A DNA stretch of 64,000 bases. Source: a virus. The stretch spans positions 37,417 to 101,416 of the IMG/VR virus record IMGVR_UViG_3300032291_001290; one strand, given 5' to 3'. The notes below the pieces were generated by a model. It ran no database searches. It worked only from the letters and a program-made list of their open reading frames with translations, and was not told the DNA's origin. Below are positions 1 through 64,000 of this stretch, piece after piece. The position numbers were made by a program, and so were the translations under genes. The first letter of the stretch is position 1; the number at the start of each line of letters is the position of its first letter.

Positions 1-713
1 AAGTAAAGATGGCAGGTAAAAAATCAGGACAGTATCGTGTTAAGGGTTTGCCTGCACAAAGTAATGTCAATGATATTAGGTCATACTTAAAAGAAGTGCA
101 GATTCAAACTGGTATCAAAGTTGACTTTGTAATGATTGATTATCTTGATTTGGTTATGCCAGTTAGTGTCAAGGTAAATCCTAACGATCAGTTTATCAAA
201 GACAAATACGTAAGTGAAGAATTACGTAACTTAGCAAAAGAATTAGGTATTCTTATGGTTACTGCAAGTCAATTAAATCGTAGTGCAGTTGAAGAAATTG
301 AATTTGATCATAGTCACATTGCAGGTGGTATCAGTAAGATTAACACAGCGGATAATGTGTTCGGTATCTTTACAAGTCGTAGTATGCGTGAACGTGGTCA
401 ATATCAAATTCAATGTATGAAAAGTCGTAGTTCTACTGGAGTAGGACAAAAGATTGATTTGGAATATAACATTGAAACTATGCGAATAACAGATACTGAT
501 CCAGATGGATATGCCGAACAACAATCAAAATTCAGACCTAGTCCTAGTCCAAATGATATTATGACTAGATTAAAACCACAGTCTACATTGGCATCTTCTG
601 ATACTATTATTAATCAAGCTACAGGGGAAATATTAGAACCTGATAATAAACGCACATTAGCAGATGTTCAGGGATCAAAACTTAAAACATTATTAAATTC
701 ATTAAAAAAGTAG
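1..713 (+). CDS. Replicative DnaB/gp41-like helicase, C-terminal part (5' truncated by window)
   Basis: SF4 helicase motifs VMIDYLDL (Walker B), TASQLNRS, ADNVFGI, KSR; frame open to window edge. Confidence 0.85.
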   Translation, partial: VKMAGKKSGQYRVKGLPAQSNVNDIRSYLKEVQIQTGIKVDFVMIDYLDLVMPVSVKVNPNDQFIKDKYVSEELRNLAKELGILMVTASQLNRSAVEEIEFDHSHIAGGISKINTADNVFGIFTSRSMRERGQYQIQCMKSRSSTGVGQKIDLEYNIETMRITDTDPDGYAEQQSKFRPSPSPNDIMTRLKPQSTLASSDTIINQATGEILEPDNKRTLADVQGSKLKTLLNSLKK

Positions 714-745
714 AGATATCTTAAAATATAATTAAACCCAATTTT

Positions 746-753
746 GATAAATA
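746..753 (+). promoter_or_regulatory. T4-like late promoter GATAAATA
   Basis: Motif recurs just upstream of many structural genes (also 2641, 3135, 4085, 6984, 9828, 15076, 17588, 19513, 23189, 25876, 26367, 29975/29986, 35848, 37141, 44133, 49739, 54496, 55459, 57250, 62873); T4 consensus is TATAAATA. Confidence 0.75.
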
Positions 754-769
754 CTATTAGGATACTCAT

Positions 770-1018
770 ATGCAAAAACAAACCCGCTCCCTTTTGCAGG
801 AATTAGAAGCACTTGGAAATAATCGTGATACTTCCCACGTTATTGAAAACCGTGCCCACAATATTATTGTTAGTGCAATTCATTTAATTGAAATGATTAA
901 TCGTCATTATCCTGAGGAAAAAGCCCAACTTCTGGAAAAGAAACTTTTAAGTGCTATCAAAAGCAAAGATCAAACAAGATTTGCAAAATCTTTAAGGAAA
1001 AACCGTGAAACTGAATGA
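770..1018 (+). CDS. Hypothetical protein (82 aa, helical)
   Basis: ORF after late promoter and AGGA RBS. Confidence 0.7.
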   Translation: MQKQTRSLLQELEALGNNRDTSHVIENRAHNIIVSAIHLIEMINRHYPEEKAQLLEKKLLSAIKSKDQTRFAKSLRKNRETE

Positions 1019-2573
1019 ATTTAAACAATTGAACGAACTAGACCTATCGCAGGCATTCGGAGACTATGGAGCCGCAGCTTTACAGCAAACAGGCAATAGA
1101 CTAAATCCATTTAGTAAAACTGGGTCCGACCAATTGTCAGTACAAGATAAAATGGCTAAGAATATATTCATCAGTAACATGATAGGTAGAGCAAGTGCTG
1201 ATTTGGATAGTGCTATCAAGGGCGGATTAGTAGATCCTAAAATAAAGGGCGGACAACCCACTGCAACACCTGCACAACCAACTACACCAACTTCATCTAC
1301 ACAATCAACTACTACACAACAAGCTCCTGCAGGAGAAACCCCTGAACAAAAACGTATAAGATTACAAAAGGCTGCACAACAAAATATAGATAAAACTGCG
1401 GCCCCAGTTAGTAAACTACCAGTTAATCAACCAACTGTGCAAGCAGGTAACATAAGACAAGCTAAACAAAAAGATGCTGCCGCAAATGCTCAATCACAGA
1501 TGGCTCCGTTTACTAAACTACCAGCTAATCAACCAGCCGTACAAGCGGCAAATATCAGACAAAATAAACAGCAAGTAGCGGGGACAACTGCTCAAGCACA
1601 AATGTCTCCGGTTAGCAAGTTACCTGCCGATCAAGCCGCGATTCAGGCTGCTAATATTAGAAAACAAAAACAACAGGCTGCTCAAGCAAATTTATTTAAA
1701 GAATCAACTTATGCTAAATTAGACTATATTTTAGAAAGTGTTATTAATATTGATGAAGCAGTAGCATCCAAGCAATCAATAAGTGATTTCATTCAACGAT
1801 TTTTTAAAAAATATTTACAAATTCAAACTATACCTTCTCAAGTACAAACACAAGTAACAACTCTTGCAAATGAAATTGAAAGTACTTATCCAAGAAATAA
1901 AGATGCACTTACTAAGTTGGCTAATTTAGGATATGCTTTTTCCTACAGTAATCAAGATAATGCAACAGATACAGCAGACGCAGATACAACACAACCTGCA
2001 ACTAATTCTTTTGCGGCAGGAATACAACAAGGTTTAGGAAAAAGTGCATCTGCATCGGATACAACTACAGCCTCACCAGCTACGGCTAATACAGTACCAA
2101 CATCTACTATCAGGACCGAACCTACAACAACGCCTACAACAACTGTACAACCAACTAGTGATACTATCCCTGATCAAACAACTACTGCTACTCCCTACAA
2201 ACAAGCAATAGGATTGTTGGGTAAACTAGATAAAAAAGGCAAACAAAGAATATTATCTTATATTGAAAAACAATTAGGAAATTCTACTACAGCTAAATCA
2301 ACAGGATATGATGCTGGTGCAAATGCTTTTGCACAAATGGGCAAACAACTAACACAGACTGGCGTTACTAATCCATCAACTACAACAAAGACAAGTACAG
2401 GTGGAAAAGTTCAAAACACTGGATTAGGGGTAGTAAATACAAAGAGTAGAAACAATCCAAATATAAAACGTAGACCTAGAGTTAAGTCTGACACAGTTCC
2501 AACCAATACAGACCAAACTATAGCTAACCGTCAACAAAAATTAAAAACACGTAAACAAAAGGCACCAGCGTAA
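1005..2573 (+). CDS. Low-complexity Q/T/A/P-rich protein, probable internal head protein
   Basis: GTG start after AAGGA; N-terminus MKLNEFKQLNE resembles T4 capsid-targeting sequence; internal 34-aa repeats. Confidence 0.65.
   Translation: MKLNEFKQLNELDLSQAFGDYGAAALQQTGNRLNPFSKTGSDQLSVQDKMAKNIFISNMIGRASADLDSAIKGGLVDPKIKGGQPTATPAQPTTPTSSTQSTTTQQAPAGETPEQKRIRLQKAAQQNIDKTAAPVSKLPVNQPTVQAGNIRQAKQKDAAANAQSQMAPFTKLPANQPAVQAANIRQNKQQVAGTTAQAQMSPVSKLPADQAAIQAANIRKQKQQAAQANLFKESTYAKLDYILESVINIDEAVASKQSISDFIQRFFKKYLQIQTIPSQVQTQVTTLANEIESTYPRNKDALTKLANLGYAFSYSNQDNATDTADADTTQPATNSFAAGIQQGLGKSASASDTTTASPATANTVPTSTIRTEPTTTPTTTVQPTSDTIPDQTTTATPYKQAIGLLGKLDKKGKQRILSYIEKQLGNSTTAKSTGYDAGANAFAQMGKQLTQTGVTNPSTTTKTSTGGKVQNTGLGVVNTKSRNNPNIKRRPRVKSDTVPTNTDQTIANRQQKLKTRKQKAPA
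1404..1690 (+). repeat. Three imperfect 102-nt (34-aa) tandem repeats
   Basis: P[VF][ST]KLPxxQxx[VI]QAxNIRxxKQ units start at 1404, 1506, 1608. Confidence 0.85.
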
Positions 2574-2591
2574 AAAGTGCAACTATATTAC

Positions 2592-2630
2592 AAAAATCCA
2601 GGATTTTAATAACCAAATCCTGGATTTTTT
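2592..2630 (+). terminator. Intrinsic terminator (15-bp stem)
   Basis: AAAAATCCAGGATTT-N8-AAATCCTGGATTTTT followed by T run. Confidence 0.8.
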
Positions 2631-2692
2631 TGCATCAGGAATAAATAATAGTATGAATCAGTAGGATTCAAAACATTTAAAGGAATTTCCAA

Positions 2693-3082
2693 ATGGCACA
2701 ATTTACAAAATCAAACGGTGACTTACTACCAGTATTAAACTTAGACTACCCAGCATACACAAACAGTGGTGCAAACGCAGTTTCTACAGGTAATACAGTA
2801 CAACCACAAGGTCCAAAACTAGACTACTTCACTATTACAGCGGCATCTAGCGGTGCATTGACAGGTACACAAGTTAATTTAATCATACAAGCTACACAAC
2901 AATTAGCTACAGTTTACATCTATGAATTCACAACTGCAGGTCCTGACACATTAGCAATGGCTGTTTATCCAACAGGCGCATGGACAACTGCTACATTACA
3001 AACAGCAACACGTGCGGCATTGACAGCCGGTGGTGTAGCCAACGCAGTAGTTGCTTCAGCTACAGCTACATTCACAGGTTAA
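2693..3082 (+). CDS. Small virion structural protein (A/T-rich, own promoter and terminator)
   Basis: Late promoter 2641, AAGGA RBS, flanking terminators; composition typical of capsid/tail decoration proteins. Confidence 0.6.
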   Translation: MAQFTKSNGDLLPVLNLDYPAYTNSGANAVSTGNTVQPQGPKLDYFTITAASSGALTGTQVNLIIQATQQLATVYIYEFTTAGPDTLAMAVYPTGAWTTATLQTATRAALTAGGVANAVVASATATFTG

Positions 3083-3096
3083 TCTTTAACTTGAAT

Positions 3097-3126
3097 AAAA
3101 AACCCGGGAAATTCTCGGGTTTTTTT
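3097..3126 (+). terminator. Intrinsic terminator
   Basis: AAAAAACCCGGGA-AAT-TCTCGGGTTTTTTT. Confidence 0.85.
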
Positions 3127-3145
3127 ACCTCTATTAAATAGTACT

Positions 3146-3601
3146 ATGCATATTATTACTTGTTACACTCTTTTTGACATTACAGTAACTAATGTACCTA
3201 ATCGTCAACGCCCTGATATTGACAAGGATCCGCAAGAATGGTATTATAAGCGTAATACACAAAGTAATTTTGACACTATTCAACAAGTAATATCCTTACG
3301 TAGTCAGCCTGAGATAATTCGTAAACCTAGCAAAATAGAAATTCGTTTCGATACATTTACTGATTTTGGATTTCTTTTTGAACAACAAGAAGATGAAACA
3401 TATCCTTGTTGGTCATTTGATTTTACTGTACAACACCCTAGTGTGTTCTATGACGGAATACATGATTTAGGATCATTATATCGTGATTGCGAAAGAGTTC
3501 CTATGATTAAATGTCACACTATGTGGGACAAACTTGACAATACTTTAGATAGTAGTGACGAACTAAGAAATATATTTTTTAAAACACTGAACCATGATTA
3601 A
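3146..3601 (+). CDS. Hypothetical protein
   Basis: 151-aa ORF, TAAATA 5 nt upstream of ATG. Confidence 0.7.
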   Translation: MHIITCYTLFDITVTNVPNRQRPDIDKDPQEWYYKRNTQSNFDTIQQVISLRSQPEIIRKPSKIEIRFDTFTDFGFLFEQQEDETYPCWSFDFTVQHPSVFYDGIHDLGSLYRDCERVPMIKCHTMWDKLDNTLDSSDELRNIFFKTLNHD

Positions 3602-4070
3602 TGAAAAAATATTCCAAAAGATAGAACAGACTATTCACAAAGATGATTTGAAACATCTACAGGATTTGTCTATCTTTCAAGATGCAACTGGTAAATATCA
3701 GTTATTCAATAAATATACTATTACAAAAATAAACGGATCATATGAAGTAGGTTTTTTTACTTCATCTAGTACAATACTTTTTTGGGAATTAAAAAATGCT
3801 GTTACTTGGTGTACATTTGATCGAAGAAATAAAATAATGGATTCAAAAAGAATTCTTGAACTTGACAAAAAACTAGCTAGACTTGATACCAATATTGTTG
3901 TACATCAAAAGATGGTAAAAAATAGCAAAAACAATGAAGAAAAATTGATATACCTTGCTAAATTGGGTGAAGAACGATTGATGCTTAAAAGATTAACCGA
4001 AGAGTTAAATGACTTTATACTTGATTCAAAGTTATGGCATTCAAAAAGATTCAATACTAAATCCCATTAA
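3594..4070 (+). CDS. Hypothetical protein
   Basis: 158-aa ORF overlapping upstream stop. Confidence 0.65.
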   Translation: MINEKIFQKIEQTIHKDDLKHLQDLSIFQDATGKYQLFNKYTITKINGSYEVGFFTSSSTILFWELKNAVTWCTFDRRNKIMDSKRILELDKKLARLDTNIVVHQKMVKNSKNNEEKLIYLAKLGEERLMLKRLTEELNDFILDSKLWHSKRFNTKSH

Positions 4071-4118
4071 TAAATTACATTAAAGATAAATACATTATAT
4101 ATTTCTTTGGATAAAACT

Positions 4119-4841
4119 ATGAAACTAACTGAACTTGATAACAAAACCCGTCACAATGCATCTAGAGCATTAAAAGAGCATTATGAACTTCCGTTCGATG
4201 TGAACAAGATGTCTATCTCAACAACACGAACAATGCTTCAAAAAGTACGTGGATTAATGACTGAATCTAAACAGTCTTCTGATTTCTACAAACATCAAGC
4301 AACTCCTGCACATATGAAACTTGTGTTTATGGAGCAAGCCCTAGCAGATCATTTTAATGAATTGCGTTCACGCCCTCAACCACGTATTGTCATAGAAAAT
4401 GAACAAGTTGAAAAATCACAAGTTGTTTTGGCTGCACAAGACTTAGTTGATAGCATACAAAAAATGCTTGAAGAAGTAGGTCAGATGCAAGTTAAAGAAT
4501 TACCTGCATTAGTATCAGGTATTGAATCTGAAATTGGTGTGAATGAAAGTCAAACATATAATGACCAAGTATCACAGCAATTAGATCAATTAAGTTCCGC
4601 ATTAAAAGAAGCATTCAACGGAATGAAGTCTGCATTAGGTACTGTAACAGGTGATGCCGGTGCACAAGCATTTGACGCCGGTGCTGAGTTAGGTATGGAT
4701 GCAGGCATGGATGCAGGTTTAGAAGCTGGTGAAGAAGTAGGTATGGATGCGGGCATGGATGCAGGTTTAGAAGCTGGTGAAGAAGAAATTCCAGAACCAG
4801 AAGAAGCCCCGGTGTCTGGCGTTGGTAGAGCCAAACGCTAA
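4119..4841 (+). CDS. Acidic coiled-coil protein, prohead core/scaffold-like
   Basis: Likely start MKLTEL at 4119 after GATAAATA (4085); acidic repetitive C-terminus. Confidence 0.55.
   Translation: MKLTELDNKTRHNASRALKEHYELPFDVNKMSISTTRTMLQKVRGLMTESKQSSDFYKHQATPAHMKLVFMEQALADHFNELRSRPQPRIVIENEQVEKSQVVLAAQDLVDSIQKMLEEVGQMQVKELPALVSGIESEIGVNESQTYNDQVSQQLDQLSSALKEAFNGMKSALGTVTGDAGAQAFDAGAELGMDAGMDAGLEAGEEVGMDAGMDAGLEAGEEEIPEPEEAPVSGVGRAKR
4690..4785 (+). repeat. 48-nt tandem duplication (GMDAGMDAGLEAGEE x2)
   Basis: Two copies at 4690-4737 and 4738-4785 differing at one position. Confidence 0.9.
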
Positions 4842-4842
4842 T

Positions 4843-5172
4843 ATGTTTTTGTTTGAACTTGATAGTCCCGATCCAGATACTGTCAAACTTGTTGCGGTTG
4901 TCAATCAACTTAAAGATAGCATAAACAAGGGTCAAGAAAAAGCTGACTGGACTGAAGAAGAATTTTTATCATATCTTAGTGATTTTGGATTGAATTTATC
5001 CATTGATTCATTATATGATATGATAAAAAAACCACCACTCAATAAAGTCATAAGTAATATACAAGCAGGCAATGTTATTTTTGTAGGTCAAGAGTCAGGT
5101 GTTAAACCCAATCAAGACCAACAACAAAGCCAGCAAGTCGTAAACAACATGGCACATGATGCCATGAAGTAA
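4843..5172 (+). CDS. Hypothetical protein (start MFLFEL)
   Basis: ATG at 4843 right after upstream stop; the longer ORF-track start overlaps the previous gene. Confidence 0.65.
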   Translation: MFLFELDSPDPDTVKLVAVVNQLKDSINKGQEKADWTEEEFLSYLSDFGLNLSIDSLYDMIKKPPLNKVISNIQAGNVIFVGQESGVKPNQDQQQSQQVVNNMAHDAMK

Positions 5173-5174
5173 AA

Positions 5175-5495
5175 ATGATAAACATTACAGATATAGCATC
5201 TCGCAAAGTAAAACAAACACTCTCTAAAAGAGGTAAAGGATTAGGAATCAGAATAGCAGTCAAAACGACAGGTTGTTCTGGTTTAGCCTATGTGCTTGAA
5301 TACGTTGACAGCCCCGATGAACATGATATAAAAATTGATTGTGAGGGTTGTGCTTTGTATATTGATCCTAAAAGTTGTGCATACTTACAGGGAATGACTA
5401 TTGATTATGTCCGCAATGGACTAAATGAGGGATTTGAATTTCGTAATCCCAATGAACGTGATCGCTGTGGATGCGGAGAAAGTTTCAGGGTTTAA
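5175..5495 (+). CDS. iscA: Fe-S cluster assembly A-type carrier IscA (HesB family)
   Basis: TTGCSGLAY, GLNEGFEFRNPN and C-terminal CGCGESF motifs. Confidence 0.95.
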   Translation: MINITDIASRKVKQTLSKRGKGLGIRIAVKTTGCSGLAYVLEYVDSPDEHDIKIDCEGCALYIDPKSCAYLQGMTIDYVRNGLNEGFEFRNPNERDRCGCGESFRV

Positions 5496-5496
5496 A

Positions 5497-6261
5497 TTGA
5501 AAATTACACATGTAGTAACAATAGGTTGTAGCTGGACTTATTGTCAAGGGTTAGATAGCCCATCAACTCAAGGTTGGCCTGCATTAGTTGCCAAAAAGTT
5601 AAATGTTCCATTAGTTAATCTTGCTGTACCCGGGGCAGGAAATGATTTCATACATAGAGTATCACATGAATATATCTATAAAAATTTATCTACAAATAGT
5701 AAACCATTATTTATAATTGCATGGAGCCAGTATTGGAGAAGAGAAACATGGCAGAAAAGAAATTACAATGACAGACATTTTAATGATTATGCACCGTTTC
5801 ATATGCCCGAAGAACATGAAAAACTACAAATAGTATTTGAGAATTTTTTAGTTAACTTCAACTATGAAGATTTTTTCAGAAAAACTTTTGTTTATAAACT
5901 ATCACTCATGAATCTTTTTAAGGTAATGGACATACCTTATATGATGACAGATTATTCTGACGATACAGCAGAAAAATACGAATTTTTACCTAAGTTAGCA
6001 TACATGAGTGATATCATTGACAACAATCCTTATAGGATAGAACACTTCTATAAAATAGGAAGTGACGGTGAGCCTAAATTACCTTGCGGGCATGATGGAG
6101 AAAAAACTCAGAAAGTAATCGCAAACTACACGATTACACAAATTGATAGATTATTTCGTGGGTTACAAAAAATTGATGGTAATTTTGTATCATTAAAAGA
6201 TTTTCAGGCAACTAGTAAATATCATCAGAAATTCCCAGAATGGTGTAAATTTAAATTATAA
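5497..6261 (+). CDS. SGNH/GDSL hydrolase-like protein
   Basis: Block I-like IGCSWT..G, NLAVPGAGN, C-terminal GH; probable TTG start at 5497. Confidence 0.55.
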   Translation: MKITHVVTIGCSWTYCQGLDSPSTQGWPALVAKKLNVPLVNLAVPGAGNDFIHRVSHEYIYKNLSTNSKPLFIIAWSQYWRRETWQKRNYNDRHFNDYAPFHMPEEHEKLQIVFENFLVNFNYEDFFRKTFVYKLSLMNLFKVMDIPYMMTDYSDDTAEKYEFLPKLAYMSDIIDNNPYRIEHFYKIGSDGEPKLPCGHDGEKTQKVIANYTITQIDRLFRGLQKIDGNFVSLKDFQATSKYHQKFPEWCKFKL

Positions 6262-6278
6262 TGTAGTATAATTTGTAC

Positions 6279-6965
6279 ATGTACAATCCAACCAAATATA
6301 AATACGAATCTTTACTCAGAACGACAGTAGACGGATCAAGAAAATACGCTACTCCAGACGGTGAAAAATTACCCAGTGTTACTACGATACTAGAAGCAAC
6401 TAAACCCGAAGAGGCTAAAAAAGCACTACAAGAATGGCGAAATCGTGTAGGACATAAAAAAGCACAAGAGATAACTACTGAAGCCGCAGGTCGAGGTACA
6501 CGAATGCACAAGTGGATTGAGGACTATATCAAGACCGGTAAAATAGGTGAACCAGGATCAAATCCCTATAGTATTCAAAGCCACACAATGGCTCAGTCTA
6601 TCATTTATCAAGGCTTGAGTAAATGTAATGAATTTTGGGGAACAGAAGTTCCATTATACTTCCCTAAAGTTTACGCCGGCACTACAGATTTATGCGGTAT
6701 ACATGATGGTAGTGAAGCTATTATGGACCATAAACAATCTAACAAGTTAAAGAAACGTGAGTGGATTGAAGACTACTTTTTGCAATTAACCGCATACGCA
6801 AACGCACACAATGAAGTACACGGAACAAACATTCGTAAGGGTGTTATTTTTATGTGTACAGCAGATAATGTATATCAGGAATTCATTGTAGAGGGTGCAG
6901 AATTTGATAAATGGTCAGATAAATGGTTTAAGCGTGTAGAAGAATATTATATGAAATTCCTATAA
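6279..6965 (+). CDS. PD-(D/E)XK exonuclease (MGME1/Cas4-like phage exonuclease)
   Basis: LPSVTTIL, RGTRMH, YAGTTD, IMDHKQS, LQLTAYA motifs. Confidence 0.85.
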   Translation: MYNPTKYKYESLLRTTVDGSRKYATPDGEKLPSVTTILEATKPEEAKKALQEWRNRVGHKKAQEITTEAAGRGTRMHKWIEDYIKTGKIGEPGSNPYSIQSHTMAQSIIYQGLSKCNEFWGTEVPLYFPKVYAGTTDLCGIHDGSEAIMDHKQSNKLKKREWIEDYFLQLTAYANAHNEVHGTNIRKGVIFMCTADNVYQEFIVEGAEFDKWSDKWFKRVEEYYMKFL

Positions 6966-7017
6966 CGATTAGATCGGGTTTGTGATAAATAAGTGTATAT
7001 CGTGAAGAAATACACTT

Positions 7018-9264
7018 ATGGCTATAGTACAAATCAGTAAAATCCAACAAAGAGCAGGTAACTTAGTTGACCTACCTCAACTTGATAATGCAGAGTTCGG
7101 CTGGGCAACCGATGACAAACGACTATTCATTGGAAGAACAGGAAATACTGTAGAGAATGAAAATATTGAAGTTTTAACTTCATATTCAACTATTAGTTTT
7201 AGTCAAGTAGATGGTAGTGATGGCGGCAATCTTAATATTAATCTTGCAAATAATGGACAACTATTAACCTATATTGAAAGTACTAATACTTGGGAAAATT
7301 ATCCAAGTACGGATATAATATCTGCTAATGCAAATTTTAAATTAGATTTAGGTAATGTAGAATATTTAAATATCAATGGCGGTGCTATTGGATATGTGTT
7401 AGAAACAGACGGAACAGGAAATCTTTCTTGGACTCCAAAAGGTACGTTGTATACCCCGATCATAGCACTATCAAATGCTACTCCAATCATAATGACAGTG
7501 GCAAACACCACACCATATACAAATAGTTTAGGTGTCACTATTTCTGGTGCAAATGGTGCAAATGCAAATACTATTGTTAATGGACAAACGTTTTATGTTA
7601 AGCTAGCTAACAATTTTGCAACTACTGGTAACGTTGAGTTATATACTGATTCAGGATTAAGTACAGCGGCTGCAGGTACTAACTTAGGTGCATCAACACC
7701 AAATGTAGCAGTTGCTACAGCTAGCTTAAGTGGAACAGGCGGCGGCGGATCTGGTGCAGCCGGAGGTTCAACTACTACTGTTCAGTTTAATGATGGTGGC
7801 GTTTTAGCCGGAAACACCGGATTTACGTTTGATAAAAATACAACTCTATTAACAGTTAACGGAAATACTAATGTTGCTAATTTAAATGCCACATCAACTG
7901 TTACAGCACCAGTATTAATTTCTAACGTTAGTACAGGAACAGCACCATTAACAATTTCAAGTACAACACGTGTAAGCAACTTAAATGTTTCTTATTCTAA
8001 CGTTAGTGATTTTTCTGTTACTACGTTACAAACTACCGGAACATTCTATCCACTATTTGCAAATGCTACATCAGGAAATTTAGCACATGGTGCAAATGCA
8101 AATTTATCTTTCAATGCAGCTACTGGCGCATTATCAGCTACATTAGTTACTGGTACACTAACTACTGCATCTCAGCCTAACATTACAAGCGTTGGTACAC
8201 TAACATCATTAAATGTATCAGGTAATATCACGGGTGGTAACTTAATTGGCCCATATGCAAATGGAACATCTAATATAAATATTCCTACTGCTTCTGGTAA
8301 TATTGCAGTCAGTGTTGGTGGTACGTCAAACGTATTGGTAGTCACTACTACAGGATTAGTTGGTAATGTATTTGGTCCATTAGCAAATGGTAACAGTAAT
8401 GTACGTATTGCCGCATCAAATGGCAATGTGACTATATCAGCAGTAGGTAATGCAAACATTGTTACTGTTACCGGAACTGGCGCAAACATTTCAGGAACAT
8501 TTAGTGTTTCGGGTAATGCTAATGTAGGTAACTTAGGTACTAGTGGTAGAGTAATTGGTAGTATATTAGAAAGTAACGTAGCAACAGGAACAGCACCATT
8601 AACAATTGCAAGTACGACACGTGTAACCAATTTAAACGTTGCATATGCAAACGTAAGTGATTTTAGTGCTATGACAGCCTTGACAACGGGTACATATTAC
8701 CCAACATTTGTCAGTGGCACAGCGGCAGCTAATTATGCATTAGGTTCAAATACTGCATTTAGTGCAAACATTGCTAATGGATATTTTGTTGCAACAGGCA
8801 TAACTACAACTAATATTAGTACTGGTGCAAACTCTACCGCAGGCAATTTGACCGGCAATTGGACATTAACAGCTGGTTCTAGACTACAAGCAACATATGC
8901 TGACTTGGCAGAATATTATGAAGCTGATGCAGTGTATGATCCTGGAACTGTATTAGAATTTGGCGGCGAGAAAGAAGTTACACTAGCAACAGATGGAACA
9001 TCAAGAGTTGCAGGTGTTGTGTCTACTGACCCAGCATATGTAATGAATACGAAATGTTCCGGTATTGCAACAGCAATTGCATTGCAAGGTCGTGTACCAA
9101 CTAAAGTGCGTGGTACAATTAATAAAGGTGATATGATGGTGTCTGGTGGCAATGGATTTGCTAGACCCAGTTCAGCACCTCACATGGGAACAGTTATCGG
9201 CAAAGCATTAGAAAACTTTGACGGAATCGAAGGCGTGATTGAAATTGCAATCGGCAGACTTTAA
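7018..9264 (+). CDS. Tail fibre/spike-like protein with C-terminal intramolecular chaperone
   Basis: N-terminal LPQL..AEFGWATD..RLFIG (Mtd_N-like), G/N/T-rich beta repeats, C-terminal ADLAEYY...GRVP..GD...IGKA (peptidase G2/IMC-like). Confidence 0.7.
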   Translation: MAIVQISKIQQRAGNLVDLPQLDNAEFGWATDDKRLFIGRTGNTVENENIEVLTSYSTISFSQVDGSDGGNLNINLANNGQLLTYIESTNTWENYPSTDIISANANFKLDLGNVEYLNINGGAIGYVLETDGTGNLSWTPKGTLYTPIIALSNATPIIMTVANTTPYTNSLGVTISGANGANANTIVNGQTFYVKLANNFATTGNVELYTDSGLSTAAAGTNLGASTPNVAVATASLSGTGGGGSGAAGGSTTTVQFNDGGVLAGNTGFTFDKNTTLLTVNGNTNVANLNATSTVTAPVLISNVSTGTAPLTISSTTRVSNLNVSYSNVSDFSVTTLQTTGTFYPLFANATSGNLAHGANANLSFNAATGALSATLVTGTLTTASQPNITSVGTLTSLNVSGNITGGNLIGPYANGTSNINIPTASGNIAVSVGGTSNVLVVTTTGLVGNVFGPLANGNSNVRIAASNGNVTISAVGNANIVTVTGTGANISGTFSVSGNANVGNLGTSGRVIGSILESNVATGTAPLTIASTTRVTNLNVAYANVSDFSAMTALTTGTYYPTFVSGTAAANYALGSNTAFSANIANGYFVATGITTTNISTGANSTAGNLTGNWTLTAGSRLQATYADLAEYYEADAVYDPGTVLEFGGEKEVTLATDGTSRVAGVVSTDPAYVMNTKCSGIATAIALQGRVPTKVRGTINKGDMMVSGGNGFARPSSAPHMGTVIGKALENFDGIEGVIEIAIGRL

Positions 9265-9282
9265 AATAATAGGAAAAATAAA

Positions 9283-9813
9283 ATGGCATCATACGTATAT
9301 ACAGGTAATGCAGTATCACAGCAATCAGCTAATATTGCTACAGACAAGATTAGAATATCAACTACTGGTGTAGCTATTCACGCTGTAACAGGTTATCCCA
9401 GAGTAGTTGGTACTGGAACAGCAACGGCGGCAACTAACAGTGCAACAGTCACTGGTGTAGGTACTGCATTTGACACTCAACTTGAAGTTGGCGGTTGGAT
9501 AGGTAATACAACCGGAACAACTGTGGGAATTGTATCAAGTATTGCAAACGCTACTAGTTTAACGCTTACTGCTAATGCAGGTGTAGCATTATCAAATGTT
9601 GCATACACTTTCAATAATGCAGGTGTTCCTTATGCAATTGCTACGCAACAGTCAGCAATTTTTTCTGCTAATGATAGTTATAATAGCGTTTATTGCGGTC
9701 AAGGAAATGTAGTAGCGTTTCTTACAACAGGTGCTGGTGCTGGTAGTGAATTTAGTATCACTGAACTTGGTATGCCGCATGCTAACATGGAAAACGGATA
9801 CCTAATAGGTTAA
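9283..9813 (+). CDS. Virion structural protein
   Basis: A/G/T-rich, AGGA RBS, tail-fibre-like GTATA..NS.TVTGVGT.F motif. Confidence 0.6.
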   Translation: MASYVYTGNAVSQQSANIATDKIRISTTGVAIHAVTGYPRVVGTGTATAATNSATVTGVGTAFDTQLEVGGWIGNTTGTTVGIVSSIANATSLTLTANAGVALSNVAYTFNNAGVPYAIATQQSAIFSANDSYNSVYCGQGNVVAFLTTGAGAGSEFSITELGMPHANMENGYLIG

Positions 9814-9843
9814 TTTTTACTCCTTAAGATAAATATATAATAC

Positions 9844-9898
9844 GCTTGCATTCGGCAAGTTTATGCAGTACCCACTGCGTAGCGGCTAGAACCCGCTA
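9844..9898 (+). ncRNA. Candidate structured 5' leader RNA (three consecutive hairpins)
   Basis: GCTTGC/GCAAGT, TATGCAGT/ACTGCGTA, TAGCGG/CCGCTA stems in a GC-rich patch between late promoter 9828 and RBS of 9918. Confidence 0.55.
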
Positions 9899-9917
9899 AT
9901 TTTATAAGGAAAATCAA

Positions 9918-11192
9918 ATGGGACGTCCTCTAAAAATCGCAAAGGCTCAAGCAGTCTTACCAATTACTGATACAGCCGCAACAGGCAGTATCGTCACAAT
10001 ATCAGGTGGAAATTTAACTACTTCACCTACAGTTGGTATCGCTAAAGGTATGCCATTCGTAGTTGCTACTACAGTTGGTGGTTTAACTGCCGGTGTGACA
10101 TACTATGTTAGTTCAATTTTATCAAACACAACGTTTGTTGCGGCAACTACTGATCCTAGTGTTCAACCACAAGTTTTAGCTACATTAACTGACACAACAA
10201 GTGGGTCAGTATTAGCATCTTTTGCTGTTGTTGATGCATATTTCAACAATCCAAACGGTGGTGCTGGTTTCCCAGCAACAAACGCTAACACATATTCTGT
10301 AGTTGGTGGTAACATAGCTATCGTTGGTCCTCAAGTATTAGCACAAGTTGCTATTGGTATCAATGGTACAGGTACATTGTACACACCATTGACAGTTAAT
10401 ACTAGCAATGTGGTAGTGGGTGTAGGCACTGATCTTGCTAATTTAACTACGGGTGCGGCATTACAAATTGCCCAAGCTAACATCAACGGTAGTACCGATT
10501 TTGTTAATTTAGGTTTCGGAAGTGCTACAAAAGGTAACGTTACTGTAGTTGTTGCTAACACAACGGTATCAGGTAATGTTATCGGAACTTCAGGCAATGC
10601 TCAAACTCTTATTGTAGATATGCCAATCGCATTTGATGCAACATTTGGTGGTTTAACTTCAGGTACAACATACTTTGTTAAAACTATTGCTAATGCTGCC
10701 GCTTTCACGGTATCAGCTTCACAAGGTGGCGAACCGGTAGCTCTTACAGCTAATGCATCTGTAACCGGTAATGCAATTATGAATCGTGTTGTTTTAACTG
10801 CTAATGCTAACGTTGTTGCAAGTAATGCGGCATATGTATATGCAAACGATGAAGCTGGTTTTATTGTTCGTCAAAAAGGCAAACAAAAATATCTAGTAAC
10901 AGGTTCAGCAAGTGGTTTAACAGCACAGTGCTTTACAGCTAATCTTGCAAACACAGCATTGACTCCAAACACAATGCGTATTCTTGCTACATATGCTAAC
11001 AGTGCTACTCAAACAGTGCAAAGTCTTTCTGATCACACTGGTGAGTTGTTTACTGCTACATCAGGTCCAATCGCAACGGGTAACATTGTATTCCAAAATG
11101 CTACTCCAGTATTTGCTACATTCAATACAGCAGAAGCGGCAAATACATACGGTGGTCAGCCTTATGAAATCGTACAAATTGCTAACGCCTAA
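9918..11192 (+). CDS. Virion structural protein (MGRPLK N-terminus; two GGLTxGxTY[YF]V domains)
   Basis: Late promoter, AAGGA RBS, beta-rich A/G/T/V composition. Confidence 0.65.
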   Translation: MGRPLKIAKAQAVLPITDTAATGSIVTISGGNLTTSPTVGIAKGMPFVVATTVGGLTAGVTYYVSSILSNTTFVAATTDPSVQPQVLATLTDTTSGSVLASFAVVDAYFNNPNGGAGFPATNANTYSVVGGNIAIVGPQVLAQVAIGINGTGTLYTPLTVNTSNVVVGVGTDLANLTTGAALQIAQANINGSTDFVNLGFGSATKGNVTVVVANTTVSGNVIGTSGNAQTLIVDMPIAFDATFGGLTSGTTYFVKTIANAAAFTVSASQGGEPVALTANASVTGNAIMNRVVLTANANVVASNAAYVYANDEAGFIVRQKGKQKYLVTGSASGLTAQCFTANLANTALTPNTMRILATYANSATQTVQSLSDHTGELFTATSGPIATGNIVFQNATPVFATFNTAEAANTYGGQPYEIVQIANA

Positions 11193-11194
11193 AC

Positions 11195-11500
11195 ATGTCA
11201 GTAACCAAACTTAAAATGCAAGCAGAAACTGAAATTGCAGTGCTTCAGATTCAAGTTAAAAACATCGAAGATAAAGTCGGTGAGATTAAAGAGGACCTGA
11301 AGCAAATTCATGAATGTATGGACAGAAACGCAGAAGAAACAAGAGAATTTCTTAAAACGATGCGTTCTGAAGATAACCTTGCACATGAAAAACTTGCAAG
11401 TAAAATCTCGGCACTTGAGAAATGGCGATGGATGATGATGGGAGCAGGTATAGTTCTAGGATCACTAGGATTTGATATGATAGCTAAAATGCTAAAATAA
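11195..11500 (+). CDS. Coiled-coil protein with C-terminal membrane anchor (XhlA/holin-like)
   Basis: Heptad coiled coil followed by WRWMMMGAGIVLGSLG. Confidence 0.55.
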   Translation: MSVTKLKMQAETEIAVLQIQVKNIEDKVGEIKEDLKQIHECMDRNAEETREFLKTMRSEDNLAHEKLASKISALEKWRWMMMGAGIVLGSLGFDMIAKMLK

Positions 11501-11526
11501 AAAAAGAGACTTAGGTCTCTTTTTTT
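11501..11526. terminator. Bidirectional terminator between convergent genes
   Basis: AAAAAGAGAC-TTAG-GTCTCTTTTTTT. Confidence 0.85.
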
Positions 11527-11927
11527 GTTAGTGCGTTCAATTTTTCTTGTACAATGTCAAAGTTGAAAGTGCTGAATAATCCTGGATGTAATGGCTTGGG
11601 GTATTGTCCCTCACCTACCCAAGCATACCCGCAATGTTCTTCATTTAACTTTGGAATGAATTCATTCTCAACTTCACAGAAAAATGTATGGTAAGTAAAA
11701 GTATTATTAATAAATTTTTGTATAGGTATTAATTTAGCATTTTTTGGAAAGAAACCGATTTCTTCTTCACATTCTCTAGCAATACCTTCTAGTAATGTTT
11801 CATCCAATTCTATTTTTCCACCAGGAATTCCCCAGTTGCCTGGATTCTTGCTATCAGTTCTTAATAGATATAGAAAACGTTTTGTGTTATGGTTATAAAA
11901 GAAAACGCCAGCGGATTGATTCTTCAT
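11511..11927 (-). CDS. NUDIX hydrolase
   Basis: Nudix box GGKIELDETLLEGIARECEEEIG. Confidence 0.9.
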   Translation of the reverse strand: MKNQSAGVFFYNHNTKRFLYLLRTDSKNPGNWGIPGGKIELDETLLEGIARECEEEIGFFPKNAKLIPIQKFINNTFTYHTFFCEVENEFIPKLNEEHCGYAWVGEGQYPKPLHPGLFSTFNFDIVQEKLNALTKKET

Positions 11928-11945
11928 AATATGATTTATCACAAA

Positions 11946-13322
11946 TCATATCACAATAGAATAATCTCCCTCACCATACCAGCCTTCATACGACTTCATC
12001 CAAATTTTATCAACAAATCTATATTGAACACCTGTTGTTAAGTTGGTAACATATTCAAGCGTAGTACTAGTAGATGCATTAGCGTCAAATACCACGGACC
12101 ATTCCATTGTAGTTGAGTCAAATTGAATAATATCATTAGCACGTGCAACCAAATTACCCCATGCCAAAGTAGGATCACCGGTATGTCCTATATCTTCAAC
12201 AATAAGATATCTACGACCATTAATAGGTCCAGGTAACCCTGCGTTTGGCCCAGTGACAAGAGGATTAATGACACCGTCGACAGGGTCCAATGTGTTTTGT
12301 GGCAGGGTATCTGGATCTATATTATAGATTAATAATCTATCATCAACTGGGTCAGGTACAATTGTACCAACAATATCGGTTGTCATATAGGGATTTTGTA
12401 ACCATATTTGACTTATACCGGGTTTAATGGTTCCGTATACGTTTAATACACTTGACCAATAAATGTCTGTGTTGGGTGGGGTTGGATCATCTAAACTTAT
12501 ATTATTAGGATCAAATGCTATAGCTTGTGGTAATATTTGCAATGAATTACCCAATAACAATATCTTGTATCCGTATGGAGTGATCTTTTGTCTAGTACCC
12601 AACAACAAATCTTCATCTTGTATATCTGTTAAAGATTTTCCCATAAAAATACTTGAAATAATCTTTTCAATAACACCCATCTTTTTAAGTTTACTTGCTG
12701 TACTAATCCATATTGGCATATAGAATTTCCAAGTTAATACATCAATAGGATTACCTGTACCCTGAGGAATACTACGACTACTAAAAGTTAATCCGTCTTG
12801 ATAAACTACACTAAGAGAAGTCCAATCAATAAAATTATCAGTACTTTGAATTTCTAGTGCTGGGTTAAACAATGTGCCAATTTGTTCAACTAGTTCAAGT
12901 TTTTGATTGTAATTAGTAGTCCAAAAATCTACAGTAATTCTTAATGTATATGGCACTGGCATTAATCGTTCAACTGTAAATGCTTGCCCTTGTGTTTGTT
13001 CATAAGTTTGTGTTTCACTATCATATGCACGTTGACGAACATTTACTATGTCAATAAATGTAGGGTCTTGAGTACGCCTTTGATCGTATTCTAATCCACT
13101 AACATAATATGTAATTAGTGGTGCACTAGGAAGATTACTTGCACTATTGTTAGCAATAATAGTACTAGCTTGTCTACTGCTATCACCATACATGACTGGT
13201 ACACGCACAAGTATCTCATTGCCTGCAGGATCTTTACCTTTAGTAACTTGCCAGTTACTAAAAATCTTTGCAAATTGAATTAAAAATCTGCGTATCTGAT
13301 TATCATAGAAAAATTGTGCCAT
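11946..13322 (-). CDS. Tail sheath stabilizer/terminator, T4 gp15-like, with C-terminal extension
   Basis: FYDxQIRRF...F..., VPVMYG, PVPYTL..., LELVEQI..LFNP pattern of gp15 family. Confidence 0.7.
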   Translation of the reverse strand: MAQFFYDNQIRRFLIQFAKIFSNWQVTKGKDPAGNEILVRVPVMYGDSSRQASTIIANNSASNLPSAPLITYYVSGLEYDQRRTQDPTFIDIVNVRQRAYDSETQTYEQTQGQAFTVERLMPVPYTLRITVDFWTTNYNQKLELVEQIGTLFNPALEIQSTDNFIDWTSLSVVYQDGLTFSSRSIPQGTGNPIDVLTWKFYMPIWISTASKLKKMGVIEKIISSIFMGKSLTDIQDEDLLLGTRQKITPYGYKILLLGNSLQILPQAIAFDPNNISLDDPTPPNTDIYWSSVLNVYGTIKPGISQIWLQNPYMTTDIVGTIVPDPVDDRLLIYNIDPDTLPQNTLDPVDGVINPLVTGPNAGLPGPINGRRYLIVEDIGHTGDPTLAWGNLVARANDIIQFDSTTMEWSVVFDANASTSTTLEYVTNLTTGVQYRFVDKIWMKSYEGWYGEGDYSIVI

Positions 13323-13331
13323 TTATATTCT

Positions 13332-15047
13332 TTATGTTTGCGGTGGTAATGGATCCGGGGATAACGTCAATATTGTAGACAATCCTTGACGTTGTGGAAC
13401 AAATGTTCCGTCAGTTAACTTAGTTTCATTTGTATTATTAATAAATCCTGACAACTGTGATTTATCAAGTTGAGTAAATCCAGTCTCAGTACGTACATTT
13501 GTGGAAATTCTAACCCACAATCTTCCGTTCCAACGATATAGTATCTGTGGAAAATAATCAATTCGTAAGAAATAATCACCTACTTGTGGATTTTGTGGGA
13601 AACTAATACCTGCACCTGTAGGGAATCCATTTGGTGCCTCAGCAGTTCCGTCTAAGTATCCAGTAGAATAACCGAAACTTCTTGGACTACTACGAGCAAT
13701 ATATTGAAATGCTGGGTCACAGTCTGCTCTAAAATCCATCTCAGTACTAATAGTTCCGGTAAATCCAGGTAACTCAGGATTTTGATCAGCAGTAGCATAT
13801 GTATTATCAGCAGTACCATATGGACCTGTTATTTGGCCCATTGAATACACGGACAATATATTATCTCCGCTTACTGGGCCTGAATTGCTATCTGTTCTTT
13901 GTGGTGCTACTTTAATTTTTTCTAAATTAACTGTATTGAATACGTCTAGTTTTTCATATCCCATATCAGCAGTCATATCCCAAATACTGTTAATTGCAGC
14001 TTTTGAAATTTTAATTACTGGACTAGCATTTTTATAGTTTGAATTACTAACGTATGCAACAGTACCGGTAGTAGATACAGTTCCAGGTGCACCCGCGCTA
14101 TCCACTACTACACTAATAGGTGGTGCGGGTTGATTATTCTTTTGACTAAGTTGACTATTACTTTCAAATTCACCGTATGTAGGCACAACGTATAAATTAC
14201 TTCTATCGTAACCTGCTTTAGGTACTAAACGAGCAGCCTCTTCAAGTACAGCATTATTAATATCAATATTTTTATTGTATGTAGCAAGTATATCTTTTAA
14301 ATTGCTTGCAGTATCAAGTTCCCAATATGTGTCGTTAGGTGGCATTGTACCAGCAGGAACTTCAATTTTAGAAATATAGTTTTTATCACCAAACGTGATG
14401 ACGTACCCAGAAGGATATACTTTGTCCTTATCCCACACACCTAAATAATTGTCTTGGTTAATTGGCTCAGACAATATCTGACTGAATTCTTCACTGTCAA
14501 CTAATGGCTCACATTTAATACGCCATAGATGAGGAAACCATGTTGGACTAAAACCTTCCGATGCATAATTTGCATCAGTGATTTGCATAAAACGTTTTAA
14601 TGCTACGGGGATAGTTTCTTTGAGTGGATTGTAATCTAATAAGTGCGGAAGTTCAATTACATCCCCAACCATTAATTTTCTACCAACTAAGTCTATCATG
14701 TCATTGTAATGAACAGTGATAAAAATAATATCATTATTTAAGAACAATCCAAACTGTGACAAGTCAAAGTCTAAATTCTGCACGTTATAGTGACCGCGCA
14801 GTCTATAAACATTGGGATCATAACTTCTATCTCTGTTTTCTAAAAATAGTAAATCCTGTATATTTGTAGGATTTAGTACATCGTATTGCGGTTGTGTGTA
14901 ATCAATGGAAGCACCCTGATCAGTTGGTCCTAAATATTTATGTACATATAAATCGGTCGACCCAGCGGTAAACATCTCTGATATGGTTCTATCAAAGAAA
15001 TTATAATCATTTGTTTTATTAGGACGCCAAAGCGATAGTCTAGGCAT
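13332..15047 (-). CDS. Neck/head-closure protein, T4 gp14-like, with insertions
   Basis: DLLFLENRDR, DLSQFGLF, GDVIELPH; adjacent to gp15-like gene. Confidence 0.55.
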   Translation of the reverse strand: MPRLSLWRPNKTNDYNFFDRTISEMFTAGSTDLYVHKYLGPTDQGASIDYTQPQYDVLNPTNIQDLLFLENRDRSYDPNVYRLRGHYNVQNLDFDLSQFGLFLNNDIIFITVHYNDMIDLVGRKLMVGDVIELPHLLDYNPLKETIPVALKRFMQITDANYASEGFSPTWFPHLWRIKCEPLVDSEEFSQILSEPINQDNYLGVWDKDKVYPSGYVITFGDKNYISKIEVPAGTMPPNDTYWELDTASNLKDILATYNKNIDINNAVLEEAARLVPKAGYDRSNLYVVPTYGEFESNSQLSQKNNQPAPPISVVVDSAGAPGTVSTTGTVAYVSNSNYKNASPVIKISKAAINSIWDMTADMGYEKLDVFNTVNLEKIKVAPQRTDSNSGPVSGDNILSVYSMGQITGPYGTADNTYATADQNPELPGFTGTISTEMDFRADCDPAFQYIARSSPRSFGYSTGYLDGTAEAPNGFPTGAGISFPQNPQVGDYFLRIDYFPQILYRWNGRLWVRISTNVRTETGFTQLDKSQLSGFINNTNETKLTDGTFVPQRQGLSTILTLSPDPLPPQT

Positions 15048-15066
15048 AGTATTTTACTTTAACACT

Positions 15067-15082
15067 TATTTATCAATAAATA
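15067..15082. promoter_or_regulatory. Back-to-back divergent late promoters
   Basis: TATTTATC (GATAAATA on - strand, 15067-15074) and ATAAATA (15076-15082) between divergent ORFs. Confidence 0.7.
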
Positions 15083-15087
15083 TATCC

Positions 15088-15786
15088 ATGACACCTGATA
15101 TCTTTAGACAGTCAAAAAACTTGTTTTTAATCTTCCCGCCCGGTACAGGTGGAAATCACTTTGCTAACTTACTTAGTATGCACCCTGTTTTTGCTCCTAG
15201 ATATACGCATCTAGATTATTATGAGAATATGGCACATAAATACCAATATTTTTTTGTTGACAAAATAGAAAAAGACCTTTATGGATGTACTGCACATTTT
15301 AGTGATTTAGATAATCTGCAAATAAATCATTTGAAAGAGTTTGAATCAAAAATTATTAATCATAAAGAGCCTTATATATTTTGTTCACATGTAACGGAAT
15401 ATTTGATTAACAATAATGAAGGGTATCTCAATCCATATGAAAAAAAAATCTTCTGCCTTTTTAGCAAACCCACAGGGTCAAACGAGTTAGTAAATGATAG
15501 GATGAATAATGGTCCGTGGAATAGCGGGGAATCAGGCGATATGCCCTATCAAGATACCACTGTCCAATTCTTGTACGAAAAAGAAATATTTATAAGGAAC
15601 ACCAAGATTGACTCGGATAAAATTTTCACAATAGATACTGATATATTTTATAATGTGGATGGGTATGACTATATCTATGACACGATTAGTATAAATTTAG
15701 GTATTGAACTTCCCGAAATTTGTCGTAAAATGCATACTCAATATATTGAATACTCAAGTATTATTTTTGACAAGGTTGACAAATAA
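15088..15786 (+). CDS. Hypothetical protein, weak sulfotransferase/P-loop-like N-terminus
   Basis: FPPGTGGNHFANLL resembles a 5'-PSB loop; otherwise unrecognised. Confidence 0.45.
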   Translation: MTPDIFRQSKNLFLIFPPGTGGNHFANLLSMHPVFAPRYTHLDYYENMAHKYQYFFVDKIEKDLYGCTAHFSDLDNLQINHLKEFESKIINHKEPYIFCSHVTEYLINNNEGYLNPYEKKIFCLFSKPTGSNELVNDRMNNGPWNSGESGDMPYQDTTVQFLYEKEIFIRNTKIDSDKIFTIDTDIFYNVDGYDYIYDTISINLGIELPEICRKMHTQYIEYSSIIFDKVDK

Positions 15787-15804
15787 TAGAAATTGATATA
15801 TAAT
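15776..15804 (+). promoter_or_regulatory. Perfect sigma70 promoter TTGACA-N17-TATAAT
   Basis: TTGACA 15776-15781, TATAAT 15799-15804, AGGAG RBS at 15820. Confidence 0.85.
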
Positions 15805-15829
15805 TAATCTATTGTTAACAGGAGCAACT

Positions 15830-16981
15830 ATGGCAACACGTAAATCCAAGCAAACAAGTGATCATTTTGTCAAAGCATTAAGTCCTCGGGACGCTGATAC
15901 AAAATATATGGGTGATGAACCCTTCTTCCCACTTCAACCAGATGAGAATGGTAGAACTTTAGCATTAACTCATGGTTTTACATGGTACAATCGTTTCTAT
16001 GGTAAAAAAGATGCGAAAGAATTATTGTGTTTGTATTTGGAATATAACGACCGCACTATAGAAGCCAAACACTTACGTAAGGTACATGAAAGCGAATTTT
16101 TAATGACCTTGTGTTGGCTTGCACGTATGACAATGCGTGGACTAGAACTCAATGAACATGAATCACTTACACTTGAAAATGAAATCAGTCGTTTGTACAA
16201 ACTTGTACATAAACCTGAAGTGGTAGAAAAAGAACCGAGCAATCGTCCTAATGTTCAGGAAATTATGCGTGAAAAGACATTTGATGCTGCCGGTGAACTT
16301 GAAAGTATTTTTGATGATTGGATCACTGAAGGTAAAGTCACACAAAAAACAGTTGATGTTGTTGCTAAATTTAGCATTTTACCCCAACACATTCCATTGA
16401 TTGTTGACATTTGGAAACGCAAGTTTGATGAATTTAACGAAGTCTCTGAAGGTAATGATGAACAATTGAACGAAGCCTATAGTTATTTAGGCAAAGTTAA
16501 ATTGCGTAATACAATTAAATTTATTGAACAAGTATTGAGTGACCTGAACAGTTATATCTCAATTAAGAAGGCAAGCAAAGCGCCTCGCAAACGTAAAGCA
16601 GTTCCTGTTGAGAAGATTGTTAGTAAACTTAAGTACTTGAAGGTATTCAAGGACCCGGTTAATAAACTTGATTTGATTAGTGTACATCCAACTAAGTTGC
16701 ATGGTGCAAGTGAGGCATGGGTGTATGATACTGCAAAACGCAAAATGCATCACTATATTGCCGATGAATATAGCAAGGTATTTACTGTAAAGGGTAATAC
16801 AGTATTGGGTTTTGACAACAATGCAAGTGAAATGAAAACTTTGCGTAAGCCCGGTGAACAGATTAAAGAAATTATGGGTAGCAAGCCTGCGGCACGTAAG
16901 TACTTTAAAGATATTAAAGCAGTTGGTGCAGTGCCCAATGGTCGCTTTAATGAGAACATGATTATTTTGAAAGCATTTTAA
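15830..16981 (+). CDS. Hypothetical protein (probable early gene)
   Basis: ATG 15830 after AGGAG; 383 aa. Confidence 0.75.
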   Translation: MATRKSKQTSDHFVKALSPRDADTKYMGDEPFFPLQPDENGRTLALTHGFTWYNRFYGKKDAKELLCLYLEYNDRTIEAKHLRKVHESEFLMTLCWLARMTMRGLELNEHESLTLENEISRLYKLVHKPEVVEKEPSNRPNVQEIMREKTFDAAGELESIFDDWITEGKVTQKTVDVVAKFSILPQHIPLIVDIWKRKFDEFNEVSEGNDEQLNEAYSYLGKVKLRNTIKFIEQVLSDLNSYISIKKASKAPRKRKAVPVEKIVSKLKYLKVFKDPVNKLDLISVHPTKLHGASEAWVYDTAKRKMHHYIADEYSKVFTVKGNTVLGFDNNASEMKTLRKPGEQIKEIMGSKPAARKYFKDIKAVGAVPNGRFNENMIILKAF

Positions 16982-16982
16982 T

Positions 16983-17159
16983 ATGATAAGCAAACTTATA
17001 TTTTGGTTAGGTGAGAATCGTAAAAAAGTAGGGTACTCTCTAGGTGGTATTAACATACTATGCGGATTAAATTCACTTGCATTTGGACAAACAAGCAACG
17101 GCTTTATACTACTTTTTGTAGGGTTTGTTCTTGTGTTTGATGCTTGGGGTACGCCATGA
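16983..17159 (+). CDS. Small 2-TM membrane protein (58 aa, not in ORF track)
   Basis: MISKLIFWLGENRKKVGYSLGGINILCGLNSLAFGQTSNGFILLFVGFVLVFDAWGTP; fills the gap, ATGA overlap with next gene. Confidence 0.7.
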   Translation: MISKLIFWLGENRKKVGYSLGGINILCGLNSLAFGQTSNGFILLFVGFVLVFDAWGTP

Positions 17160-17572
17160 ATATTGATTTGAACAAATACAAAGGTTTTGTAGAGGCTGTA
17201 ACTAGTAAACCTAGTAATGATTTAACAACCTTTATGGATCGATGTGATGAACTTGATGGCAATGACGGTGGTCCAGATATCAATGTGTCGTTGCTTTTAA
17301 CAGCATGTTTAGGATTAGCGGCCGAAAGTGGCGAGTTCATCGAAGTGCCCAAAAAAATTATTTTTCAGGGGAAACCACTAACTGACGAAAATGTCTTTCA
17401 CATGAAACGTGAATTGGGTGATATCATGTGGTATTGGATTAATGCATGTCGTGCATTGAATATTGACCCTAACGAGGTTATTGACGAGAATGTGCGTAAG
17501 TTAGAATCACGTTATCCCGGTGGTTCGTTTGATGCCCACTACTCAGAAAATCGCAAAGAGGGTGATTTGTAA
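17156..17572 (+). CDS. mazG: MazG-like NTP pyrophosphohydrolase
   Basis: GLAAESGEF..KK, ELGDIMWY, N.RKL.SRYP motifs. Confidence 0.9.
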   Translation: MNIDLNKYKGFVEAVTSKPSNDLTTFMDRCDELDGNDGGPDINVSLLLTACLGLAAESGEFIEVPKKIIFQGKPLTDENVFHMKRELGDIMWYWINACRALNIDPNEVIDENVRKLESRYPGGSFDAHYSENRKEGDL

Positions 17573-17580
17573 TACATAGC

Positions 17581-17610
17581 GTTACCTGATAAATACAATT
17601 ATTAGGTAAC
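17581..17610 (+). promoter_or_regulatory. RBS-occluding hairpin containing late promoter
   Basis: GTTACCTGAT/ATTAGGTAAC stem, GATAAATA at 17588-17595, ATG 17614. Confidence 0.65.
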
Positions 17611-17613
17611 AAC

Positions 17614-18411
17614 ATGTCAACATCTCCAACAGCAAGTCCACTTTCTACCCCTGCCGGTTTAACACTAGATGAATTAAAAGAGGCACTTTTTAGTAATCTG
17701 GGTTATCGTTTAGGTAATGGTATTATTGATATTGAGTTAGACCCTCAACATTATGAGGCTGCATACAACTATGCTATAAAAGTCTATCGTCAACGAGCGC
17801 AAAATGCCACAGCCGAATCATACACCTTGATGACAATAGTAAAAAATGTAGATACATATACATTACCACAAGAGTTTATTAATGTAAGATGTTTGTATCG
17901 TAGAACTGTTGGACTTGAAACTGGACCCGGTTCAAGTAGTTTTGATCCGTTTTCAAGTGCTATTTTGAACACTTACTTGCTAAATTATAATTACGCAGGT
18001 GGAATGGCAACATATGATTTCTATGCAGGTTATGTTGAATTGGCTGCACGTATGTTCGGCGGATATGTAACTTATACATTTGATCCAGTTACTAAAGTAT
18101 TGAGAATTGTACGTGATCCAAAAGGGTCCGGTGAGCGTATTCTTATTTGGGCTGATGTTCAACGTCCAGAAGAAGTACTGTTACAAGATCCTGGTGCTGG
18201 GGTTTGGATTGGTGATTTTATTTTAGCTAATCTTAAAATAATTATAGGTGAAGCACGTGAAAAATTCGGCACCATTGCAGGTCCAGGTGGCGGGTCAACA
18301 CTAAACGGAACTGCTATGAAGGCAGAAGGCAAAGCCGCAGTGGAGCAACTGATTGACGAATTGAAACGATATGTAGATTATAGTCAACCGTTGACTTGGG
18401 TACAAGGTTAA
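17614..18411 (+). CDS. Neck protein, T4 gp13-like
   Basis: RLG..IIDIELD, REKFGTIAGPGGGSTLNGTAMK.E..L..EL pattern. Confidence 0.75.
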   Translation: MSTSPTASPLSTPAGLTLDELKEALFSNLGYRLGNGIIDIELDPQHYEAAYNYAIKVYRQRAQNATAESYTLMTIVKNVDTYTLPQEFINVRCLYRRTVGLETGPGSSSFDPFSSAILNTYLLNYNYAGGMATYDFYAGYVELAARMFGGYVTYTFDPVTKVLRIVRDPKGSGERILIWADVQRPEEVLLQDPGAGVWIGDFILANLKIIIGEAREKFGTIAGPGGGSTLNGTAMKAEGKAAVEQLIDELKRYVDYSQPLTWVQG

Positions 18412-18474
18412 CCTAAACTACTTTCTTTATTCACACTCCTGTAATATAATAAGTACTACAGGAGTTTTTCTTTT

Positions 18475-19137
18475 ATGATTATAGGTGTAACAGGTTTAAT
18501 AGGTAGTGGCAAAGACACGATAGCTGATTATCTTTGCACACATAAAGGTTTCAAACGAGTTAGTTTTGCGGCAAGTTTGAAAGATGCAGTTTCAGCAGTA
18601 TTTGGTTGGGACAGAGAAATGTTAGAGGGTACAACTAAAGCCAGTAGAATATGGCGTGAACAAGTAGATCCCTGGTGGGCAGAACGATTAAAAATGCCAC
18701 ACTTAACTCCACGTTGGGTATTACAATATTGGGGAACGGATGTATGCCGCAACAACTTCCATAATGATATTTGGGTAGCCTCAGTTGAATACAAGATATT
18801 AAAATCAGTTGAGGATATCGTAATCACTGATTGCAGGTTTACAAATGAGGTATCAGCAATAAAAAATGCCGGGGGCATTACTATGCGAGTAGTCAGGGGA
18901 AAGCAACCTGATTGGTACGACTCAGCAGTTGCATATAACTTAGGCCCTGACAGGAATAGTCAGTGGGCAGTAAGTAAAAGAAGATTAGATAAATTAAAAA
19001 TTCATGCAAGTGAATACAGTAGTGTTGGTCTAACGTATGACTTCCATATAGACAATAACGGAACCATTGATGATTTGCATAAAGCAATATGCAAGATAGT
19101 TAGTAATCAATCTCAAGATCACCACGTTTCCATGTAA
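18475..19137 (+). CDS. Deoxynucleoside monophosphate kinase (T4 gp1-like)
   Basis: IIGVTGLIGSGKDT, FAASLKD, TPRWVLQYWGTD, ITDCRF.NE, HASE. Confidence 0.9.
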   Translation: MIIGVTGLIGSGKDTIADYLCTHKGFKRVSFAASLKDAVSAVFGWDREMLEGTTKASRIWREQVDPWWAERLKMPHLTPRWVLQYWGTDVCRNNFHNDIWVASVEYKILKSVEDIVITDCRFTNEVSAIKNAGGITMRVVRGKQPDWYDSAVAYNLGPDRNSQWAVSKRRLDKLKIHASEYSSVGLTYDFHIDNNGTIDDLHKAICKIVSNQSQDHHVSM

Positions 19138-19453
19138 TCTCTTTTTTCTTTACAACTTCTACGCAGTTTAAACAAATACTACGTAGGTTGGTTTGTGCAG
19201 TATTTTCTAAATTTCCGTCAATCAAAAATACTGTAATCTGAGAGGTAAAAAGACTTTTAAAGCCACATAAATCACATGTGGCTTTTTTCTTGTATCCACT
19301 TTTAGTCCAGTTTGATTTTCTAGGTTTTAACTTATTCTTTTTTCTGCCGCATTCATCACATGAACTACGATAATGTGTAGTACCTTCACGGATATAATTA
19401 ATAGCCTTGTAATTTTTATTACATTTAGTGCAGATAGGTCTTAATAGTGCCAT
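19100..19453 (-). CDS. Zn-finger/HNH-like protein (degenerate HNH)
   Basis: Four CxxC pairs; VFLIDGNLEN...NL.SICLNCV matches HNH scaffold without the His residues. Confidence 0.6.
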   Translation of the reverse strand: MALLRPICTKCNKNYKAINYIREGTTHYRSSCDECGRKKNKLKPRKSNWTKSGYKKKATCDLCGFKSLFTSQITVFLIDGNLENTAQTNLRSICLNCVEVVKKKEITWKRGDLEIDY

Positions 19454-19573
19454 ACAGTATTTAGTTAGGAACCTTCGAAGGTACGGCTAAACCGCTTTTT
19501 TTATTTTTTTTAATAAATAATAGTATGCATTTTAGGTGGTAAACCTCATAATTTTACATAAAGGAAAAATAAA

Positions 19574-22500
19574 ATGGCACTAACATCTCCAGGCGTAGAA
19601 GTAACAATCATTGACCAAAGTCAGTATCTTCCAGCCCCAACCAATTCTGTTCCGCTTGTTATCTTAGCTACGGCGCAGAACAAAGCTAATGCGTCTGGCA
19701 CAGCAGTTGCACCAGCAACTACAGCCGCAAATGCCGGAAAACTATATCAAGTAACAAGTCAACGAGACTTGGTAGACTTGTACGGTACTCCGTTCTTTTA
19801 CACAACAACAAACGGTACACCAATTCAGGGCTATGAACTTAACGAGTATGGTCTATTAGCAGCATATAGTTTATTAGGTGCAACTAATCGTTGCTACGTA
19901 CTACGTGCAGATATCGATCTAGCTAGCTTAGTAGGACAAACAGGTCGTCCATCGGGCGAACCCGATAACGGCGCATACTGGTTAGATACTTCAACAACCA
20001 CTTGGGGCATTTATGAATTCAATGCTACAACAGGATTGTTTACATTGCAAATTCCTATAGTAATTACTGAATCGGCTAATATATCAGGTGGTGTTCCACT
20101 ATCTAGCATTGGTAGCATAGGTGATTATGCTATTAATGCAATACAAATTACAAATGAGCCTACTCAACAAGGTCAATATTTTTACAAGACTACCAACAAC
20201 GTATGGGTAGTGGTAGGTTCAGTAGATTGGCAAAATGATTGGCCAACTGCTCAGGGCACAGAATCAAATCCTACATTAAGTGCAGGTGATGTATTCAATA
20301 TTAATGTTAGTGGATTATATAACTTGACTGTTACAGTTCCTAATTCACCTAACAATAATGTAGCTGGTGTAGCAAGTGCTATTAACGCTTTAAATAACGG
20401 ATACGTAAGTGCTAGTGTTACTTCAGGAAGATTGAATGTATATTCAGCACAACCTGCAAGCGGAAATCAATATATTTCGTTTATTAACGTAAGTACTGGA
20501 ACAGCAGTTGAAGATTTAGGTTTAACAGAAGATCCGTTTGATTATTATCAAACTGCATTAGCATTTGGTACATCTGCTCAGATGCCATTATGGACATCAA
20601 GTCAAACAGTTCCTCGCCCGACTGGTTCTGTTTGGATCAAAATTGGCTCTGCTGGAAATGGATTAAATCCAGTATTATCTGAATACAATGCAACAACCGC
20701 TGCGTTTAATGCACGGAATGTTACTTTGTATACATCTGACTGGGCTGCCAGTGCAAGTCTTGATTCAAGTGGTGGACAAGCTATTCCTGCAGGAAGCATT
20801 TATGCACAGTATAATTTTACAGGTGTATTTGGAGAAGGTCCAGTTTACTTGTGGAAGAGAAGTGCATTAGGTCCTACTGTAGTTACTAGTAGTGTAACTG
20901 ATTATCTATCAACAATTACCGGAACTTTGTTTGCACAAATAAGTGTACCTGGTTCAGCAAGTTTATCAAGTACTACGTATCAAATACCAATAGCAACTGG
21001 CGATACAGCTACTGATTTCGTAACAGCATGGTCTGCTACTAACATTCCTTTTACACAAGCACTTGTGACTACAGATGGAGCAATTCAATTAGTTCACACT
21101 GAAGGTGGAGAAATAATTTTAGCTGACGTTTTCATTAGTGGTGGTAGTCAAGGTATTTCACAAGGTATCATTGACGAACTAGGATTTATCAGTGGTACAA
21201 CACCTGGTTGTAAATTTGGTACATCATATACATCATCATTTACTAAAGCAGTAACATCAACTTCAGGTAGTGGTATAAATGCAACAATTCAAGTTCAGGC
21301 ATTTTACGGTGTTTATAGATTAACAGGTGATGGTGTTGTTGCAAACGGTACAGGTTATGCAGTTGGTGACACATTAACAATCAGTGGTGCAACACTTGGT
21401 GGCACAACACCAGGGAACGATTTAGTATTAAAAGTCGCTACAATTTCAGGTGGTGGTGGTACTGGTCCTGCTACAGCGGTAACTTATGTTTCAGGTACAC
21501 CTGCAGTTTATTACGGAACTCAATTGAGTAATTGGGTAGAGTTTACTTATACAGCTAACGAAGGCGCTCCAGTAGCGGCACCTGCTAATAACACAAACTG
21601 GTTCTGGAGTGTTGTTGACCAAGTAGACATTATGGTACAATATAATGGTCAATGGAATGGCTACGGTAACTTAAACTATGATACTACAGGTTTCCCAACA
21701 TCAGGTGCCAACACAACAAATCCAACTGGTCCGATTATAAGTGCTAGTGAACCAACAACACAAACTGATGGTACTGCACTAGTATACGGTGATCTTTGGA
21801 TTGATACAAGTGACTTAGAGGCTTATCCTATCATCCGTCGCTGGGAAGTAATAGATGCTACCACAGATGGTTGGGTATTAATTGACAATGCAGATCAAAC
21901 AAGTTCTAGGGGTGCTGTATTCTTAGATGCACGTTGGGCAACAAATGGAACTACAAATCCAGTTGATGATCCTATTCCCTCAATCGTTAGTTTGTTAACA
22001 AGCGATTACGTTGATTTAGATGCTCCGGATCCTGCACTATATCCAGCTGGTATGTTGTTGTTCAACACACGCCGTTCAGGATACAATGTAAAACAATATA
22101 GAGTTAATTACTTTAATAGTTTAAGTTTCCCTGACGAAACATTACCAACAGTAACATCTGCTTGGGTAAGTGTTAGTGGGTTACAGTCAAACGGTGCACC
22201 ATACATGGGCCGTCAAGCACAACGTAACATGGTTGTTGAATCATTGCGTTCAGTAGTTGATACTAACACTGATATTCGTGATGAAGATAATTTCTTCAAC
22301 TTGTTAGCAGCACCTTATTACCCAGAACTACAACCTAACATGGTTGTATTGAATGCAGATCGCGGTGAAACAGGTTATATTATCGGTGACACACCAATGA
22401 GATTACCTGATGATGCTACTGCAATTCAAGCATGGGCTACTAACGCAGCCGGCGCAGAGAGTACAGGAGAAGCAGGTTGTGTAACACGTAATACATATCT

Positions 22501-23152
22501 AGGTCTATTCTACCCAAGTGGAATTGCACCTGACTTGAGTGGCAACTTAGTTGCTGTTCCCCCAAGTCACATGATGTTACGTACATTCTTACGTAATGAT
22601 ACTGTTGCTTATCCTTGGTTAGCACCAGCTGGTACACGCCGTGGTAACATTGACAATGCTACAAACATTGGTTACTTAGATGCAACTACTGGTGAGTTTA
22701 TTACAATAAAAACACGCTTAGGTATTCGTGATGTACTATACATTAACTTTATCAATCCATTAGTATTCTTTACTGGTATTGGTTTGTTGAACTATGGTAA
22801 CAAAACAAGTTTCAACTCACAGAGCGCATTAGATAGAGTAAACGTTGCACGTTTGATTGCTTATATTCGTAGACAATTAACATTGGCAGCAAGACCGTTC
22901 GTATTTGAACCAAATGACGCATTGACTAGAAATCAAATTGCTGGTGTAATTCAATCACTATTTGTCGATCTAGTTGCAAAACGCGGCATCTACGACTATC
23001 TTGTAGTCTGTGATGAAAGCAATAACACACCTGCAAGAATTGATAGAAATGAACTATGGGTTGACGTTGCAATTGAGCCTGTTAAGGCAGCTGAATTCAT
23101 CTACATCCCAGTTAGAGTTCTAAACACAGGTGAGATAGCATCATTGGGATAA
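19574..23152 (+). CDS. gp18: Contractile tail sheath protein (gp18-like), enlarged
   Basis: LTSPGVEVTIID N-terminus; PWLAPAG.RRG, INP, GNKT, LDRVNVARL, FVFEPND, IEPVKAAEFIYI C-terminal domain. Confidence 0.95.
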   Translation: MALTSPGVEVTIIDQSQYLPAPTNSVPLVILATAQNKANASGTAVAPATTAANAGKLYQVTSQRDLVDLYGTPFFYTTTNGTPIQGYELNEYGLLAAYSLLGATNRCYVLRADIDLASLVGQTGRPSGEPDNGAYWLDTSTTTWGIYEFNATTGLFTLQIPIVITESANISGGVPLSSIGSIGDYAINAIQITNEPTQQGQYFYKTTNNVWVVVGSVDWQNDWPTAQGTESNPTLSAGDVFNINVSGLYNLTVTVPNSPNNNVAGVASAINALNNGYVSASVTSGRLNVYSAQPASGNQYISFINVSTGTAVEDLGLTEDPFDYYQTALAFGTSAQMPLWTSSQTVPRPTGSVWIKIGSAGNGLNPVLSEYNATTAAFNARNVTLYTSDWAASASLDSSGGQAIPAGSIYAQYNFTGVFGEGPVYLWKRSALGPTVVTSSVTDYLSTITGTLFAQISVPGSASLSSTTYQIPIATGDTATDFVTAWSATNIPFTQALVTTDGAIQLVHTEGGEIILADVFISGGSQGISQGIIDELGFISGTTPGCKFGTSYTSSFTKAVTSTSGSGINATIQVQAFYGVYRLTGDGVVANGTGYAVGDTLTISGATLGGTTPGNDLVLKVATISGGGGTGPATAVTYVSGTPAVYYGTQLSNWVEFTYTANEGAPVAAPANNTNWFWSVVDQVDIMVQYNGQWNGYGNLNYDTTGFPTSGANTTNPTGPIISASEPTTQTDGTALVYGDLWIDTSDLEAYPIIRRWEVIDATTDGWVLIDNADQTSSRGAVFLDARWATNGTTNPVDDPIPSIVSLLTSDYVDLDAPDPALYPAGMLLFNTRRSGYNVKQYRVNYFNSLSFPDETLPTVTSAWVSVSGLQSNGAPYMGRQAQRNMVVESLRSVVDTNTDIRDEDNFFNLLAAPYYPELQPNMVVLNADRGETGYIIGDTPMRLPDDATAIQAWATNAAGAESTGEAGCVTRNTYLGLFYPSGIAPDLSGNLVAVPPSHMMLRTFLRNDTVAYPWLAPAGTRRGNIDNATNIGYLDATTGEFITIKTRLGIRDVLYINFINPLVFFTGIGLLNYGNKTSFNSQSALDRVNVARLIAYIRRQLTLAARPFVFEPNDALTRNQIAGVIQSLFVDLVAKRGIYDYLVVCDESNNTPARIDRNELWVDVAIEPVKAAEFIYIPVRVLNTGEIASLG

Positions 23153-23155
23153 AAT

Positions 23156-23180
23156 AAGAATGCCCCCTCGGGGGCATCTT
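23156..23180 (+). terminator. Hairpin after sheath gene (terminator or processing/stability stem)
   Basis: ATGCCCC-CTCG-GGGGCAT; short T tail. Confidence 0.55.
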
Positions 23181-23216
23181 AATAAAAAGATAAATAAAGA
23201 TACAGGAGATTAAAAA

Positions 23217-23852
23217 ATGGCAACAGCCTCACAATCATTGTTCAACATGACAGTAGCATCTGATAATGCTGGCGGTAATCAGGGCTTACTAATGCCCAAA
23301 CTACAATTCAGATTCAGAGTTAACTTTTTGAATTTTGGAGCAAGCGCAAGTTCAATCGAATTAACAAAACAGGTTATCGATTGCGCCCGTCCACAAGTAC
23401 AATTTGCAGAAATTACATTACCAATTTACAACTCAACAATGTATTTGGCAGGAAAAGCAACATGGCAAACACTAGCTATCAACGTTAGAGATGATGCGTC
23501 TGGAACAGTAGCAAGATTAGTTGGACAACAATTACAGAAACAAATGGACTTTGTTGAACAAGCATCTGCGGCTACAGGTCAAGATTATAAGTTCCAAACA
23601 AACATTGAAATCTTAGACGGCGGAAACGGTGCAAATGCTCCAATCGTTTTAGAAACTTGGGAATTGTATGGCTGCTTCTTGCAAACAGTCAACTACAATA
23701 CACTAAACTATGCAACAAACGAAGCAGTAACAATATCAATGACATTACGTTATGATAATGCAATTCAAAGCCCAATTGGCTCTGGTGTTGGTGCAGTTGT
23801 TGGTCGTGCCCTAGGTGGCGCTTCAGTAACAGGCATTGGCTCAGGTCAATAA
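23217..23852 (+). CDS. gp19: Tail tube protein (gp19-like)
   Basis: Follows sheath; RFRV.F, YLAGKATW..., WELYGCF...YNTL.Y...TISMTLRYD. Confidence 0.85.
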   Translation: MATASQSLFNMTVASDNAGGNQGLLMPKLQFRFRVNFLNFGASASSIELTKQVIDCARPQVQFAEITLPIYNSTMYLAGKATWQTLAINVRDDASGTVARLVGQQLQKQMDFVEQASAATGQDYKFQTNIEILDGGNGANAPIVLETWELYGCFLQTVNYNTLNYATNEAVTISMTLRYDNAIQSPIGSGVGAVVGRALGGASVTGIGSGQ

Positions 23853-23874
23853 TTAGTTTAGAAAAGTCTAGTAC

Positions 23875-25050
23875 ATGGCTGGATTTTTTCAAGATTTAAT
23901 CACAAACGCTGCCGGAACTTTTTTCGGCGGCGATTACCTTCGTGATTATACTCACGCTAGTAAAACATTTAGGACTAACGCATATCAATATGCACCTAAA
24001 TTCAAATATCTATTCCATGTCTACTTTGATATTAACTCTGAAGTATATTCACAAAATGTAAGTACTGGTGCTAATTTTGGTTTAGCAGTTAAAACAGTAA
24101 AACTTCCTAGCTTTACATTTGATACACATACATTAAATCAATATAATCGTAAAAGAATTGTACAGTCAAAAATCAAATATGATCCAGTAGACATATCTTT
24201 TCATGATGATAACGGCAACATCATACGAAGTATGTGGAAAGCATATTATAATTATTATTATGCTGACGGTACAAAACCTAGTGTGGTATTTGCTGGATCA
24301 AGGGGAGGGGCACCTGCTCAGCCTGGAGCTACTCTTGCTAACTACAATGAACGAACAACATACGTACCTTCTATAACAGGAAATGAATCGTGGGGTTATA
24401 TAGGTGATACTAATGTCCCAGCATCAGTTAGTGGTGTTAAGGTTCCGTTCTTTAAAAACATTACGGTTTTTGGTTTTAACCAACACAACTTTGTAGCGTA
24501 TACATTAATCAACCCTATCATTAGTAGATTAAGTCACGATACATATGATTATGCTCAAAACTCTGGTACTATGGAAATGCAAATGGGAGTAGAATACGAA
24601 ACTGTTGTATATAATGAAGGTGCTATTGATGGTAAGACTCCTAGCAACATTGTTACCGGTTTTGGATTAGATGCCAATTATGATAGAACAATAAGTCCAA
24701 TAGCAAGACCAGGTTCTAATGCAAAAATATTAGGACAAGGTGGTTTAGTTGAAGGTGTCGGCGGTGCAATTGAAGCATTTGGTCGTGGTGATATATTAGG
24801 TGGTATTCAAGCTGCAGGTACTACATACAACACATTTAAAAATAAAAATTTAAAACAAATTGCAAGAGCAGAGGTTATTAGTGGTATAAAAAATGCTGTT
24901 CAGCAAACTCCTAATAGAAATCTAACTGTTGTTACTCCTATCTTTGGAGCAAGCCCAACCACACTAGGAACAGCAGGTGCACCAGTTAATGGACAAGCTA
25001 CACCTCAATCAGTAGGTGTAAATCCCTACGCAGGCAAAAGAAATCCATAA
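23875..25050 (+). CDS. Tail tube-fold baseplate/tube initiator protein (gp48/gp54-like)
   Basis: VKTVKLPSF, NQYNRKR, YDPV.ISFHDD, tube-like second half; synteny. Confidence 0.6.
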   Translation: MAGFFQDLITNAAGTFFGGDYLRDYTHASKTFRTNAYQYAPKFKYLFHVYFDINSEVYSQNVSTGANFGLAVKTVKLPSFTFDTHTLNQYNRKRIVQSKIKYDPVDISFHDDNGNIIRSMWKAYYNYYYADGTKPSVVFAGSRGGAPAQPGATLANYNERTTYVPSITGNESWGYIGDTNVPASVSGVKVPFFKNITVFGFNQHNFVAYTLINPIISRLSHDTYDYAQNSGTMEMQMGVEYETVVYNEGAIDGKTPSNIVTGFGLDANYDRTISPIARPGSNAKILGQGGLVEGVGGAIEAFGRGDILGGIQAAGTTYNTFKNKNLKQIARAEVISGIKNAVQQTPNRNLTVVTPIFGASPTTLGTAGAPVNGQATPQSVGVNPYAGKRNP

Positions 25051-25075
25051 TATTTAGGTAATAAATAAACGTATT

Positions 25076-25435
25076 ATGCCAAGAATATTAGATACCCGCT
25101 CAACATTAGATAACACAATCAGAATTTTTGATTCGTTTTATGCATTAGATTTAATCGTTAATGGAAACGAGTATGACATTGTGCATGGTTATTTTATATC
25201 AATTTGTGAAACAAAAAATATTGCTGATAATTTTACTGCGGTGTTTTTTAGAGTTTCGCAAGATACCGGGATTACTGCATTAGATTTATTAGACCAAATT
25301 AAAGGTACTAAGAAAATGGAAATGAATCAGATTCTTGCTTACTATCTTAATAGTTTCAAATCTAAAACATCTTTGTATGGAATCAGTGTTCGACCAAGAC
25401 CTAATCAACCGGTTCAACGTAACATAGTACAATAA
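25076..25435 (+). CDS. Hypothetical virion-associated protein
   Basis: ORF in tail cluster with TAAATA upstream. Confidence 0.6.
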   Translation: MPRILDTRSTLDNTIRIFDSFYALDLIVNGNEYDIVHGYFISICETKNIADNFTAVFFRVSQDTGITALDLLDQIKGTKKMEMNQILAYYLNSFKSKTSLYGISVRPRPNQPVQRNIVQ

Positions 25436-25436
25436 T

Positions 25437-25874
25437 ATGAGAAGTTGGGCACAAGGTATATTCACTCCCAAAAATCCACAGAAGTATGTAGGTAAACACA
25501 AACCTAAATACAGATCAGGCTGGGAATTAACCTTCATGACCTTTTGTGATACTAACAAAAATGTAACACATTGGGCTAGTGAATCAATGTCTATACCATA
25601 TAGAAGCCCACTAGATGGCAAAGTACATATGTACATACCAGATTTTTTTGTAGTTTATCAAAACAAATATGGTAAACAACTTGCGGAAGTTGTTGAAATA
25701 AAACCTAAAAAACAAAGTTTAATTGAAAGTCGTATTGCAAGTGCTAAAGATAGAGCAGTCGTTGCAGTAAACCACGCAAAGTGGCAATCAGCCATGGCAT
25801 ATTGTAAAGCACAAGGCTTTACGTTTAGAGTAATTACAGAGGATGATCTTTTTAGAAATGGTTCACGAAAGTAA
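25437..25874 (+). CDS. gp4: Head completion nuclease (T4 gp4, TnsA-like)
   Basis: PKNPQKY.G, YRSGWE..FM..CD, WASE..IPY, Y.PDF, EIKP, N.AKW, F.VITE. Confidence 0.9.
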   Translation: MRSWAQGIFTPKNPQKYVGKHKPKYRSGWELTFMTFCDTNKNVTHWASESMSIPYRSPLDGKVHMYIPDFFVVYQNKYGKQLAEVVEIKPKKQSLIESRIASAKDRAVVAVNHAKWQSAMAYCKAQGFTFRVITEDDLFRNGSRK

Positions 25875-25885
25875 ATAAATACTTT

Positions 25886-26368
25886 ATGACCAAAAAATTA
25901 GAAGAATTATTTGAATTGCCACAAAACGATATTGATAGTTTATCTAGACCTATCCCTGAAAATGCAGAATTAGTCACTACAACTGCATTAGATAACTTAA
26001 CAAAGATTGAAGAAGCATTACCACAAGTACGTGGATTAGAAGCCGCTGACGGAGAAATGGATGAATTAGCAAGTTTAGCAACATCAAGTTATAAAGACTT
26101 AATGGATTTAGGAATGCAGGTTGACAGTCGTTTTGCTAGTGAAATTTTCAATAGTGCTAGTAGTATGCTAGGCCATGCTATTACAGCTAAAACAGCCAAA
26201 TTAAACAAGAAATTAAAAATGATTGAGTTGCAATTAAAGAAAGCAACACTAGATCAAAAAGTTGCTAGTAAAACTGAAGAAATCGAAAACACTCCTCTGG
26301 GTGAAGGTAGAGAACTTGATAGAAATGAATTGTTAAAAATACTAGCAGGCAAAACTAATGAAAAATGA
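25886..26368 (+). CDS. Possible terminase small subunit (gp16-like)
   Basis: Helical ~160 aa, SRFASEIF...ML and C-terminal RNELLK reminiscent of TerS; weak. Confidence 0.35.
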   Translation: MTKKLEELFELPQNDIDSLSRPIPENAELVTTTALDNLTKIEEALPQVRGLEAADGEMDELASLATSSYKDLMDLGMQVDSRFASEIFNSASSMLGHAITAKTAKLNKKLKMIELQLKKATLDQKVASKTEEIENTPLGEGRELDRNELLKILAGKTNEK

Positions 26369-26394
26369 TAAATAATATATACAGGAATTAAGAA

Positions 26395-27018
26395 ATGAAA
26401 AGCCTAAAACGATACATTATGGAAAGTGTACATACTTACAATTACACTATCAAAATTGCCGGAGAAGTTGATAAAAACTTTTTAGACATGTTTAAGTACA
26501 ATCTAAACAAGTTTGACCCTATCAAAATTCACGATCCGGTTTCAACCCCTATACAAAAAGACCCGTATGGTTTCCCCAACGTATCTAATCAACCAGTAAC
26601 AATAATCAAAGCTGAATTTAGATATCCAGCAACTGAACCAATGATTCAGCAGATTGCACAATTATTAGGTTACAATGTAGATTTTGTGCGTGTTGTAAGT
26701 ACAAACTTTGATGATAGTATCAACAGCGAAATGGTTGGTTATGAAAACGAGATGAGTCATACTCCAGTTCTTACACATGAAGAAATGGAAGAACAACCTG
26801 GTGCAAAAGAAGCAAGCAAAGCATATGGTGATTCATATCTAACTTCTATAAAAGACCAAATGAAGGGCGATAAGATTGATCTAACATATGCAGGTAAAAA
26901 GACCGCAGATGCGTTTGATCCATTCAAGCCATATTTAGATGACAAGTCAATGGGTGATAAGAGCCCAATGACAAAAATTACACGACCACCAAAGCCAAAA
27001 ACTGGCGCAATGGTTTAA
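26395..27018 (+). CDS. Hypothetical head-associated protein
   Basis: MKSLKRYIME CTS-like N-terminus; late promoter 26367. Confidence 0.6.
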   Translation: MKSLKRYIMESVHTYNYTIKIAGEVDKNFLDMFKYNLNKFDPIKIHDPVSTPIQKDPYGFPNVSNQPVTIIKAEFRYPATEPMIQQIAQLLGYNVDFVRVVSTNFDDSINSEMVGYENEMSHTPVLTHEEMEEQPGAKEASKAYGDSYLTSIKDQMKGDKIDLTYAGKKTADAFDPFKPYLDDKSMGDKSPMTKITRPPKPKTGAMV

Positions 27019-27036
27019 TTATCAAGGAAAAATAAA

Positions 27037-29907
27037 ATGAATTTTAGAAACTTATTACAATCACTAGACCAGTTAAGTGAAGCTACAGAAAAAACTAAAA
27101 CTGGAGTAACACATACTAGTGAGCCAGGTGGTTATGGTCGCAAATTTGACGTTGGTGCTGATGCATCAGATGAGCCAAAGAAAAAACGCGGCGGGCAAGA
27201 AAAAGATGAAGGTCCTAAAGCAGGTAAAGACATTCCAAAAGGTGATATATTTGGTCGTACAACAGGCAAAGCACCTGTAGGTAAAAAAGGAACAGTACAT
27301 TCTAAAATGAAGGCTGGTGACAAAGCTGAAAAGGATGCTGAGAAGGCCGAAAAGAAAGAAGAAAAAAAGAAAAGTACTTTAAAAGATTGGTTTGATCAAT
27401 TAGATAAAGAAGTAATGAATGAAGGTGGATTATCTGTTCAACCTATTCCAGCGCCAAAGCAACAAACTGGTCAAAACTTTATGATTAAGGATCCATCAAA
27501 TCCTCAAGCGGCAGCAATCACAACAAGTGATCCAGCAGTTATTGATGCCGCTAAGAAGGGTACGTTATCAATGCATAAGCCAGGAGCAAGTCCTACAGCA
27601 TCTAGTGCTACACCAACAACAGGTGCAGGTTCACAAGTTGGTGCAATGTCAGAAAATGAAATGCCCGGAGCAGGTAGCAAAGAAGCATTGGCAAAACAAA
27701 TTTACGATCTTGGAATGAGTATTCATACCAACGATAGAATATATAATCAAGACGATCCTGAAGGCAAAGCACAGTTAGCCAAATTAAAAGCACAATTTGC
27801 TCAACAATTTCCCGGTGAAGATCCACATAAATTAGGAAGCACTATTAGTCATAACGAATATCAAACTCGACAACAACAAAATGTTGCTCAAGCCAAGCAA
27901 ATACCAGCGAGTATCATGCAAAAGGCCAAGAATGCCTTAGGTGGTATGTTTGAAGAAGGTGACGTAGGCAAACACAACAATGCTACTACAGGCTTTGATG
28001 CATTAGTTAAAAAACTAACACCAAAGTATGGTGTAGCGGCTGCAAAGCGTATTGCTGGTTCACAACTAAAGAAAATCAAAGAAGCTGAAAGACCAGAAAA
28101 TTTTGCACAAGCAAGTCCGTTAAGTGGTACTGCTAGAAGCAACGTTGCACTAGAAAGTAAAAAATCTAAACCAGATGCAAATAAAAATGGTATCCCTGAC
28201 TACGCAGAAGATGGCAAGGGTCCCAACGACACAAAGAAAAAGAAAGTTAAAGAAGATATGGATTCAGAATCAAAGACTGATAAATTACCATCGATGGCAC
28301 ACATTAAGAAAATGTGCAAGGATGGAAAGTCTGTAGCAGAAATTTGCAAAATGCATCCTAATTGTGATCAAAAAGAATTGAAACAAATGATAGCTGATTG
28401 CAAAAAGAAAATGGTTAAAGAAGGTATGGAGCACCATTTAAAAGCAGCCTATCATGAAGGCAAGAGTCATGGGTTATCAAAGATGCCGTATAATTGCAGA
28501 CATGATAACATGGAAGAAGCCCGTCAATATCACGAAGGTTATAAGTGCGGGCTTGATGAATGTTATGGACAAATGCCAATTCAAGGTTATGTTGGTGAGA
28601 TGAATAATGAAGTAGAAAACATGGCTAGTTACGGCGCACGTACACCTGCTATGGAAGATGACATGTATGAAATGGATAAAACTTCTTATATGAAACAACA
28701 GGCGGCAAAGACTCCCGGTGATACATTTAAGGCGTTTGGACAAACTTTCAATGACAGTGATGTACTAGATGAATTTGCTTTTGAATCATTAGACAATCAG
28801 TTAAATGCACTACTTGAAAGTGACAACAAAGTTTCAGAAGGCATGACTGTTTCTATCAGCAAAGGTCAACAGGGTGCCCCTGATTCAGTATCAGTATCAG
28901 CACAAGATGGCGAAGCAGACCAATTGCTATCCATTATCAAGACTGCAGGTTTAGGCTTGTTTGGCGGCGAAGACAAAGGTGGTTACGGTGCTCCGCAAGG
29001 TGGTAACTCCCCCGGTGGTATCAGTGTAGTAGATGATCACGACGGCATGATGGATTTAATGAGAAAATTATCAGGTGGCAATGAAGTATCTGATGGTGAT
29101 TACGAAGATGAAGAAGGTCATTACGGACATGAACATGAAGAAGTGTGCGAAATGTGTAATGAAAGTCCATGCGGATGCAATGAAGAACAAATTGATGAAG
29201 TAGAATCAGAAGATCAAATGGCATATGAAGTTGCTGAAGCAAATGCCCCTGATTCAGGTGCTGATAATACCAATGCTGATGTTGCAGGTCAAGTAGGTAG
29301 TGATAACGCACTAGCAATAGCAGATGCAGGTCAAGATGAAGAAGAAGGTAAAGTATACTCAAGTCCTACTAATGAAGCTGAAGATGAAACTGGCGAAGAA
29401 GCTGGCAAAGAAGAAGAAAAGAAAGAAGGAATGTCAGAGTCAAGTTTCTTTAATCTTTACAAGAAATTGGCAATGTTATCAGAAGAATCAACTAGTGAAA
29501 AAGATGACAAAGCTGAAAAGGCTGCAAAGAAAGTTGCTAAGGATATCGAATATGACGAAGGTCATAAAGGTAAAGACGATGACAAAGCAGAACGTGCCGG
29601 TAGCAAAGTAAAAAAAGACATTGAGTATGATGATAAGAAAGACAAAAAAGAGAAAAAACTAGACGAGTGGGCAAATGAAGCTGGTCCAGGAAAAACTGTG
29701 TCTGATACAACATTTGAAACAGATATTGATTTCATGATGAACATCATAAGTGGTGGATTGAACAAACGTAAATCTACTGGTCAATCAACTATCCCTGTTC
29801 TTGCTAACCAAGTTAATCGTACAGTATCTCACGGTACAACAGATATTAACGAATCAAAAATGTTAAATGAATCAGTTAGTGATTGGAAAAAACTAGCAGG
29901 TATCTAA
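27037..29907 (+). CDS. Large acidic/basic modular protein, probable prohead core/internal protein
   Basis: Charged segments punctuated by [LVIM]xE sites; ends DWKKLAGI. Confidence 0.6.
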   Translation: MNFRNLLQSLDQLSEATEKTKTGVTHTSEPGGYGRKFDVGADASDEPKKKRGGQEKDEGPKAGKDIPKGDIFGRTTGKAPVGKKGTVHSKMKAGDKAEKDAEKAEKKEEKKKSTLKDWFDQLDKEVMNEGGLSVQPIPAPKQQTGQNFMIKDPSNPQAAAITTSDPAVIDAAKKGTLSMHKPGASPTASSATPTTGAGSQVGAMSENEMPGAGSKEALAKQIYDLGMSIHTNDRIYNQDDPEGKAQLAKLKAQFAQQFPGEDPHKLGSTISHNEYQTRQQQNVAQAKQIPASIMQKAKNALGGMFEEGDVGKHNNATTGFDALVKKLTPKYGVAAAKRIAGSQLKKIKEAERPENFAQASPLSGTARSNVALESKKSKPDANKNGIPDYAEDGKGPNDTKKKKVKEDMDSESKTDKLPSMAHIKKMCKDGKSVAEICKMHPNCDQKELKQMIADCKKKMVKEGMEHHLKAAYHEGKSHGLSKMPYNCRHDNMEEARQYHEGYKCGLDECYGQMPIQGYVGEMNNEVENMASYGARTPAMEDDMYEMDKTSYMKQQAAKTPGDTFKAFGQTFNDSDVLDEFAFESLDNQLNALLESDNKVSEGMTVSISKGQQGAPDSVSVSAQDGEADQLLSIIKTAGLGLFGGEDKGGYGAPQGGNSPGGISVVDDHDGMMDLMRKLSGGNEVSDGDYEDEEGHYGHEHEEVCEMCNESPCGCNEEQIDEVESEDQMAYEVAEANAPDSGADNTNADVAGQVGSDNALAIADAGQDEEEGKVYSSPTNEAEDETGEEAGKEEEKKEGMSESSFFNLYKKLAMLSEESTSEKDDKAEKAAKKVAKDIEYDEGHKGKDDDKAERAGSKVKKDIEYDDKKDKKEKKLDEWANEAGPGKTVSDTTFETDIDFMMNIISGGLNKRKSTGQSTIPVLANQVNRTVSHGTTDINESKMLNESVSDWKKLAGI

Positions 29908-29920
29908 TACTAGCTAAACT

Positions 29921-29952
29921 AAAATACCCGGCTTTTAGTCGGGTATTTTTTT
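29921..29952 (+). terminator. Intrinsic terminator
   Basis: AAAATACCCGGCT-TTT-AGTCGGGTATTTTTTT. Confidence 0.85.
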
Positions 29953-30004
29953 GGACATCCATTTATGTAAAAACGATAAATACATTATAAATAGGTAAAC
30001 AAAT

Positions 30005-32734
30005 ATGGCTCAACAAAATATAGATTTTGGAACATTTCCCGACGATCCATCAGCCGATGCGATTAGAACAGCGTTCTTAAAAGTACAGAATAATTTTACA
30101 CAGTTGTTCAATGCAAACGTGGATCAAGTGGTTACTTCTGTTAACAGAACACCGGGAGCAGGTATTACTGTTAATTATCCTACAGGTAACGTTGTTATAT
30201 CAGCAAATATTGCATGTTTGCAAGTATCAACATCATCGTTAAAAGTGGGACGCGGCTCTGACAACACACAAACTAATGTTTCTATTACTAGTTCTAGTCA
30301 ACAACTAAACATAGATATAAACCCCGCGCAAGTACTTTCAAACCGTTTTGCATCTGTTAGCAATGGATTAACAAGTTTAAACGGAACCTTAACAAGTAAT
30401 TCAAATGCACAACCTAATATAACAAGTTTAGGTACACTATCAAATTTAACAGTTTCTGGTAATCTGTCAGTAGGAAACAATGTAACATTAACTGGTAATG
30501 TTAATTTTACTGGTGCTAATTTTAATATTTCTAACGTATCAAATTTTAAAATTCAAGGTGGAACATTAGGGTATTTCTTACAAACAGATGGTGCCGGTAA
30601 TCTAGCATGGGCTGCAGGTGGCGGAGGTGGCAATGGCTCACCTGGTGGTATCAACACATTTGTCCAATTCAATGACACAGGATCATTTGGTGGCAATGCT
30701 GGATTTACTTTTAATAAAGTAAGCGGAGTACTTGCTTCCCCTAATTTAAGTGTTGCAGGTAATGCTACTGTAGGTAATTTGTTAGGAATTGTTGCAAACG
30801 GTAACAGTACTATTAGTATACCTAGTGCAAATGGTAATATCAATGTAAGTGCTGAAGGTAATGCCAACGTTATTGTTGTTACCGGAACAGGTGCAAACAT
30901 AACAGGTACATTGAGTGTCAGTAGTAACGCTAACATAGGTAATGTTGGTGCAACACTATTCGTTGGTAATATCAGTGGTACTGGCAACAGCAACGTTGGT
31001 AATTTAGGATTTGGTGCCGGTGTTATAAGTGGTACCGGCAATATAACAGCAGGTAATTTTATAGGTAACGGTAGTCAATTAACTGGATTGACTCCGGGTT
31101 CTAGTGTAGTTAACGGAAATAGCAATGTTGTTATTAATGCTAATGCTAATATTACAATTAGTTCAACCGGAAATGCAAACGTTGTTGTAATAACAGGCAC
31201 CGGAGCTAACATAACAGGTACACTAAGTGCCAGTGGTAATGCTAATGTAGGTAATTTAAATGTTGCAAATAACGCAATCATTAACGGTAACTTATCAGTA
31301 TTGGGTAATGCAACATATGTTAATATTGAATCACTAGTGATTGAAGATCCTATTATTTCATTAGGCGGCGGACCAAATGGTGATCCGTTAACAACTAATG
31401 ACGGAAAAGATAGAGGTGTTGCATTACAGTATTATACTTCAGCACCAGTTACAGCTTTTATGGGCTGGGACAATAGCAATGCTGAATTTGGATTTGGTAG
31501 TAACGTAAGCATATCTAGTGAAGTAGTAACTTTCACAAATTATGGAAATATACGTGGTAATGTTTTCATCGGAGACACTACTTCATTTGGCAATGCTAAT
31601 TTAGGTAACACTGCAACTGCTAATTTCTTTGTTGGTAGATTTTACGGAAATGCTAATGCAGCCACAGTAGCAAACACCGTAGTAGATAATGCACAACCTA
31701 ATATTACAAGCGTAGGTACACTAACAAGTTTATCAGTTACTGGGAATACCTCATCAGGTAATTTTGTAGGTACATTGGCAAATGGCAACAGTAATATACG
31801 AATTGCGGCTGATAGTAATATTGGAATAAGTGCAATAGGTAATTCAAACGTTGTTATTATTACTGGAACTGGTGCAAACATAACAGGTACATTAAGTGCT
31901 AGTGGAAATGTTACTGTAGGAAATGTAATAGGTCCACTTGCAAATGGCAATAGTAATGTTAATATTGCTACAGCAAACGGCAACGTCACTATCACTGCTG
32001 TCGGTAATACTACAATGACTATCACTGATACTGGTTCGAACATATCAGGTACGTTGAGTGCTACAGGCAATGCATCTGTTCTTGGTATCAAAACAGATAA
32101 TTATTATTATGCTAACGGCACTCCTATTAGTTTTGCAGGTACTTATGGTAATAGCAACGTTGCTACATTCTTAGCAAGTTACGGTTCAAATACAATTACT
32201 ACTACAGGTAACGTAAGTGTTGGAAATATTATAGGTAATGGACAAGCGTTAACAGGTATTGCCGGTGGTAATGTAACAGGTACTGTACCTAGTGCTACTA
32301 CAGCAGGCACCGTAACAACTGCGGCACAACCTAACATAACAAGTGTTGGAACATTAACATCATTGTCTAGTAGTGGCAATATTACTGGTGCTAATTTAAT
32401 TGCAAGTTCATATCATATCCGTTCAGTTGGTACTGGTATAACTGCGGCAGGCGCAAATCTTCAAGGTGGCGCTACATTATTAACTAAAGAAATTAATATT
32501 GTTAGTACAGTGTCAGCAGGAGCAAACGGAGTTGTATTACCTACAGCAGTTGCAGGAATGGTTATTATTATCAATAACACAAGTGCTTCTACATTAAACG
32601 TCTTCCCAGCATCAGGAGCTGCAATTAACTCGGGTGGAACTAACACCTCATATAGCCATGTAGCAAGTGCTTCATTACAATATTATGCACCTACTACAAC
32701 ACAATGGTACACTGTAGGTGCAACATATACTTAA
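30005..32734 (+). CDS. Baseplate-attached fibre protein (gp9/gp10-type N-terminus, N/G-rich repeats)
   Basis: MAQQNIDFG..PDD..AD.IR.AF.KV..NF N-terminal motif; repeated QPNITS.GTL.SL and NG.S modules; TATAAATA at 29986. Confidence 0.7.
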   Translation: MAQQNIDFGTFPDDPSADAIRTAFLKVQNNFTQLFNANVDQVVTSVNRTPGAGITVNYPTGNVVISANIACLQVSTSSLKVGRGSDNTQTNVSITSSSQQLNIDINPAQVLSNRFASVSNGLTSLNGTLTSNSNAQPNITSLGTLSNLTVSGNLSVGNNVTLTGNVNFTGANFNISNVSNFKIQGGTLGYFLQTDGAGNLAWAAGGGGGNGSPGGINTFVQFNDTGSFGGNAGFTFNKVSGVLASPNLSVAGNATVGNLLGIVANGNSTISIPSANGNINVSAEGNANVIVVTGTGANITGTLSVSSNANIGNVGATLFVGNISGTGNSNVGNLGFGAGVISGTGNITAGNFIGNGSQLTGLTPGSSVVNGNSNVVINANANITISSTGNANVVVITGTGANITGTLSASGNANVGNLNVANNAIINGNLSVLGNATYVNIESLVIEDPIISLGGGPNGDPLTTNDGKDRGVALQYYTSAPVTAFMGWDNSNAEFGFGSNVSISSEVVTFTNYGNIRGNVFIGDTTSFGNANLGNTATANFFVGRFYGNANAATVANTVVDNAQPNITSVGTLTSLSVTGNTSSGNFVGTLANGNSNIRIAADSNIGISAIGNSNVVIITGTGANITGTLSASGNVTVGNVIGPLANGNSNVNIATANGNVTITAVGNTTMTITDTGSNISGTLSATGNASVLGIKTDNYYYANGTPISFAGTYGNSNVATFLASYGSNTITTTGNVSVGNIIGNGQALTGIAGGNVTGTVPSATTAGTVTTAAQPNITSVGTLTSLSSSGNITGANLIASSYHIRSVGTGITAAGANLQGGATLLTKEINIVSTVSAGANGVVLPTAVAGMVIIINNTSASTLNVFPASGAAINSGGTNTSYSHVASASLQYYAPTTTQWYTVGATYT

Positions 32735-32747
32735 AATAGGATTTAAC

Positions 32748-33368
32748 ATGATAACATTAGATTTATTAACACACATGTGCCCTCGCACAAAAGCAAATAT
32801 TCTTCAAGGGTTTATAGAACCATTGAATACTGTAGCAGAATATTATGACATGCTCGAAAATCCACGCAGAGTTTCAGGTTTTCTAGCACAAATTGCACAC
32901 GAATCAGGTGGATTCAACGCTACAGTAGAAAATTTAAATTACTCAGCAAAAGGATTGATGGGTACTTTTAAGAAGTATTTCCCTACAGAAGAATTGGCAA
33001 AACAATATGAACGTAAGCCTGAAAAAATTGCTAATCGTGTTTATGCCAATCGTATGAAGAACGGTGATGAAAACTCCGGTGATGGCTTCAGATTTAGGGG
33101 TCGTGGATTAATTCAATTGACGGGTCGTGACAACTATACAAAATTTGCCAATGATTTGGGAATGAGTTTAGAAGATACTATCGCCTATTTAGAAACACCA
33201 AATGGTGCTGTTGCAAGTGCCGGATGGTTTTGGGATAATAACAAACTAAATCAGTACTGCGACAAAGATGATTTTGTAACATTAACGAAACGTATCAATG
33301 GTGGGACTATTGGATTAGAAGATAGAAAACATCATTACGCAATTGCAATGCAATACTTACAAGGATAA
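32748..33368 (+). CDS. Glycoside hydrolase family 19 endolysin/virion lysozyme
   Basis: FLAQIAHESGG, ENLNYSA, FRGRGLIQLTGRDNY, TKRINGGTIGLEDR. Confidence 0.92.
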   Translation: MITLDLLTHMCPRTKANILQGFIEPLNTVAEYYDMLENPRRVSGFLAQIAHESGGFNATVENLNYSAKGLMGTFKKYFPTEELAKQYERKPEKIANRVYANRMKNGDENSGDGFRFRGRGLIQLTGRDNYTKFANDLGMSLEDTIAYLETPNGAVASAGWFWDNNKLNQYCDKDDFVTLTKRINGGTIGLEDRKHHYAIAMQYLQG

Positions 33369-33369
33369 T

Positions 33370-35850
33370 ATGGCACAACCAATTTGGGATACTACAGCTG
33401 GAACTATTGGTACATTTCCCTATGGTATAAATGTATCTTTTCAGTTTTTAGCTTCACCTGTTTCTCCTGCTACTAATATTACGTATAGTTTACTTGCTGG
33501 TACTCTCCCTACTAATTTAGTAATTGATGTAAATGGATTATTGACTGGTATTCCAACTCTAGTCACACAAGATACAACTACATTATTTACTATTCGTGCT
33601 ACTGATAATTTAAACAACATACGTGATAGAACATTTAGTATAACAATTACAGGTACTGCGGTGCCGCAGTTTACTACACCTGCAGGTGTATTGTTAAGCA
33701 CACAAGATAGTGTATGGACTCAATTAAACATTGAATATTCTAATCCTGATATAACTAATCCTGTTGTAATTGCTTTACAAGAAGGTAGTCTTCCACCAGG
33801 TCTTGAATTGTCTCCTACAGGATTAATTCAAGGATATCCATTACCACCTACTATTAACGTTACTTTACCTTTAGTAACAACTATTGGTATTTCTACAGAA
33901 TCAACTACTGATCTTATTTACTGTCTAAATGTTGCTGGTATGACTCCGGGAAGACCGGTGACATTTACAGACACAATAGGTGACATTTCATCAGGAGTTA
34001 CTTATTATATTAAAACAGTTGATACAGTAGCAAATACTATTTCAATAAGTACTACACAAAACGGTGATACTTTTCCTGTTAGTGATTCTACCGGAGCGAT
34101 GACTGTTACATTGCCTGTAATTTCAGTTGGCCAACCTACTATCAGAACATTCAATTTTAAAGTTAGATTACTAAGCCCGTTAGGAGGAAATATAGGATCG
34201 TATTCAATTACAGTAATAAATCAAAACACACCTTCTTCACAAGGTGGTCCTGGAAATCCTCCTAATACTAGAACTCCTACTATTTTAAACACTAGACCTT
34301 TAACAATAGAAGTTAACCCAAGTGACGTTTATTATGGGTATTATATATTACCACCTGTGCCCCCTACACAAAACGCACAGATAGGATCGATACTAAGTAA
34401 TAACTATTTTGCCTTTAAGATACTAGGATATGATTTTGATAGTAATCCATTAGAGTATATATTTTCAAATTTACCTTCTTTCTTAACAGGTAATTCTGAA
34501 ACAGGATGGATAACTGGAACACCAGCTTTATCATTGCCTGGTATAAACAACTATAGTTTCAACGTAAGTGTACGTAAGCAAGGTAATCCTGCTATTTCTA
34601 CAACAAACTTTAATTTTGCATTTAATTTAAGTAAGGATGTTACTGGAGAAATTATATGGGTAACTCCTGCTGATTTGGGTACAGTTTATAACGGAACCAT
34701 AAGTACATTATTTGTTGAAGCAACATCTGACGTTACTTTAAATTATAGAGTTATATCAGGTTCTTTACCACCTAACTTAACATTACTTTCTAATGGACAG
34801 ATAACAGGCTTTGTCGCAGATCAACCAACAAATGAATTTTTAACAGTTGGCCAAAATACTGAATTTACTTTTACAATTGATGCATTCTCACCTGATTATA
34901 ATATAGTTTCATCATCTAAAACGTTTACTCTAAATGTATTACAGCAGTATGGACAACCTACTGATATTATGTACATTCAGGCTGCACCCAGCATACAAGA
35001 TCGACAAATATTAAATACATTGTTGGAAAACACTGAGTTGATACCCGATGAAGCACTTTATAGAGCAGACGATGTTTATTTTGGTAAAGCCACTAGTGTT
35101 ATATACGAACATGCATATGGTATATTTGCAAGTTCTATTCAAGATTATATTGCCGCAATACAAATAGAAAATCATTATTGGAGAAATATTACTTTAGGTG
35201 AATTAAAAACAGCAGTGGCAAAAAATGCTGCCGGTAACATAATTTATGAAGTAGTGTATAGTGAAGTTATTGATAATCTTGTAAACTCTCAAGGTGTTAG
35301 TATAGAGAAAAGCATATTTTGGCCTAGACCTATTAACTTATTTTTGGGACCTTGGTATACAAGTGTAACTAACATTTTTACTAGTTGGGATGTGGTATTA
35401 AATCAAGAATATTATACCAGTTTAACTCCTGGATTTGCAAGAACACTATATCCTAATAGTTTGTTTAATATGCGTACTCAAGTAGCAGACGTATTAGGTC
35501 AAGAACTTGACAGTACACTTTTACCATTATGGATGACAAGTCAACAAGAAAACGGTAGTACATTGGGATACACCCAAGCATGGGTAATCTGTTATACAAA
35601 GCCTGGAAAAGCAAATGAGATAAAAACCAATATTGAAACTAATTGGCCGTACACACTGAACCAAATTAACTTTCAAATTGATAGATTTAGTGTTAATAAG
35701 AGTGATACTTATAATTGGGACAATAATCTAAGTCCCCCTGCTTGGACTGGTTTACCTAGCGCAAATCCTGTGCCAGATCCGTTGAATAGTAAAGATTTTT
35801 ATGTGTTATTCCCAAGACAAACTATTTTACCAGACAATACACAATACTAA
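33370..35850 (+). CDS. Baseplate wedge-like protein with Ig-like (putative Ig) repeats
   Basis: Repeated G.LP.(G/N)L.L...G.I.G.P and FTIRA motifs; C-terminal LPLWMTSQQ domain. Confidence 0.6.
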   Translation: MAQPIWDTTAGTIGTFPYGINVSFQFLASPVSPATNITYSLLAGTLPTNLVIDVNGLLTGIPTLVTQDTTTLFTIRATDNLNNIRDRTFSITITGTAVPQFTTPAGVLLSTQDSVWTQLNIEYSNPDITNPVVIALQEGSLPPGLELSPTGLIQGYPLPPTINVTLPLVTTIGISTESTTDLIYCLNVAGMTPGRPVTFTDTIGDISSGVTYYIKTVDTVANTISISTTQNGDTFPVSDSTGAMTVTLPVISVGQPTIRTFNFKVRLLSPLGGNIGSYSITVINQNTPSSQGGPGNPPNTRTPTILNTRPLTIEVNPSDVYYGYYILPPVPPTQNAQIGSILSNNYFAFKILGYDFDSNPLEYIFSNLPSFLTGNSETGWITGTPALSLPGINNYSFNVSVRKQGNPAISTTNFNFAFNLSKDVTGEIIWVTPADLGTVYNGTISTLFVEATSDVTLNYRVISGSLPPNLTLLSNGQITGFVADQPTNEFLTVGQNTEFTFTIDAFSPDYNIVSSSKTFTLNVLQQYGQPTDIMYIQAAPSIQDRQILNTLLENTELIPDEALYRADDVYFGKATSVIYEHAYGIFASSIQDYIAAIQIENHYWRNITLGELKTAVAKNAAGNIIYEVVYSEVIDNLVNSQGVSIEKSIFWPRPINLFLGPWYTSVTNIFTSWDVVLNQEYYTSLTPGFARTLYPNSLFNMRTQVADVLGQELDSTLLPLWMTSQQENGSTLGYTQAWVICYTKPGKANEIKTNIETNWPYTLNQINFQIDRFSVNKSDTYNWDNNLSPPAWTGLPSANPVPDPLNSKDFYVLFPRQTILPDNTQY

Positions 35851-35872
35851 ATATATATAACGGAATAAAACA

Positions 35873-37141
35873 ATGAGTACAATCAACACAAATGCAATTA
35901 ACGTAAATTACCCAATACCCGGTGTCAATAATAACAGCCAGGGGTTTAGAGATAATTTTGCCTCTATTAGAAACAATCTGAATGTTGCTGCCACAGAAAT
36001 CACAGACTTACAAAACAATGTGGTGGTAAAGCAAGCATTAGCAAACACTACTGTTAACAATGATATGGCTAATACTCTTATTAGCAATGCAAGCACACGT
36101 AGCTTTAGAGCAACCACTTATAATTTAGGCAATGCATTATCAGGAACCGTTTTAGTAGATGTTTCTTTAGGTGATGTACATTACGGTACTGTTGCCGGTA
36201 ATACTACTATTAACTTTGGTAGCTGGGCACCTACTGGAACACAAAGTAATGTTCAACTGCAATTAGCAGTTTCAAACTCAACTGCATTTGTAACTTTTTC
36301 AGGTAACGTAGTTGTAAATAATGATAGCGGTGCAACTACATTAGAAAATTATTCAAACGTAGCTGGATTCGTAACAGTGTCAGTACCATTTGGTGTTAGT
36401 CAATTAAATTATCAAATTAGTACTGTTGATTGCGGAAATACATTATATATTTCACCAATTAATAGACCCCGAGAAGCTACTCAAGTTCAACAACGATTAG
36501 TTCCTCCTACAGGATTTCAAGGTGATGTTTCTGGTACTATAGCAATAGATGCTTCATTTGATCAACTAGCTATTGCAAGTACAAATGCCGCTGATTATTT
36601 TACAACAGGAAATACTTATCAATTATATCCTGGATTACCAGTAGTGTTTACTGGTACAAGTTTTGAAGCAAACATTACTAGTGGTACAACATACTATGTA
36701 AGAAATGTGGTGTCAAGTTCAACATTTACTGTTGCAACTAGTTCTACATTAAGTGCTAACGTTAATCTAGCTGGTGGCACAGGCAACATGTATGCAAACC
36801 CAGTAGGATATTTATATATTTCTACTGATACGTATAATGCAACTGCATATAGCAAAAATGTAACTGCAACCACAGTAACTACTAACGCAGTTACTTTAAA
36901 CAACGTAACTAACCTAGTAGAAAATGCCCCAATTATTTTCACAGCAAATATTGGCGGTTTGTATTCAAACACGGTATATTACATAAAGAGTATTTCTAGC
37001 CCAAATATCACAGTTAGTCAAACCAGAACTAATGGGGTAGCTGATACTGCGGTTACTTTAAGTTCTAATAGTACTGCTACCACAGCGACTGCATATATAG
37101 GTTCTGACATTTGGAAAAGAATACCACTCAATTCTTGGTAA
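35873..37141 (+). CDS. Virion structural/fibre protein
   Basis: YPIPGVNNNSQGFRDNF N-terminus, TYYV domains, C-terminal WKRIPL. Confidence 0.65.
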   Translation: MSTINTNAINVNYPIPGVNNNSQGFRDNFASIRNNLNVAATEITDLQNNVVVKQALANTTVNNDMANTLISNASTRSFRATTYNLGNALSGTVLVDVSLGDVHYGTVAGNTTINFGSWAPTGTQSNVQLQLAVSNSTAFVTFSGNVVVNNDSGATTLENYSNVAGFVTVSVPFGVSQLNYQISTVDCGNTLYISPINRPREATQVQQRLVPPTGFQGDVSGTIAIDASFDQLAIASTNAADYFTTGNTYQLYPGLPVVFTGTSFEANITSGTTYYVRNVVSSSTFTVATSSTLSANVNLAGGTGNMYANPVGYLYISTDTYNATAYSKNVTATTVTTNAVTLNNVTNLVENAPIIFTANIGGLYSNTVYYIKSISSPNITVSQTRTNGVADTAVTLSSNSTATTATAYIGSDIWKRIPLNSW

Positions 37142-37152
37142 TAAATATCTGA

Positions 37153-37410
37153 ATGGAACATCCGTTCATCAATAACTTATCTGATAAAAGTTTGGAAGAA
37201 CTTCAAACTTCACTTTCAGATTTAACTACTAAACTTACCTTTGCACATCGTACGGGTAACAGTCCATTAATACATCAACTTCAAATGGTAATTGAAAGTT
37301 ACCATAAAGAATCACGCAAAAAAATGGATGAATTGTTTAGCAAACAAAATATACAAACTCAAGTAAACATACAACGAGAGGATCAAATTGGGAACAAGAA
37401 TAGAACGTGA
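37153..37410 (+). CDS. Hypothetical protein
   Basis: 85-aa ORF, ATAAATA 5 nt upstream. Confidence 0.65.
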   Translation: MEHPFINNLSDKSLEELQTSLSDLTTKLTFAHRTGNSPLIHQLQMVIESYHKESRKKMDELFSKQNIQTQVNIQREDQIGNKNRT

Positions 37411-37981
37411 TTTTAGTTTTCAGGCTGCTGTTCATTTTGAAGGAAACTTTTTAATGAACATCTATGAAATTTCATTGGCAATGGAAGTTGAAACAATGTC
37501 AATCAGAGAGCAAAATATTGCAATGGATAGAATAATATATTTTCTATCAAATTGTTTATCAAATAGTGTATTTGTTCAGGATGCAGAAAAAAAGGCTATT
37601 GAAAAATATACTCAAGCAGATATTAAGATATGTACTTTACCCGAAGAACCATATGATCAAATTTTAGCAATATTATTATTGTTAAAATTAAATGCCATTG
37701 TTGAAGGTAGATTAGAAATAACTGACATAGTGTTTCGGTCAGAGTTAAGTGATGATGTTAGATTTATATATGATATAGAGAGTGCTTCACATAATCCTTT
37801 TGGTAATAAGGGATGGTGGTTAGAATCTTCAACCTCAATTACTGATATTCCTAAAATAAGCAAAAAAGAAAAAATTGTTAAATTGGTAAAAAATAGTGAT
37901 TGGTTTGGATGCGGACTAGATTGGGAAGAAAAATCTAACAAATCATCCGAAATACTGTTTACCACGGAAGCTGAAAAATAA
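37388..37981 (+). CDS. Hypothetical protein (possible T-fold/QueD-like N-terminus)
   Basis: RIERDFSFQAAVHF loosely resembles QueD F.AAH strand; weak. Confidence 0.45.
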   Translation: MGTRIERDFSFQAAVHFEGNFLMNIYEISLAMEVETMSIREQNIAMDRIIYFLSNCLSNSVFVQDAEKKAIEKYTQADIKICTLPEEPYDQILAILLLLKLNAIVEGRLEITDIVFRSELSDDVRFIYDIESASHNPFGNKGWWLESSTSITDIPKISKKEKIVKLVKNSDWFGCGLDWEEKSNKSSEILFTTEAEK

Positions 37982-37987
37982 CCATAT

Positions 37988-38019
37988 TAGTTGATTTTTA
38001 AAATCAACTATGTCATAAT
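37988..38019 (+). promoter_or_regulatory. sigma70-like promoter overlapped by 23-bp palindrome
   Basis: TTGATT(37991)-N17-CATAAT(38014); TAGTTGATTTT-T-AAAATCAACTA. Confidence 0.6.
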
Positions 38020-38024
38020 GTTGT

Positions 38025-38534
38025 ATGCGTACTGATATATACGGACAACCTATACTTAGTGAAAATGACTTATGTGATTTATATTTGCGTGATCCTACAC
38101 ACAATATAAAACAAGTTTATACTGAAAAGTTAATTAACCTTGACAATATACTATATTCAATTGAAGATTTACCAAAACTCATTGAATATGTTAATCCCAA
38201 TATCTCAATAGAAGAATTTGATGAAAAGAATCAAGCTAATTGGCAAATGCCCAAAGAATATTTAGAAATGGATATTGCTAAATTTGTTTTGGATCAATGC
38301 ACCAATGAAGCAGAACTACAAAGAGCAGGTGAAGAATTATTGATGTTCCACGAAAGAAATATGTTTATATTATTACAATACTTAAAGTATCTAGTTGATA
38401 CTATGCGTAGTAATAATATTTTATGGGGTGTGGGTAGAGGTAGTAGTGTAGCAAGTTTTGTATTGTTTCTAATTGGGATTCACAGAATAAATAGTTTATA
38501 TTACGACTTGTCTATTGATGAGTTTTTAAAATAA
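38025..38534 (+). CDS. dnaE: DNA polymerase III alpha (DnaE) fragment, split polymerase subunit
   Basis: R..EEL..F, YLVDTMR...GVGRGSSVAS.VL.LIGI..I matches DnaE GxGRGS region; ORF ends before PDID motif. Confidence 0.75.
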   Translation: MRTDIYGQPILSENDLCDLYLRDPTHNIKQVYTEKLINLDNILYSIEDLPKLIEYVNPNISIEEFDEKNQANWQMPKEYLEMDIAKFVLDQCTNEAELQRAGEELLMFHERNMFILLQYLKYLVDTMRSNNILWGVGRGSSVASFVLFLIGIHRINSLYYDLSIDEFLK

Positions 38535-38545
38535 GGAAAAATTAT

Positions 38546-38905
38546 ATGTCTATATATAGAACAGCAATGGGTAAAAGTGTTGATATGAATGCATTACGTA
38601 CAAAAAATGAAAAAACTAGAGCCGTAGGTAATGTAAAGAATCTTAACGCACGTGGTGATACTATCGATGCATTTGGGCGAGTTACACAAGCCGTAACTAA
38701 TAAAGTGAGTGATTCTTATTCCAAAACAGTAGGTAATCGTTCAGCCCAAGTAACAAAAAAACCACAACCAAGAATTCAACCTGATAAACCTAAACTTGAT
38801 TTAGCTGAATTGACTCCAGCAGAAATTGAATTAGAAGAATCACTTGAAGATGATTTAGAAATTGAAAAAATTAAAGCACAGGAAATAAAGAAAGGTAAGA
38901 AATGA
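38546..38905 (+). CDS. Hypothetical protein
   Basis: AAGGA RBS, 119 aa. Confidence 0.7.
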   Translation: MSIYRTAMGKSVDMNALRTKNEKTRAVGNVKNLNARGDTIDAFGRVTQAVTNKVSDSYSKTVGNRSAQVTKKPQPRIQPDKPKLDLAELTPAEIELEESLEDDLEIEKIKAQEIKKGKK

Positions 38906-39273
38906 AAAAGGCATTTGAGCCACATAAAATTACTAAAGCTAATTTTAAACCCATAGGATCGCACGTAATTGTATGCGATATGTCATTTGATGTTCGTATC
39001 ACCAATGGTGGCATTCTGTTACCAAATGATGATATGAAGTCAGCAGGTATTCGCCCACGTTGGGGAAAAATCTATGCAGTAGGACCTGATCAAAAAGACC
39101 CTGAATTAGTAGAGGGTAAGTGGATTATGATTAGTCACGGACGATGGACTCGCGGTGTTGATATTATAGACGAAGAGGGCGAAAAAACCATACGCCGTGT
39201 TGATATTAATGATATACTACTGGTGTCAGATGAATACGTCAATGACATGACATTTAGTGATAAGGTTTATTAA
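38902..39273 (+). CDS. groES: GroES-like co-chaperonin
   Basis: KPIG..VIV, T.GGILLP, G.IYAVGP, DILLV. Confidence 0.8.
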   Translation: MKKAFEPHKITKANFKPIGSHVIVCDMSFDVRITNGGILLPNDDMKSAGIRPRWGKIYAVGPDQKDPELVEGKWIMISHGRWTRGVDIIDEEGEKTIRRVDINDILLVSDEYVNDMTFSDKVY

Positions 39274-40070
39274 TGCCAGTGTTGGGCGTTTGCGGTGATA
39301 GTTATATGGCTGCAACTATCAATGGTTGGCGAAGTGATATAAAAGATAGTGCGGGAAAACACTTTACAGAATTACTTGCAAAAAAAATTGGATATGATTA
39401 TTTTACATTAGCCCGAGGAGCGTGTAGTAATACTGCCATAAGATTGCAAATTGATGAAATGATCAAACAAAAAGTTGATTTAGTAATCATAGGTGCGACC
39501 TCTCCTAACAGAATGGAATTTCCTAAATTGGGGGGGAAATATGATAAATGCGATGGGATATATAATTTAGATTATAGTATTGATACGTACCCTGATAGAA
39601 GTTGCCAAAATAAAGATTTTAAACATAATACGGTTAGTGAGACATTCACTAACATTTTAACAAGTGATGTTCCATTTTATAAAAAAATAATTAACCCAGA
39701 CTCTATATCTGCAAGACCCAATGTAAGTGATGAACAAGCCAAAGCACTTGAATATTATATTGATTACCTGTATGATGTAGATTACAAGAAACACATGGAT
39801 TCATTTATTCTTCATAGCGGTTACAAAGCACTTGAGGATAGTAATATTCCATTTGTTATGATTTTTTTTGACAGAGAAATAGCTATCAATGGTTTTTCAA
39901 TTGAAAATAATTACAGAATAATAAATAACGGTGATAAATTAAATCCATGGACATGGGATCAAAATAATACTACGAGAAGATGGCATACAACTGACAAAGC
40001 ACAAGAAGAAGGTGCAGAGATGTGGTATAATTATCTGTTAAAACACAATTTAATTAAGGAACAAATATGA
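39273..40070 (+). CDS. SGNH hydrolase-like protein
   Basis: GVCGDSY, LARGACSN, C-terminal WH; same block pattern as 5497 ORF. Confidence 0.55.
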   Translation: MPVLGVCGDSYMAATINGWRSDIKDSAGKHFTELLAKKIGYDYFTLARGACSNTAIRLQIDEMIKQKVDLVIIGATSPNRMEFPKLGGKYDKCDGIYNLDYSIDTYPDRSCQNKDFKHNTVSETFTNILTSDVPFYKKIINPDSISARPNVSDEQAKALEYYIDYLYDVDYKKHMDSFILHSGYKALEDSNIPFVMIFFDREIAINGFSIENNYRIINNGDKLNPWTWDQNNTTRRWHTTDKAQEEGAEMWYNYLLKHNLIKEQI

Positions 40071-40390
40071 AATGGTTTAATAAATGGTTTGCTAACAAAT
40101 GCAGACAAGCGTGGGAAGATGCGAATCAACCACAAGAAGACATCGCGGTGAATTCAGTTACTTCTGCTAAAGTTCGTAGGGGAATAGCAACAGCAACGGG
40201 TCCTACTGAATTGCATAGCCGAGGAGTAACATTCACCTTGTATAAAGCAAATGGTGGACATGTTGTTGAACTACGTGACTATGATCCTCAAACAGATAGA
40301 AATACAAATTCATTGCATCTTGTTCCCAGTGACAAAGACATGGGTGAAGCACTAAATCATATTATTACATATGAAGCATTAAAACGATAA
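40067..40390 (+). CDS. Hypothetical protein
   Basis: 107-aa ORF, ATGA overlap. Confidence 0.7.
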   Translation: MKWFNKWFANKCRQAWEDANQPQEDIAVNSVTSAKVRRGIATATGPTELHSRGVTFTLYKANGGHVVELRDYDPQTDRNTNSLHLVPSDKDMGEALNHIITYEALKR

Positions 40391-40400
40391 GGAGAAAATT

Positions 40401-41090
40401 ATGCATTCTACAATTTTTGAAACAGCACCAACATATAGAAGTGCCGAAGAAATTAATTCAGCAATGGGTCGTGTCTATGGACATATGAGTTTAGCAGTTA
40501 TTGTGTCCATGCTAGTTAGTTACTGGGTAGGAACTACACCAGAATTATTGCAGTTCTTTTTTACCGGTATAACAAAATGGATTGTAATTTTTGCGCCGTT
40601 ATTAGCAATATTTGGCATTTCTGCGGTACTAGCTAACAATCCTAGTAAAGGTATAGCACAATTATGCTTGCATAGTTTTGCGGCATTAATGGGATTAAGT
40701 TTTGCTACAATCTTTGCTATATTCACAATGGGCAGTATTGTGTCAGCTTTTATGGGTGCGGCAATACTATTTGGAGTTATGAGTTTTTATGGTTACTTTA
40801 CTAAGCGTAGTTTAGATAGTATGGGCAAATTTATGTTTGTTGGCTTGATTGCAATCGTGATTGCTAGTATAATCAACATCTTTATAGGATCAACTGTGAT
40901 GCAAATGGTAATTTCAGCATTAGCTATCATTATCTTTTTGGGATTAACTGCATATGATACACAGAAGATACGTGAAGAACTAAGTGAAGATACTGCACCA
41001 GCCGCAGAAGTCAGTGGTGCATTAACTCTATATATGGATTTTATTAACTTGTTTATTAACTTACTACAAATATTCGGCGACCGTAAATGA
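40401..41090 (+). CDS. Bax inhibitor-1/YccA family membrane protein
   Basis: About 7 TM segments, LTAYDTQKI and GALTLYMDFINLF motifs. Confidence 0.92.
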   Translation: MHSTIFETAPTYRSAEEINSAMGRVYGHMSLAVIVSMLVSYWVGTTPELLQFFFTGITKWIVIFAPLLAIFGISAVLANNPSKGIAQLCLHSFAALMGLSFATIFAIFTMGSIVSAFMGAAILFGVMSFYGYFTKRSLDSMGKFMFVGLIAIVIASIINIFIGSTVMQMVISALAIIIFLGLTAYDTQKIREELSEDTAPAAEVSGALTLYMDFINLFINLLQIFGDRK

Positions 41091-42013
41091 AAAATCAACT
41101 TTGGGTAGAAAAGTATCGTCCTAGTTCAATCAATGATTATGTATTCGTTGATGAACGGCAAAAGCAACAAGTAGAAGGTTGGATCAAAGATGGTTCTATT
41201 CCTCACTTGTTATTCTCAGGTGATCCGGGTACAGGTAAAACTACACTTGCAAAAGTCTTAATCAAAGAGTTGGGCGTAGAAGATTATGATGTAATGGAAA
41301 TCAATGCAAGTCGTGAAAACGGCGTTGCGATTGTTAGAGAAAAAATCAATGGCTTTGCACAAACAATGCCCTTTGGTAAATTCAAAGTAATTCTGTTAGA
41401 TGAAGCAGATTACACTTCATCGGAATTTCAAGCGGCATTACGTAATGATATGGAAGCATATGCACAAACTGTTCGTTTTATCTTAACATGTAATTACGAG
41501 CATAAAATTATCCCTGCATTGCGAGAAAGTCGTTGTCATAAATTTCACATTGCAAAGCCAGATCGTACAGAATTTACTGCACGTGCGGCTACTGTATTAG
41601 TAAGCGAAAATGTAGAATTTGATTTAGATAATTTAGACAGCTATGTGCGTGTAAGTTATCCAGACTTGCGTAAATGTCTGAATCAGTTACAAGTAAATAG
41701 CAGTACTGGCAAGTTGTTGGCACCACAAGCAGAAGGAAATAGCGAACATGAGTTGTTGTTGGAAGCAACAGCCCTATTTAAGTCTGGTAAAATACTTGAG
41801 GGTCGCCAACAATTAATGCAGTATATCGCACTCTATCCTACACGTATTGAAGATACATACAAATGGATGTATGACAATCTAGATTTGTGGGGTAAGACGC
41901 AAGAGAAACGTGATGCAAGTATTATCGTTATTCGTAACGGTCTTGCAAACTTGCCATTAGTTGGTATCCCTGAGATATCAATGGCAGCAACATTAGTAGA
42001 ACTAACAACATGA
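41087..42013 (+). CDS. Sliding-clamp loader AAA+ subunit (gp44/RFC small subunit)
   Basis: WVEKYRP, GDPGTGKTT, EINAS, ILLDEAD, SRC. Confidence 0.92.
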   Translation: MKNQLWVEKYRPSSINDYVFVDERQKQQVEGWIKDGSIPHLLFSGDPGTGKTTLAKVLIKELGVEDYDVMEINASRENGVAIVREKINGFAQTMPFGKFKVILLDEADYTSSEFQAALRNDMEAYAQTVRFILTCNYEHKIIPALRESRCHKFHIAKPDRTEFTARAATVLVSENVEFDLDNLDSYVRVSYPDLRKCLNQLQVNSSTGKLLAPQAEGNSEHELLLEATALFKSGKILEGRQQLMQYIALYPTRIEDTYKWMYDNLDLWGKTQEKRDASIIVIRNGLANLPLVGIPEISMAATLVELTT

Positions 42014-42276
42014 GATACTTATTAATAACATTTATAAGAAAACCAAACGGTCAAATTGATGAACAAGTTACCATCAGTAAAAAAGTACGCACATCCGATA
42101 TACAGTCTTGCAACGTTATCCTAGATTATGCTAAAAAGAAAATTGATAAATGTGTTATTGAGGGTAAAGTAGTTGATAGTGATTGGGTTAAAATGAATGA
42201 ATATTACAAACGTATTTATCCTACATTAATTGACCAGCTTGAAAAAGCAAATAATGACGCCACACAAAAAGTTTGA
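42010..42276 (+). CDS. Hypothetical protein
   Basis: 88-aa ORF with ATGA overlap. Confidence 0.65.
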   Translation: MRYLLITFIRKPNGQIDEQVTISKKVRTSDIQSCNVILDYAKKKIDKCVIEGKVVDSDWVKMNEYYKRIYPTLIDQLEKANNDATQKV

Positions 42277-43171
42277 AGTAAATTTTACTGACAACATAAC
42301 CATTACCTATAATTTAGTAGATAACATTGTAGTTGACCAATGGTCTAACTTAATACAACAACATACCATTGAAGATTGCTGTCCCATAAATCATTATATA
42401 GGGTATGCTAGTGAAGAATTAGTTAATGTTAGGATACAACGATTATATCAATTAGCAGATATTATTAATGATAATGCACCTGATCGTGTAATTAAACAAG
42501 AAATAAATAAAAATAATTGGAAACATGCACTGCAACTTATGCATGTGCATTTTCCTGATTTAAAGAATGACGAACATTACAAACATCTATGGGATTATTT
42601 AACAGAATATAATGATATTATTCATTGGTTAGAATCATCTTTTTTTAATATTTGGTCACCTAATAGACATCCTTCACCTTCAAGTGCATTTAGGATGAAT
42701 TTAGATTTAAATAAATCAACAACAAAAAGACTTTTTATTCCCGAAGAATCGTATAAACTATTCACTAGTTATTATAAATTTGGTGACTTGATGTTACATT
42801 ATTGTCATGTAGGTAAACATGCACAAGAACTTTTCATAACTGATGACTTTGAATGCCCCAAAGATCAATTTGTTCCACAGCGTGAGTTTACTGCAAGCGT
42901 ACGGATGCATTTTTTTGATTACTTTCTATCATTAAAAGAAAAACAAATTGAGTATGATGAAAGATGGAAGAAGTTTTACAAAGCAAAAGGTGGATTTGAT
43001 TATTTTGGGATAGATATAGATGATCCAAAAATTGCTTTTGGATATTTAAAAATAGGCGAAATTGAGAGTATTAGTGATAGGTCAATACCAATCACCCTAG
43101 CTGAATTAAATTCTTTTAGGGATAAGTTAGTCAATACACAAATTATTAATTGGAATATAAAAGGGGCATAA
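42254..43171 (+). CDS. Hypothetical protein
   Basis: About 305-aa ORF; no recognised motif. Confidence 0.65.
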   Translation: MTPHKKFEVNFTDNITITYNLVDNIVVDQWSNLIQQHTIEDCCPINHYIGYASEELVNVRIQRLYQLADIINDNAPDRVIKQEINKNNWKHALQLMHVHFPDLKNDEHYKHLWDYLTEYNDIIHWLESSFFNIWSPNRHPSPSSAFRMNLDLNKSTTKRLFIPEESYKLFTSYYKFGDLMLHYCHVGKHAQELFITDDFECPKDQFVPQREFTASVRMHFFDYFLSLKEKQIEYDERWKKFYKAKGGFDYFGIDIDDPKIAFGYLKIGEIESISDRSIPITLAELNSFRDKLVNTQIINWNIKGA

Positions 43172-43182
43172 AGCCCCTTTTA
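43156..43182. terminator. Bidirectional terminator between convergent genes
   Basis: ATAAAAGGGGC-ATAAA-GCCCCTTTTAT. Confidence 0.85.
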
Positions 43183-43184
43183 TT

Positions 43185-43973
43185 TTATGCGTACATTCTA
43201 AGTACGTGTTCAATAATCTTATGACGTTGAACATCTTTCAGTTCAAAGTGGCATAATTGCAACCCTGGAATCACCCCCTTCCTCAATCGATTTTGTAAGT
43301 CTAGTAGCCCATTGTCGGCTGTTTTTCTATCGGTTTGTTCAATGTCACCAGTAATTACAATCTTACTGTTAACGCCGATTCTAGTCATAATCATTTTGAG
43401 TTGACCAGGAGTTGCATTTTGCGCTTCATCTAATACTATCCAACTATTCTTAAAATTTCTACCTCGACAAAATGCTAGGGGCGCAATCTCCACTATTTGT
43501 TCTTCTAGCATGTGGGTAATTTCCTTAGTGGTATAATACTCACGCAATACGTCTAATAACGGTCTAGTCCACGGTTCCATCTTTTGATTGATATCCCCGG
43601 GCAAGAATCCATGTTTTTCATCATCAACACCTATAGCAGGTCGTGTCAATATAATTCTATCACAGTCACCACTTCTTAAGGCTTTGATTGCTGCCTGCAT
43701 AGCCAAGTATGTTTTACCCGTGCCTGCTGGACCTGAAACAACCACTATATCTGTGGATTCGTCTAGTAAAGCTAGGATGTATTTTTCTTGGTTTAAAGAT
43801 TTTGGGACTAGTTGAACGGGTTTTGTGTTTACCCGCATAATCTTGTGTGCTTGTGAGAAATCTATTGTTTTTGACTCTTTCGTATAAAATGTTTGCTCAT
43901 CTTTTTTTCTGCTGTGTGAAAATCGTGTGTCTTGTTCCGGTGTGCGTAATGCGCTTGTTTTACGTTTGCTCAA
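43185..43973 (-). CDS. phoH: PhoH-family ATPase
   Basis: GPAGTGKTYLA, LTRP, GFLPGD, PLAFCRGR, LDEAQN, TGD.EQ.D, DVQRH; likely TTG start after GGAG. Confidence 0.95.
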   Translation of the reverse strand: MSKRKTSALRTPEQDTRFSHSRKKDEQTFYTKESKTIDFSQAHKIMRVNTKPVQLVPKSLNQEKYILALLDESTDIVVVSGPAGTGKTYLAMQAAIKALRSGDCDRIILTRPAIGVDDEKHGFLPGDINQKMEPWTRPLLDVLREYYTTKEITHMLEEQIVEIAPLAFCRGRNFKNSWIVLDEAQNATPGQLKMIMTRIGVNSKIVITGDIEQTDRKTADNGLLDLQNRLRKGVIPGLQLCHFELKDVQRHKIIEHVLRMYA

Positions 43974-44145
43974 GTTATTTCTCCTTTTTAAGAGCATGAA
44001 TGCTCATAACATTCAAATCTATTTAAGAGGCTATTCACTATGCAAAGTAGCATACTTTTAACACATTCTTTTAGACTAAATATTAGGCTGCATGGCACCA
44101 AAGACTCTTATTAGTGCTAATATTCAATTAAAGATAAATATAATA

Positions 44146-44754
44146 ATGAAGCACCATGAAACAGCAGACAACTTTTTTGATAATGTTGATTACGTTAGTA
44201 TAATCAGCACAGTAAAAGGTATTTTTACCAGTGATGGTTCTATGAACACTCTTTTAGATTATGAAAGAGTATTAGACGAATCAGATTTATACGCCTTTAG
44301 AAATTGGGATTTAGGCGAGTTGGTCCAAGGACCTAATGTCCGTAGATATACAGTTAGTTGTATTTTCATGTGGCCATATAATTTGATGCCTGATCCAAAA
44401 GGTGCTAAAAGATTAGTTTCAATTGGTTGTAAAGTAAAGTTTGCAAAATCAAAGATTGAAGTTCCTGTAGAAGTAAAAGACTATGACGATTACAAGCCGG
44501 GAACAAGATATCCTAAAATGGCTCCTAGAAAAGTTTGGTTTGTTTACATTGAAGTTCCTAAAGATTTATTAGATGATATTAAAGAAGGTTCAATTGACTT
44601 AGCCGGCGACACGATTGACCTACAAGAAATCGATGACGCATACGATAAAGACTTACAAAAAGATGATAATTTAGATGACGGGCAAAACGGCCAATCATTA
44701 CCAGCAGATGCCGGTATGATGGCACCTCCGCAAGCGCCCCCGCCGCCCGTTTAA
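44146..44754 (+). CDS. Hypothetical late protein
   Basis: ATG 5 nt after GATAAATA (44133). Confidence 0.7.
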   Translation: MKHHETADNFFDNVDYVSIISTVKGIFTSDGSMNTLLDYERVLDESDLYAFRNWDLGELVQGPNVRRYTVSCIFMWPYNLMPDPKGAKRLVSIGCKVKFAKSKIEVPVEVKDYDDYKPGTRYPKMAPRKVWFVYIEVPKDLLDDIKEGSIDLAGDTIDLQEIDDAYDKDLQKDDNLDDGQNGQSLPADAGMMAPPQAPPPPV

Positions 44755-44763
44755 AGGTAAAGT

Positions 44764-45312
44764 ATGAATAAAAGAATTATTAATGAAGGCTTAGATTATC
44801 TAGATATGGTAGATCAAATAGAACCTAACGTTTCTGTAGATGAGTATGCGGCAAAAATGGGTAGAGATAGTGAGATTGTAACACTAGCATTCATTGTTAC
44901 GAGTGAAGCCGCAGGAAATGATTTAGTTGATTGGTTTGAACGTGGGTATGATTGGATACTTGATGCTAGTTTAAGTGATGGTCAATTAGCGCCAGGGCAG
45001 TATTTAGTATTTGTAGAAATGAAACGCAGAAGTAAAGTACCCGAAAGAATTGTAGAATTGTTAGAAGATTTAAAAACATTAACTGACATGGATTTAGACG
45101 AATGGACAGTTGAAGTTAATCAAGAAGAATATGAACCTGACGTTGAACAGTTAAAACAAGTTATCACTATAAGCCCACATGAATATCGTGTGGAAGAAGA
45201 AAGTGAAGAAGAATTAAACGAAATGCGTCAGAAAGCAGGGCTTGAACCAGTTAAAGTTTTACCAGAACAAGATGCTGAGTTAAGAGCCTTTAAATCTATG
45301 GCAGGATTATAA
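44764..45312 (+). CDS. Acidic hypothetical head-associated protein
   Basis: MNKRIINE N-terminus; xxAGL motifs near C-terminus. Confidence 0.65.
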   Translation: MNKRIINEGLDYLDMVDQIEPNVSVDEYAAKMGRDSEIVTLAFIVTSEAAGNDLVDWFERGYDWILDASLSDGQLAPGQYLVFVEMKRRSKVPERIVELLEDLKTLTDMDLDEWTVEVNQEEYEPDVEQLKQVITISPHEYRVEEESEEELNEMRQKAGLEPVKVLPEQDAELRAFKSMAGL

Positions 45313-45313
45313 T

Positions 45314-45925
45314 ATGACAAAAACAATATTACCCAAAAAATCAGGATTTGAAAATCCATTAGCAACTAACGATGATCATCACGAAGCATTAGCAAGTGAT
45401 CCTAGTATTGCTCAATTCCCTCAAGGTAGCTCATTCGGAGATATAAATGCAACAACCAACATATTTGCCGGGTCTGCAACATCTGGCCTACCTTCGACAG
45501 GAGGGTTCGGTTCCAGTAACTTTGGTACATCAAGTTCGGGATTTGGTGCAGTACCGCCCACAACAGGATTCGGAAGTACAACAAATATTAATCAATCAAC
45601 CGGTAGTCAACCAGTATTGACAGGTGCGGCTCCTACTAATGCAGCCAGCGGTGCAGACGTATTAGTAACTAACGACAATACAGATTGGATTAATAAAAAA
45701 TGGCGTCCATTTATGGGTTGGATCTATATGCTAACTTGTACTATGGATTTTGTTGTGTTCCCTGTACTATGGAGTTTACTACAAGCACTGACACACGGTA
45801 ATGTAACTAGTCAATGGCAACCCTTAACATTGCAGGGTGCAGGCTTGTATCATATTGCGATGGGTGCTGTTCTTGGTATCGCAGCCTATGGACGCACAAA
45901 AGAAAAGATTGAAGGAAAATCTTAA
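45314..45925 (+). CDS. Holin of 3TMs family-like membrane protein
   Basis: WINKKWRPFMGW.Y...C..DF..FP and GAVLGIAAYGRT.EKI after G/S/T-rich tail. Confidence 0.7.
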   Translation: MTKTILPKKSGFENPLATNDDHHEALASDPSIAQFPQGSSFGDINATTNIFAGSATSGLPSTGGFGSSNFGTSSSGFGAVPPTTGFGSTTNINQSTGSQPVLTGAAPTNAASGADVLVTNDNTDWINKKWRPFMGWIYMLTCTMDFVVFPVLWSLLQALTHGNVTSQWQPLTLQGAGLYHIAMGAVLGIAAYGRTKEKIEGKS

Positions 45926-45931
45926 TAAATA

Positions 45932-45960
45932 TTGACAATAGCAATAATATTTGCTATACT
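45932..45960 (+). promoter_or_regulatory. sigma70 promoter TTGACA-N17-TATACT with inverted repeat in spacer
   Basis: TTGACA 45932, TATACT 45955; ATAGCAA-N6-TTGCTAT at 45938-45957. Confidence 0.75.
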
Positions 45961-45966
45961 CAATGA

Positions 45967-46758
45967 ATGGACCATTACGTAACTTTAGGTGTTGATAAAA
46001 ACGCTACACCTGATGATATCAAAAAAGCATATCGCAGATTGGCAAGTAAACATCACCCGGATAAGGGTGGTGATACTTCCACGTTTCAAAAGATTGAAGA
46101 AGCATATCGTATATTAAGCGATCCAAATCAACGACAACAATATGATAACCCTATGCCACAAGGGTTTCATTTTAATCAAGGTACACCCGGTGGTTTCCCA
46201 TTTAGTTCAGGCGGATTTGCTGATTTCTTTGATATGTTTCAGCAACATCAAAATAGACAACAAAGACCACAACAACAAGTTTTTAGAACTAGTGTTCAAA
46301 CAACATTGCAACAAGTATATTTCGGTGAAGAACAAACATTGAAATTACAAACCCCAACTAATACACACTTGATAAAAATTCAAATACCTAAAGGTGTTCA
46401 AAATGGGAATCAAATTAGAATTGATAATGCATTTGACGGTGCTTCATTAATGGTTGAATTTAGAATTCAACCTGATCTTAAGTTTGAAAGAAAGAACCAC
46501 GATTTGGTTTGCAATCATCCAATATCAGTGCTTGATTTGATAACAGGAACTACATTTGAATTTACTACTATTTCGGGAAAAACATTTGAAGTATCTATAA
46601 AACCAAAAACACAACCATACGTGCAATTAAAAATTGCAGGACAGGGTATGCCCGTATACGGTACTAATCAGTACGGAGACCAAATAATATTGCTTAAACC
46701 ATTTGTTCCTGATATAATCGATGAACAAATTGTTACAAGCATTCTTCAATCTAAATAA
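45967..46758 (+). CDS. dnaJ: DnaJ/CbpA-type chaperone (J domain plus C-terminal domain, no Zn finger)
   Basis: IKKAYRRLASKHHPDK J-domain, G/F-rich linker, G.GMP...GD. Confidence 0.9.
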   Translation: MDHYVTLGVDKNATPDDIKKAYRRLASKHHPDKGGDTSTFQKIEEAYRILSDPNQRQQYDNPMPQGFHFNQGTPGGFPFSSGGFADFFDMFQQHQNRQQRPQQQVFRTSVQTTLQQVYFGEEQTLKLQTPTNTHLIKIQIPKGVQNGNQIRIDNAFDGASLMVEFRIQPDLKFERKNHDLVCNHPISVLDLITGTTFEFTTISGKTFEVSIKPKTQPYVQLKIAGQGMPVYGTNQYGDQIILLKPFVPDIIDEQIVTSILQSK

Positions 46759-46773
46759 TAAAAGGAAGTTAAT

Positions 46774-49038
46774 ATGATAAACTCACCAGAAATCGAAAGC
46801 ATCATTGAACAAGCGATTGAATCTGCTAAAACTAGAAAACAACAGTACGTTACTGTTGAACATCTATTACTTGCATTAATTACATATCCCCCATTTAAAA
46901 AATGTGTGGGTGGTTTTGGTGCAGACATTGATACAATGGAACAAGAAATCACTGCATACTTAGATAGCTTACATGCTATTATTTCTGCAACTGATGAAGT
47001 AGTGCCACGCAAAACAAATAGCCTTGAACGTGTTATTAATCGTAGTGTTACGCAAGTATTGTTCACCGGTCGCAGACAAGTAACTACGATTGATTTATAT
47101 CTAAGTATTGCCGCAGAAGGTAATAGCCATGCACATTACTTTCTACTAAAATACGGTATTAATAAAAATGAATTTGTTACATACTGGCAAAAACATTATA
47201 AAGGTGGTGAACATAATTCACATCTTAGCGAAAATCAAGCTGATGAAATATTAGAAGAATACACCATCAACTTATCGCAACTTGCTGAACAAGGTAAACT
47301 TGAACCATTGATTGGTCGTAGCAAAGAACTTGATGATATTGTCAACGTACTAGCTAAACGATTTAAAGCAAACGTATTGATGGTGGGTGACCCGGGTGTT
47401 GGTAAAACTGCTATTGCAGAAGGTCTTGCTAGCTTAATTCAGAATGGTGATGCACCTGAGTTCCTTAAGGATCATGCTGTCTATAGTTTGGAAGTAGGCT
47501 CACTACTTGCAGGAAGTAAATATCGAGGTGACTTTGAGGAAAAAGTAAAAGCAGTATTGGATGCATTGAATACTAAAAAGAAAGCAATTCTTTTCATTGA
47601 CGAAGCACATACTATGCAGGGTGCAGGTTCAGCAAACAATGGTAGTGTTGACTTTGCTAACATGATTAAACCTGCTATCACTAAAGGTACACTAAAGGTT
47701 ATTGCAAGCACGACTTGGGAAGAGTACTACGAAAGTTTTGAGAAGGATCGTGCCTTGATGCGTAGGTTCTATCGTGTAGCAATTGATGAACCCTCCCCTG
47801 ATTCAACTATTAGAATTCTTTCAGGACTTAGTACACGGTTGAATGATTTCCATAGTGTTGAGATTACTGAGGATGCAATTAAAGCCGCAGTAGAATCATC
47901 AGTACGCTATATTCATGACCGCAAGAATCCCGACAAGAGTATTGACTTGCTTGATGCGGCTTGTGCTAAACAACGTGTTGCAGGCAATAAGGGTGCATTG
48001 ATTACTAAAGAACTTGTGTTTGACCAAGTTGAGAAGTTCACAGGTGTGCCGGCAGACAAGATGAAAGGTGATAACTTTGACCTTATCAATAACCTTGAAA
48101 TTAACATCAAAGGTAAATTGTATGGACAGGATGAAACTGTTCAGCAAGTATTGGAACGTATCTATGTTAACTTTGCTGGTATCGGCAATGATACTAAACC
48201 AACAGGTAGTTTCTTGTTCTTAGGTCCAACAGGTACAGGTAAAACAGAACTGGCTAAGTTGTTAAGTAAGAATCTTGACATGCCATTGCTCAAATATGAT
48301 ATGAGTGAATACAGTGAGAAACATTCAGTCTCAAGTTTGATCGGCCCTCCCCCTGGTTATGTTGGCTTTGGTGATAGTCAAGTTGGTGGTGGTCGTTTGA
48401 TTAGCGACTTGAGTAAGAACCCGCATGCTATCATGTTGTTTGACGAAGTTGAGAAAGCACACCCTGATATCTTTAACATCTTCCTACAGATGCTGGATGA
48501 AGGTCAGATTACAGGTAGTAACGGTAAGAAAGTTAATTGTAAAAATGCTATCATCATTATGACTAGTAATTTAGGCAGTTCTGACGGTGAACGCAATAAC
48601 ATTGGTTTTGGTTCACAAGAAAAACAGGGAGAAGATGATAAAGCATTAAAAGAATTCTTTAAACCTGAGTTTAGAAACCGTGTTGATTTGATTTGTAAAT
48701 TCAATAAACTTGACACACTTGCTATTAAGAAGATTGTAATTAAGTTTACTGATGACTTGAAAAAGAGCCTCATCGAAAAACATAACATTAGTCTTGCACT
48801 TACTGAACCCGTTATCAATTATTTGGCTGAGCAAGGATATGATAAAAAGATGGGCGCACGTCCACTATCACGCAAAATTGATGAATTAATTAGGGTACCG
48901 TTAAGTAAAAAAGTATTGTTTGAGCGAATCAAAAATAGTACAATTACTGTTATTATGAATGAAGATAAAGTTGATTTTACAGTTGCACAAAAACTCACAG
49001 CTAAGGTAAATGAAAATGGGATTATTGAAGTCAGTTGA
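46774..49038 (+). CDS. clpA: ClpA-like AAA+ chaperone
   Basis: Clp N-domain EHLLLAL, Walker A motifs GDPGVGKT and GPTGTGKTE, KYRGDFEE, PPGYVG, IGF loop, GARPL. Confidence 0.92.
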   Translation: MINSPEIESIIEQAIESAKTRKQQYVTVEHLLLALITYPPFKKCVGGFGADIDTMEQEITAYLDSLHAIISATDEVVPRKTNSLERVINRSVTQVLFTGRRQVTTIDLYLSIAAEGNSHAHYFLLKYGINKNEFVTYWQKHYKGGEHNSHLSENQADEILEEYTINLSQLAEQGKLEPLIGRSKELDDIVNVLAKRFKANVLMVGDPGVGKTAIAEGLASLIQNGDAPEFLKDHAVYSLEVGSLLAGSKYRGDFEEKVKAVLDALNTKKKAILFIDEAHTMQGAGSANNGSVDFANMIKPAITKGTLKVIASTTWEEYYESFEKDRALMRRFYRVAIDEPSPDSTIRILSGLSTRLNDFHSVEITEDAIKAAVESSVRYIHDRKNPDKSIDLLDAACAKQRVAGNKGALITKELVFDQVEKFTGVPADKMKGDNFDLINNLEINIKGKLYGQDETVQQVLERIYVNFAGIGNDTKPTGSFLFLGPTGTGKTELAKLLSKNLDMPLLKYDMSEYSEKHSVSSLIGPPPGYVGFGDSQVGGGRLISDLSKNPHAIMLFDEVEKAHPDIFNIFLQMLDEGQITGSNGKKVNCKNAIIIMTSNLGSSDGERNNIGFGSQEKQGEDDKALKEFFKPEFRNRVDLICKFNKLDTLAIKKIVIKFTDDLKKSLIEKHNISLALTEPVINYLAEQGYDKKMGARPLSRKIDELIRVPLSKKVLFERIKNSTITVIMNEDKVDFTVAQKLTAKVNENGIIEVS

Positions 49039-49735
49039 TAACGTTCCGGGAATCGATTTTTACGATTACCGCGATGATGATTATTACAACAAATACGCAT
49101 ACAGGGTACGGTTTCGTTTACCCGGTGTGCGTTATACGTGGTATGCAAAATCTGTAGAAGACTTTATGACTCGGTATAATGCAACTACTGGTTGGCAAGT
49201 AATTCATAAAAAAGATAAACCTGATGTTACTAAAAATCTAGAAGCTATAAAAGCCTATATTGAATGGAGAAATCTCAAACGTTTAGAAAAATCTGCAACC
49301 ATTCGAATTGAAAGTGATACAGTTGCTATTTTTTGCAATGATTTATCTTTGTTAAAAACAATTGAAACCATTGATGCTAATCTAGCATATGATTACACTG
49401 AGGTTCAAAAATCAAATTTTGCAGGGGTAAAGCATTTTGTAAATGAACCCAAATATCCCTACAGAATTTATTTAAAATCAAAAGTTATACCACAAAACTT
49501 TTGTAAAGATTTAAAAGAGTTGTTTGGTAGAACAAAATCCCTGCATCCAAGTAATGCATTGAGAATATGGTTAAACGGCTATAATAATGCTTCTAGTGGT
49601 TGGCGGTATAGATATTCTAGTTCAAGTCATTTTATTGACTATGATAATGAAAGCACATTGAGTTATCTAGCATTAATGCACGGAGAACATCTTGGAAAAC
49701 GATATAAATTAGAAAAGCGTCCAGAACCTGTCTAG
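49016..49735 (+). CDS. Hypothetical protein
   Basis: About 240-aa ORF overlapping end of clpA. Confidence 0.65.
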   Translation: MGLLKSVDNVPGIDFYDYRDDDYYNKYAYRVRFRLPGVRYTWYAKSVEDFMTRYNATTGWQVIHKKDKPDVTKNLEAIKAYIEWRNLKRLEKSATIRIESDTVAIFCNDLSLLKTIETIDANLAYDYTEVQKSNFAGVKHFVNEPKYPYRIYLKSKVIPQNFCKDLKELFGRTKSLHPSNALRIWLNGYNNASSGWRYRYSSSSHFIDYDNESTLSYLALMHGEHLGKRYKLEKRPEPV

Positions 49736-49767
49736 AATGATAAATACTCTATAATGGAGTATTTTTC

Positions 49768-49935
49768 ATGGCAAAGATTGTAGAGGACGTTATCGTCATT
49801 AAATTTAGCAAAATCGTCAAGGACAGTGAAACAGACGTTTCTGGCATCGCTGGTCATGACATTCAACAAGCATTAGAGCAAGTAGCACAAGAACTAGTTG
49901 GTGACACGGTAGTAGTGGAAGTGGTACGAGCATAA
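49768..49935 (+). CDS. Small protein (55 aa, not in ORF track)
   Basis: MAKIVEDVIVIKFSKIVKDSETDVSGIAGHDIQQALEQVAQELVGDTVVVEVVRA; GGAG RBS, late promoter 49739, TAATG coupling to next gene. Confidence 0.75.
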   Translation: MAKIVEDVIVIKFSKIVKDSETDVSGIAGHDIQQALEQVAQELVGDTVVVEVVRA

Positions 49936-50297
49936 TGAGCCAAACTACTACCCTTATACTGTTACCTCAAACTGCTTATCAGAATCCTGGTAACGGGGCA
50001 CCTTATACAGTAACAGGTAATGCACAGCCTGCGGCTGCATACTATTTGGGTAACAGAGACCTTCAAACAGTTAATATCAACTTAACTAATTGTACTGGGA
50101 ACATTGTTATCCAAGCAAGTTTAGCATCAAATCCTAATAATACAGATTGGTTTAATGTGTATACATTAGAAGCTAATAGTGAGCAAAATGCAAACGCAAG
50201 CGTTTATACCAATATACAAGGTAATTTTGTTTATATGAGGGCTAAGGTAGAAGACTTCCAACAAGGAATAGTCAATTTCGTAAAATTGAGCTACTAA
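49935..50297 (+). CDS. Small beta-rich virion protein
   Basis: G.IVIQASL..P...DWF.V and GNFVYMRA pattern. Confidence 0.6.
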   Translation: MSQTTTLILLPQTAYQNPGNGAPYTVTGNAQPAAAYYLGNRDLQTVNINLTNCTGNIVIQASLASNPNNTDWFNVYTLEANSEQNANASVYTNIQGNFVYMRAKVEDFQQGIVNFVKLSY

Positions 50298-50298
50298 A

Positions 50299-53200
50299 AT
50301 GAAAATAGCCGCACTACTTGAAAGCCGTAAATGCCTACTTGAAGGCGGTAACCTATCTATTGGATCACAGCAAGCACAACAATTAGACCTAAAGGTTACA
50401 AATCGTAACTACATGGTTCCTAAATTAAATGAACTATTATATGCAATCAATCAGGCTTATGCTAAGATGTATAAGCAACCACTATGGAATCCAAAAGTAT
50501 TAGCAAGTGGTGAGTTCTTAAGTGGAAGTAGTTTACACTTCTTTAATGTTAAGGGTATTTCTGATGAAACTTTTGTTGCAAAGAAACCAACTGTTGGTGA
50601 CATTGATACAATGGTTGACAAAACAAAAGAAACTGATTTACAACAATTCTTAACTGCATACACAAATAAACAAATTGGTCCTGCTAAGTTTTTAGGCTTT
50701 CAACGTGGTAATGAACAGTTCTCAGGATTGTTTGAATTACAAGACCCACCGGTAAAGGTACAAATAGATTTTGAATTTGTAGAGTTTGAAAATGATTTGC
50801 CAACTGATTGGGCTAAATTTAGTCATAGTAGTTCATGGGAAGATTTGCAAGCAGGTGTTAAGGGTGTATTCCACAAGTGGCTGATTCAAGCATTCACTGC
50901 ATTAACACGTAAAGATTTTTTACTACGCAAAATGAAGGGCCGCGGTAAACTACGTCAAGAGGTTGATGAACCCATGACAGATAACATGTATAGTTTTGCT
51001 GTGTCTAGTAAAGAAGGTGGTGGATTACGTGCAAAGTACGAACCAGTTTTAGATGAAAATGGTAAGCCATTAGTAATCGATGGATTGCCCGTAATGCGTG
51101 AGGCACCTACTGCAGGCTACCAACAAAACATTGGACAGATTTTTTCAACAATCTTAGGACAACGTTTAAGTCCTAAACAAGCACAAGCATTACAAAAACA
51201 ATTCTGGTCGTTCACTGGCTTATTGAATGTCATGAATACATTGATGAGTCCAGAAGAAAAAGAACAAGTATTGAACGGATTCCTGCAAAAGACAATTGGT
51301 CTCGGTGCTCAAGGAATGTACAAAAACAATCCTGATAAAGATATTGCCGAAAAGACTACTGCCATCAACACAATGCTTCAAACATTGAAGTTACCTAAGC
51401 CAGCTAATTTAGATAAAATGCTACAAGATTATCGTCAAGCATACAAGATGACTGGCACAGATGAAGGTGTTGAGACAAGAAAAAATATTGTCAAGAGTAT
51501 GGCTAAAAACACACTTGATGAGGCTGCACCGAGTTATAAACGCAAAGGTATTCAACACATATACAATCCTGGATCAAGTACTGAGATGAAGGATGTAGAC
51601 TTCATTAACTTTGCAAAAGAAATCGCACAAGACGGTGGCAAGTTTCAAGGCGTTCCAATCAACTTGAAAGTTGATGGTGCTGGTATTAGATTTGGTAAAA
51701 CACCTGAAGGTGAGCCATTCTTCATGACCAGTCGTGTTGACAAGCCCATGACAGCAGATAATATTGGTGATTTTGAAAATTACGGAAGAAGTCAAGGTCA
51801 AGGAGCAGAACAGTTAGCACGTACACAGAATTATGATAAAGCATTATCTACTATTGTTAATGCTGATTTTATGAAAGATATCCCATCTGATACTATTGTT
51901 CAGGCAGAGATGTTATTCAATCCAATGGCACAACAAGATGATGGTGGTTATAAATTTGTAAATATTCCATACGATCCTAAGAAATTGGGAAAGTCAATGA
52001 CTCTTGTTCCAATAAGTGTTAAGCAATATAGCACAGGGGAAACAAGACCTGATAGTCAAAAGATTAAGCAAGCATTAATCAAAGACAGCACACCTGACAT
52101 TAAAATGATAAACAATACTCTATCACATAAGGGTATTGATGTTAGTAAAATCATTAATCCAATTATTAAAAATGCCGAGACACTTACAAACGCTGTAGGA
52201 CAAAGGGGAGATACTCCTGACAAACAAAAAGCAAAAACTATATTAAGTAAAGCAAGACAAGCATTAAGCAGTGCTATTATTAGTAGCCCCATTGCAGGAA
52301 AAGATCAATTGGGTGATATGATTGAAGGTCTTGTTATCAATATGCCAAGTGGTACGCTTGCAAAAGTTACTAGCCCTGATATGCAAAACAAGATGGCTGC
52401 AAAGCAAGCTATGAATAAGAAACCAACAGAAGGTAGTAATCGTGTTAAACCTGCTGTAGTTACAATTGGTAGTTTTGTAGGACATAAAGGTCATCAACAA
52501 TTAATTCAACAAACGATTGATACTGCTAAAAGTGTAGGTGGTGATCCTTATATCTATGTTAGTCCTGTAATGGGACCAGATGATCCTATTCCACCAGCAG
52601 ATAAAGTTAAAACATTACAAGCATTGTATCCACAATACGCAAACAATATTCAAGTTTGGAATCCTCAAGGTACTCCAATGAAGAAGATTGAGAAAGAACT
52701 TGTTATTCCAGCAAATAGTCCATACAACAAAGTCATCTTATTAGTGGGTGATGACCGTTATGAAGGTATGAAAAACTGGATGAATAGTTTAGAAAAGCGC
52801 ATGAAAGATCCAGCAGCCGTTGCTAAGTATGGCGGCACACAAAATCAAGTTGACTTTGAAACAGTTAGAACAGAACGTGATCCAACTAAAGGTGGTACTG
52901 GTATTAGTTTTACACAACTACGTAACAAACTAAAAGATTCCAATGCAAGTGAACAGGACAAATTGAACTATTGGATGCAAGCATTCGACGGTGAAACCTT
53001 GGGAGCAAATTGGATTAAACATCTTATGGACGTAACAGCAAAGAACATGGGTATCCAGCAACAACAAGCTATTAAAGAATATGTTGAGAGAGTTAAAGTA
53101 TTGTTGCCACACGCTACTCCTGAACAAAAAGCTAAAATTTACGAATCATTAGTTAGAGCAAAAGCTAAGTTGGATGAAGGCAAGAAAAAGAAAAAGAAAA

Positions 53201-54474
53201 AATCTTCAAAATCACTGAGAGGTTATTTCTTCCCGGGTTATGCCTATTATGGTGGCGGAGAATCTGGTGAAGGTGGTGGCGGAGACGGCGGTGGCGAAAG
53301 TATAAACCGTGGCATGTCGGAAGATGAATTCGAAGAGGGTATCGGTAAAGCATTGGGCACCGCAGCTTTAGCAGGTAGTCTAGCATTAGGTGGCTTATCA
53401 CAAATGGGTAAAACAACAGACACCAACTGGGATAAATTACCACAACAAATGAGTACTCAACAAGATACAACCGGTGATGAAAAGGTTATGTCTGTAACCG
53501 GACCTAACAATAAAGGTGAGTATCGTGTTAGAGTTACTACAGGTAATGATGTACAAGAATTTATTACTAAAACTCCACCAAAGAGTTTAGAAGAAGATAA
53601 AGAAACAGATCCTGTGACTAAAGCAGTAATAAGTTTTTACAAACCTGTAGTCAATAATATTCATAAAGAAAAAGTAGATAACTACGTTGACCAAGCACGT
53701 GACCTATTACAAAAAACAGATGATCCTAAAGTTCGTAGCAAGTTAATTGATATCTTTAAAAAAGGTAAAGAGAATCCATATATACAAGGTGGAATAGTTA
53801 CTACTATCGGTGCATTGTTAGCAGGTGGTGTATTAACCACTGCACAAAGAATGGGACTAAGTCCTTCACAAACTAACCTAGCACTACAGGCAATATTAAA
53901 CACTGTTATTCCTACTGTTGTTTCACGTATCAATGGTAAAAGCTGGAGTGATACTGTCAAGTATACATTGGCTAGTGCGGGTATAGGAACTGGCATTGCT
54001 GGTGCAGGTTTAATAGAAGCTGGAAACATTGAACGTAAAGAAAGTTTTCGAGGACGTACTACCCCGGATGTTGAATACATTGTAAAAGATGATAATGGAA
54101 ATATCGTAAGACATTGCAAGACTAAAAAAGAAGCCAAGCTATGGTATGATATGATTAATCTAAGTCAAGAAGAAATGTGGGCTAAGTATCCTCAATTAAA
54201 AGTTAATGAAGAATTAAACGAATTAATGAAAATGGGTGCTACTATTGAACCTATGGAAGAAAATATTCTAGGATTCATGACCAAATCTCCCGCAAAGAAA
54301 TCTTCTACTAAGGTAGATGACTTTACCGCTAAACTTATATCAAATAGACAAAAATCACAACCATCAACTAAAGAAAAAAGATATAGTGGATACGAAGAAT
54401 ATATAAAAGACAAAGAGTTAAATCCTCAGCAGGTCAATATGTCCGAAAGCCATGATTATTTAGAAGAAAAATAA
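50299..54474 (+). CDS. 1391-aa multidomain protein: pol-beta-like NTase + ligase-type adenylyltransferase + HIGH-family cytidylyltransferase-like + small modules
   Basis: SGSS...GDIDT (50596); LKVDG/QAEML/IEGLVI/LAKV ligase motifs (from 51667); HKGH (52483), VGDDR, ISFTQLR. Confidence 0.7.
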   Translation: MKIAALLESRKCLLEGGNLSIGSQQAQQLDLKVTNRNYMVPKLNELLYAINQAYAKMYKQPLWNPKVLASGEFLSGSSLHFFNVKGISDETFVAKKPTVGDIDTMVDKTKETDLQQFLTAYTNKQIGPAKFLGFQRGNEQFSGLFELQDPPVKVQIDFEFVEFENDLPTDWAKFSHSSSWEDLQAGVKGVFHKWLIQAFTALTRKDFLLRKMKGRGKLRQEVDEPMTDNMYSFAVSSKEGGGLRAKYEPVLDENGKPLVIDGLPVMREAPTAGYQQNIGQIFSTILGQRLSPKQAQALQKQFWSFTGLLNVMNTLMSPEEKEQVLNGFLQKTIGLGAQGMYKNNPDKDIAEKTTAINTMLQTLKLPKPANLDKMLQDYRQAYKMTGTDEGVETRKNIVKSMAKNTLDEAAPSYKRKGIQHIYNPGSSTEMKDVDFINFAKEIAQDGGKFQGVPINLKVDGAGIRFGKTPEGEPFFMTSRVDKPMTADNIGDFENYGRSQGQGAEQLARTQNYDKALSTIVNADFMKDIPSDTIVQAEMLFNPMAQQDDGGYKFVNIPYDPKKLGKSMTLVPISVKQYSTGETRPDSQKIKQALIKDSTPDIKMINNTLSHKGIDVSKIINPIIKNAETLTNAVGQRGDTPDKQKAKTILSKARQALSSAIISSPIAGKDQLGDMIEGLVINMPSGTLAKVTSPDMQNKMAAKQAMNKKPTEGSNRVKPAVVTIGSFVGHKGHQQLIQQTIDTAKSVGGDPYIYVSPVMGPDDPIPPADKVKTLQALYPQYANNIQVWNPQGTPMKKIEKELVIPANSPYNKVILLVGDDRYEGMKNWMNSLEKRMKDPAAVAKYGGTQNQVDFETVRTERDPTKGGTGISFTQLRNKLKDSNASEQDKLNYWMQAFDGETLGANWIKHLMDVTAKNMGIQQQQAIKEYVERVKVLLPHATPEQKAKIYESLVRAKAKLDEGKKKKKKKSSKSLRGYFFPGYAYYGGGESGEGGGGDGGGESINRGMSEDEFEEGIGKALGTAALAGSLALGGLSQMGKTTDTNWDKLPQQMSTQQDTTGDEKVMSVTGPNNKGEYRVRVTTGNDVQEFITKTPPKSLEEDKETDPVTKAVISFYKPVVNNIHKEKVDNYVDQARDLLQKTDDPKVRSKLIDIFKKGKENPYIQGGIVTTIGALLAGGVLTTAQRMGLSPSQTNLALQAILNTVIPTVVSRINGKSWSDTVKYTLASAGIGTGIAGAGLIEAGNIERKESFRGRTTPDVEYIVKDDNGNIVRHCKTKKEAKLWYDMINLSQEEMWAKYPQLKVNEELNELMKMGATIEPMEENILGFMTKSPAKKSSTKVDDFTAKLISNRQKSQPSTKEKRYSGYEEYIKDKELNPQQVNMSESHDYLEEK

Positions 54475-54524
54475 TTCGTACACCTCAAACTGATGTAAAT
54501 AATTATATCATTTAAGAGGATCAA

Positions 54525-55430
54525 ATGGCAACTAAGAAAACCAAACAAACTGAAGAAAAAACTGTACCAGTAGAAGCTGTGCAGGAAATTGCCGAACAAG
54601 CGGCACAAGAGCAACAACAAGCCCCGCAACAGGGTCAAGTTCAAGTTAACGTAGACTTTCTAAAAACTACCCGTGTACACATTGCTATGCCATGTTACGG
54701 TGGTATGTTAACTGAAAGTACATTCATGTCATTTATTAAATGGGCAAACACGGCCCGTCAGCTTGGCATTGATTGGACATTAGAAACAATGGTTAACGAA
54801 TCATTGATTAGTCGTGCCCGTAATACATTGACTGCAAAGTTCTTGGACATGCCAGACGCAACACACTTGTTCTTTGTTGACGCTGACATTGGTTGGGAAC
54901 CATGGCACTTATTAGTATTACTAAACCGTGATGTTGATGTTATCGGTGGATTATATCCAATGAAGACTATGCCAATCAAGTGGGTAGTTAACGGCTTTGA
55001 AGGTGCAGAAGAAGGTGCTGACGGCTTACAAGAAGTAAGTAAAGCAGGTACAGGTTTCTTGTTGATGAAGAAGCATGTATTTGAAAAGATGAAAACTCAT
55101 CCTGCAGTTAAGCAGTACAAGAACGACATTGGATTAGATCCAAAGTATGATGTACATTTGAAAACATACTTTGATACCGCAGTTCGTCAAAATCGTTATT
55201 ATAGTGAAGATTGGACATTCTGTGAAAACTGGCGTGACATGGGCGGCCGTATTTGGGTTGACAAACGTGTATTATTACGTCACTCAGGTTCTTATGTGTT
55301 CTGTCAAGAAAATCAAGAACACTTGATGAAAACAATTGGACCTATGTTCTTAGAACAGCAACAACAATTAGCTGGTTTAAAACTAGTTGATAAAGACGGT
55401 AATGAAGTCAAGTCAATAACAGTTCAGTAA
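54525..55430 (+). CDS. GT-A fold glycosyltransferase-like protein
   Basis: IAMPCYGG, ESLISRARN, FVDADIGW (DxD), GTGFLL, SEDW.FC..WR..GG.IW.D..LRHSG. Confidence 0.75.
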   Translation: MATKKTKQTEEKTVPVEAVQEIAEQAAQEQQQAPQQGQVQVNVDFLKTTRVHIAMPCYGGMLTESTFMSFIKWANTARQLGIDWTLETMVNESLISRARNTLTAKFLDMPDATHLFFVDADIGWEPWHLLVLLNRDVDVIGGLYPMKTMPIKWVVNGFEGAEEGADGLQEVSKAGTGFLLMKKHVFEKMKTHPAVKQYKNDIGLDPKYDVHLKTYFDTAVRQNRYYSEDWTFCENWRDMGGRIWVDKRVLLRHSGSYVFCQENQEHLMKTIGPMFLEQQQQLAGLKLVDKDGNEVKSITVQ

Positions 55431-55433
55431 AAG

Positions 55434-55454
55434 AAAGCCCCGAAAGGGGCTTTT
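55434..55454 (+). terminator. Intrinsic terminator with GAAA tetraloop
   Basis: AAAGCCCC-GAAA-GGGGCTTTT. Confidence 0.85.
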
Positions 55455-55470
55455 GTTTGATAAATACTAT

Positions 55471-57225
55471 ATGAATTTAAAAGAACTTGATTCCTTTCGT
55501 CTTTCCGATGCAGTCACCTTCCATGATGAACTTAATCCAAAGTTATGGAATAATAATAACTTGCGTCCGGAAGTTAAATTACAACTTAAATTAATAGCAA
55601 GAGACTTTTTAGAAGAATTAGGTATAAAGGGAATAGATGTAGAGGACTTAACTGTTTCAGGTAGTAATGCCGCATATAGTTATACCCCTCATTCAGACTT
55701 AGATTTACACATATTAGTTGATATGAGTAAAATGCCCAATGATGAAATATATAAAGAACTATTCAATGCAAAAAAATCATTATACAATGATAGCCACGAT
55801 ATAAAAATACATGGGGTACCCGTAGAGTTATATGTACAAGACGCCAGAGAACCAGTAATAAGTCTAGGTGAGTACAGTATCCTTAATGATAAATGGCTTA
55901 GAATCCCAACTAAGCGTAGAGCAAATTTTGACCAAACCGCCACTAAAGCAAAATATGAAAAATTATTAAATCTTATAGAGATAGCACTTAAGACCAAAAA
56001 ATATAGTAAAGTTCAAAATATAATTAAAACAATTAGAAGATATAGACAAGCAGGATTAGATAATGGTGGTGAGTTTGGTCCTGAAAATTTAGCATATAAA
56101 GCCTTGCGTAGTCAAGGTTACATTACAAAATTATATGATTTAAAAGATAAACTACATAGTGAGTTATTGACTATTGAAAATATGTATCAACCAATCACAG
56201 ACGAGGATTACGACCCAAATGGTCCTCCCCCTGGTCCTGAGTTTAAGCCAACAATGCCGGCAGGTACAGTTAGAGTAGATGTAAGCGATGTATATGATTG
56301 GTATAAGTTAGGTCAACATATCAGTAACCTTAAAGGGTTAGGTAAGCATGACTTTGGTAAAGGACCTCCAAGTACTATCATGGCATTTGGTGATGAAGAT
56401 TTAGAACACCAATACATCAACGATTTAAAAAAGACTGGATTGACAACAACTGATATTGATCCAGTTGACCCCAATCAACCTAAGGGTATGAAGCGTCAGA
56501 AAGTTGATCCTACATATAATGTTAATGAAGGCTTTGACCAACCATATCCCTTAACGTGGGAAAAGAGTGAGTACGGTGATGTTGATGCATTAGCTAAATT
56601 ACCAGATGGTAGCCCACTAAGTATCATGTTCAACAATCAACAAGATGACGAAGGTGAAGAAGTCGTGCAAGTTGAATTTTATAGAAACAACAGTCAAGAA
56701 GTAACGGGCGAGGGTGACGCAATGCGTGTCTTTGCTACAGTATTGACTGCGATTCAACAGTATGTTAAAAAGTACAAGCCTGTAAGATTGACATTTTCAG
56801 CAAGGAAAGAAGTGGAACAGGGTCAAAACCCTGAAAGTCGTGCTAAGTTATACGATAGATTGGTACAGCGTTACAGCAAAGCATGGGGCTATAGAGCATT
56901 CAGGGCAGACAATGGCGATTTAGTTATATATGAATTATCTAATGTAAACAAAAAAGTAGCAGAGGATGAAACATTGCAATTTGCTGCCGAAAAAACACCA
57001 GCAATAAATCCATATGGTGGCCGTAAAGATATTCAATATCGTGGATCAATGTCAGAAGCAAGTGGTTATATTCCCAGTGAAAAAGAGAAAAACGACTCAC
57101 GTTTTAGTTCAGCATTGACAGGAGATGTTCATCCTGATTCAATTAAAAAGAACGCAAAAGCATTCGGATGGCGCACTAGTAGAGCCGGAATTCCCCCAAC
57201 AGCAAAAGCAAACGGCAAAATCTGA
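55471..57225 (+). CDS. Pol-beta superfamily nucleotidyltransferase fused to C-terminal modules
   Basis: VSGSNAAYSY...SDLDLH, VELYVQD; modules begin after ITDE, VNE, VAE, MSE. Confidence 0.75.
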   Translation: MNLKELDSFRLSDAVTFHDELNPKLWNNNNLRPEVKLQLKLIARDFLEELGIKGIDVEDLTVSGSNAAYSYTPHSDLDLHILVDMSKMPNDEIYKELFNAKKSLYNDSHDIKIHGVPVELYVQDAREPVISLGEYSILNDKWLRIPTKRRANFDQTATKAKYEKLLNLIEIALKTKKYSKVQNIIKTIRRYRQAGLDNGGEFGPENLAYKALRSQGYITKLYDLKDKLHSELLTIENMYQPITDEDYDPNGPPPGPEFKPTMPAGTVRVDVSDVYDWYKLGQHISNLKGLGKHDFGKGPPSTIMAFGDEDLEHQYINDLKKTGLTTTDIDPVDPNQPKGMKRQKVDPTYNVNEGFDQPYPLTWEKSEYGDVDALAKLPDGSPLSIMFNNQQDDEGEEVVQVEFYRNNSQEVTGEGDAMRVFATVLTAIQQYVKKYKPVRLTFSARKEVEQGQNPESRAKLYDRLVQRYSKAWGYRAFRADNGDLVIYELSNVNKKVAEDETLQFAAEKTPAINPYGGRKDIQYRGSMSEASGYIPSEKEKNDSRFSSALTGDVHPDSIKKNAKAFGWRTSRAGIPPTAKANGKI

Positions 57226-57280
57226 TAACTTTCCATATTATGGTATTTTGATAAATACTATATAACATTGGAATCACATT

Positions 57281-58084
57281 ATGCGTTTTACAGAAATATC
57301 AGAATCTACAGTAGCCGGCTCAATCTCAACCGTAGCAATGCCTATGATGGCTCAAGCCCGAGAAAGTGTTAAAGTTCCTGGACTAAAACCAGTTGAATAT
57401 TTGATGAAGGGTAAAGTCAAAAAGAAAGGTTCTTACGGTAATAGTATTGCAGAAAGCAAAGTTAATGAAGAAGACATTTCTGAACAAGACTTAATTATTG
57501 TTCCTGGTCAGGGTCGCACTAGTAAAACTGGTTTAATTAAACATGGCCAAAGTCGTTTAGACCATGAAGTAGAAATGGCACGTAGTGATTTATTCAGTGC
57601 CGCAAAAAATGCTAAAAAAGTATTTAACATGATTAAAGATGTTAGTGAAGAAGAAGGTCTTGAAGGCTGGGTACAAGAAAAGATTATTAAAGCCAATGAC
57701 TATCTAAACACTATCCGTGAATACTTAGAAGGAAAACAACTTCAAAGTGTGGCGGAAGTAACCGGAGATGAAAAATTTGATAAGATGATGACAACTATCA
57801 AACAGGGCACTAACAAACAAAAAACCGCAGATCGTAAAGAACAACAAAAACAAACCCAACAACGTGCCCGTGATGCTTTTGGCAATATGTTTGGTGGCGG
57901 CAATCCTGCTGATAAACTCAGTATCAGGAAAGGTGTAGCGGAAGGTGCAAAAGTTGATAGAATGGTAAAGCATGTCAAGTCTAGCGAAAAGAAACTTGGT
58001 CACTCAGATAAAGAAGCAGAGAACATTGCATGGGCAACAGCTAACAAGCGCGGTATGTTAGATAACAAGAATAAGAAAAAGTAA
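57281..58084 (+). CDS. Modular internal-head-like protein
   Basis: MRFTEISE start, DHEVEMARSDL...LEGWVQEKI module, two xVAE junctions. Confidence 0.7.
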   Translation: MRFTEISESTVAGSISTVAMPMMAQARESVKVPGLKPVEYLMKGKVKKKGSYGNSIAESKVNEEDISEQDLIIVPGQGRTSKTGLIKHGQSRLDHEVEMARSDLFSAAKNAKKVFNMIKDVSEEEGLEGWVQEKIIKANDYLNTIREYLEGKQLQSVAEVTGDEKFDKMMTTIKQGTNKQKTADRKEQQKQTQQRARDAFGNMFGGGNPADKLSIRKGVAEGAKVDRMVKHVKSSEKKLGHSDKEAENIAWATANKRGMLDNKNKKK

Positions 58085-61000
58085 TAACATGAGTAATATT
58101 TTAAAAGGTTTATTGAACGAAGCCAATCCATATCGCATAAGCGAACCAGAACGTGAGTATGGTGCGCCATTTCAATCTCGTCCAAGAATGGGACCACAAG
58201 AACCAGAAGATGTACCTGATGACTTACCACCACAAGATCCATTCAAACAAGACCCTGCTAAACTAGCAAAAGTAGAATATAGCAAAGATGAAGGTGAAGC
58301 ACCAAACGGCAAACGTTATAACACGGTTATGTCAATTAGTGGTCCTTCAAACGCAGTACGTAATGAAGTTGAGATGTTTAACAAACATCATTGGGGTGCA
58401 AAAAAGATTGTTGACATGAAAACAATTGAAGCAAAGACTCCAAATGGCCCTGCACAGTATACAGTATACATAGTTGACAATCACAAGTATGGCATGTGGA
58501 CTCCATTTAAAGGTGAAAAGCCAGTTGGTGAACCTTTAGTGTTCAAAGAAAGTCAAAATGGTATTAGTGCTAGTGATTTAGCTGACATACTTTATAATCG
58601 CTTAGAAATGCGATATCCTGATATTGTCTCACGTTACGGGCATGAAGTAGTAGGTGATACAATAATGGATGTAGCTGACTTTCATGCTGGCTCAGAAGAA
58701 TTAGGCACTAGTGATGTAAGTATAATGATTCGTCAAATATTGAAAAAATTAGAAAACTACAATGTTGACGAAAGTAAAGAACAAGATTACGGACCCGAAT
58801 ATCAAGCAATGGTAAATCGTGTAGGTCAATTAGCAAAACAAGGTGAGCGTAAAACTGTTTATGATCCTGTTAAGCGTGTGTATAAGACGGTGCCAGTTAA
58901 CCCACCTAAACAGCAAGGCATGGCGGAAGGATCCAATGACGATAATTTCACAATTAATGATATTCATCAACTAGAACAGATTAAAGATTTTGAAACTTTA
59001 AAAGCTAGAGCCAAATATTTAATCAAAGGTAAACCTGCAAGACGCATGAAGCCTGAAAAAATTGCATATTTTTATGACAGAGTAGACACATTAACATCAC
59101 CCATAAAAGTGATTAAAATGATGTATGACTTGTTATTAGCTGGTGAAGGTATGAAAACAATAGGTTCACAAAACAGTACTAATCCAAATGCATATCAAAA
59201 ACGTTTTACCGAAGAAGAACAAGGTGTGGCGGAAGCCCGTACTGACAAAAATCTAACTGAACCAACTTCCTACATACAAGTTAAACAACTTATCGATAAG
59301 ATGGATAAGGGTGGCAAAAATCGTATAGCAAAAGCATTAAGAAAAAATTTAGGTATCACTACACAAGATCAATTAGATGAAAAGTGGAGTCAAAAGTATA
59401 AGAGTAGCATAAATTGTTCACATCCAAAAGGCTTTAGTCAAAAGGCTCACTGTGCTGGTAAGAAAAAGCACAATGAAAGTATTGAGATGGAAATGGTCTG
59501 TGAAGATTGTGGAATGTGCGAGACACATGCCGACCATCAAAATCTAGACGAGGCATGTTGGAAAGGTTATCACAAAGAAGGTAACAAAAAAATGTTTGGC
59601 AAAACATACCCTAACTGCGTGAAGAATGAAGATATTGAAGAAGATAATTCTAGGATCGCAAGAAAACCAGGACAACCTGCTAATAGTAAAAAGCATAGCG
59701 ATTTATACACAGATGAAAATCCTAAAGGCACTATCACTGGTTTAAAATTTGCTACAGCAGAGGATGCTAGAGCCAGTGTATCAAAGATTCGTAACAGTAG
59801 TCGTAGTCACGCACATAAGATTCAAGCCGCTGTAGCAATGGAACAACGTGCTAAGGCTGCAGGAAAATCTGAGGCAGCGTCAGTATATAGAAAATATATA
59901 AATGCTACTAAAAAAACTGACGAGGGTATGGATTTAGAAGAAGCCTGTTGGGATACACATAAGCAAGTAGGTATGAAAAATAAAGGCGGCAAACAAGTTC
60001 CTAACTGTGTGCCTAAGGAAAGTGTGGCGGAAGGCAAAGTTATTAATACCTATCTTTGGCATGGGTCAAGACAAAAGATTCCTATGCTAGAGCCAAGACA
60101 ATCAGTTGATACAGGCGGTGCCGCAGGTAGCAATCAAAATGCTATCTATGCTACCAGTGATCCTAAAGTGGCAATAGCAGTTGGTGGATTGACTACTCCT
60201 GATTCAGATACCGCAATGTTTCCCAACGATCCGCAGATGGTTTTATTCAGTGGCAAAATAAGAAAAGGAGAAAATGTGTATCTGCACAAATTACCTTTCT
60301 ACGGCACAGACGGTAAACCGCAGTTTGTTCAAGGTGCCCATGACAGAGAATTTTATTCAATGCCCGGAGTAAAAGGCATCAAACCTGTAGAAATAAAAGC
60401 AGTTCCAGTAAACAAATATTTGAATTTAATCAGAAAAGCAACGCCAGCAGACTTAAAATTGCGTAAGAAGTATATGAAACAGCAAGGTGTGGCGGAAGGC
60501 TCCGATTCCAATCTATCATATCAAGGTAATTGCACAGAAGATGATGTTATTGAACATATTTTTGGTGATGTTAATAACTTTGCTAACATGGTTGAAGAAC
60601 ACGGTGACGAATTTACTGTTGGTGATTTAGTTGTCAAGTATGATCCAGAAACAGATGTTCATAGTTTCTACTATAAGAAGCAAGGTGTGGCGGAAGAACA
60701 ACATAGTTGCCCACACTGCGGTGGTGAGATGGTTAGTGAAGAACTAATGAACGAAAAGAAAGATGCTTGTTACTACAAAGTTAAGAGTCGTTATAAAGTA
60801 TGGCCTAGTGCTTACGCCAGTGGTGCATTAGTTAAGTGTCGCAAGAAAGGTGCCGCTAACTGGGGCAACAGCACCAAGAATGAAGATTCTATGGATCAAG
60901 TAGACGAGAGTTTGCATGATTGGTTTAATAAAGAAAAATGGGTTCGTATGGACACCAAAGGAAATATAAAAGGACCATGTGCAAGAGAACCAGGTGAAGG

Positions 61001-61563
61001 CAAACCAAAATGTCTTCCACAGAGCAAAGCACACAGTTTAGGTAAAAAGGGTCGTGCAAGTGCAGCCCAACGCAAACGTAGAGAAGATCCTAATCCTGAT
61101 CGTAGTGGTAAAGCTATCAATGTTAACACTAAGAAAAAGTCAAATGAAGGTGTGGCGGAAGATTCTAGTAACAATATCCCAACTATTGGGATCAATGTAA
61201 GAAGTGACGGTGACATTGATTATGCTAGTTTGATAGTTGACGGGAAAAAGAAATACGAATCTAGAAAAACTGACAGTCTTAGACCATACGTGGGTAAAAC
61301 AGTTGGAATTGTTAGAACTGGCAATGGCCCTGCAGTTGCGATTGGACAAGTGACTATAGGTGAACCCATAGTAGTAGATGCAGAAAAGTTCAATAGACTT
61401 AGAAAACAACATCTAGTCCCACAAGGTAGTAAATTCGATATTGATAGTGATGGTACAAAATATCTGTATCCAATGATTAATCCAGTACGCTGGGATAATG
61501 AAAAACCAATAAAAAGTAAGGGTATCGTTTCTAGAAAAATGCAAGAGCAAGGTGTGGCGGAAG
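57747..61563 (+). repeat. Dispersed in-frame direct repeat GTGTGGCGGAAG (x7 exact; consensus CAAGGTGTGGCGGAAG, QGVAE)
   Basis: Exact at 57747, 59224, 60022, 60487, 60685, 61150, 61552; variants at 57933 (GTGTAGCGGAAG), 58918 (GCATGGCGGAAG), 53312 (GCATGTCGGAAG). Confidence 0.95.
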
Positions 61564-61790
61564 AATTTGAATTAGCAGGTGTAGGTGTAGCATACGAACT
61601 AGGTCGCAAAGCATATAAGCAAGGTATGACAATCAGAGACAATCCTTATAGTGCTACAAAAGAAGCACGTAAGTATGATGAATGGGAAAAAGGTCTAGAA
61701 CGTGGCAAACACGATGCAAATGATGCTAGACAATTCCGTAACAGTATAAAAGAAACTAAGAGTAACATTCTAAAAGGTTTAATGGGATGA
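58089..61790 (+). CDS. 1233-aa modular polyprotein (ART-like, ASCH, RMF-like, Cys-rich and other modules)
   Basis: Unrelated domains separated by QGVAE-type repeats and [LVI]xE sites. Confidence 0.75.
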   Translation: MSNILKGLLNEANPYRISEPEREYGAPFQSRPRMGPQEPEDVPDDLPPQDPFKQDPAKLAKVEYSKDEGEAPNGKRYNTVMSISGPSNAVRNEVEMFNKHHWGAKKIVDMKTIEAKTPNGPAQYTVYIVDNHKYGMWTPFKGEKPVGEPLVFKESQNGISASDLADILYNRLEMRYPDIVSRYGHEVVGDTIMDVADFHAGSEELGTSDVSIMIRQILKKLENYNVDESKEQDYGPEYQAMVNRVGQLAKQGERKTVYDPVKRVYKTVPVNPPKQQGMAEGSNDDNFTINDIHQLEQIKDFETLKARAKYLIKGKPARRMKPEKIAYFYDRVDTLTSPIKVIKMMYDLLLAGEGMKTIGSQNSTNPNAYQKRFTEEEQGVAEARTDKNLTEPTSYIQVKQLIDKMDKGGKNRIAKALRKNLGITTQDQLDEKWSQKYKSSINCSHPKGFSQKAHCAGKKKHNESIEMEMVCEDCGMCETHADHQNLDEACWKGYHKEGNKKMFGKTYPNCVKNEDIEEDNSRIARKPGQPANSKKHSDLYTDENPKGTITGLKFATAEDARASVSKIRNSSRSHAHKIQAAVAMEQRAKAAGKSEAASVYRKYINATKKTDEGMDLEEACWDTHKQVGMKNKGGKQVPNCVPKESVAEGKVINTYLWHGSRQKIPMLEPRQSVDTGGAAGSNQNAIYATSDPKVAIAVGGLTTPDSDTAMFPNDPQMVLFSGKIRKGENVYLHKLPFYGTDGKPQFVQGAHDREFYSMPGVKGIKPVEIKAVPVNKYLNLIRKATPADLKLRKKYMKQQGVAEGSDSNLSYQGNCTEDDVIEHIFGDVNNFANMVEEHGDEFTVGDLVVKYDPETDVHSFYYKKQGVAEEQHSCPHCGGEMVSEELMNEKKDACYYKVKSRYKVWPSAYASGALVKCRKKGAANWGNSTKNEDSMDQVDESLHDWFNKEKWVRMDTKGNIKGPCAREPGEGKPKCLPQSKAHSLGKKGRASAAQRKRREDPNPDRSGKAINVNTKKKSNEGVAEDSSNNIPTIGINVRSDGDIDYASLIVDGKKKYESRKTDSLRPYVGKTVGIVRTGNGPAVAIGQVTIGEPIVVDAEKFNRLRKQHLVPQGSKFDIDSDGTKYLYPMINPVRWDNEKPIKSKGIVSRKMQEQGVAEEFELAGVGVAYELGRKAYKQGMTIRDNPYSATKEARKYDEWEKGLERGKHDANDARQFRNSIKETKSNILKGLMG

Positions 61791-61848
61791 CTGATCAAGT
61801 ATTCGAATTCTATTGGGCCTTTAAAGGAAACCCCCGTCTAGGATAATA

Positions 61849-62298
61849 ATGGCTCTTTCTTGGCGGGATCAGCAAAAAACATTTTTTGCTAACAACAATA
61901 TAGAATTTGAACAAGACCAAAGAATTATTGATTGGTTAGATACCTCTAAAAAAACATGGGTATATGGAGAAACGTATTTCAATAATAAAGTTCAATTAAC
62001 TAATGATATTTCTACTGCTGAACAAGCATTATTGTTTATAAAAACCAGTAAAAGTATAGGTGTAGTTGAACACTTATGTAAACTGTTGATAAATGTTCCT
62101 AAAGTTTGCATTGCTATAAACAAATTTGTTATCTACACAAACGAATTATCTGATGTTAATGATGATTATGATATTGCATTATTATACTTTATCCAATCAA
62201 TATTTGTAAATCGAAAAATTGACTACCACTATATACCTAACGTTAACGGTAGTTACTTCAATTTTGCCAGCCCCACTACTCAGTTTTTCATAACATGA
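61849..62298 (+). CDS. Hypothetical protein
   Basis: 149-aa ORF with AGGA RBS. Confidence 0.65.
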   Translation: MALSWRDQQKTFFANNNIEFEQDQRIIDWLDTSKKTWVYGETYFNNKVQLTNDISTAEQALLFIKTSKSIGVVEHLCKLLINVPKVCIAINKFVIYTNELSDVNDDYDIALLYFIQSIFVNRKIDYHYIPNVNGSYFNFASPTTQFFIT

Positions 62299-62885
62299 AT
62301 ACAGTGAAATCTTATTATGATGCAAATGTTGTAAACAGGGTGCGTGTTCAATACGCTATGTATAAAGTAGGGCACCCGTTATTTGCAAAATGGATGCGAC
62401 AAAAACATAAAAAAATACAAAAGGATCTACCAGATAGTTTGATATTGGATCTAATTGAAAATAAAAAAAGTATGTGGATAGATTCTTTTGGATATTGTTT
62501 TAATACCTATAATCCAGATATCATCTCAATTGAAGAAATCAGTATAGTAAATCTCTTAAAAGGAATTCCAAATACTTATTTTAGACATAATTTGCATGAT
62601 TTAAGAATCCATGAAGAATTGTTGAAAACTGTTCAACCTGAAATAGTAGTATATTTTAAATCACAAATTTTTAAATATTTGACAGTTCCTGAACTAATTA
62701 ACAAGATAGTTGAACTTAAAGATATCTATACTGAGCAAGTACTTTGCATTTATTTGGATCTACAATTTATTGATTTTAATAAACTAAAATATCCAATCAC
62801 ACACATTATTGATCAAATCCAGCAAAGTTTTCCTAATGCAACTCTAAAACGTTTAGCTTTAACTGGGTTATTGATAAATATATAA
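62295..62885 (+). CDS. Hypothetical protein
   Basis: 196-aa ORF, ATGA overlap. Confidence 0.65.
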   Translation: MNTVKSYYDANVVNRVRVQYAMYKVGHPLFAKWMRQKHKKIQKDLPDSLILDLIENKKSMWIDSFGYCFNTYNPDIISIEEISIVNLLKGIPNTYFRHNLHDLRIHEELLKTVQPEIVVYFKSQIFKYLTVPELINKIVELKDIYTEQVLCIYLDLQFIDFNKLKYPITHIIDQIQQSFPNATLKRLALTGLLINI

Positions 62886-62902
62886 TAATCACAGGAACTA
62901 CC

Positions 62903-63343
62903 ATGTTATCAGATAATTTAAAAGTACTATTAGCTAGTACACAATCTTTTGCAATCAAATCGCAAAACTTTCACTGGAATATTGAAGGTAGTAACTTCCC
63001 ACAATATCACGAATTCTTTAATACATTATATGAAGATGTAAATGCTACAATTGATCCAATCGCTGAGTATATTAGAATCTTAGGTTCTTATACTCCAGGA
63101 AGTTTAACAAGATATGCAGAACTATCAATTATTCAAGACCAAATTAAAATTCCACGTGCCCAACTAATGTTTGCTGAATCACTTAAAGATTGCGAAATGA
63201 TGAGTGAATTAGTTGTTGCTATGTTTGATGAAGCAACCGAAGAACGTCAACAAGGCATTGCTAATTACATGGCTGAACTACAAGACCTATATGGCAAGAA
63301 AGCATGGTTCATTCGTTCCACTCTTAAGACAGAACGTGAGTAA
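62903..63343 (+). CDS. dps: Dps/ferritin-like DNA protection protein
   Basis: KSQNFHWNIEG..F..YH.FF..LY...ID.IAE.IR.LG, K.AW Dps signatures. Confidence 0.9.
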   Translation: MLSDNLKVLLASTQSFAIKSQNFHWNIEGSNFPQYHEFFNTLYEDVNATIDPIAEYIRILGSYTPGSLTRYAELSIIQDQIKIPRAQLMFAESLKDCEMMSELVVAMFDEATEERQQGIANYMAELQDLYGKKAWFIRSTLKTERE

Positions 63344-64000
63344 TGAGAGCAATTGAGTTTATTACAGAAGTTTTTGAGCCCGGTAAAACTAACTGGAAGT
63401 GGCGTCACCGCGGCAGTGAAGAAGCTACTGCTGAATTTACCGTAGGTGATAGAACATATCAATGGCATGCATACTCATACGTTCGTGCAGGCAATCCTAC
63501 TAAGTGGGAAATGCAATTTCGTTTAATTAGAACTCCAAATGACCCTGATGATTTAGACTTGTTTGGTACTACTGGCACAGGCAATGCGGCAGAAGTATTA
63601 TCAACAGCAGTTGATATCACCCGCGCATTCTTACAAGAGTATGGACTTGATAAAGTAGAAGAAATTACATTTAATGCAAAAGAAAACAGTCGCATAGCAT
63701 TGTATGCTAAGATGATTAAGCGTTTATTACCTGATTGGGATTTATATCAAAAATATAGTATAGATAACGGCATGGAGTATCACTTAACTGACCGTAGAGC
63801 ATACGACAAGCCTGAAAATAAAATTGCAGAAGAAATTACCGATGAGATGGCTCTCAAACAATTCACTCCAATGGGTGACTTTAACAAACCAGGGCCATTC
63901 AGAGGGGTTGACAAACGTTTAATTCCCCATCCGACTAATCAACTAAAGACACAACGGTTCTTTGAAAAAACTCCCTACGATTTTAGATTGTTCTTTAGTA
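63343..64000 (+). CDS. Modular internal-head-like protein, 3' truncated (not in ORF track)
   Basis: MRAIEFITE...TGTGNAAEVLST...ITFNAKENSRIALY...KIAEE...; open to window end; TAATG coupling with dps. Confidence 0.75.
   Translation, partial: MRAIEFITEVFEPGKTNWKWRHRGSEEATAEFTVGDRTYQWHAYSYVRAGNPTKWEMQFRLIRTPNDPDDLDLFGTTGTGNAAEVLSTAVDITRAFLQEYGLDKVEEITFNAKENSRIALYAKMIKRLLPDWDLYQKYSIDNGMEYHLTDRRAYDKPENKIAEEITDEMALKQFTPMGDFNKPGPFRGVDKRLIPHPTNQLKTQRFFEKTPYDFRLFFS

Follow-up and report, generated by a model that had tools for sequence, protein, structure and literature searches.

A repeated in-frame linker between unrelated modules of phage polyprotein genes, a probable dual-use junction in an uncultured T4-related jumbo myophage clade

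Two adjacent genes and their linkers

The window, a stretch of 64,000 nucleotides from a 101-kb contig of an uncultured phage, contains two neighbouring forward-strand genes, ORF A and ORF B, both of which are interrupted by copies of a short element, hereafter the linker. The features of this two-gene unit are as follows.

57249 to 57257, + strand: TGATAAATA motif upstream of ORF A, probable late promoter of the two-gene unit
57281 to 58084, + strand: ORF A, 267 amino acids, with the leader MRFTEISE and two linkers
57743 to 57759, + strand: linker 1, Q-S-V-A-E, AGT GTG GCG GAA
57929 to 57945, + strand: linker 2, a variant, K-G-V-A-E, GGT GTA GCG GAA
58089 to 61790, + strand: ORF B, a polyprotein of 1233 amino acids with eight modules, seven linkers and the leader MSNILKGLLNE
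58914 to 58930, + strand: linker 3, a variant, Q-G-M-A-E, GGC ATG GCG GAA
59220 to 59236, + strand: linker 4, Q-G-V-A-E
60018 to 60034, + strand: linker 5, E-S-V-A-E
60033 to 60497, + strand: module B4, 155 amino acids, LWHGS...YATS motifs, the most widely shared cassette
60483 to 60499, + strand: linker 6, Q-G-V-A-E, exact 17-mer consensus
60681 to 60697, + strand: linker 7, Q-G-V-A-E
60696 to 61160, + strand: module B6, 155 amino acids, Cys-rich and DUF5872-like, PHROG 727
61146 to 61162, + strand: linker 8, E-G-V-A-E
61161 to 61562, + strand: module B7, 134 amino acids, ASCH-like
61548 to 61564, + strand: linker 9, Q-G-V-A-E
61563 to 61790, + strand: module B8, 75 amino acids, C-terminal, ending in a copy of the ORF B leader (SNILKGLMG)

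The initial annotation reported seven forward-strand copies of the 12-mer GTGTGGCGGAAG, and an exact match count agrees at every position (57747, 59224, 60022, 60487, 60685, 61150 and 61552), against none expected and none matched in 100 dinucleotide-preserving shuffles; the genome-wide count that it proposed found no copy elsewhere in the contig. A search for the 17-mer CAAGGTGTGGCGGAAGG with up to three mismatches returned nine copies, all on the + strand and all within 57743-61564 (0.09 expected), including the two variants already suspected at 57933 (GTA GCG) and 58918 (G-M-A-E). A third suspected variant, at 53312, was dropped as unconvincing, since it differs from the 17-mer at six positions when counted by hand and lies outside the three-mismatch search. 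The element, of about 17-21 nt, has the consensus AAG CAA GGT GTG GCG GAA GGC (K-Q-G-V-A-E-G) and is confined to the two ORFs as direct, non-palindromic repeats, every copy being read, as had been claimed, in the single frame that gives G/S-V/M-A-E preceded by Q, K or E. ORF A additionally contains an S-I-A-E site with ordinary codons at 57443-57454.

The modules between linkers are indeed unrelated, since they fall into separate similarity clusters and different PHROGs, and ORF B, with eight of them, has the domain make-up of a phage polyvalent protein (2-15 unrelated domains in variable architectures). Pfam searches of the array yielded only sub-threshold matches, to DUF5872 for B6 (E=3.5e-4, under the curated cut-off) and to ASCH for B7 (E=1.7e-3, under cut-off). 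Module B4, which has 41 relatives at 60-94% amino acid identity, is ADP-ribosyltransferase-like by motif; this assignment is unconfirmed, the AlphaFold model having a mean pLDDT of 57 and searches giving no PDB sequence match, no Pfam family and, in the Atlas, unnamed clusters only. The N- and C-terminal modules of ORF A have homologues in three related contigs (L042, L071 and L160). The leader copy in B8 coincides with a 25-nt direct repeat (58091-58115 and 61760-61784, 88% identical).

Linker conservation and module exchange

Relatives were gathered by protein similarity, without using the motif for retrieval. On the contig, GTG accounts for 10.6% of Val codons and GCG for 6.5% of Ala codons, and all eight other VAE tripeptides use GTA or GTT with GCA or GCT, as first noted. 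Among the relatives, 61 of 90 GVAE sites are exactly GGT GTG GCG GAA (GGTGTGGCGGAA), compared with 0.29 predicted from codon usage of the same ORFs (nominal binomial P = 1e-129, which assumes independent sites). A nucleotide logo of 68 distinct sites displays a 21-nt consensus, with conserved silent bases G, A, T, G, G, A and C, that drops to background level on either side. By both the codon test and the logo, the proposal that conservation extends to the DNA beyond what the peptide requires holds across the clade. Within modules, codons at identical residues are the same in only 43-79% of comparisons between the window and its relatives.

In near-complete genomes the motif is restricted to one or a few loci each, which rules out a genome-wide signal. 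Scanning 596 Gb of prokaryote genome sequence with a 20-mer produced five hits, comprising a small linker-family contig binned in a Bacteroidetes MAG (L179, two in-frame copies), three chance occurrences of KQGVAEG in cellular-looking proteins and one occurrence out of frame; because the hits are of this kind, the motif is specific to the phage clade and is no host signal such as Chi.

Comparison of related contigs, set beforehand as the test of the shuffling claim, came out in its favour, with module content and order differing and breakpoints falling on the repeat. Across three close contig pairs, five of six breakpoints of module gain, loss or replacement lie on a linker at base resolution. 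L134 and L135 differ by one module, situated between two linker copies, while their flanks are 93% and 100% identical; between L160 and L162, two modules are replaced by three, or vice versa, with both breakpoints on linkers; and the 99.3% identity of L009 and L075 stops within a linker. Similarly, blastn matches of B4, B6, B7 and B8 end at linkers, those of B4 at both linkers in about 40 loci. The B7 matches in L023 and L160, at 91% nucleotide identity, run from linker to linker, the homologues of B6 are linker-bounded in five contigs (L160, L162, L103, L070 and L077), and those of B8 in L031 and L094 begin at a linker. In L160, the B7 homologue lies upstream of the B6 homologue, an order swapped relative to the window.

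In multi-linker ORFs, 27.5% of match ends fall within 12 nt of a linker, versus 4.3% of random positions; about two thirds lie away from any linker, and some module junctions have none. Across 17 architectures, module B4 has 14 distinct neighbours on its left and 15 on its right, and 173 distinct architectures occur among 192 linker-bearing ORFs. Modules have spread horizontally among these phages, B4 being 87% identical to its copy in G001 and tail sheath identity between linker-bearing genomes being only 41-59%.

The junctions bear the marks of ordinary homologous recombination at short direct repeats, with one copy left behind. A UvsX/RecA-like gene is located upstream of the window on the same contig and is also found in relatives. 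For homologous recombination to be efficient, 17-21 nt is a short length. Breakpoints at linkers would be expected, too, if selection merely retained recombinants that preserve domains, so these comparisons do not separate cause from effect between DNA identity and exchange.

Peptide constraint and the probable role of the linker

The peptide is constrained as well. One-mismatch linker variants comprise 17 synonymous and 6 non-synonymous changes, against a neutral ratio of 10:26 (P=6e-6), and the Glu is invariant among them. Two relatives of 98-99% completeness with the same linker arrays (G001 and G003) encode Peptidase_S77 (PF03420) above the curated cut-off, and G001 additionally encodes a Gp23 capsid protein and a T4-type portal (Portal_T4). 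The scaffold and capsid propeptides of G001 and G003 have [LI]-A-E sites in ordinary codons. The contig that holds the window, at a completeness of only 29%, yielded no prohead protease. Proteases of the T4 family cleave behind Glu, and T4 Alt undergoes cleavage at both of its ends (PMC5694885). In many linker-bearing proteins, the N-terminal leader is similar to MKTYQEFIAE, the capsid-targeting sequence of T4 (PMC8442874), a likeness of sequence only. Such leaders include MRANEFIVE-GVAE (L129) and MRATEFIIE-GVAE in relatives, with the leader directly abutting the linker in L129 and L134, as well as three MRAxEFIxE leaders on the contig itself; the ORF B leader MSNILKGLLNE bears a weaker likeness. 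The TGATAAATA motif, which resembles the T4 late promoter TATAAATA, occurs nine times in the window against 1.9 expected, each time just upstream of an ORF start; tail-fibre and virion structural genes are among the ORFs concerned. Cleavage of the linker by a gp21-type prohead protease and a virion location for these proteins are plausible predictions.

Taken together, the linker is probably a dual-use junction in cargo polyproteins of an uncultured T4-related jumbo myophage clade, serving as an in-frame recombination handle and as a probable prohead-protease site. Because unrelated modules have no other stretch of identity in common, and the frame of the linker never varies, it is a place where general homologous recombination can cross over. 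Crossover within one genome or between co-infecting phages would then delete, insert, replace or reorder whole modules in frame, and repeated exchange would in turn keep the linker copies alike, silent positions included, so that recombination may be what maintains their conservation. The polyproteins would be made late and taken into the prohead by the short leader at their N-terminus; the [V/I/L]-x-Glu sequence of the linker agrees with the cleavage rule of the T4 gp21-type protease encoded by relatives, and a cut after each VAE would release small individual proteins to accompany the DNA.

The strongest of the alternatives, though unlikely, keeps the linker as a recombination handle and spacer only, in a polyvalent protein that stays uncut or is cut by another protease, with VAE retained for its linker properties. 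In its favour, cleavage is a prediction from sequence and the core head proteins of relatives carry L/I-A-E instead of V-A-E; polyvalent proteins, moreover, can enter unprocessed, as do N4 vRNAP and ArdC (PMC5512222). A mere spacer is harder to reconcile with the purifying selection on the peptide, the Glu that never changes, the MRAxEFIxE-GVAE adjacency of leader and linker, and the existence of a gp21-family protease in the clade. Modules that stand alone also keep a linker at their end, with 2-5 residues after it, which would be strange in a mere spacer.

It is improbable that the silent sites are instead held by RNA or translation, through a ribosome pause at an SD-like AGGUG and the rare codons GUG and GCG that lets modules fold, with exchange as a by-product. 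GTG and GCG are rare in these genomes, and the AGGUG of the motif is complementary to the 3' tail of 16S rRNA, which counts for such a pause. The same bases, however, are retained in contigs spanning 33-49% GC, and the conserved silent positions spell a specific sequence, more than rare codons would need. RNA folding of seven copies with their flanks disclosed no common fold (five of seven z-scores were positive, with one outlier at -3.05), no start codon follows the motif, and a pause would not account for the stop of sequence identity right at the linker in recombinant pairs.

A dedicated enzyme has been considered in two forms. In one, improbable, a phage enzyme would nick or cut the 17-21-nt site and drive high-rate exchange between co-infecting phages, with the cassettes still freed by the head protease; in the other, more improbable again, a nickase, homing-type endonuclease or site-specific recombinase would recognise the linker DNA, which is the literal meaning of the integron-like array first suggested. 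A sharply bounded site of 17-21 nt is as long as the targets of nucleases or recombinases, and its presence at only one or a few places in each genome would suit such an enzyme. Nevertheless, no site-specific recombinase or comparable gene was recognised in the ORFs adjoining the array, the site is neither palindromic nor folded, the junctions resemble simple direct-repeat crossovers leaving one copy, and general recombination genes are present. Integrons are defined by a tyrosine-recombinase integrase and a folded attC; the neighbouring ORFs here contain no recombinase and the repeats are direct, without an attC-like fold, so the integron comparison survives only as an analogy.

Finally, the notion that the linkers are identical merely as recent copies of one ancestor, spread by duplication within one gene and free of constraint or role, is already contradicted by 61 exact copies where 0.29 were expected, by bases kept between genomes whose tail sheaths have diverged to 41-59% identity, and by largely randomised silent sites in the modules that the linkers flank, and is hardly credible.

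Related modular systems and significance

A close parallel in nucleotide terms is offered by the "recer" interdomain sequences of the protein PAB and protein G family of Gram-positive bacteria, in which short conserved border nucleotides reportedly promote in-frame, intron-free module shuffling. Conserved border nucleotides with recombinant breakpoints upon them are likewise found here (logo, codon test and three pairs). Recer sequences differ in belonging to bacterial surface proteins with far fewer modules, no proposed protease-site role and no clade-wide cassette pool.

At the protein level, the T4 internal proteins IPI, IPII, IPIII and Alt have an M-K/R-x-x-E-F-I-x-E leader, which leaders of this clade resemble, and are cut after [L/I/V]-x-Glu by a gp21-family protease, as is predicted here. 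The products of the hypervariable T4 IP locus are also alike in being diverse, fast-changing small proteins that have only a targeting and cutting signal in common (PMC3012670, citing Repoila 1994). In T4, by contrast, they are separate genes with one site each, whereas here an ORF holds up to eight unrelated modules, between which lies a repeated site with its silent positions fixed as well; for this clade, packaging and cleavage are predictions from sequence.

Efficient general phage recombination and modular shuffling across a phage population are also features of the gp37/gp38 adhesins of T4-type phages, which recombine at conserved His-box and glycine-rich motifs (PMC3157838), and of the promoter-stem-loop cassettes, or PeSLs (PMC2839356, PMC4122927). 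In the adhesins, the motifs belong to the structure of one domain, unlike the linker, which is interdomain, in frame and unfolded. PeSLs are intergenic regulatory elements with an early promoter and a stem-loop that move whole genes, whereas the linker is intra-ORF, translated and without a stem-loop.

Polyvalent proteins (Iyer et al. 2017, PMC5512222) likewise combine many unrelated effector-type domains per polypeptide in variable architectures; packaging and delivery with the DNA are predicted for them, and some are processed. That processing is assigned to embedded peptidase domains, and the terms "linker" and "shuffl" are absent from the text (PMC5512222). A Pfam search detected none of the polyvalent signature domains here (MuF, zincin-like MPTase, ParB-like and others).

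If the dual-use reading is correct, jumbo phages of a large lake clade draw on a common, quickly reshuffled stock of small proteins that accompany DNA, with a single seven-codon element acting as both crossover point and release site, a clear natural case of selection acting on one sequence as DNA and as protein together. Injected anti-host proteins could then vary faster than core genes diverge, as the contrast between B4, 87% identical, and the tail sheaths of the same genomes, 41-49% identical, would illustrate. The cargo of uncultured phages could be read from sequence by splitting at VAE, and a design rule is suggested for building and diversifying multi-cargo phage capsids.

The linker-bearing clade has no cultured member. 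Megablast of both ORFs against cultured phages gave no match, and the cultured phages with the most similar tail sheaths, PA5oct and Atu_ph07, contain zero GVAE[G/E/D/A] sites. A multi-module gene without GVAE linkers lies between terS and terL in S-SM2 and Bellamy, and module matches were obtained by tblastn in cyanomyophages.

Linker conservation at the DNA level

The sequence GTGTGGCGGAAG occurs seven times exactly in the window, on the + strand only and with no match in 100 shuffles, at the coordinates that the initial annotation had given for seven identical 12-mers. It is absent from the rest of the 101-kb contig, which is 29% complete by CheckV and of which the window is the final 64 kb (IMG/VR). 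Allowing up to three mismatches, the 17-mer CAAGGTGTGGCGGAAGG has nine copies against 0.09 expected, all within 57743-61564, and the same nine-copy family was recovered by a repeat finder; a variant formerly assigned to 53312 is too diverged to be counted and was discarded. Every copy translates as [Q/K/E]-[G/S]-[V/M]-A-E in the frame of its ORF.

Linker-bearing ORFs in the window
57281-58084, + strand: ORF A, 267 aa, adjacent to ORF B, with in-frame linkers
58089-61790, + strand: ORF B, 1233 aa, with in-frame linkers between modules B1-B8

Contig-wide, GTG accounts for 10.6% of Val codons and GCG for 6.5% of Ala codons, and the proposed contrast between the GTG-GCG of the linker and the codons of other VAE tripeptides was confirmed, all eight of the latter on the contig using GTA/GTT with GCA/GCT. 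ORF B carries at its two ends a 25-nt direct repeat (58091-58115 and 61760-61784, 88% identical), both arms of which encode SNILKGL, in the N-terminal leader and at the extreme C-terminus; this may be the footprint of fusion with, or excision beside, a following leader-bearing gene.

IMG/VR was scanned for AARGTGTGGCGGAAG, and among the matches listed at least 33 fetched loci (GC 36-49%) carry two to five copies, which with few exceptions read in frame as [QKE]GVAE[GEDA]. So that the motif did not itself select the sample, relatives were fetched with the protein of a single module (window 60033-60482), linkers left out, yielding 41 loci at 60-94% amino acid identity. Their 97 in-frame GVAE sites use GGT in 95, GTG in 81 and GCG in 90 cases. 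The exact GGTGTGGCGGAA is present in 61 of 90 sites from distinct ORFs, against 0.29 predicted from same-ORF codon usage, which upholds the claim of DNA-level conservation beyond what the peptide needs. Aligned as a nucleotide logo, 68 distinct sites yield the consensus AAG CAA GGT GTG GCG GAA GGC, with information content at background directly outside it on both flanks. Inside the module used for fetching, identical residues share a codon in just 43-51% of cases between the window and its most distant relatives, and tail sheath identity between the window and four large relatives is no more than 41-59%. Set against this drift, the exact linkers indicate that their silent positions are held, or continually reset, while the surroundings drifted, and by these comparisons the linker belongs to the clade as a whole, beyond this one genome.

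By gene content the phage is a jumbo myophage, encoding tail sheath, tail tube and virion proteins, and its closest cultured phages by tail sheath are Atu_ph07, Phosso and PA5oct (~45% identity). The linker was found neither in Atu_ph07 and PA5oct nor in the homologous multi-module protein of cyanomyophages. The latter (618-708 aa, between terS and terL; L169:3117-5243 in S-SM2, L170:3210-5066 in Bellamy) shares several small Cys-rich and DUF5872-like modules with the polyproteins, joined there by acidic or Lys-rich junctions in place of GVAE linkers.

Module exchange at the linker

When the window was compared with every fetched locus by blastn, matches ended at linkers for four modules.

Extents of blastn matches
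60014-60505: B4, in ~40 loci
60673-61164: B6, DUF5872-like
61147-61561: B7, ASCH-like
61546-61754: B8, C-terminal

Of the distinct match ends inside multi-linker ORFs, 27.5% fall no more than 12 nt from a linker, compared with 4.3% of random positions. When all linker-bearing ORFs were cut at linkers and the pieces clustered, B4 appeared in 17 architectures, with 14 distinct neighbours on its left and 15 on its right; certain modules were N-terminal in every case and others C-terminal in every case. In locus L160, the B7 homologue lies 5' of the B6 homologue, an order swapped relative to the window.

The strongest evidence for exchange comes from three closely related contig pairs. L134 has a single linker where L135 has two enclosing one additional module, with flanks 93% and 100% identical. 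L160 and L162, whose flanking modules are 95% and 91% identical, hold two and three modules respectively between two linkers, unrelated to each other. L009 and L075 share 99.3% identity as far as the linker and no relation beyond. Breakpoints in related contigs had been chosen beforehand as the check on which the proposal could fail, and in the three pairs five of six fall on the linker. In the printed alignments identity extends through CAAGGTGTGGCGGAAGG and ends just after, the signature expected of crossover between short direct repeats. Since B4 is 87% identical between the window and the near-complete relative G001, with tail sheaths at 41-49%, modules evidently pass between clade members that are only distant relatives. 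On these alignments, the reading of the linker as a recombination handle is well supported. A RecA/UvsX-like recombinase gene lies upstream of the window (G000:C1:15865-16629; Pfam match above cut-off) and also occurs in three large relatives.

The literal integron-like array first envisaged was abandoned, as no integrase was found next to the array and folding of linker copies gave no shared RNA structure or attC-like site; "integron-like" is valid only as an analogy. A genome-wide signal was rejected because the motif is limited to one or few loci in 345-354-kb relatives, and a host signal because prokaryote genomes totalling 596 Gb, searched with a 20-mer, returned one linker-family contig plus chance matches.

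Among the nearest known systems are the "recer" interdomain sequences of Gram-positive surface proteins, which reportedly promote intron-free module shuffling. Others are the internal proteins of T4, which combine CTS and gp21 and have a hypervariable locus (PMC3012670), T4 adhesin conserved-motif recombination and PeSL cassettes (PMC3157838, PMC2839356), and polyvalent proteins (PMC5512222). The linker, present up to seven times per ORF and common to the whole clade, unites features of these systems, as an in-frame recombination handle and at once a probable release site; no description of such a combined linker was found in the literature searched.

Peptide constraint and the predicted protease site

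Distinct one-mismatch linker variants in open frames comprise 17 synonymous and 6 non-synonymous changes, against a neutral expectation of 10:26 (P=6e-6), with Glu unchanged in all, indicating that the peptide is under constraint in addition to the DNA. In T4-family proteases the cut follows a Glu, and both ends of T4 Alt are trimmed (PMC5694885); the T4 capsid-targeting sequence MKTYQEFIAE is taken off by gp21 (PMC8442874). Near-complete array-bearing relatives encode a T4-type head module, with Gp23 capsid protein, Peptidase_S77 prohead protease and T4-type portal. The scaffold and capsid propeptide of G001 carry I-A-E and L-A-E sites in ordinary codons, so a protease site as such needs no GTG GCG.

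The leader M-[K/R]-x-x-[E/D]-F-[I/L]-x-E opens many linker-bearing ORFs, and in L129 and L134 it runs straight into the linker as MRANEFIVE-GVAE. From these sequences we infer cleavage at the linker and packaging of the polyproteins, and the reading as protease site and virion cargo is plausible.

Small proteins starting MRAKEFITE, MRATEFISE and MRAIEFITE occur at G000:C1:8464-9212, upstream of the window, and at window 63343-63999; this recurring leader closely resembles the T4 capsid-targeting sequence, making these small proteins candidate single-module internal proteins. A stand-alone B4 (L129:9946-10455) begins with a 13-aa leader and linker and ends with a linker plus just two residues (…QGVAE-DN-stop), a GVAEDN-stop end also seen in L076. 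The N-terminus of a 1391-aa protein (window 50299-54474), MKIAALLESRKCLLEG, is similar to the G001 major capsid protein start, MTQALLESRWGETKEALLEG, and the likeness may reflect a propeptide or targeting signal common to both. At window 46774-49038, a few kb 5' of the polyprotein genes, the phage encodes a double AAA+ unfoldase of the ClpA/ClpB type (Clp_N, AAA, AAA_2, ClpB_D2-small).

A late-promoter-like motif

The motif TGATAAATA has nine copies in the window against 1.9 expected, each a short way 5' of an ORF start.

Positions of TGATAAATA
745, 6983, 15067 (- strand), 17587, 26366, 49738, 55458, 57249, 62872

Genes downstream include tail-fibre and virion structural genes, the ferritin-like gene and the two polyprotein units, and this phage probably uses the motif as its late promoter. 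Its position 5' of structural genes and of the ORF at 57281 suggests that the latter is expressed late. The ferritin-like gene preceded by the motif lies at window 62903-63343 (Pfam E=7e-15), and a homologue (L160:3567-4024) sits 14 nt 3' of a polyprotein's DUF5872-like module.
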